In this document: positions 1 to 29,910 of the stretch, one piece after another
How positions within the stretch are numbered: position 1 is the first letter of the stretch
Layout of the letters: the number at the start of each line of letters is the position of its first letter
DNA from: an uncultured archaeon
GTDB taxonomy: Archaea > Asgardarchaeota > Thorarchaeia > Thorarchaeales > Thorarchaeaceae
NCBI GenBank assembly: GCA_964473825.1
Contig: CAYYQL010000033.1
Span: forward strand, 1-29,910
Reading direction: 5' to 3'
Length of the DNA: 29,910 bases
Notes under the pieces: model-generated
What the model saw: only the letters and a program-made list of their open reading frames with translations
Told to the model about the DNA's origin: nothing
Databases searched by the model: none
Position numbers and translations under genes: made by a program

Positions 1-108
1 CGGAAAGATAAGACTCGTACGAAGACCAAGAACACTGTCAGAGAAGGGCAGCTCCGAAAGGCGTAAAAACGCCCATGGTTTCGAACCCGCAAGAAAGGGT
101 GATCAGCA

Positions 109-1137
109 ATGCTCGGCGTGATTCTATCGATTCTGCTCTCGTTCGTACTGTCAGTCGCCATTCTGCCCGGCACCATACGCCTGCTTCGAGAAAGGGGGAA
201 GGTTGCTGTGGATGTCCACAAGCACACCAAACCGGAGATCCCAAAGGGGGCAGGTTTTGTGCTTCTCTTTGCAGTAGTCACGACGCTTCTGGCCTATGTT
301 GGAGTGACAACATTCACTTTGGATGAGGTGAACAGGGGCATTCTTGCAGCACTGGTGTCGATACTGATGGCCGGCATGGTTGGAAAACTGGATGACGACC
401 TTGACTTCAAGAATCGCACCAAGATTATACTGCCTCTTATTGCCTCCATCCCCATGATTGCTATGCAGATAGGTACCAGTACTATGGATATTCCCTTCAT
501 CGGCACAGTGAACCTTGGTGTCTTGTACCCCCTGATTGTAGTGCCCCTGATGATGACATTCATTATAGACTCCACAAACATGTATGGGGGAATGAATGGT
601 CTAGAAACAGGCCTTGCCAGCATAAACGCGTCTGCAGTAGTTATGTTTGTCATAATTTCGTCTCTTGTTTCAGGCCAGGGAATCCCGGAGAATCTGATGG
701 CCTCAGGGGTGCTCACAGGAGCTCTACTGGGTGCCTCTCTAGGCTTCTTCATTTTCAACAGATATCCAGCAAAGGTGATTCCTGGAGACGTGGGAAGGCT
801 GCCATTGGGGGCCGCCATGGGGGCTGCACTCCTACTTGGTCACCTGAATCGCCTAGCGGTATTCCTGTACCTGACATATGGCGTGAACTTTCTCCTGTAT
901 CTCTTCTATCGACTCCATGCACGAAGAAATGGTGAAGAATGTGTGAAGTTTGCGGAACCCACTGAGGAGGGGACGCTTGAAGTTGCTGGACCGTATGCTA
1001 TGTACTGGTTGCTACCCCACTTCTTTGATGGTATTACAGAGCAGAAGAATGTGCGAATACTCCTGCTAGTGCAAGCCATCATAGCATATGGGGCAGTTCT
1101 ATTGCTCCTCTTCGGTCCACCATTGACAATCTGGTGA
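109..1137 (+). CDS. UDP-GlcNAc:dolichol-phosphate GlcNAc-1-phosphotransferase (glycosyltransferase family 4, AglH/DPAGT1-like)
   Basis: 342 aa multi-pass membrane protein with GT4/PNPT motifs: 'DVHK..KPEIPKGAG', 'GKLDDDLD', 'STNMYGGMNGLETG', 'FNRYPAKVIPGDVG'. Confidence 0.85.
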   Translation: MLGVILSILLSFVLSVAILPGTIRLLRERGKVAVDVHKHTKPEIPKGAGFVLLFAVVTTLLAYVGVTTFTLDEVNRGILAALVSILMAGMVGKLDDDLDFKNRTKIILPLIASIPMIAMQIGTSTMDIPFIGTVNLGVLYPLIVVPLMMTFIIDSTNMYGGMNGLETGLASINASAVVMFVIISSLVSGQGIPENLMASGVLTGALLGASLGFFIFNRYPAKVIPGDVGRLPLGAAMGAALLLGHLNRLAVFLYLTYGVNFLLYLFYRLHARRNGEECVKFAEPTEEGTLEVAGPYAMYWLLPHFFDGITEQKNVRILLLVQAIIAYGAVLLLLFGPPLTIW

Positions 1138-1139
1138 TT

Positions 1140-2192
1140 CTATCCGAGTTTATCCGGAAGATACTTCTCAACAACATAGTCCATACCGTGCCTACTGAAG
1201 GCCTGTTGTTCTGCCTTCAGTCTCAATTCCTTGAACCTCTTTATATGGTTCTGAGAGAGATGGTCGCGGTATCTGACATCGTTGGAAAGCTCGTCAAGTC
1301 TCTTCAGATCGTAGTCATTCATGGCTTCAGTAGGGAGCCGATAGTCTTCAATATCATCAGCAGTAACGCCAATCCACGTAGCATCAGGTACCGTGAGGTC
1401 TGTTATATGGGCAGAATTTGCACTTCCCGATGTAATGACTTTCGCAATATGCATACCCCAAGGGTCTCCATCAGTGAAGATGTAGACTGGAAGACTGAGA
1501 CAATCATGTATTCTTCTGATGAGTCGTCGGGTCGAACGTGGCGCTTGGCCTCCGAGATGTACAAGGAGGGCGTCGAACCGCTTCCAAGAACGGGTCTCTA
1601 TCAATCGTGAGAACATACCTCCCGATTCTACCGCAAGGATGACCTCTGCTTTGCTCTCGATGGGGTCTGAACTCATCAGAGCCGGGCCAATCGGAAGACC
1701 ATCAGGGCTGATGGTTAGATCAACTTCCCTCCCCTCATATCCGGGAACATTGTATCGCATAGTAACCTCGCCGTATACTGATGAGCTCTCTTCGGGGTAA
1801 ATCCCCATCTCTTCACGCGATAGACCGACGAGACATTCTAGGTCGGCAATCACTCGGTCCGATTCTGCTTGATCAGTAAACTCAACTCCAAATGCTTCAC
1901 TGGAATAATACAGATCTCGCAATGAACTTGTCCTCGAGCTTTCTATGAGGCTTCTAGCGTAGGATGCCACCCACATCAGCTGAGCGAAACTCTTGACATG
2001 TCGGTAGTTACTTGCTGTACGTTGAACTCTGGATTTTCCCAGGACATACTGGTTATTCTCCTCGTCAAAGACAATGTTTCCCGTTCCTCGGTCGGGAAGC
2101 TCAACAACAGGAAAAGATCCCTGTTTGAGGTCATCCAATACAGATTGCCCTAGTGTCTGAAGAAAATGGAGGCGGTTCTCGCGATCAATCAA
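1140..2192 (-). CDS. top6A: DNA topoisomerase VI subunit A (Spo11 family)
   Basis: 'SLRDLYY' catalytic Tyr region and TOPRIM motifs 'LAVESGGMF', 'FTDGDPWG', 'KAEQQA'. TTG start overlaps the top6B stop. Confidence 0.95.
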   Translation of the reverse strand: MIDRENRLHFLQTLGQSVLDDLKQGSFPVVELPDRGTGNIVFDEENNQYVLGKSRVQRTASNYRHVKSFAQLMWVASYARSLIESSRTSSLRDLYYSSEAFGVEFTDQAESDRVIADLECLVGLSREEMGIYPEESSSVYGEVTMRYNVPGYEGREVDLTISPDGLPIGPALMSSDPIESKAEVILAVESGGMFSRLIETRSWKRFDALLVHLGGQAPRSTRRLIRRIHDCLSLPVYIFTDGDPWGMHIAKVITSGSANSAHITDLTVPDATWIGVTADDIEDYRLPTEAMNDYDLKRLDELSNDVRYRDHLSQNHIKRFKELRLKAEQQAFSRHGMDYVVEKYLPDKLG

Positions 2193-3706
2193 GGTCCATC
2201 ACTCCAAAGTAATTCCGTGGCCAACTGCTCTGCGCGCTGAGCATCGGCATCTGCAAGGTCGGCACTAAACCGAGCAATCAATCTTAGCGAGGCTTCCATC
2301 TCACGCATCCGCCTCTCCGATCTCCGTGATCGCTGCCGTTTCTTCGTTATCTTTGATGCCCCTCGGCCCAATTCTCGGTAGAGGGCAAGGGCAGCTGATT
2401 CAATCTGCACCAAGTTAGATATAGACTGTTTTCCTGCCGCTTGGTATGGTACTCTTGTGGAACAGAAGCTGACAAAGAGAGCCCATGGTTGACCACCGGG
2501 AATCCCATACCGCGACCAGGAAACTCTCTTGAGTGTTTTTGTGAGAACATCATCACTTGCATCATATAGTAGAGGGACGCGATTAGCAAACCTGTACAAG
2601 TTTGGTTCATCTCCCTTTGAGAAGGCCTTGCTCGAGGCGATTATGCCCTCTATTATGAAGGGGTGACCCTCCCATTCCAGAGGACCTCTTGAAGCGTAGA
2701 AAGAATAGTCGAGTTCATACAGTCCGGCGACAGCTGATAGAAAGGCTCGTCGGTTGATAGGACTTAGAGAACTGCTATCAGGGCGGTTGAACTGGTCATA
2801 GGATTTCATTACGGTGGATATACGAGATATCTCTTCGCGGCTCAGTTCACCAACCTTTCTCCTTGGATTTTGACCAAGAAAGTCGATGAACTCAGATGCA
2901 GTTTTTCGGCCAACCTGCTGGAAGGACTCGACCAAGTATTCCTTCAATGATAGGGCGTCTCTCCCTGCCATGGTCCTCCGTAGCAGTTCTGTGTCCGCTG
3001 CCCGAGGGTGAGGTTTTGTCGCCACAGGCAGGGGAGGGAGCGCTTCTGCCCAAGGCCCCACATCAAGAATAGGCTCATTGTCGATTCTCAGGACCAATCG
3101 CGCATGAGGTGTTGCTATCGAACTCAACCTGAGATACTCCTCGATTCGAGCAGCAGCTCTTGAAAGGTCCCCATCAATTCTCACGGTGACTGTAGTTCCA
3201 TTCTCAGACCGCAATCGGTCCCTAGTCAGTTCTACCACTGGATAGTTATTCTCGATGTCGACGTAGAGACTATACTCACGACCACGGTTGTTGCTCTGGG
3301 TGTGAATGATGACAGGAGAGTCGGTGGTTATCTGCCCGTACAAGACCGCCATGGTCACTCCAAGTCCGAAGGTACCGCGTTTTTGACGTAGTCCATACTT
3401 GCTACCATAGAGCACCTGACCGAACGCACTGGGCACTTCATCGTATGGTAGACCGGATCCGTTATCCTCCACCGAGATGATGACCTGATTAGATGTAGTA
3501 GACTCGATGGTCACTGTCACAAGAGGGAGGCGACCTGCATCTTCACATGAGTCCAGGCTGTTCTCAACGAGCTCGCGGACTGTGGAATAAGTTGCTTGGG
3601 TTGGGTTGCCAAATCCTGCCATTTGACGATTTCTATAGAAGAACTCGGATGGGGATATACTGCTGAATTCTGACTGTCTGCTCTCCGGTCCACTCATCTG
3701 TTTCAT
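2189..3706 (-). CDS. top6B: DNA topoisomerase VI subunit B
   Basis: GHKL ATPase motifs 'RELVENSLD', 'EDNGSG', 'GSKY..RQKRGTFGLG', plus 'KPHP', 'RFANRVPLLY' and 'ST+VPY..AGKQ' transducer motifs. Adjacent to top6A. Confidence 0.95.
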   Translation of the reverse strand: MKQMSGPESRQSEFSSISPSEFFYRNRQMAGFGNPTQATYSTVRELVENSLDSCEDAGRLPLVTVTIESTTSNQVIISVEDNGSGLPYDEVPSAFGQVLYGSKYGLRQKRGTFGLGVTMAVLYGQITTDSPVIIHTQSNNRGREYSLYVDIENNYPVVELTRDRLRSENGTTVTVRIDGDLSRAAARIEEYLRLSSIATPHARLVLRIDNEPILDVGPWAEALPPLPVATKPHPRAADTELLRRTMAGRDALSLKEYLVESFQQVGRKTASEFIDFLGQNPRRKVGELSREEISRISTVMKSYDQFNRPDSSSLSPINRRAFLSAVAGLYELDYSFYASRGPLEWEGHPFIIEGIIASSKAFSKGDEPNLYRFANRVPLLYDASDDVLTKTLKRVSWSRYGIPGGQPWALFVSFCSTRVPYQAAGKQSISNLVQIESAALALYRELGRGASKITKKRQRSRRSERRMREMEASLRLIARFSADLADADAQRAEQLATELLWSDGP

Positions 3707-3783
3707 GGAATCTTTACATGAAACATTACATAAGGGAGGGTATTACATGCGACATCTGGAGTCGCGTTAAGCCCTGGTAGAAA

Positions 3784-4350
3784 CTATTCCCAGAGCTGAG
3801 CCCGCATGCGGTTTATTTCTTGTCTCATTCTCTCAAGGTAGCTGTATACTGCCCCGTGAGGAGCTCCATCGATCAGCATATTCACAGCTCGTTGTGCATA
3901 ATCTAGGCCTGGATCACGGCCAATGATTCCAACAGTACGGCCATAAACACAGATTTTCGTTTCGGTTATCTCTTCAATCACCTTGCGACTGCGACCATTC
4001 TCCCCAATTATCCTTCCAGCAACCCGCTTCAGCTGAGAGGGTGACGAACCAACGGCTTGACGTAGCGAGATAATCAGTAGACGTGTATAATCATCCAGTA
4101 GCTCGAATGCGTTCTGCGGGCTGAACCCACGAGCCATGGCTTTGACAATGTCTCTTGCCTTCCAAGCTAGAACTGGATCACTGCTGTCCTCTTTGCTTGT
4201 GATTGTCACATAGCCCTCTGAATTGACATCGAGGGAGGAGTTGGTGAGATGCTCAATCTTCTTCTTAACCCGACCGTTTCGACCCACAATGACGCCTATT
4301 CGTTCGAGAGGTACTCGAATCGTTTCATGGAATAACATCTTACTACTCAC
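3784..4350 (-). CDS. KH-domain pre-rRNA processing protein (Pno1/Dim2/Krr1 family)
   Basis: Two KH GxxG motifs ('IGVIVGRNG', 'GRIIGENG'), 'ARGFSP', 'MLIDGAPHGAVY'. Sits in the conserved position between rio1 and top6B. GTG start. Confidence 0.92.
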   Translation of the reverse strand: MSSKMLFHETIRVPLERIGVIVGRNGRVKKKIEHLTNSSLDVNSEGYVTITSKEDSSDPVLAWKARDIVKAMARGFSPQNAFELLDDYTRLLIISLRQAVGSSPSQLKRVAGRIIGENGRSRKVIEEITETKICVYGRTVGIIGRDPGLDYAQRAVNMLIDGAPHGAVYSYLERMRQEINRMRAQLWE

Positions 4351-5143
4351 CGGATGATAGAATGTACTCAGTGATCACTTCAGGATCTTCTGTTTCAACA
4401 TCCATCTTGCTAAAGAACCGAGTCATGTTTTGAATGTCACGGAGTAGGTATTTTCCAGCGTAATCATGTGCAGTGAGTACTGCTTGAGAAACGTCGATGA
4501 TTACTGGTTCGTCGTACCAGAGGATATTGAACTCGCTTAGGTCGGCATGAACAAGGCCAGCGTCATTGTAGCCTAGAACAATCATATCGATTATATCATT
4601 GAACACTTCAGCAGGATGTTCAAGAACAGCGTCTTTCAGAAGGGGAGCTGGGAGTGCTGATTCCTTGTCTCCAATAAACTCCATGATTAGCACATTCCGT
4701 TCTATATCAATTGGTTTTGGGACCGTCACGCCAGCTTCATGGTATCTTTGAAGGTTCTTGTATTCTTTCATGGCCCATAGAGGGATGAGAGTACGCGCAT
4801 TACGCCGTATCTTTTTGAAACGCGGGTCGCCAACAATGTATTCAAGCATATAGTCTGATTCGGCAGTGGTCATTCGGTAAATCTTGACTGCGACTGCCAT
4901 TCCATCCAAATCCTCGCCTCGATAGACATTCGCTTCCTTTCCGGTGCTAATAGCACCATGTACTGCGTTTATTGAACCACGACTTAAGAGCTTGTACAAA
5001 ATCTTCAGGGTGGGGGGGTCTATGACGCCCTCAATGACTTTGAACTCATCAGAGTCCTTTCTTCGTGTGGAGCGGGCATCAACTCTATCCTCTATGAGGC
5101 GTCGTTTCTTCTCAGCATCACGCAAGATATTCACCGAAAACAT
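4343..5143 (-). CDS. rio1: RIO1 family serine/threonine protein kinase
   Basis: 'ISTGKEANVY', 'AVKIY', 'LIMEFIG', 'LVHADLSEFNIL', 'IIDVSQAV'. An alternative TTG start lies at 5125 after GGTGA. Confidence 0.95.
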   Translation of the reverse strand: MFSVNILRDAEKKRRLIEDRVDARSTRRKDSDEFKVIEGVIDPPTLKILYKLLSRGSINAVHGAISTGKEANVYRGEDLDGMAVAVKIYRMTTAESDYMLEYIVGDPRFKKIRRNARTLIPLWAMKEYKNLQRYHEAGVTVPKPIDIERNVLIMEFIGDKESALPAPLLKDAVLEHPAEVFNDIIDMIVLGYNDAGLVHADLSEFNILWYDEPVIIDVSQAVLTAHDYAGKYLLRDIQNMTRFFSKMDVETEDPEVITEYILSSGE

Positions 5144-5201
5144 ACGGTATTCTCTACTCGTTCATCTCGCTTAGAACACTTCTGTGCAGAAAAAGGCTTG
5201 G

Positions 5202-5531
5202 CTAGAACATCTTGAGAATGCCACGTCTCTTCAACCAGTCAAGCTCATTGCCCCGATAACGCCAGACAACATCACATTTTTCGTCTGTCTGGAAGGCCCA
5301 AGGTACTATCAAGACAGTGTCGCCGATTCTCATCCATATACGCTTCTTCATTCTGCCTGGAATACGACCGATACGTATCTCCCCATCCTCACATCTGACC
5401 CGGACTCTATCATGACCAAGCATTTGTATTATGATAGCGAACATCTCGCCTTCGTCACGTCTCGGCGTTCTGACTCTGAATGTTTCGTCGTTTCCTTGGG
5501 AATTTCTGTTTCTGCGCGACAAAGTAATCAT
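5202..5531 (-). CDS. eif1a: Translation initiation factor aIF-1A
   Basis: 'MLGHDRVRVRCEDG..RIGRIPGRMKKRIWMRIGD.VLIVPW.FQ...KCDVVWRY' is the eIF1A/aIF1A signature. Confidence 0.96.
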   Translation of the reverse strand: MITLSRRNRNSQGNDETFRVRTPRRDEGEMFAIIIQMLGHDRVRVRCEDGEIRIGRIPGRMKKRIWMRIGDTVLIVPWAFQTDEKCDVVWRYRGNELDWLKRRGILKMF

Positions 5532-5623
5532 CCGTCTACGAGGTAGAACTCTAGGCCAGTGTTACCTCGACCGAGCTTGGATTCCCACGGCATTTAAGCG
5601 TACCGAAATAACAGGGAGCGCCG

Positions 5624-6718
5624 TCATTCTTGGTTGTTTCTTGGAACAACATAGGTATGGCCGTCAACGTCAAGCAGATGAACCGTATCACCTACTCCAA
5701 TGTCTTGAGCAAATCGGTCACGATCAACCTCTATAGTGCGATAGGATGAAGAATCCATCAGTTGAAATGGTTGGTCGTAGCCCTCAGCAATTATCTTGTA
5801 TTCCCTGCGTTCGTTCTTAAGTGCAACGAATTCTATTGTCCTCCACTTTGAGCTCTTGGGATTCATCGTAAAGCTTGTCTGCTCAACAAGATCATAGCAC
5901 CCGAGTCCACCTCTTCCAAGAGAAACAACCTCACATGGATTCCCCAAGACCTTGATGAAATCGCCCTTTCTGAAGCGTGGTAGTCTGAGAAGGATAGTGA
6001 TTCTGTACTTCTCCCTTCCATCCTTGTCTTGACTAATGAGTTTGTAGTTCTCTTTTCGTTCTGCAAGGTAGCTGATTTGGATGTGGTCTGCAATCTTCTT
6101 AGCCAAATGCTCTGACCCAATCTTGAAATCTAGACCATGGCGATCTCGTGAGATCTCTGTGACATAGGCCTTGACATCTTTGCCGTATTCGGCCACAGTC
6201 ATGTCGGTAACGATTCCGGCGATTTCTTCGGCTTCGTTATCTGTAAGTTTTCGCTCGTCCGTGCGAATCTGAATGATGGCCTCGTGGTAGCCCCCGCTCA
6301 TCATTCCACAAGTATCACAGGTTCCATGACTGAACCTTATTTCGACAGGAATCTCTTCTTGATGCTTGGGGAGATCTGGATGGGACTGCCCACACACTAT
6401 TAGAGTCACGTGGAGGACGCGATCTAGGCTCTTGTCTTCGTGTATCTCCAACTTTACATCAGGAGCGAGATAGCTGATTTCTTGTGAGAGTAGAATAGAC
6501 ACCTGAATCCCCCTCAATTCTGCTTCATCTTGATATCGCTCCTCTATGGCCCTCCATCCGCCAGGTACTTTCACCGCCCCGCATCGTTTGCACACTTGTA
6601 TGGCGAGCGGCGTATCTACTTGAATGAGCGGATGTGATTCGTTGTAGCACTTGGTACAGAGTCCTTCCACTTCTGCATCTGCACCACATACATAGCAAGG
6701 AGGCTTCATGCTTCTCAT
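5624..6718 (-). CDS. nmd3: NMD3 family 60S/50S ribosomal subunit maturation protein
   Basis: N-terminal CxxC pairs (CYVC, CTKC, CKRC, CDTC), 'GGYHEAIIQIR', 'ITILLRLP' and C-terminal eIF5A-like beta domains. Confidence 0.92.
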   Translation of the reverse strand: MRSMKPPCYVCGADAEVEGLCTKCYNESHPLIQVDTPLAIQVCKRCGAVKVPGGWRAIEERYQDEAELRGIQVSILLSQEISYLAPDVKLEIHEDKSLDRVLHVTLIVCGQSHPDLPKHQEEIPVEIRFSHGTCDTCGMMSGGYHEAIIQIRTDERKLTDNEAEEIAGIVTDMTVAEYGKDVKAYVTEISRDRHGLDFKIGSEHLAKKIADHIQISYLAERKENYKLISQDKDGREKYRITILLRLPRFRKGDFIKVLGNPCEVVSLGRGGLGCYDLVEQTSFTMNPKSSKWRTIEFVALKNERREYKIIAEGYDQPFQLMDSSSYRTIEVDRDRFAQDIGVGDTVHLLDVDGHTYVVPRNNQE

Positions 6719-6812
6719 TACTAGAGGTCCAGCTGAGCGCTTAAAGAATGGGGTATGGTCAAGACTCTGTCCTAACAGAAGTCTTTTGTTGTCGACGATT
6801 CTTGAGAATGAT

Positions 6813-7238
6813 ATGCCTCGCAGTAAGCGTTGGAGACGGGTCTCGAGAGAACCATCTGTTTCCGTCTACAAACCGGCCGGGATTCCGGCAAAGGATCTGG
6901 ACGAGATTCTCATAACAGTAGATGAGTTTGAAACGATACGCTTGGCAGACTTTGTTGGAATGACTCAAAGGGAGGCAAGCGAAGTGATGAACATAAGTCA
7001 GCCCACTTTCAACCGGACTCTCGCATCGGCAAGGGCAAAGATTGCCCAAGGGCTAGTTGAGGGGTGTGTAATCAGGATTGAGGGAGGGCGTTATGTTCTC
7101 GCTGACGGTTCAGGTGCTTTAGAATGTAGAGAGTGCGGCCATTCCATTGAAGGTTCGGCCAGCAACCAGACTGCCTGCCCGAAATGCGGTTCCACAAGGC
7201 TTCGTTGGGTTCGATGGAAGGAAGATGACGGTGATTAG
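6813..7238 (+). CDS. DUF134 (UPF0251) HTH DNA-binding protein with C-terminal zinc ribbon
   Basis: 'MPR.KR.RRV', 'YKPAGIP', 'DEFETIRLAD..GMTQREA..MNISQPTF.R.L.SAR.KIA..LVEG..IRIEGG', then 'CRECGH...CPKCGS'. Start moved to ATG 6813 because the family begins MPR and this removes the overlap with nmd3. Confidence 0.88.
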   Translation: MPRSKRWRRVSREPSVSVYKPAGIPAKDLDEILITVDEFETIRLADFVGMTQREASEVMNISQPTFNRTLASARAKIAQGLVEGCVIRIEGGRYVLADGSGALECRECGHSIEGSASNQTACPKCGSTRLRWVRWKEDDGD

Positions 7239-7240
7239 AC

Positions 7241-7621
7241 ATGACTACTAGCAGAATAGCGATTCCAATAGATAGCAATCAAGGACTGGAGAGCGCAGTA
7301 AGTGGACACTTCGGACACTGTCCAGCTTTTGCCCTAGTGACACTCGAGGACGGAAAGACTACACGCGTTGACTTGGTTGAGAATGTTCCTCATTCCAGCT
7401 GTGCCGGGCCAGTTAATCTCCTCGCCGAACACGGCATAGAGGTTCTACTTGCTTCGGGAATGGGCATGCGCCCCTATGTGATTGCACAACAGCATGGAAT
7501 ATCCGTACTGAAATCGGATGCCAAGACTGTGGCTGAGGCCATAGAAGATTATAATCGAGGAGATGCAAAGGATATGAGAAACGGGGGCCTTTGCCAAGGC
7601 GGGCGGGGAGCCAGTGTCTAG
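7241..7621 (+). CDS. NifB/NifX family Fe-Mo cofactor/metal-cluster binding protein (MTH1175-like)
   Basis: 'RIAIP', 'VSGHFGHCPAF', 'GIEVLLASGMG', C-terminal Cys. Lies 2 bp downstream of DUF134, its usual partner. Confidence 0.88.
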   Translation: MTTSRIAIPIDSNQGLESAVSGHFGHCPAFALVTLEDGKTTRVDLVENVPHSSCAGPVNLLAEHGIEVLLASGMGMRPYVIAQQHGISVLKSDAKTVAEAIEDYNRGDAKDMRNGGLCQGGRGASV

Positions 7622-7753
7622 ATAATCTGGTTCTTACAGTTTGGCGAGAGAACGTCACCTGCAAGAAACAGATTGCATAGATGCGCCTGATGCAGAAGAC
7701 GCCCAGAATGTGTCATCAGTAGAGTTGTATCGCGAGCTCATAATCGCCTATCG

Positions 7754-8053
7754 CTAGAGCTTGACCCATTGGGCATGTGGGTGGCCTTCAATATACATAA
7801 CAGCCTTTTCGTGAACTAAGCCTGCGCTGATTGCAGCATCAACTGTATCCTGACCCACCATATTGAGAATAGTAGCTTTCTTGATGTGTTCCAGACAGGT
7901 TGCCATATCAACAAGGGTATCGCCATAGAACTCCTTGCTCACTTTGAACTCAATATCTCCCTGAATGAGGGTTCGTCCCAGTAACGACTCGTCACAAATT
8001 GCTACAAGATAATGCTCCAGCGTTTCTCTTACCCGCATGTAGACGGATGACAT
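7754..8053 (-). CDS. DUF424 family protein
   Basis: 'LVAICDESLLG', 'VSKEFYG', 'ATILNMVG', 'IEGHPHAQ'. Typical neighbour of aIF2beta and nmd3. Confidence 0.88.
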   Translation of the reverse strand: MSSVYMRVRETLEHYLVAICDESLLGRTLIQGDIEFKVSKEFYGDTLVDMATCLEHIKKATILNMVGQDTVDAAISAGLVHEKAVMYIEGHPHAQWVKL

Positions 8054-8064
8054 TCAGGGACCTC

Positions 8065-8493
8065 CTATACAGGGCGAATCGAGGTTCTTGCACCACAGGC
8101 CGAACAATGGAGATAGTAAGCACTCTGTTCCTTTATGATGCTCGTATCTGGCCTTCCGCAGACAGGACAAATAACATATGAATCGATGTATCTTCTCAAC
8201 ATCTCTTCTACCATGTACTCGGAGAACTTACCGTTGAATATTGCATTGCTACCCTCAATGGTACCCGCTGTTGCAAGCTGCCCTGAAACGAACTTTAGTA
8301 CTTCTTTTCCAGGACGATTCAAGACGTTCACTATCTCTTGAAAGTTCTGCCATATGCTTCTGTTACCTTGGACTATCAGCTGCACATCAGGAACTTGAAA
8401 GCGCTCACCAGATCTCTTGAAGGCATCTTCTGGCACTTGTGACCTGGCCCTATCGAGTAGGCTATTGTAATCATCCATGTGCAAGTGTGCCAC
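8065..8493 (-). CDS. eif2b: Translation initiation factor aIF-2 beta subunit
   Basis: 'Y..LLDRA', 'ERF.VP', 'NF.EI...LNR', 'YVICPVCGRPDT', 'CSACGA' zinc ribbon. Confidence 0.96.
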   Translation of the reverse strand: MAHLHMDDYNSLLDRARSQVPEDAFKRSGERFQVPDVQLIVQGNRSIWQNFQEIVNVLNRPGKEVLKFVSGQLATAGTIEGSNAIFNGKFSEYMVEEMLRRYIDSYVICPVCGRPDTSIIKEQSAYYLHCSACGARTSIRPV

Positions 8494-8540
8494 CTGTCTG
8501 CTATTGAAGCTTCTGCTCTATGACATCTGTGATGGAAGGC

Positions 8541-9278
8541 CTAGGTGCTGGGGTCCAATACTCCAATATCCTCTGGACGCTCTCGAACGTACCCGTTCTC
8601 GAGTAGTTCGACCACTCTCATGTTTATCTCCATCTTGTCAATTCCCTCATCATGGAAGTGTTCAATCACGTCCTCAATCTTGACACCATCGGGCCCCCTT
8701 TTTTCTTTGATGTAATCGAGAATCTGCCGGGAGAGCTTGCCGAGCATACTGATGGGCGGGGTAGCCAATTCATCAGTGCCTTTCGTGCCTGTTGACGATT
8801 CAGAGATATAGTTCTCAAGACCTACGGTTTCTTCCACATCCACCTCTTCGCTCTCGGGAGTAGTAACACCGCTCAGTGTAAGAAGCCCCCAGAGTCGCTG
8901 TAACATGTGTAAGGTCATGTAGTTTCCGTCATCTATTCTTCGGACAATCTCGGAGAGAAGATAGATACGATCTTCATACTGACGGACTTTCCCGACCACC
9001 AGATACAGCTGATCTGCTTCAACCTCTTCCAGTAGTGAAGTATCAACGCCGAAGGTACGAGCCTGAATCACACCAGATCCATCATCGATAGTAATGCTTG
9101 CTAGATTCCGGTCCTCATTCACAAATTTCTCAACGATAAACCCCACTATACCAACCCGTCGTAGCTCAACACCATACTTTGAAACAACGCGAGGGCCTCC
9201 CGAATCATCAAACTGACCCTCAACGATGTCAGCCACTGAGGCTCGAACTGTGGTCATTCTCGGCTGCATCTTGTTCAC
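8541..9278 (-). CDS. RPA32/RPA2-like ssDNA-binding subunit (OB fold + acidic linker + C-terminal winged helix)
   Basis: 'RVGIVGFIV', 'ITIDDGSGVIQAR.F', 'VVGKVRQY' OB fold, and C-terminal 'ILDYIKE...GVKIEDV...ELLENGYVRE' wHTH. Confidence 0.8.
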   Translation of the reverse strand: MNKMQPRMTTVRASVADIVEGQFDDSGGPRVVSKYGVELRRVGIVGFIVEKFVNEDRNLASITIDDGSGVIQARTFGVDTSLLEEVEADQLYLVVGKVRQYEDRIYLLSEIVRRIDDGNYMTLHMLQRLWGLLTLSGVTTPESEEVDVEETVGLENYISESSTGTKGTDELATPPISMLGKLSRQILDYIKEKRGPDGVKIEDVIEHFHDEGIDKMEINMRVVELLENGYVRERPEDIGVLDPST

Positions 9279-9357
9279 ACACCAACATCGACACTCAGGT
9301 TTTTCTTACAGTGCTATATATCGTTCACGGATTCGTACCGAAGGGCATGGTGGGCAA

Positions 9358-10392
9358 TCACAAGAAATCGGTCAGTGTGCTCTGCTGTTGCATATCTCTA
9401 ATCTCTTCGAGAGCCTCCTCCAACCTCTTGAGAGAACTGGAGATTCTCCCTTCGCTGAAATCATGCTCTGCACAGAGAATTCTATGAATGATCTTTGGAT
9501 TGGGGTCGTTCCACACAGGGTCATTAATAGGAACCTCTGGAGGGTCCAAGAAGATTTCCCGGATCCGTTCATAGGGAAAGTCAAGTTCAAACCCCTTCTC
9601 ATTGCTTACTTGTTCCAAATTACCATATTTCCGGATGAGCTTGAGAGCGGTCTTGGGTCCAATGCCCGGGATCTTGTCGTTGTAGTCCGTACCCACCAGA
9701 ATGGCGATGTCAACAAGCTGTTTTCTCGATATCTTAAGGAGTCGGAGGTTCAAATCCAAGTCGATAACCTCTGGATTGATAGTCTTGTATCGATTTGACC
9801 TAGCAACCCGCCTTCTTCCTGTTATGGAGAGATTTCGTATCATACGGGGACAGTTGTATAACAACGAATCATTGTCTTGGCTTGCGCTTCCCCAGACCTG
9901 TTTCTGTCGAGCCATCTGAGCAGCAAGCGCCTCACCTTCTGATGGTGCTTGATATACCGGAATCCCCAGTGCCGCAAGCAACTCCTTACTCTCTTTTACC
10001 ATCGGATCCGTGAGTCTGGAACTTGCCTGGGCCGCCTTCCGAGCGTCTTCTATTCGTCCCTCTTCCTTCGCACGCTTCCATTCGTTTCTTGCACTTTCCC
10101 GTATCTCCCTTCTTCTTTCGATCTCATCCTGTTTCAGGTCAGGGGGCTCACCATCAAACACATAGACAGGTTTTATGCCGTTCATGAGTAAGTTGATGTT
10201 CCGGTAGAAGAGGCCACTGAGATGGCTAGTTACCCGTCCTTGTCCATCCATGAGAGGAGTACCATCAGGCTGCCGGATTATTGAGAGGAATTGATAGAGT
10301 GTGTTGAATGCGTCAACAGCCACCTTCTTCCCGGAGAGCTCTTCTAGAGTGAAAGTCTCAGCCCTCATGATGTCGCCAAGTTTGGTTCCCAT
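9358..10392 (-). CDS. fen: Flap endonuclease 1
   Basis: 'DAFNTLYQFLSIIRQPDGTPLMD', 'VFDGEPP', 'APSEGEA', 'SQDNDSLL', 'LVGTDYN..IPGIGPKTALKLI' and C-terminal PIP box 'QSTLTDFL'. Start moved to ATG 10392 (M-G-T-K-L), matching the family's N-terminal MG. Confidence 0.96.
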   Translation of the reverse strand: MGTKLGDIMRAETFTLEELSGKKVAVDAFNTLYQFLSIIRQPDGTPLMDGQGRVTSHLSGLFYRNINLLMNGIKPVYVFDGEPPDLKQDEIERRREIRESARNEWKRAKEEGRIEDARKAAQASSRLTDPMVKESKELLAALGIPVYQAPSEGEALAAQMARQKQVWGSASQDNDSLLYNCPRMIRNLSITGRRRVARSNRYKTINPEVIDLDLNLRLLKISRKQLVDIAILVGTDYNDKIPGIGPKTALKLIRKYGNLEQVSNEKGFELDFPYERIREIFLDPPEVPINDPVWNDPNPKIIHRILCAEHDFSEGRISSSLKRLEEALEEIRDMQQQSTLTDFL

Positions 10393-10493
10393 GGATTCGG
10401 CCTCCCAATGGAGTAGATATCTATGAACTATCAATTGCGCATATATGGCTTGAGATGGACTGAACCAGGCCTTGTCTGCGGATGCTTCGGTAG

Positions 10494-10505
10494 GTTTATA
10501 AAAAA
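10494..10505 (+). promoter_or_regulatory. TATA-box-like element in the divergent fen / zinc-finger-EF1beta intergenic region
   Basis: GTTTATAAAAAA matches the archaeal TTTA(T/A)A consensus, about 50 nt upstream of the small zinc-finger gene. A GGTGA SD lies at 10546-10550. Confidence 0.5.
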
Positions 10506-10554
10506 CTCATCGCTCGGCCCCTAGACAGTAGCAAGAACAAGCCCTGGTGATAAT

Positions 10555-10731
10555 TTGTCTTCAATGAAAGCACTAAGATGCACCTCATGTCACGGGTCGA
10601 TATCTCCCGAAGAAGATAGCGTGAGATTCCAGTGCCCATCGTGTGGAGGATTCTTGATTTGGCGCTGTGAAGTATGTAGGAGATTCTCTGTTAGGTACAC
10701 ATGTCCCAATTGTGGCTTCGAAGGGCCATAG
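10555..10731 (+). CDS. Small zinc-finger protein with four CxxC motifs (DUF1610 / HVO_2753-like)
   Basis: Not in the ORF track; translated by hand as (M)SSMKALRCTSCHGSISPEEDSVRFQCPSCGGFLIWRCEVCRRFSVRYTCPNCGFEGP*. Ends in the family's 'Y.CP.CGF.GP'. TTG 10555 follows GGTGA (alternative ATG 10564). Directly upstream of EF-1beta as in other archaea. Confidence 0.92.
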   Translation: MSSMKALRCTSCHGSISPEEDSVRFQCPSCGGFLIWRCEVCRRFSVRYTCPNCGFEGP

Positions 10732-10749
10732 CAAGGGAGAAGGATCATT

Positions 10750-11016
10750 ATGGCAAGAGTAGTTATTACTCTCAAGATCATGCCGGAAGATACGGATGTG
10801 GACTTGGAGGGCCTTCTAGAGAAGATAAAGAAGAATGTTCCAGAGGATACTGATGTGAGAGCAAACGAGATAGTACCTATCGCCTTTGGACTCAAGGCAA
10901 TACGAATGAATGTTGCACGTGATGAGTCTTTGGGTGGTACCGATGATATTGAAGAGGCGATTTCAAAGCTCGACGGGGTTTCTCAAGTCGAGGTTGAACG
11001 CGTTTCAAGGATGTAA
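10750..11016 (+). CDS. ef1b: Translation elongation factor aEF-1 beta
   Basis: 'KIMPE..DVDLE.L', 'PIAFGLKA', 'GGTDDIEE', 'GVSQVEV'. Confidence 0.96.
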   Translation: MARVVITLKIMPEDTDVDLEGLLEKIKKNVPEDTDVRANEIVPIAFGLKAIRMNVARDESLGGTDDIEEAISKLDGVSQVEVERVSRM

Positions 11017-11138
11017 TCGCATAGACTGATTCATGAAATGGTTCGCGTATCGCATCGGAGTGTTTGGCGCGCAATTTGATACTAGATTATTAGCTATAGA
11101 GATAGACTCATTAGCGAACTCTCGGCAGGACAAGCTAG

Positions 11139-13406
<2,268 letters not shown>

Positions 13407-13424
13407 ATACAGGAGAAAGAGATA

Positions 13425-13685
13425 TTGTCAACATGGAACACGATACCGCTCAGAAGTCTTGTAATGCGCATCTTAAAGAAGAGGCACGGAGTTATCTTGG
13501 ACGACGAGCTAGGACGTGCGCTCAAGAAGGAGCTCGGACATGAACCAAGTGAGGCCGAACTCAACTCTGCACTGATGCAACTCGAGATTAACGGCTTGGC
13601 TCATGTCAGCCAGATTACTAAGACGAAACGTCGAATCGAAACAATATCCGAAGGTTCAGAGTTCTTGGCTGTTGACGAGGACTGA
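13425..13685 (+). CDS. Small winged-helix protein downstream of cdc48
   Basis: 86 aa, TTG start after AGGAG. 'ELNSALMQLEINGLAHV' is a wHTH recognition helix/wing pattern. Confidence 0.75.
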   Translation: MSTWNTIPLRSLVMRILKKRHGVILDDELGRALKKELGHEPSEAELNSALMQLEINGLAHVSQITKTKRRIETISEGSEFLAVDED

Positions 13686-13717
13686 GTACAGGATTGATTA
13701 TCTGAGGCGAAGTTAGA

Positions 13718-14188
13718 ATGTCTGTCAGGAGAGTCCTAGCAGCCGGTAAGTTCGACATCCTCCATCTTGGACATATCGCATATCTTGAACAAGCGAAGGA
13801 GCTTGCAAGAGAAGAGGGACATCTTATTGTAGTTGTTGCGCTCGATTCCACTATTAAGCGAGAGAGAGGGGCACAACCAGTATTTCCTCAGGAACAGAGA
13901 AGGAGGATAGTCCAAGCTCTTTGTGTTGTGGATGAGGCAGTGTTGGGATATGATACCGATGACCACACAAGAATCGTCAAGGAATTGAAACCTGATATAG
14001 TTGCGCTTGGCTATGACCAGCAGACGGACATAGAGGCTCTTGAACGGCTGTTCAGGAGAGAAAAGATGGATATTGAGATTGTCCGACTTGAGAAAAGAGA
14101 CGCCGATGGACTCTGCTCATCCACTCAAATTCGAAAGAGAATTCTACAGTATTATAGCGAAAATGGCAAAGCAAGACCAAGCTGCTAG
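13718..14188 (+). CDS. ribL: Archaeal FAD synthase (cytidylyltransferase family)
   Basis: 'GKFDILHLGH' HxGH motif, 'VDEAVLG', 'KPDIVALGYDQ', 'SSTQIRKRI'. Confidence 0.82.
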   Translation: MSVRRVLAAGKFDILHLGHIAYLEQAKELAREEGHLIVVVALDSTIKRERGAQPVFPQEQRRRIVQALCVVDEAVLGYDTDDHTRIVKELKPDIVALGYDQQTDIEALERLFRREKMDIEIVRLEKRDADGLCSSTQIRKRILQYYSENGKARPSC

Positions 14189-15531
14189 ATTATCAGTTCT
14201 CCGCGCTCCTCAGCCTCTCTCACCGCTCTTGCCCTCCGCTCCCTTCTTTCAATCTCAACTCTCCAGATGAAATAGGACACTAATGCCACTGCAATCATGA
14301 CTATTATTCCAAGGAGTGTATACCACCCTGAAATGAAATTCGAAAGGAAGTCCTTCAGAGGGGCACTTGTGAAATATGGCCAGTTAAATGCCAGACCGGA
14401 GCTGTAGAGAAAGCCCACTATGGTGATTTCCTTGAGATAGCCGATACTGTACTCATCTTGGTCAAAGAAGAATATCATTATCCCCATCCAGAACAAGTAC
14501 CAGGGCATTACCCACCTGTAAAGGAACAAGATTGCCGGAAGCATATAGACATACAGAGGAACAAGACTGTTGATCCGCTCTCTCCAGCTCTGTGCCTTGA
14601 AATCGGAGAGTTTAGGCAAGTAGAGTGGGATGGTATAGAGGAGAAAGGCAGCATAGAGAACCAGGGGTATCAATGCAGGAGGCCATTGGTAATACGTAAT
14701 GGGATCTTGAGTTAGATCAGGTGTTGCAAAAGTTAGCCCCGGGTACATTGGATTCACTACATGTGCACTGTAAGAGGACAGATTCAGGAAGTGCATAACA
14801 AGCGACTCGAATCCCACTCCTGCAAATGCAAATGGTATAACCGTCAGCAACGCAGATACGAAGAACCACACGGATGCCAGGGGGGCGTCGAGGAAGAAAA
14901 GAGGAAATGCAACACCCGGGTATATCTTCGTCTGAACTGCTAGCCCAAGTGTGAACATGGCCTTCCCCATTTGTTTCTCTTGCCTTAATACAAGAGCCAT
15001 AAGAAGAAGGCAATCCACTATAGGCTCCAGTTTTCCTCCTCCGGCTGACATTATCAACCCATAGACAAAATAACCACCGAAGAACAACCGGGCCCAACGC
15101 TCGTGGTAGATCTTGTCTTTCAAGAGGACGGCAATCAGTACCAGATTAAGATTGAACACAAGTACGAGTAAGAAGTTCAGCCAAAGCGGCTGTAGTTCGT
15201 TGACACCCGGAAACAGGGCTGTTGCTATCGAGAAGAATATGAGACCGAACACAGGATACTCATAGGTGATGTTACCTAGGTAGTCGGGTAAGACGTGGTC
15301 GCCATCATTGAAATTCCACTCCTCTGGTAAAGCCTCAGCAAGCTCCTGGTCAGTCATGTTGTAGACCGCAAACCCATAAATCCAGAAGGCCTCACCATAC
15401 ATCTCGTTTCTATTTCGATCCCGTTGGATAACAAAGGAATTCGCAATGGGTATGGCTACCATGGAGATAACAAGGCTCAGTACAAGGTATCTTCGCATCT
15501 CGTAAATCTTGAAGGAGATTGCGCTGAGCAT
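14185..15531 (-). CDS. Multi-pass membrane protein, GT-C superfamily (GT87/PIG-M-like) glycosyltransferase candidate
   Basis: About 10 hydrophobic segments with 'YEYPV' after the first extracellular loop, 'GLAVQTKIYP' and 'VMPWYLFW', patterns typical of GT87/PIG-M-like lipid-sugar-dependent transferases. Confidence 0.6.
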   Translation of the reverse strand: MLSAISFKIYEMRRYLVLSLVISMVAIPIANSFVIQRDRNRNEMYGEAFWIYGFAVYNMTDQELAEALPEEWNFNDGDHVLPDYLGNITYEYPVFGLIFFSIATALFPGVNELQPLWLNFLLVLVFNLNLVLIAVLLKDKIYHERWARLFFGGYFVYGLIMSAGGGKLEPIVDCLLLMALVLRQEKQMGKAMFTLGLAVQTKIYPGVAFPLFFLDAPLASVWFFVSALLTVIPFAFAGVGFESLVMHFLNLSSYSAHVVNPMYPGLTFATPDLTQDPITYYQWPPALIPLVLYAAFLLYTIPLYLPKLSDFKAQSWRERINSLVPLYVYMLPAILFLYRWVMPWYLFWMGIMIFFFDQDEYSIGYLKEITIVGFLYSSGLAFNWPYFTSAPLKDFLSNFISGWYTLLGIIVMIAVALVSYFIWRVEIERRERRARAVREAEERGELII

Positions 15532-15644
15532 TTACTATCGACCTGCCGTGTCTGATTCAATTGAGGAGTTCTTGAACGAGCTCCGAGGGGTGGGCAAGTA
15601 ATTAACCTTTTGTCGGAAAGTACTAGCAGACCAGGCTCTGTGAC

Positions 15645-17588
15645 CTATGCGAGATAGGTGGGACAGGGCCAGTTGTCACACTCTAGGCAATGGGAACACT
15701 TCTTGTCATTGACAGTCATTTTTCCGTCCACGAGATGGAGGGCATTGTGCTCGCACTGGGATATACAGGAGCCGCACCCCTGACAGAGGATAGCGCGTTT
15801 CACCGCACGTTCAACCTGTTTCCCTAGCGAAATGATCTCGTCCTCGTTGTTTCCTCGAATGATTAAGGAGCCAGAGCTAAACAGGTTGATGCTATTCCCC
15901 CCACGCTTAATCCTGAGCGCACCAATTTCGTCCCAGTAGACAGCCTTGCCAAATATGGATAGCACCTCAGAGAGACGGTTCAGATCTAGTCCAGACGAGA
16001 ACTGTCCTTCAATCGAATAACCGGCTGACACACATGGCGATACACCCTTAACAATACTCAAGGAGAGGCGGTCACTTGGGGAAGGTCTGTTCTCAGATAT
16101 CGGGAGATCAAGTTTCTCAACTAGATTCATCTGTCCTGATGGCAGTTTTTTCCATCTCCAGAAGCCCATCTCAGCCCATTCCTTTGGAAAGCCATATTCC
16201 TCAGCCCAACGTACTAAGGCATTCATCCAACGTTCATACAGCACGGGATGACTATGCTCGAGCTGTTGGATTTCTGCGAGAGGAGAAGAAGGACAGAGGT
16301 AGCAGCCCATTCTCTGATAACCTTCATTATACAGAGGATTGAACTCTGCGTTCTCCCGGAAGATGTAGAGCCATACTTCTAGAGCATTCCAGTCTTGGAT
16401 GGGGTTTGCAGATATCTGTCCAGGCACCCAAGGATTGGTTGACACTCTAGGCTCAATTGAGCGGTTGAATGACTCGAGCTTACGTTGTCCCATGAACGCC
16501 AGCGTATCACTACCAAGCTTCTCTGCTATCGCAGTTGCTGCAGGGCCTAATTTGAGCACTTTACAGCACCAACGGAAGTCTCGTGCCGGGGGACCGAATG
16601 TTCCTAGAGAGGCCCAGAATTGATCAGCTGCATCCGAACTTATCAGGTCTGCATCCCTTCCATCTGCAAATCGTTCAATGTAGTCCACAGTCTCAGGTAA
16701 CTCTAGCCCCGTATTCAGGAAGAAGATGGGGGGTGACCTCCCAAGAGCCTTCTCCACCAAGAGGTACGTGACCAGTGAGTCCTTGCCACCACTAAAGCCC
16801 ACTGATATTGGAAGATTCTTCTCTTCAGAAACATGACGTATAAACGAAATGGATTCGTTTTCAATCCGCTCAAGATTTCCACCATTGGACTTGATTGCTT
16901 CGTCCCAAGAAGATGTCTTGGTGTTAACCTTGGGAGGTGTGGGTTCTGAAAACTCACGGATCTTGATTGCATAGCCCTTTTCCTCTTTCCCCATGGCCTC
17001 ACCACTCATACGGGCGATGCCCACCCCAATAACTAGGCCATCATAGTCAATCAGCCATACTTCGTCTCTCTCTTTAATTTCAGTATCGCACCCAGCAATT
17101 CCGGGCAGCATAAGATTGGCACCTTTTCGAAGAAAGGGAATTGCATCTTGATGTACTGATATCCACTTCTTTTTGCTGTGTTGACTTACTCTGCGGCCGC
17201 CCTCAGGTGTTAGTAGAAATATGTAACGCATCGTTGCGATATCGAATCTGAGTCGTCCAACTATGTAACCGTCCACGATTATCTCGTACATAGCGTCGAG
17301 AGCACCAATCTTGTTCATCACGACCGTTTTATTGCTCGGCACAATCTTCTCGCCGACACCCTCTCCGTATTGCTTATCGAGCGTGGCTCTTATCGAGCCG
17401 ATGTGGCCCTTCATGGCAGGATAGGGATCACCTGGGGGAGTTATCTGGACCTTCCTTGGACTCTCTCCACACACCGAACAGGGGTTGGCTTCAACCAGTG
17501 GAACATTGCAAGTGTCACACCAGAATAGCCGTATGCGCGTTAGGTACGGTGCATGCCCTCTACGAAACCTTCTGCTTCTCTTAGCCAG
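15645..17588 (-). CDS. PAPS-reductase-family (PP-loop) protein with N-terminal Zn ribbon, PUA domain and C-terminal 4Fe-4S ferredoxin domain
   Basis: 'FSGGKDS', 'RWCCKVLK', 'RMGCYLCP', PUA 'GANLMLPGI', and 'CQGCGSCISQC...CSHCLEC'. The frame stays open upstream of the track start 17474, adding 'AKRSRRFRRGHAPYLTRIRLFWCDTCNVPLVEANPCSVC', back to CTG at 17588, which follows a TGA. Confidence 0.85.
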   Translation of the reverse strand: MAKRSRRFRRGHAPYLTRIRLFWCDTCNVPLVEANPCSVCGESPRKVQITPPGDPYPAMKGHIGSIRATLDKQYGEGVGEKIVPSNKTVVMNKIGALDAMYEIIVDGYIVGRLRFDIATMRYIFLLTPEGGRRVSQHSKKKWISVHQDAIPFLRKGANLMLPGIAGCDTEIKERDEVWLIDYDGLVIGVGIARMSGEAMGKEEKGYAIKIREFSEPTPPKVNTKTSSWDEAIKSNGGNLERIENESISFIRHVSEEKNLPISVGFSGGKDSLVTYLLVEKALGRSPPIFFLNTGLELPETVDYIERFADGRDADLISSDAADQFWASLGTFGPPARDFRWCCKVLKLGPAATAIAEKLGSDTLAFMGQRKLESFNRSIEPRVSTNPWVPGQISANPIQDWNALEVWLYIFRENAEFNPLYNEGYQRMGCYLCPSSPLAEIQQLEHSHPVLYERWMNALVRWAEEYGFPKEWAEMGFWRWKKLPSGQMNLVEKLDLPISENRPSPSDRLSLSIVKGVSPCVSAGYSIEGQFSSGLDLNRLSEVLSIFGKAVYWDEIGALRIKRGGNSINLFSSGSLIIRGNNEDEIISLGKQVERAVKRAILCQGCGSCISQCEHNALHLVDGKMTVNDKKCSHCLECDNWPCPTYLA

Positions 17589-17619
17589 TCAGAAACACAT
17601 CTCCTTGTGTACCATGAAC

Positions 17620-18282
17620 TCAGTCGAATCCTTCGAGCATCGTCTTTCCACGACTTGCCCCGATTCGGGTAGCTCCCGCCTCAATCATCGACTTTGCATC
17701 CTCAAAGCTGCCTATACCTCCAGCGGCTTTGATCCCCAGACGACCCCCAACAACCGCGTCCATGATCTGGATGTCCACTACTGAAGCACCTCTCGGACCG
17801 AATCCAGTTGATGTCTTAACAAAATGAGCCCCTGCCTCCTCCGCCAAATCGCAAGCCATTCGAATCTCATCTTCGGACAGATAGCCTGTTTCAAGAATCA
17901 CTTTCACAGGGCTTCCTTTTGCAGCCTCTACAACTGCTTGGATATCTTCAACCACATATCGACTCTTTCCTGATTTGAAAGCGCCTATATTCATCACCAT
18001 GTCAATTTCGGTTGCGCCACTTCGTATTGCCACAGCAGCTTCATACGCCTTTGCGACCGTGGCCATTGCACCCAATGGAAATCCAACAACACTGCAAATT
18101 TCAATGTCACTCTCTTTCAAGGACTCAGCGGCAGTACTGACATTGCAGCTATTCACACAGACTGCTCCAAAGCCATAGTCGAGAGCCTCCTTACAGAGCT
18201 CACGGATTCTCTGTTCCGTTGCATCAGGTTTGAGTTCTGTATGATCAATCATCTGAGCCAGTTTCTCTCGGGTAAGAGTCAC
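17620..18282 (-). CDS. deoC: Deoxyribose-phosphate aldolase
   Basis: 'IDHTELKP', 'VVGFPLG', 'EIDMVMNIG', 'KVILET', 'FVKTSTGF', 'IKAAGGI', 'GATRIGAS'. Confidence 0.97.
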   Translation of the reverse strand: MTLTREKLAQMIDHTELKPDATEQRIRELCKEALDYGFGAVCVNSCNVSTAAESLKESDIEICSVVGFPLGAMATVAKAYEAAVAIRSGATEIDMVMNIGAFKSGKSRYVVEDIQAVVEAAKGSPVKVILETGYLSEDEIRMACDLAEEAGAHFVKTSTGFGPRGASVVDIQIMDAVVGGRLGIKAAGGIGSFEDAKSMIEAGATRIGASRGKTMLEGFD

Positions 18283-18360
18283 GATATCAACTCCGGAGAG
18301 AAGGGCCGACTGCTGTGTTATTAACCCCTTCGAATGGTGAGATTTCCCAAAGGAATAAAA

Positions 18361-18696
18361 TCAGGGTCCACCAAGATAGCTCCGGATATCATCAAGAACT
18401 TCCTTCTGAAGCCGGATTACGTCATGGACTTCAATCTCTTCGGCATCCTTCACGACAGAACTCAGTTGCACAACAGTACCGACAGCTTCCACCTTAGCGA
18501 AATCAACTGGAAACTCAACTTCTGCGCCTTTGACAATGAGTTCGGATCGTGTAGGATGAAGCCCGATACGGATGCTTCGAACAATTCCTATTCGACGAGC
18601 TCGGCTGTCCAGTACCTCTTTTCCCAGTAGCCGTCCAGGCATGCTGAGTTCGTACAACTCGGCCTCGATGTTCGGCATTGCCTCCTTCGTAGTCAT
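18361..18696 (-). CDS. PRC-barrel domain protein
   Basis: 'LLGKEVLDSRARRIGIVRSIRI' and 'VDFAKVEAVGTVVQL' fit the PRC-barrel pattern (L.GK.V.D..G..IG.V.DI; ip...V..vGd.v.l). C-terminal helix present. Confidence 0.78.
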   Translation of the reverse strand: MTTKEAMPNIEAELYELSMPGRLLGKEVLDSRARRIGIVRSIRIGLHPTRSELIVKGAEVEFPVDFAKVEAVGTVVQLSSVVKDAEEIEVHDVIRLQKEVLDDIRSYLGGP

Positions 18697-18737
18697 TCCA
18701 GATGGGCTCCTGTGTTTCTAAGCCTGACTCGTAAAGC

Positions 18738-18837
18738 AGGCTTTAAACAGTGAGTATTATCATATCTTCCTAGATGTACTGTGCAACTACAAGAATCAAA
18801 CGAACTGAAACGTTATCGAGTAGGAGGCTTTAAACAG
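18738..18837. repeat. Exact 13-bp direct repeat AGGCTTTAAACAG (18738-18750 and 18825-18837)
   Basis: Read directly from the sequence in the divergent PRC-barrel/hef intergenic region. Each copy contains TTTAAA. Confidence 0.75.
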
Positions 18838-18891
18838 GCGGGCTAACTGGTTCATGGTATATACCCATTTCCTAATCCAGAGGCTGGTCGA

Positions 18892-21207
18892 TTGAGCGGA
18901 ACTGAGTCCTTCGTCAGGACTAAACTAATCAGGAAGGGCAGCATAGAATATCGTACATACCAGGTTGGCCTAGCTGATATAGCATCCAAGAAGAGCACGC
19001 TCATAGTCTTAAGCACCGGGCTCGGAAAGACCATAATTGCAGCGCTTGTTGCTGCCAAGAGGCTCTTGGAACACGAGGGCTCAAAAGTGGTCTTCTTGGC
19101 CCCTTCCAGACCACTGGTTGATCAACAGACGAGATTTCTGAAACGAGTCATTGATATTGACTCTGCCAGTATTGTATGCCTAACAGGTCAAGACTCTCCC
19201 GATGAAAGAGCCGCCATATGGAGAGATGCACGGGTCATTGCCATGACTCCGCAGGCCCTCCAGAATGACTTGATACAGAGAAGCTATAATCTTGAAGATG
19301 TGTCGCTGATAGTATACGATGAGGCTCACAGGGGAGTCGGAAACTATGCATACACCTTTGTTGCAGAGCTTTACGAGATGCAGGGGAACAACAGACTCTC
19401 ACTGGGGTTGACAGCCTCACCAGGTCACAGGACAGAAGATATCCGGACCGTATGCGATAATCTACGATTGGAACACGTAGAGGTAAGAAGTGAAACAAGT
19501 CCTGATGTGAAGCAGTACATAGTGTCGATAGACAGAGACATTCGCTATCTCCATCTTCCATCCGAAGTAGAGGTGTTGCGAGATATCCTGTATGGGCTGC
19601 TAGAAGAATACGCACGTCCTGTGCGAAACTACGGGTTCTCACTGCCCGATAGCAGACGTATGAGTCGAAGAGACATTCTAAAGACACAGGGCCAAGTGAG
19701 AAGAGAAATAGGATCATATACGAAACCCCCCAGTCACCTCTTTCTCCTTATCAGGAACCTCACTGCTGCCATCAGGATTGTGTATCTTCTAGAGTTCATA
19801 GGAACTCAAGGTCTTGCCCCAACACAGAGATACATCCAAGGTATGTACGAGGAAGTTCGAAACAAGAAGAGCTCTAAGGGGGTCAAGGACCTCATGTCTC
19901 GCAGCGAGTTCAAACAGTTTGAGAGCCTTCTACAAGCACTGATTGCAAAAGGGTACAGACATCCAAAGGCAGATGCCATACTTGAGATTGTAAGTGAACA
20001 GCTTTCATCCGACATGGACTCTAGAATTCTTATATTCACGAGATTCAGGGACACAGCAGCAGAAGTAGTTGAAGTCCTTGAACAGCTTGATGATGTTCGC
20101 GTTAGCAGATTTGTGGGGCAGAGCTCGAGAAGCTTGGACAAAGGATTCACTCAGAAGAAACAGGTTGAGATTCTAGACGGCTTTCGAAACAACGAGTTCA
20201 ATGTGCTGGTCGCAACACAGGTCGGAGAGGAGGGACTAGACATTCCTGAGTGTAACCTCGTAGTCTTTTATGACTGCGTTCCGTCCATAGTGCCCTATAT
20301 TCAACGCAGAGGAAGGACCGGAAGAAGAGTTCCAGGACGCGTAGTGATATTTGTGGCAAAGGGAACCCATGATGAATACTATCACTGGAGTGTGGTGAGC
20401 AAGCTGAAGAAGATGCCAGAGGCACTCAAGGAGACTGAGGAAGGCGAAGAGAGCTCGCAGACCAATCTCGAGGAGTATGTCTTAGAGGAAACAGTCGAAG
20501 ACCAGCCAGAGATTAGGATACTAAAGGCGCACACAAAGGATGAACGAGTCCGTTTAATCGTAGATTCGCGAGAGCTTCCTACTGCAGTCCCCCGAGAATT
20601 GACACGCCTTGGTGTCGAGATATCAGGAGAATCACTCCAGATTGGTGACTACATAGCATCCGAAGAGGTTGGAATCGAGAGAAAAGAGAGCGGAGATTTC
20701 CTTCAGTCACTTATCGATGGTAGACTGTTTTCACAACTGAACTCGCTTCGTTCCGCCTATAGAAGAGCTGTCTTAATCATAGAGGGAGAACAACTAACGG
20801 GTCAAAGAGCAATAAATCCTGCATCGATATACGGGGCTCTTGCATCGATAGCGATTAGAATCCAAGTACCCATCATCTGGACGAAAGACGCAGAACAAAC
20901 TGCCCAGGTATTATACAGGATTGCCAGAATGGAACAGATTGACGAGAATAGGCCATTGCGTACACGCACAGGTGACACCAAGAGCTCGGATGCAGAAACA
21001 TTGGAATACATTCTCTCAGGTTTTCCCTTTGTTGATACTGTCACGTCACGGGCCATCTTCGAGAGATTTGGCACGCTTGAACGCATATTCAGTGCCTCAG
21101 AGAAAGAACTCAAGGAAGTAAAGGGTGTTGGACCTAAGATTGCAGGAAGAGTAAAGCGACTGCTGCGTACGATTCATCCCATATACAAGAAGTCGGAAGA
21201 AGACTAG
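18892..21207 (+). CDS. hef: Hef helicase/nuclease (FANCM/Mph1 SF2 helicase + ERCC4/XPF nuclease + HhH)
   Basis: 'STGLGKT', 'DEAH', 'TASPG', 'VGEEGLDIP', 'QRRGRTGR'; ERCC4 'VDSRE', 'GDY', 'ERKESGD'; C-terminal HhH 'VKGVGPKIA'. TTG start. Confidence 0.95.
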   Translation: MSGTESFVRTKLIRKGSIEYRTYQVGLADIASKKSTLIVLSTGLGKTIIAALVAAKRLLEHEGSKVVFLAPSRPLVDQQTRFLKRVIDIDSASIVCLTGQDSPDERAAIWRDARVIAMTPQALQNDLIQRSYNLEDVSLIVYDEAHRGVGNYAYTFVAELYEMQGNNRLSLGLTASPGHRTEDIRTVCDNLRLEHVEVRSETSPDVKQYIVSIDRDIRYLHLPSEVEVLRDILYGLLEEYARPVRNYGFSLPDSRRMSRRDILKTQGQVRREIGSYTKPPSHLFLLIRNLTAAIRIVYLLEFIGTQGLAPTQRYIQGMYEEVRNKKSSKGVKDLMSRSEFKQFESLLQALIAKGYRHPKADAILEIVSEQLSSDMDSRILIFTRFRDTAAEVVEVLEQLDDVRVSRFVGQSSRSLDKGFTQKKQVEILDGFRNNEFNVLVATQVGEEGLDIPECNLVVFYDCVPSIVPYIQRRGRTGRRVPGRVVIFVAKGTHDEYYHWSVVSKLKKMPEALKETEEGEESSQTNLEEYVLEETVEDQPEIRILKAHTKDERVRLIVDSRELPTAVPRELTRLGVEISGESLQIGDYIASEEVGIERKESGDFLQSLIDGRLFSQLNSLRSAYRRAVLIIEGEQLTGQRAINPASIYGALASIAIRIQVPIIWTKDAEQTAQVLYRIARMEQIDENRPLRTRTGDTKSSDAETLEYILSGFPFVDTVTSRAIFERFGTLERIFSASEKELKEVKGVGPKIAGRVKRLLRTIHPIYKKSEED

Positions 21208-21872
21208 TAGACCTTGGGGTTTCGTCCTTTGCCCTCTCGAAAGGCCTTTCTGAAGAAGTCAGTGACTTGGCGACTTACCGTCCAGTATCGTTCGTAGTCG
21301 TGGTCATCGAGGTAAAGAATGCTCAGAATTCTTCTCAGAGCGATATATACCTCTGGATCAATTGCCGACACCTGTTCTAGTGTGTCCTCTGCGCTCTTAC
21401 GGCCCTTCCTCCAGAGAGAATCCCATTCAATAAACTGATCTACTATCCTCTTGAGAGTCTCCTCATCTGGAATGGCAAAGCCAAGTCCTCTCATGACCTC
21501 AATGATGTCTAATGAGGTACTGATGTCCGCTGGAGGACGCTCAGGTAACGCTGCCAAATTTCCAGTAGCAAGGAATATGTTCTCTGCTGTCGCGCGCCAC
21601 AGCTTCTTGAGAATGTGAGTGTCCCCATTTCCTGCAGGTTCGTATCCATCCTGTTTGACAAGCCCACTCCGTTCCAGCTCCTTCAGATGATAGCGGACTG
21701 TCTGCGGCTTAATCGTATTATCCGGGTCCTTTTTGGCAAGGAAATCTACTAGTTCAGATGTTGACATACGTCTTGCCTTGAGTGCGTACAATATACGACG
21801 GCGACTCTCATCATTCAATGCATGGACTGCTGCAACGGCCTCTTCACCGGTGAGTATTTTCAGAGTGTCCAT
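21204..21872 (-). CDS. ArsR-like winged-helix transcriptional regulator with C-terminal helical domain
   Basis: 'ALNDESRRRILYAL...MSTSEL...QTVRYHLKELERSGLV'. Start moved to ATG 21872 after GGAGA. Confidence 0.8.
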   Translation of the reverse strand: MDTLKILTGEEAVAAVHALNDESRRRILYALKARRMSTSELVDFLAKKDPDNTIKPQTVRYHLKELERSGLVKQDGYEPAGNGDTHILKKLWRATAENIFLATGNLAALPERPPADISTSLDIIEVMRGLGFAIPDEETLKRIVDQFIEWDSLWRKGRKSAEDTLEQVSAIDPEVYIALRRILSILYLDDHDYERYWTVSRQVTDFFRKAFREGKGRNPKVY

Positions 21873-22010
21873 GTTCTTGTCTCCGATGTCTTGAGTCAGA
21901 GCTCGTGACAGTGCTGCCAGCCCTGACGCCTCTTTGTCAGTATCTAACCATACCCCCAAACAGAATCCCACCCTATTAGAGTGTCATGATTCCCGAACGT
22001 AGACGTGTGT

Positions 22011-22256
22011 CTATGCCGGAACGTAGATCCACTGGCGCATATCTTGTAGGCAGGGTACTCTCTTGATTAGTCTCTTTTTCAACAGTTTCCGAAGAGCGTA
22101 TCTGACAGTTCGTGGTGCAAAAGACACCTTATCCAGTAGCTGCTTTGGAGTAACTCCATTTTTCCCGCTGCTTCTAAGGATGTCAAGTACTATCATCTGA
22201 CTCTTTGTAAGCTTAATATCTTTCAATTCTTCTTGAAGTTCTTTATCGGTCATCAT
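22011..22256 (-). CDS. Small basic winged-helix (MarR-like) DNA-binding protein
   Basis: 'LTKSQMIVLDIL...GVTPKQLL.....RTVRYALRKLLKKRLIKRVP..QDMRQWIY'. Start moved to ATG 22256 after AGGAG. Confidence 0.82.
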   Translation of the reverse strand: MMTDKELQEELKDIKLTKSQMIVLDILRSSGKNGVTPKQLLDKVSFAPRTVRYALRKLLKKRLIKRVPCLQDMRQWIYVPA

Positions 22257-22521
22257 TTTTCGTTTCGTTCTCCTATTGTAAATTGATCCCGATAGCCTGA
22301 CACGGGATGCCTGTTTCAGCATCGCGTCACACCATGTATCATTAATATCACATTTATGTATATTAAGTTATCGCAGTTCAGAGTAACCTAACGCGGTAAC
22401 AGACCGCGCAATAAAACAAACTTTTAAATAAAAGATGGGCAAAGCCTTCTGATGGTTACGACTTGTAACTAGCAAGGCGCCAAACGCTTTAATCGCACCA
22501 TGACGCATCACCAGATGACTC

Positions 22522-23799
22522 ATGATGAAAGCAGCCGTACTAGCCGCTGGCGATTCTACACGGATGAAACCCTTGTCGGCATACAGACCAAAGCACCTGC
22601 TCCCCATTGCCGGAAAGCCCCTCATACACCACACTCTGCACTCATTGGCACAAGCAGGCGTACAAGAGACCCTGATCATATATGGTTACAGAGGGATGGA
22701 GTTGAAAGAGAATATTGACTCGCATGATTGGGGAGAAATGAATATCTCGTATGTGGAGCAAGAGGAGAGGAAAGGTACGGCACATGCAGCGTCCTATGCG
22801 CGGGACTTTGCAGGTGATGACAACGTATTGCTCATGAACGGAGATGTTCTTGTTGGCTCCGGTTCGTTTCGAGCACTAATAGAGCATCATAACAAGTCTG
22901 ATGCAGAAATGACTCTGTGTGTTGCATCGATGGAAGACCCCACGGCATATGGAATTGTAGTGGAGGAAGATGGACACGCTCTAGATATCATTGAGAAACC
23001 GTCTAGAGACCAACTAGTGAGTAATCTAGTCAATGTGGGAATCTACGTTGCTGGGTCAGCACTATGGGATGCAATTGAGAAGACTGGCCTCTCCAGCCGG
23101 GGCGAGTACGAAATCACCGATTCTATCAAGATCCTAATTGAAGCAGGAGACGTTACTGTATGCAAGCTGTCAACTTGGTGGAAAGACATCGGTAAGCCTT
23201 GGGACTTGCTGACGGCAAACGAGCTTGTTCTGAAAGAGGGCGAAGGAAGAACAGAGGGGGATATCGAGAAAGGAGCAGTTGTTCGTGGCAAGGTGGTCAT
23301 AGAGGAGGGAGCAACAGTTAGAGCAGGAGCATATATCACGGGGCCCTCGTATATTTCGAGCGGGTGTGTAGTGGGTCCCAACTGCTACATTCGCCCTCAT
23401 ACTTACTTGAGCCACGGAGTGAAAGTTGGCAACGCAGTAGAGGTCAAGAATTCGGTCATAATGGAGAACTCAAGTATAGGACACTTGTCATATGTTGGCG
23501 ACTCAGTAATAGGTAGGAATGTAAACTTTGGAGCCGGGACTATCACAGCCAATCTCAGGCATGATAACGAATCCGTCTGGGTCACGGTAAAGGGGGATCG
23601 TACTGACTCTGGACGACGAAAACTTGGGACCATTATTGGTGACAACGTCAAGACCGGAATAGGGACATTGTTGTCCCCCGGAGTTGTCTTGAACGAGGAC
23701 TCGCAAACAGGCATGGGTGTCATCGTGGACCAGGATGTTGGCGTCGGAGAATTGTTGATTGCCGAACAGCCCACACGTAGGTTGAAGAGAAAACAGTGA
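22522..23799 (+). CDS. glmU: Bifunctional sugar-1-phosphate nucleotidyltransferase/acetyltransferase (archaeal GlmU-like)
   Basis: 'AVLAAGDSTRMKPL...PKHLLPIAGKP', 'EKP', 'RGEYEITD', hexapeptide left-handed beta-helix 'GPNCYIRP', 'HLSYVGDS', 'GAGTITANLRHD'. Confidence 0.88.
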   Translation: MMKAAVLAAGDSTRMKPLSAYRPKHLLPIAGKPLIHHTLHSLAQAGVQETLIIYGYRGMELKENIDSHDWGEMNISYVEQEERKGTAHAASYARDFAGDDNVLLMNGDVLVGSGSFRALIEHHNKSDAEMTLCVASMEDPTAYGIVVEEDGHALDIIEKPSRDQLVSNLVNVGIYVAGSALWDAIEKTGLSSRGEYEITDSIKILIEAGDVTVCKLSTWWKDIGKPWDLLTANELVLKEGEGRTEGDIEKGAVVRGKVVIEEGATVRAGAYITGPSYISSGCVVGPNCYIRPHTYLSHGVKVGNAVEVKNSVIMENSSIGHLSYVGDSVIGRNVNFGAGTITANLRHDNESVWVTVKGDRTDSGRRKLGTIIGDNVKTGIGTLLSPGVVLNEDSQTGMGVIVDQDVGVGELLIAEQPTRRLKRKQ

Positions 23800-25337
23800 C
23801 CGGAGTCAATCGCACCATGGAGAAACTACAAGAGTACAATGTGTACCGAAAAGACTTGAGAGACGTCCCGGTGCTCTTTGGCTTCTGTTATCCTTCAACC
23901 TATCGGGCAGGAATGACAGGTCTTGCAACTCATCTCTTCTATTCACTCCTTAATCTGAGAGATGATACCTCCTGTGAGAGATACTTCAGATTCGATACAG
24001 AAAGTCCAGTGCAATCAGTGGAGTCAGGTCGCTCCCTTCGGGACAACCACATGGTTGGTTTCTCGCTGACCTACGAAGAAGACATCTTGAATCTGGTGGA
24101 GATGCTGAGAGTCGGCGGAATCCCAGAAAGACGAGATGATCGTCGGCCTGAGGACCCAATCGTACTCCTTGGAGGACCCGTTGTCAGTGCAAACCCTGTC
24201 CCATACTCCATCATTGGCGATGCCCTGATGATCGGAGAGGGAGACATGGCTATTCATGATATCGTGAATTCAGTTAGAGACTCCAGCAGTAGGAGCGACG
24301 CACTCGCTGCGATGACATCAATAGGGGGGCTCTATCTACCGGATATCGGGCCTCTTGTTGTCCAGAGAAGAATTCATTCAGACATAGACAGCCTGTTCTA
24401 TCCCACAGCACAAGTGGTGCCGATAGTTGACTCGGAGTCGCAATATGAACCGGTCTTCGGCCCATCTCTGTTGACAGAGGTGACCAGAGGGTGCGGACAT
24501 ACTTGCAAGTTCTGCCTGATAGGCCACATCTGTAGACCGCGTCGTTCACGTTCTCTAAAGAGACTCAAGGAGATTGTAGAAGCAGGTCTCGACCAGACCC
24601 CGGTTTCCAAAATCGCGCTGATCGGTTCCTCAATGGGTGATATGGCTCGGCTTGAAGAATTCACAACATGGATTGTCAATAAAGGACTCGCCTTGTCTAC
24701 CCCCTCACTTCGGGCAGACGCGGTATCCGAGATTCTCTTGGATAATATGGTAAAAGGGGGGCAACGTACGCTCACTATTGCGCCAGAAACTGGCTCTGAG
24801 CAGCTGCGGAACATGATAGGCAAGGGCCTTGCAGATGAAGATATCATGAATGCTGCACGGCTTGCAGAGAGTGCCGGAATCAGATTTCTCAAACTGTATT
24901 TCATCATAGGATTGCCCGGCGAGAGCGACGAAGATGTCGCTGCCATAGCTAATTTAGTCCAAGAAATCACAAAGACGACAAGCACGATTGTAACAGTAAG
25001 TGTCAATCCTTTTGTTCCAAAAGCAAATACTGCTTTTCAGAGGTTTCCACAGCCAGCACTAGATGAAATACGTAGAAAACTGAAGATTGTGGATTCTCAA
25101 CTAAGAAGGGTACCACGGGCAAATCTTGAAACACTTGACCCTAGATCTGCTCGCATTCAAGCGGCTCTATCGTTGGGTGATGAATCGACAGGGGAAGTTG
25201 CCATTGCTGCATCAAAATATGGAGGATATTCGGGGTGGCGAAGAGCCGAGAAGGAAACTGGGATCAGTTTCTTCTCCTTGGCAAGTGATGGCGATCGTCT
25301 GGAGGGGAGGCTCCCTTGGTCATTCATCCGAACCTAG
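23796..25337 (+). CDS. Radical SAM protein with N-terminal B12-binding-like domain
   Basis: CxxxCxxC 'RGCGHTCKFC', 'YPSTYRAGMTGL', 'PSLRAD', 'TIAPETGSEQLR', 'KLYFIIGLPGE', 'NPFVPKANT'. GTG start overlaps the glmU stop (alternative ATG 23817). Confidence 0.88.
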   Translation: MTGVNRTMEKLQEYNVYRKDLRDVPVLFGFCYPSTYRAGMTGLATHLFYSLLNLRDDTSCERYFRFDTESPVQSVESGRSLRDNHMVGFSLTYEEDILNLVEMLRVGGIPERRDDRRPEDPIVLLGGPVVSANPVPYSIIGDALMIGEGDMAIHDIVNSVRDSSSRSDALAAMTSIGGLYLPDIGPLVVQRRIHSDIDSLFYPTAQVVPIVDSESQYEPVFGPSLLTEVTRGCGHTCKFCLIGHICRPRRSRSLKRLKEIVEAGLDQTPVSKIALIGSSMGDMARLEEFTTWIVNKGLALSTPSLRADAVSEILLDNMVKGGQRTLTIAPETGSEQLRNMIGKGLADEDIMNAARLAESAGIRFLKLYFIIGLPGESDEDVAAIANLVQEITKTTSTIVTVSVNPFVPKANTAFQRFPQPALDEIRRKLKIVDSQLRRVPRANLETLDPRSARIQAALSLGDESTGEVAIAASKYGGYSGWRRAEKETGISFFSLASDGDRLEGRLPWSFIRT

Positions 25338-25433
25338 CGGCGGATTACTATCGGGATAGCTGTTATAAGCATCTGCGGGAAATATCCTTGTGAAAACAGA
25401 CCTTTGAACCCAATTCAAGAACTGGTGTATTGG

Positions 25434-25775
25434 ATGCCTATGAACAAAGACTTCGAAGATACATTCCCCGCATTGAGCAAGGAACTCCAGAACGGAGAAA
25501 CCCAAAAGAGAAGGATAGATGGAGTGCGTCATAGTATGAAGGACGACGTTGATACGGAAGAGAAAAAAACGTTCTTACCGGATGCTGTGGACTACATACG
25601 AAGATGTGATACCGCATCTCAAGCTCGAGAAATCATAGACTACCTAGTCGAGCAGGGGGAGGTGTCCAGCTCTGATGCTCGAGAGATGAAGATACAACTT
25701 AAGAGTGAGGGGCTTCGAAGCTTCGGCAGTAAGAAGGAGAAGGGACATTATCTCCGGTTTGGATTAGAAGAATAA
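25434..25775 (+). CDS. DUF2095 family protein
   Basis: 'F...FPAL.KEL', 'PDAVDYIRRCDT..QA.EIIDYL...GE', 'GLRSFGSKKE.G.Y'. Start moved to ATG 25434. Confidence 0.82.
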   Translation: MPMNKDFEDTFPALSKELQNGETQKRRIDGVRHSMKDDVDTEEKKTFLPDAVDYIRRCDTASQAREIIDYLVEQGEVSSSDAREMKIQLKSEGLRSFGSKKEKGHYLRFGLEE

Positions 25776-26018
25776 GGCCCTCCTAAGGCAGAGTAGTCTT
25801 AGTAGGATGTTTGTTTTGAGGATGTCGAGATTCCGGTCTGGTAAAACGCGGATGATCTCCACAACATAGGACTCCCAGATGTGCCCGTGCTGTCCCATGG
25901 ACGAACATCACTCAGATATCCAAGAGGGCACATCCTATATCTAACCATAGTCAAAACATATCTCTTGGAATTGGAGGTTGGTCTAATCCCTTCAAACAGC
26001 CAGCACAACAGATGCAAG

Positions 26019-26540
26019 CTAGAGCCAGTGAGATATTTGAAAGAAGACGATGACAGGTGCGAGTAGCAGTGCTCTCACTATCAGTGACTGTCCTCTATTC
26101 TTCAGCTCTCTGGAGGAGGGCGTGAAATAAAGAATGGCGCCCGCCAGTATTGCCACAGCAACCATGATTTGTGCCAGAAACAGTAGCGGTGCTACCAGAT
26201 CCGTATCACTCATACCGAGTAGTGACAACCACGCATGGGTGGCGGTTTCCAACGTGATACCACCGATACCTGCAAGCCCGGCAAATAGGGTAACAAGATA
26301 GGGGCCAATGAAGTAAAGGGCGACTCCGACTACAACCAATATCTTGGCTAGTGAATCACTTAAGGAAGAAACGAATACCATAAGGCCTGCAAGAATCAGG
26401 ATGAAATACCCTCTGATGGATAGTGCATAAAGAACGTTGAATACAAAAGTAACGATATCGAGCCAAGACTGAAGTTGCTCATCTGGCAATGGCATCTGCA
26501 TCAGCGATGCCCAGAGTAAGACATCGTCCATTACATTCAC
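26019..26540 (-). CDS. Membrane protein with two helical-hairpin repeats (VirB2/CedA1-like pilin candidate)
   Basis: Four to five TM segments arranged as two similar units: 'ILILAGLMVFVSSLSDSLAKILVVVGVAL' and 'VAILAGAILYFTPSSRELKNRGQSLIVRALL'. The confidence is for the CDS; the pilin call is weaker. Confidence 0.7.
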   Translation of the reverse strand: MNVMDDVLLWASLMQMPLPDEQLQSWLDIVTFVFNVLYALSIRGYFILILAGLMVFVSSLSDSLAKILVVVGVALYFIGPYLVTLFAGLAGIGGITLETATHAWLSLLGMSDTDLVAPLLFLAQIMVAVAILAGAILYFTPSSRELKNRGQSLIVRALLLAPVIVFFQISHWL

Positions 26541-26574
26541 GGCATTAAGTGACTACAGAGGAATATAACCACCG

Positions 26575-27126
26575 CTACTCAAGTTCCTCCATTAGAAGCT
26601 GAAAGTCCATCTCAATCTGCGATCTTACCTTCGGAGATCTAAGAGCTGCTGCAGGATGATACGTTATGAAGTAGGTATTACCATCTGCCTCATAGAAGCT
26701 ACCGTGCGCATCAGAAATCTTCCAAGGTCCTATCAGAGATGAGGTTGCGACCCCTCCAAGTAATACAATGATGTCGAGTTGAATTATCTCGATCTGTCTA
26801 TCAAGGTACGGAATACATGCCTCAATTTCGTCCTTCCGGGGAGTTCTGTTCTCTGGTGGTCTAGACTTTAGAATAGATGTGACGAACACCCTCCCCCGAG
26901 GAAGTCCAATCTTGTTCAATAAATCAGTGAGCAGCTTACCAGACGACCCGACGAAGGGACGGCCAGTCTCGTCCTCTGTCTTCCCTGGCGCCTCCCCCAC
27001 AAGCATGACGTGAGCATCTATAGGTCCCTCTCCCGGAACTGCGTTTTTTCGTGTCTTATGTAGATCACACTTTGTGCAGTTCCTGATCGCCCTGTGTAGA
27101 TCTTCAAGTGACTCTTACCTGCTCAT
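26575..27126 (-). CDS. udg: Family 4 uracil-DNA glycosylase with an in-frame TAA at codon 4 (possible pseudogene)
   Basis: 'GEAPGKTEDETGRPFVG' motif A and 'TYHPAAALR' motif B. Upstream of the track start 27006 the frame continues 'ESLEDLHRAIRNCTKCDLHKTRKNAVPGEG' back to ATG-AGC-AGG-TAA at 27126-27115. Confidence 0.88.
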
Positions 27127-27283
27127 TATAGACCGCATTGAGATGGGCTTTGCGACTAAAAAGGACAACTAAACCGATAACATTGCGAGGAGAGCTTGAG
27201 GCTCTGCTTACGCTTGTACGAAATAGACCTTAAAAGCAGAATCAATGAATCATCAGATAATAGCTCTAGGAGTTGCAGAAGAC

Positions 27284-28921
27284 ATGCGTATGCTACGAAC
27301 CACTTCGGAGACCTTCCCGGCCGAGAAAGAGATGATGGGTGATATCCCGTATGTACTCCGGGTGGAGTTTGGGGCCCTTGAAGAAGAGCCAGAGAGAATC
27401 ATCGGTAAGCCGATAGCGTGTTACAAGTGCGGAGGTTTTCTCCTCAGTGTGGATCAGATACTTGAGGAGGACAAGGTCGGTAAGCACTTCATCTGCTCCT
27501 TCTGTGGAACACTGAATGTTATTGAGGGAAAAATAATCAGTGCAGGGGACAATGCCGATTTCGTTGTGGAGCCTCCTCGTGATGCCGCAGAATCTCAGAA
27601 AGAACCACTAAAGCAAGTTGGAGGGAGCTTTCTCGCACTCATAGATGTTTCAGGTTCTATGGCAGGTGCTAACCTCGCTGCTGTCAAGAGGAGTCTCAGG
27701 ACATCAGTTGAGAGTCTAGCCAAGAACGCGCCAAATACCATGTTCGGCTTGATAGAATTCGAGAGCAGAGTCTTGTTCAGAGACCTTCATTCAGGTGCAG
27801 AAATAGCCCTCCCGCGTAACTCCTATGCCAGTTTTCACGAGATACAGAAAGAAACCAAGAAGATGATGGACCGGATTAGGTTTCTGGGTGTTGGTGAGAA
27901 TTCAGAGAAGATCAAAAAGCATCTCAATGCATTGCGTGATCAAGGAGGAACAGCTCTCGGCCCCGCTGTTGCCATGGGATATACCATTGCAAAACACCGA
28001 GATGTGGGCCGTGTTGTGTTGTTAACCGACGGGCTAGCCAATGAGGGTATAGGGGCACTAGAAGGCTACCAAGTCACTCCCGCAGCCAGTTTCTACGAAG
28101 AAGTAGGACTTCAGTTCATGGAAAATGGTACTGCAGTCGATGTTGTAGGCATTGCGTCGGGCGCCGGAATGGAGCTCAAGACATTGGGCCTTCTTGCAGA
28201 GGCTACAGGTGGGCAGATGTACTATGTTACACCTACCGAGCTTGACCAAAGCATAGCAGAATTGGCGGGTAGTTCTCTCCTTGGTCGGGATGTAGAAGTG
28301 CGACTGATAACGCCCACCGGTGTCAAAGTGAAAGATGCATCAGGGGTTTCGCGCGCGATTATTGAGGAACTGAGAACCAAAGCCGGGAGTAAAATCGGTG
28401 CAGTTGGCGAGAATCACGAGCTCTATTTCGAGATTGAACCCGAGAGTAAGATTGAGACGGAAGATGTGCCCATTCAGGTTCAGGTGACTTATACCGATGC
28501 AGAGGGCGCCCGCAGAGTCCGGGCAGTGACGACCAGACTCAAGGTTGCAAAAGACAACAAGGAATTGCTGGAGACTCTTGACCCCACCATAGGTGCAACG
28601 TTTGTGACTCAAAAGGCAGGAGAAGAATCCTTCAGAGGGAATCGGAAGGAGGGGAAGAAACGTATTGCTTCTTTCAGAGCAGCCATGAACAGACAGGCCA
28701 AGTCAGCGCCGGAACCAATTCAGAATCGGATGAATGAGATAGACAATGTCTTGGCTGAAGAAGAGGATGAGATGGAACGTTTGGATGATATGATGAAAGC
28801 TGCACCCGCTTCGGCGCCATCTACCGCGGCCGACCAGGCATATACCTCTGGACTTCAGCAGATGCGTCGTAGTTCGAAACAGATGTTCGGCAAGAATAAG
28901 GCCGACGAGGAGGAAGAGTAG
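27284..28921 (+). CDS. Sec23/Sec24-like protein (Zn finger + vWA trunk + beta-sandwich + helical tail)
   Basis: 'PIACYKCGGFL...FICSFCGTLN' is a Sec23/24-type Zn finger. vWA motifs 'LIDVSGSM', 'GGTALGPA', 'LLTDGLAN.G.G', 'LAEATGG'; beta-sandwich 'QVQVTYTDAEGARRVRAVT'. Start is ATG 27284 or 27290 (track 27245). Confidence 0.8.
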   Translation: MRMLRTTSETFPAEKEMMGDIPYVLRVEFGALEEEPERIIGKPIACYKCGGFLLSVDQILEEDKVGKHFICSFCGTLNVIEGKIISAGDNADFVVEPPRDAAESQKEPLKQVGGSFLALIDVSGSMAGANLAAVKRSLRTSVESLAKNAPNTMFGLIEFESRVLFRDLHSGAEIALPRNSYASFHEIQKETKKMMDRIRFLGVGENSEKIKKHLNALRDQGGTALGPAVAMGYTIAKHRDVGRVVLLTDGLANEGIGALEGYQVTPAASFYEEVGLQFMENGTAVDVVGIASGAGMELKTLGLLAEATGGQMYYVTPTELDQSIAELAGSSLLGRDVEVRLITPTGVKVKDASGVSRAIIEELRTKAGSKIGAVGENHELYFEIEPESKIETEDVPIQVQVTYTDAEGARRVRAVTTRLKVAKDNKELLETLDPTIGATFVTQKAGEESFRGNRKEGKKRIASFRAAMNRQAKSAPEPIQNRMNEIDNVLAEEEDEMERLDDMMKAAPASAPSTAADQAYTSGLQQMRRSSKQMFGKNKADEEEE

Positions 28922-29089
28922 CGCTAAACAGACGCTGTGTGTTCATCTTTCGCCTATTTGCGGGAGGGGTATGATCCCCGCAGAATGCGCAAAAGAGATA
29001 TGCATGAGGGGACACACTGCCACAACTCTCAAATACCCAAGAGCGACGTAGAAACTGCTGACGCACTATCTAACAGTGGGGATTTACGG

Positions 29090-29380
29090 TTGATTAGCCA
29101 AGAGCGACTTGATGCAATTCTTGCAGATCTTACAGCCCAGGAGGGCATTAGAGGAGTCGTAGTCACAACCATGGAAGGTCTACCATTGAGCAGTGATCTT
29201 CCACCTGAAACCACTGAAGCCGTCGCTGCAATACTGACCTCTCTGGTAGGTAAGGCACTTGATGCAGTTCGAGAGCTTAAGGAGGGGTCTTTGTCGTTCC
29301 TGACCCTTGATACAACCGAGGGACAGATAAACATCGCACCGGATGTTAAGGAGGGCCTCATATTAGTAGTCCTCAAATAG
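29090..29380 (+). CDS. Roadblock/LC7 domain protein, dynein-light-chain (RLC7)-like
   Basis: 96 aa from TTG 29090: 'GIRGVVVTTMEGLPLSSDL...AAILTSLVGKA...VREL...LSFLTLDT..GQINIAPD..LILVVL'. The track's N-terminal extension from 28937 is not Roadblock-like. Confidence 0.88.
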   Translation: MISQERLDAILADLTAQEGIRGVVVTTMEGLPLSSDLPPETTEAVAAILTSLVGKALDAVRELKEGSLSFLTLDTTEGQINIAPDVKEGLILVVLK

Positions 29381-29405
29381 GAAGGTATCCAAGAGGTACA
29401 CCACC

Positions 29406-29873
29406 ATGAGCGATCCGAAAGCCTTTGACAAGATACTCACGGAGATTATTCGACAAGATAAGGGAATCAAGAAAGTGATTCTTGTCGATAAGACTGGGCT
29501 TACAATAGCCAATGTGAGCAAGTTGAGTTACTACCCCGTCGATGTGGACAGCATCGGTGCAATTGCGAGTGCCGTGTTTTGTGCTAGTGAAGAACAGGGC
29601 AAGAACTTGCAGATAGGAGAGCTTGAGATTGTGACATCCGAGTTCTCGGAGGGAAAAATCTTCGCCTCAGCCTGTGGTAAGGGGGTTCTCTGTGTAGTAT
29701 CAGAGGCAGAGGTAAACATCGGTCTCATTCGTCTGGTGATGAAGAAACAGGGTAAGCAACTGGCAGACGAGCTGGACAAGTTCCTCGCAGTGGAACCAAT
29801 GGCACCCAGCAAGGATCGCGAACTTGACGAGGAAGACCTGAAGTCCGCCTTGGCCGAACTCGAGAGAGTTTAG
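29406..29873 (+). CDS. Roadblock/LAMTOR2 (MglB-like) protein with C-terminal acidic helical extension
   Basis: 'GIKKVILVDKTGLTIA', 'DSIGAIASAVF', 'L.IGELE', 'EF.EGKIF', 'VNIGLIRLVMKK'. GAGGT SD upstream. Confidence 0.9.
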   Translation: MSDPKAFDKILTEIIRQDKGIKKVILVDKTGLTIANVSKLSYYPVDVDSIGAIASAVFCASEEQGKNLQIGELEIVTSEFSEGKIFASACGKGVLCVVSEAEVNIGLIRLVMKKQGKQLADELDKFLAVEPMAPSKDRELDEEDLKSALAELERV

Positions 29874-29910
29874 ATAATGAACCATTTCTGACAGATTGAG
29901 TGACCTCATC

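Follow-up and report, generated by a model that had tools for sequence, protein, structure and literature searches.

A probable MglA/MglB-type switch with additional Roadblock proteins beside an independent Sec23/24-like gene in Thorarchaeaceae

Three co-oriented genes, encoding a Sec23/24-like protein, a short Roadblock protein (RoblA) and a longer Roadblock protein (RoblB), lie at the end of the window, a stretch of 29,910 nucleotides that constitutes one entire contig (C33) of a Thorarchaeota MAG (genome G000). The cluster to which they belong is probably an archaeal MglA/MglB-type switch equipped with extra Roadblock scaffolds, situated beside an independent Sec23/24-like gene of the known, gelsolin-less kind. 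An earlier note on this DNA recognized the three genes and their domains correctly (Sec23/24-like, short LC7-type Roadblock, longer MglB/LAMTOR2-type Roadblock), but read them as one system in which a Roadblock heterodimer would regulate the GTPase of a primitive coat. That reading is not supported, on several counts: the module is found throughout the Asgard archaea in the absence of any Sec23/24-like neighbor, the adjacency of the Sec23/24-like gene is only at the level of the synteny background, the gene has been lost twice and moved once with the module left intact, and RoblA has a promoter-like element of its own. A primitive vesicle coat is thus not supported by the position of this gene.

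The Roadblock Proteins

RoblA (29090..29380, + strand) is a truncated Roadblock protein of 96 aa and of the RBLC7 type (dynein LC7/LAMTOR4-5). It matches Robl_LC7 with 53.5 bits (Pfam), and its best solved relatives are PDB 7f8f, a 94-aa Robl_LC7 chain (E 1e-22), and the DYNLRB dynein light chain (E ~3e-10). By our own matching, 7f8f corresponds to the Odin-RBLC7 protein of PMC10933270. The TTG start codon at 29090 is well placed: a homologous TTG or GTG opens the orthologues, 7f8f aligns from the same residue, and the stretch upstream aligns as non-coding, promoter-like DNA. RoblA has no C-terminal helix, as is typical of RBLC7 proteins, and 40 orthologues mostly end 0-8 residues past the last strand.

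RoblB (29406..29873, + strand; 155 aa) is of the MglB/LAMTOR2 type, with a Roadblock/LC7 fold, complete with its N- and C-terminal helices, followed by a C-terminal extension that comprises a variable linker and a conserved terminal helix. Pfam matches include Robl_LC7 (PF03259, 37.8 bits) and MAPKK1_Int (32 bits). The nearest solved chains are those of MglB (6izw/6h5b, E ~4e-5 over residues 13-149, with E 3.5e-5 for the best chain) and LAMTOR2 (E ~4e-3). Among 31 sequences from nine Asgard families, 52 columns are invariant. The NCBIfam equivalog model for MglB scores far below its cut-off (22.3 bits vs. 200, E 1e-4), and strict orthology with MglB is therefore not claimed. It is on weak sequence similarity that RoblB, rather than the third Roadblock protein described below (RoblC), is proposed as the GAP of MglA.

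The End of the Contig and the MglA-Family GTPase

Contig C33 stops at 29910 because a MITE-like repeat that has inserted at RoblB's stop codon (TAG) broke the assembly. The last 40 nt of the window (29871..29910, no strand assigned) are the left terminus of this ~520-bp repeat, as identified from its copies in the same genome. Contigs C75, C51, and C57 also carry the left end at or near their termini, and C12, C19, and C102 contain full, internal copies. The TTG at 29896 (MSDLI...), suggested earlier as the possible beginning of a next gene, lies within the repeat terminus and is no gene start.

By synteny, the genome continues from C33 into contig C76, from position 153 onward, a join based on gene order and not on reads that span the repeat. 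In G002, a genome of the same genus, the intergenic region matches C33 to 29873 and thereafter C76, starting at 153, the two matches overlapping by 3 nt (TAG), and gene order is colinear with C33 followed by C76. A TAG target-site duplication was considered as sole proof of this pairing and rejected. Other repeat-bearing contig ends also show TAG; what supports the join is the colinear gene order of G002 and other Thorarchaeota genomes. Contig C76 encodes an MglA-family GTPase (C76:446-1009), the RB-type Roadblock protein RoblC (C76:1026-1397), a cis-prenyltransferase, and orf4, an all-alpha protein of 411 aa. With this continuation, the small GTPase predicted earlier is indeed encoded just downstream, and nearly all Thorarchaeota loci on sufficiently long contigs show the same order, with a third Roadblock gene after that of the GTPase.

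The GTPase is a single-domain protein of 187-194 aa for which Pfam reports only Arf/Ras/Roc matches (residues 17-187). Its closest PDB relatives are MglA structures (6hjh/3t12, E 5e-38 over residues 15-189), with Arf at E 9e-12. Invariant motifs include the GxxxxGKT P-loop, R58-T59 within the RTLFFD switch I, T-x-x-G-Q83 in G3, and N140-K-x-D143. The protein thus shows the characters of the MglA family: a lone Ras-like domain (G1-G5), an arginine of its own in switch I, and threonine where G3 otherwise has aspartate. Pfam detects no C-terminal Roadblock domain, in contrast to the Rag/Gtr GTPases, which carry one and act as heterodimers. In ~50 Thorarchaeota loci as well as in other Asgard families, the gene follows RoblB and is itself followed, after 16 nt, by RoblC, well within the four genes taken as the limit of coupling. 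Such coupling to Roadblock genes is a hallmark of the MglA family (PMC4316618).

Conservation of the Module and of the Adjacent Gene

An MglA orthologue is present in 26 of the 27 sampled Asgard families (133 of 151 genomes). The full order RoblA-RoblB-MglA-RoblC is found in at least seven further Asgard families, and partial orders in others. A divergent fourth Roadblock gene (Robl4) often accompanies the module at its opposite end, as the first gene of an SMC-ScpA-ScpB operon, and a cis-prenyltransferase gene usually follows RoblC. Spacing is tight, with 19 nt between RoblA and RoblB and 16 nt between MglA and RoblC. Identity across genera is 90-100% for MglA and 86-100% for RoblB, vs. 52-68% for the Sec23/24-like protein; purifying selection on MglA and RoblB is very strong.

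Only 7 of the 27 Asgard families yielded a Sec23/24-like gene, which adjoins the module in Thorarchaeaceae alone. Every other examined family that has both keeps them unlinked (Hermodarchaeota, Borrarchaeota, and families f2, f12, f16, f19, and f27), and 860 kb separate the two in G060, a complete genome. A scan of the genes near the Sec23/24-like gene of Hermodarchaeota and Borrarchaeota revealed no GTPase, Roadblock, longin, or solenoid genes, only metabolic ones (acyl-CoA dehydrogenase, beta-lactamase-fold protein, threonine synthase, homoserine dehydrogenase, and ABC ATPase). A protein of ~1200 aa encoded 5' of the gene was considered as a shared partner and discarded: the Thorarchaeota protein is SMC, and the 1199-aa protein of Hermodarchaeota is unrelated to it.

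Throughout Thorarchaeaceae, in at least 16 genera, the Sec23/24-like gene resides inside the cluster of four Roadblock genes and the GTPase gene, and the arrangement is not limited to the genome analyzed here (~60 Thorarchaeota loci). Within the family, the adjacency is seen in 31 of 31 loci, compared with 28-30 of 31 for unrelated flanking genes used as synteny background (such as SMC, ScpAB, and acetyl-CoA-synthetase-like genes); the whole ~15-kb neighborhood is equally syntenic. The Sec23/24-like gene has been lost in G005, where a 72-aa remnant persists exactly 5' of RoblA, and in G013, and has been relocated in G006, with the module intact in all three. In the genus of the window, a rearrangement took away the Robl4-SMC side while the Sec23/24-like gene stayed beside RoblA. 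As its position is lineage-specific and conserved no better than that of housekeeping neighbors, it is unusable as evidence for a primitive coat. A literature search of incomplete coverage returned no account of this cluster or of the genomic context of Asgard Sec23-like genes, and a prior description is possible.

The Sec23/24-Like Protein

The Sec23/24-like gene (27284..28921, + strand) encodes 545 aa from the ATG at 27284, as identified by Pfam, structure prediction, Foldseek, and alignments. The longest open reading frame opens at 27245, and a homologous methionine at the proposed start of 27284 begins most orthologues. Pfam matches are Sec23_trunk (PF04811, 46.4 bits vs. a cut-off of 27), with VWA also matched, and the beta-sandwich Sec23_BS (PF08033, 34.3 bits vs. 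33.5), as well as a weak match to zf-Sec23_Sec24 (E 0.08). The four cysteines of the N-terminal C4 finger (C46/C49/C71/C74), which is set within the beta-barrel, are invariant in 44 orthologues, and this region is modeled at pLDDT ~85-90. The AlphaFold model (pLDDT 83, pTM 0.84) comprises a beta-barrel, the zinc finger, a VWA 'trunk', a beta-sandwich, and a C-terminal helical domain. All of its top 46 Foldseek matches are Sec23/24 proteins (E to 1.4e-27, TMq ~0.7), and structural alignment with VIA (Z 28) pairs the model with residues 13-635 of Sec23A and 382-949 of Sec24A. Helices at model residues 425-545 follow the beta-sandwich, and the VIA alignment reaches as far as residue 635-648 of Sec23A and 949 of Sec24A. 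A profile built from the 44 orthologues matches Sec24 (9e-16) better than Sec23 (4e-5).

The protein stops after the helical domain, at 545 aa, and has no gelsolin-like C-terminal domain; the Sec23/24 target chains are 700-790 aa long, and their C-terminal ~120 residues are unaligned to the model (VIA). It therefore also lacks the arginine finger through which Sec23 acts as a GAP on Sar1. All Asgard Sec23-like proteins are without the gelsolin domain, which carries the catalytic residue of Sec23 (PMC11914678), and the protein of the window is this already described protein, here closer to Sec24. One match was found in G000 and one in each relative genome, so there is no Sec23/Sec24 pair of paralogues that might form a heterodimer. 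The MIDAS is complete and invariant among the 44 orthologues (D121/S123/S125/T223/D249). For a Sec24-like protein without a gelsolin domain, this makes a metal-dependent protein-binding adaptor the most likely function.

One elaboration, compatible with an MglA-type module beside an independent gene, is that the protein works as ArnB does, as a phosphorylation- or metal-dependent signaling scaffold with no role in coating membranes. The crenarchaeal ArnA-ArnB complex of Sulfolobus ('archaeal Sec23/24 core motif'), which regulates the archaellum, shares the VWA-MIDAS, the beta-sandwich, the helical domain, and a zinc finger touching the sandwich. ArnB (8s05) and its paralogue (5a8j) align over model residues 1-530 with Z of 25 and 23, respectively (VIA). 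The complete MIDAS (D-x-S-x-S, T, D) is found in ArnB as well (PMC12852372), whereas the aligned yeast Sec24 has lost the T and D positions, and a Ser-rich motif is conserved in the C-terminal tail of the Sec23/24-like protein. Sec24 and Sec23 are nevertheless clearly nearer, both by Foldseek (E 1e-27 vs. 1e-14) and by profile (E 9e-16 vs. 5e-7), and ArnB is shorter. The zinc finger is fused in cis, in the manner of Sec23/24, whereas ArnAB has it on another protein, one with an FHA domain. In an inspection of the neighboring genes that was not aimed at these types, neither FHA-domain nor kinase genes were noticed. On balance an ArnB-like role is rather unlikely.

Relationship of the Sec23/24-Like Gene to the Switch

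The 168-nt gap reported earlier 3' of the Sec23/24-like gene is real (28922..29089, + strand), and from the alignment of 14 Thorarchaeota regions it would separate two transcription units. A T-rich stretch follows the Sec23/24-like stop codon. Ahead of RoblA, the alignment reveals a conserved box, AATGCGCAAAA (28984-28994), and a BRE/TATA-like element, CCACAACTCTCAAATACC (29020-29037), and these are succeeded by an SD-like GGGGAT (29078-29083). Across 60 loci the median gap is 196 nt, vs. 19 nt between RoblA and RoblB. Separate promoter-like elements precede the Sec23/24-like gene, RoblA, and MglA, with the AATGCGCAAAA box not found before the Sec23/24-like gene or MglA. The Sec23/24-like gene would thus be transcribed separately from RoblA and the genes that follow it. 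The sequencing runs listed for this genome are all of DNA, derived from metagenomes of microbial mats and sediments.

It has to be weighed whether the Sec23/24-like protein of Thorarchaeaceae nonetheless forms one machine with MglA and the two Roadblock proteins, with the Sec23-like protein as an MglA-GTP effector or coat-like adaptor and the Roadblock proteins supplying GAP activity in trans. The recurrence of the gene within the cluster, and its survival beside RoblA despite a genus-specific breakpoint directly upstream, are consistent with such a machine. The Sec23/24 fold extends through the helical domain, which contributes to the Sar1 interface in Sec23 (PMC11914678), and a GTPase is the kind of partner that eukaryotic Sec23 has. 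In addition, there are eukaryotic proteins that fuse Ras-type GTPase domains with a Sec23/24 zinc finger and VWA, so that such modules do pair with small GTPases. Against this stand the linkage in a single family, with six other families keeping the two apart, the background level of the adjacency, the losses and relocation that left the module unchanged, the separate promoter-like elements, and the single Sec23/24-like copy per genome. In published tests, co-precipitation in yeast of Asgard Sec23-like proteins with an Asgard GTPase was weak and nucleotide-independent, although the GTPase used was an Arf and not MglA (PMC11914678). Alignment-based complex prediction of the Sec23/24-like protein with MglA, RoblA, and RoblB scored 0.00; run without controls, it is evidence neither way. 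A single machine is accordingly judged distinctly unlikely. Recruitment of the Sec23/24-like protein in this family as effector or adaptor of the MglA switch, with Roadblock dimers replacing the gelsolin GAP function in trans, is quite improbable; if true, it would represent a living GTPase-controlled proto-coat subunit and a route by which Sec23 could gain GTPase coupling.

Compared with COPII (Sec23/Sec24-Sar1), the protein shares the arrangement of barrel, zinc finger, trunk, sandwich, and helical domain (Z 28 over ~490 residues), and a GTPase gene is nearby. It differs in the absence of the gelsolin domain and arginine finger, in its complete MIDAS, and in being a single gene and not a pair; the nearby GTPase is of the MglA family, not Sar1/Arf, and the adjacency is confined to one archaeal family. 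The orf4 protein was considered as an alpha-solenoid or coat element. Its model is confident and all-alpha (pLDDT 88.7), and Foldseek against the PDB returned nothing at E<=0.001. The best VIA-wide alignment (Z 7.3) is to AAA+-lid-like helical bundles over ~75 residues, ARM/HEAT-like leads from Atlas features are weak and under the recognition mark, and no fold is assigned.

A Model for the Asgard MglA-Roadblock Switch

The favored explanation remains an MglA/MglB-type switch, with RoblA and RoblB as the first half of an ancient, Asgard-wide set completed by the MglA-family GTPase and RoblC. By homology with MglA/MglB of Myxococcus and Thermus, the GTPase would alternate between GTP- and GDP-bound states by means of an intrinsic arginine in switch I and the glutamine of G3. 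A RoblB-containing dimer would dock on the switch regions and place these residues, thereby providing GAP activity, and the conserved C-terminal helix of RoblB may have an allosteric role like that in MglB. Further Roadblock dimers, formed by the helix-less RoblA along with RoblC and Robl4, may serve as adaptors or scaffolds comparable to MglC/RomY or LAMTOR4/5. By analogy, the output of the switch is probably spatial or membrane-site control. The Sec23/24-like gene would have entered the divergent intergenic region of the cluster in the ancestor of Thorarchaeaceae.

The MglA-MglB polarity switch of Myxococcus xanthus and Thermus thermophilus likewise comprises an MglA-family GTPase of one domain, whose switch I supplies its own arginine and whose G3 reads T-x-x-G-Q, an adjacent MglB-type Roadblock whose C-terminal extension ends in a conserved helix, and extra Roadblock paralogues (there MglC and RomY). 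The Asgard module differs in being archaeal, in its four distinct Roadblock proteins, one of them an RBLC7 type without the helix, whose genes keep a fixed order, in the absence of RomR/RomX, and in its linkage to a cis-prenyltransferase gene and, divergently, to SMC-ScpAB. A scaffold akin to Ragulator-Rag (LAMTOR1-5, RagA/C) or yeast EGO, in which stacked RBLC7 and RB Roadblocks form a platform that anchors the GTPase to a membrane and serves nutrient or metabolic signaling, is very improbable: both Roadblock designs are present with a small GTPase (RBLC7-type RoblA; RB-type RoblB, RoblC, and Robl4; PMC10933270), RoblB resembles LAMTOR2 and matches the MAPKK1_Int family, and four Roadblock genes equal Ragulator's count, but the GTPase, unlike Rag/Gtr, has no C-terminal Roadblock and is nearest to bacterial MglA, with an E-value advantage of 26 orders of magnitude, and no LAMTOR1-like tether was recognized among the cluster genes, for which no dedicated search was made.

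Significance

The result counsels caution about the origin of COPII. Asgard genomes encode dozens of small GTPases and Roadblock/longin proteins, and matching each GTPase with its regulator by gene order is said to be difficult (PMC10933270). The locus of MglA and four Roadblock genes is a readable exception, and its fixed MglA-Roadblock order defines a small set of proteins for reconstitution. The locus is likewise relevant to the question of whether RB and RBLC7 Roadblocks, as combined in Ragulator, came together before eukaryotes arose.

Genes of the Window

The assembly of the source genome (G000) comprises 3.27 Mb in 103 contigs, one of which, C33, makes up the entire window (29,910 bp). 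ORF calling places three genes of one strand (plus) in the Sec23/24-like/Roadblock stretch: the Sec23/24-like gene (27284-28921), RoblA (29090-29380), and RoblB (29406-29873). The Sec23/24-like product exceeds the Pfam cut-offs for Sec23_trunk (46.4 bits) and Sec23_BS (34.3 bits), also matches VWA, and matches the Sec23/24 zinc-finger model weakly. Its start at 27284, as proposed in the earlier note, is borne out by the homologous Met, which is the start in most orthologues. On the minus strand, a uracil-DNA glycosylase ORF (26575-27006) may, as called, be N-terminally truncated because it begins at position 12 of the PF03167 profile.

RoblA is a 96-aa Roadblock protein of the RBLC7 type (Pfam Robl_LC7, 53.5 bits). 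Its nearest solved structures are 7f8f, a 94-aa Robl_LC7 chain (E 1e-22) presumed to correspond to Odin-RBLC7 (PMC10933270), and the dynein light chain roadblock (~3e-10). RoblA orthologues end directly past the last strand (n = 40) and keep a TTG/GTG start, with upstream DNA that aligns as non-coding. RoblB is a Roadblock protein that also matches MAPKK1_Int/LAMTOR3 in Pfam and, weakly, the MglB model; its nearest structures are MglB (E ~4e-5) and then LAMTOR2. Its linker is variable and its C-terminal helix conserved, and 52 columns are invariant among 31 sequences from nine Asgard families.

The Contig End and Its Continuation

A further gene had been suggested to start at TTG 29896. This codon instead falls within a MITE-like repeat, because the last 40 nt of the window (29871-29910) recur at other contig ends, being identical to those of C75 and C51, and inside C12, C19, and C102; close likeness extends to sites in C57, C102, C12, and C19. 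The ~520-bp repeat has at least three full copies in G000 (C12:26434-26953; C19:4862-5378; C102:1473-1982) and occupies about eight contig ends (window 29871-29910; C75, C51, C57, C76, C84, C48, C3), with its opposite end beginning or finishing four other contigs. It is non-coding, has termini of the CTGACA/TGTCAG type and left-end junctions at TAG, and looks like a MITE that fragments the assembly.

Contig C76 begins with the right repeat end, followed at once by a small GTPase gene and a third Roadblock gene, RoblC. A genome of the same genus (G002) is colinear, with Sec23-like, RoblA, RoblB, a ~270-nt spacer, GTPase, RoblC, cis-prenyltransferase, and a 411-aa protein, and its GTPase is 100% identical to that of C76. 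The G002 RoblB-GTPase spacer matches C33 to base 29873 and then C76 from base 153, with 3 nt, TAG, common to both, which puts the repeat insertion at the RoblB stop codon. The TAG overlap is seen only at this C33/C76 join, a join deduced from synteny rather than from reads across the repeat.

The MglA/Roadblock Module

The C76 GTPase matches solved MglA structures over almost its full length (E 5e-38, vs. 9e-12 for Arf). It retains the P-loop, switch-I Arg-Thr (...RTLFFD), T-x-x-G-Q G3, and NKxD, the same signatures as in the MglA mechanism of Thermus and Myxococcus (PMC4316618). RoblC matches 7f8m, a 120-aa Robl_LC7 chain (E 6e-23) that is probably the Thor-RB of PMC10933270. Genome-wide, G000 yields about 24 Ras-superfamily and 12 Roadblock matches. 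Each Thorarchaeota genome has a second MglA paralogue, ~50% identical and contained in a longer reading frame, 250-320 aa in length (G000:C11:4867-5418; L055-L058), and most have a third (~40%). The 411-aa protein, orf4 (G000:C76:2327-3562, L048), lies 3' of the prenyltransferase gene and is conserved in Thorarchaeaceae at 39-93% identity; its confident all-alpha model (pLDDT 88.7) has no significant PDB fold match, and the protein has no Pfam family.

The order Sec23-like, RoblA, RoblB, MglA, RoblC, prenyltransferase, orf4 recurs wherever contigs reach far enough, in 17 of 20 relatives compared and among 68 Thorarchaeota-type loci in public genomes, isolate A361 (G006) being the sole clear exception. 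There the Sec23-like gene lies on a different contig from the module; in G005 and G013 it is absent, G005 keeping a 72-aa remnant directly upstream of RoblA. All three genomes retain RoblA-RoblB-MglA-RoblC-prenyltransferase with normal scores, and the Sec23-like gene is dispensable to the module. Looking beyond Thorarchaeaceae, 133 of 151 sampled genomes, from 26 of 27 sampled families of the phylum, have an MglA orthologue, and at least seven further families have the complete A-B-G-C order (RoblA-RoblB-MglA-RoblC), often with a divergent fourth Roadblock. Only 7 of the 27 families yielded the Sec23-like protein. No Roadblock or GTPase gene adjoins it in Hermodarchaeota (10 loci), Borrarchaeota (2 loci), or families f2, f12, f16, f19, and f27, and in the complete genome G060 it lies ~860 kb from the module.

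Gene spacing gives three units. Median gaps are 196 nt from Sec23-like to RoblA, 19 nt from RoblA to RoblB, 247 nt from RoblB to MglA (with insertions to 3.9 kb), and 16 nt from MglA to RoblC. As a hotspot of insertion, the RoblB-MglA spacer has grown to 0.7-3.9 kb in about a third of loci, with the four flanking genes intact (L072, L074, L091, L092, L094, L098, L108, L113, and others, all Thorarchaeota). Within the Sec23-like/RoblA gap lie a T-rich stretch, the conserved box AATGCGCAAAA, and, some 55-60 nt ahead of the RoblA start, a BRE/TATA-like CCACAAGTCTAAAATAC. MglA is preceded by a strongly conserved element of its own, CCACAAAGGCTTTTATGAGAC; that of the Sec23-like gene is different and of the TTAAAA type. 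The 10-mer AATGCGCAAA (window 28984-28994) occurs only three times in G000, twice ~110-130 nt upstream of Roadblock genes; the second such site (G000:C11:13225-13305, upstream of C11:12921-13184) also has an inverted near-copy ~30 nt ahead of the ATG. Conserved ahead of RoblA across Thorarchaeota and not present ahead of the Sec23-like gene or MglA, the box is a candidate transcription-factor site of a Roadblock regulon.

The Sec23/24-Like Protein and Its Position

An AlphaFold model of the Sec23/24-like protein from a 44-sequence alignment has pLDDT 83 and pTM 0.84. All of its top 46 PDB matches by Foldseek are Sec23 or Sec24 chains (best E 1.4e-27, TMq ~0.7), and VIA-align superposes ~490 residues on Sec23A 13-635 and Sec24A 382-949 (Z 28). 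By these matches the protein has the beta-barrel, zinc finger, trunk, beta-sandwich, and helical domains; unlike Sec23 and Sec24, it ends ahead of the gelsolin domain, in agreement with published Asgard Sec23-like proteins (PMC11914678). The zinc finger has four invariant Cys, and the family profile matches Sec24 (9e-16) better than Sec23 (4e-5). The MIDAS is complete and invariant across the alignment (D121, S123, S125, T223, D249), whereas its T and D positions are lost in yeast Sec24. The model also aligns with crenarchaeal ArnB (Z 25), which has been termed an archaeal Sec23/24 core motif (PMC12852372). The gene encodes an already known Asgard protein, in a position peculiar to one family, Thorarchaeaceae.

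In most Thorarchaeaceae the gene has the module on one side and the divergent Robl4-SMC-ScpA-ScpB operon on the other. Across 32 loci whose flanks are complete, the Sec23-like/RoblA pair is present in 31/31 comparisons, and the unrelated genes of this operon and the downstream acetyl-CoA-synthetase-like genes in 28-30/31; the adjacency is therefore not above the local synteny background. In the window's genus a breakpoint lies directly upstream of the Sec23-like gene, the operon now being at C2:8623-14045. The gene stayed with RoblA at that breakpoint and left in G006, one event each way. Robl4, the divergent fourth Roadblock, is the first gene of the condensin operon (L093:2388-7822 of Thorarchaeota isolate BC; G000:C2:8623-14045; L063, L064, L155), which faces RoblA-RoblB-MglA-RoblC in Thorarchaeaceae and in no fewer than three other families of Asgard archaea. 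Through this arrangement the GTPase switch may be connected with the organisation or segregation of chromosomes.

A Proposed MglA/Roadblock Switch

The earlier note had tentatively joined the Sec23/24-like protein and both Roadblocks in one candidate GTPase-regulated proto-coat. A functional link between this protein and the switch may exist, as its gene persists inside the module cluster and eukaryotic proteins fuse Ras-type GTPase domains to the Sec23/24 zinc finger and VWA module, but it is supported by none of the tests run. In published work, co-precipitation of Asgard Sec23-like proteins with an Asgard Arf was only weak and did not depend on nucleotide (PMC11914678). The fusion proteins (P0002, P0003, L165:6001-9105; ~1030 aa, GTPase domains N-terminal) match 70% of the Thorarchaeota Sec23-like protein (E 2e-15 and 2.8e-14); L165 is a eukaryote-like contig of 839 kb that carries MBOAT, POLR1D, and HECT genes. 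RoblA and RoblB belong to an ancient MglA/Roadblock switch of Asgard archaea, a variant of the MglA-MglB system with several Roadblocks and with a mechanism proposed from homology.
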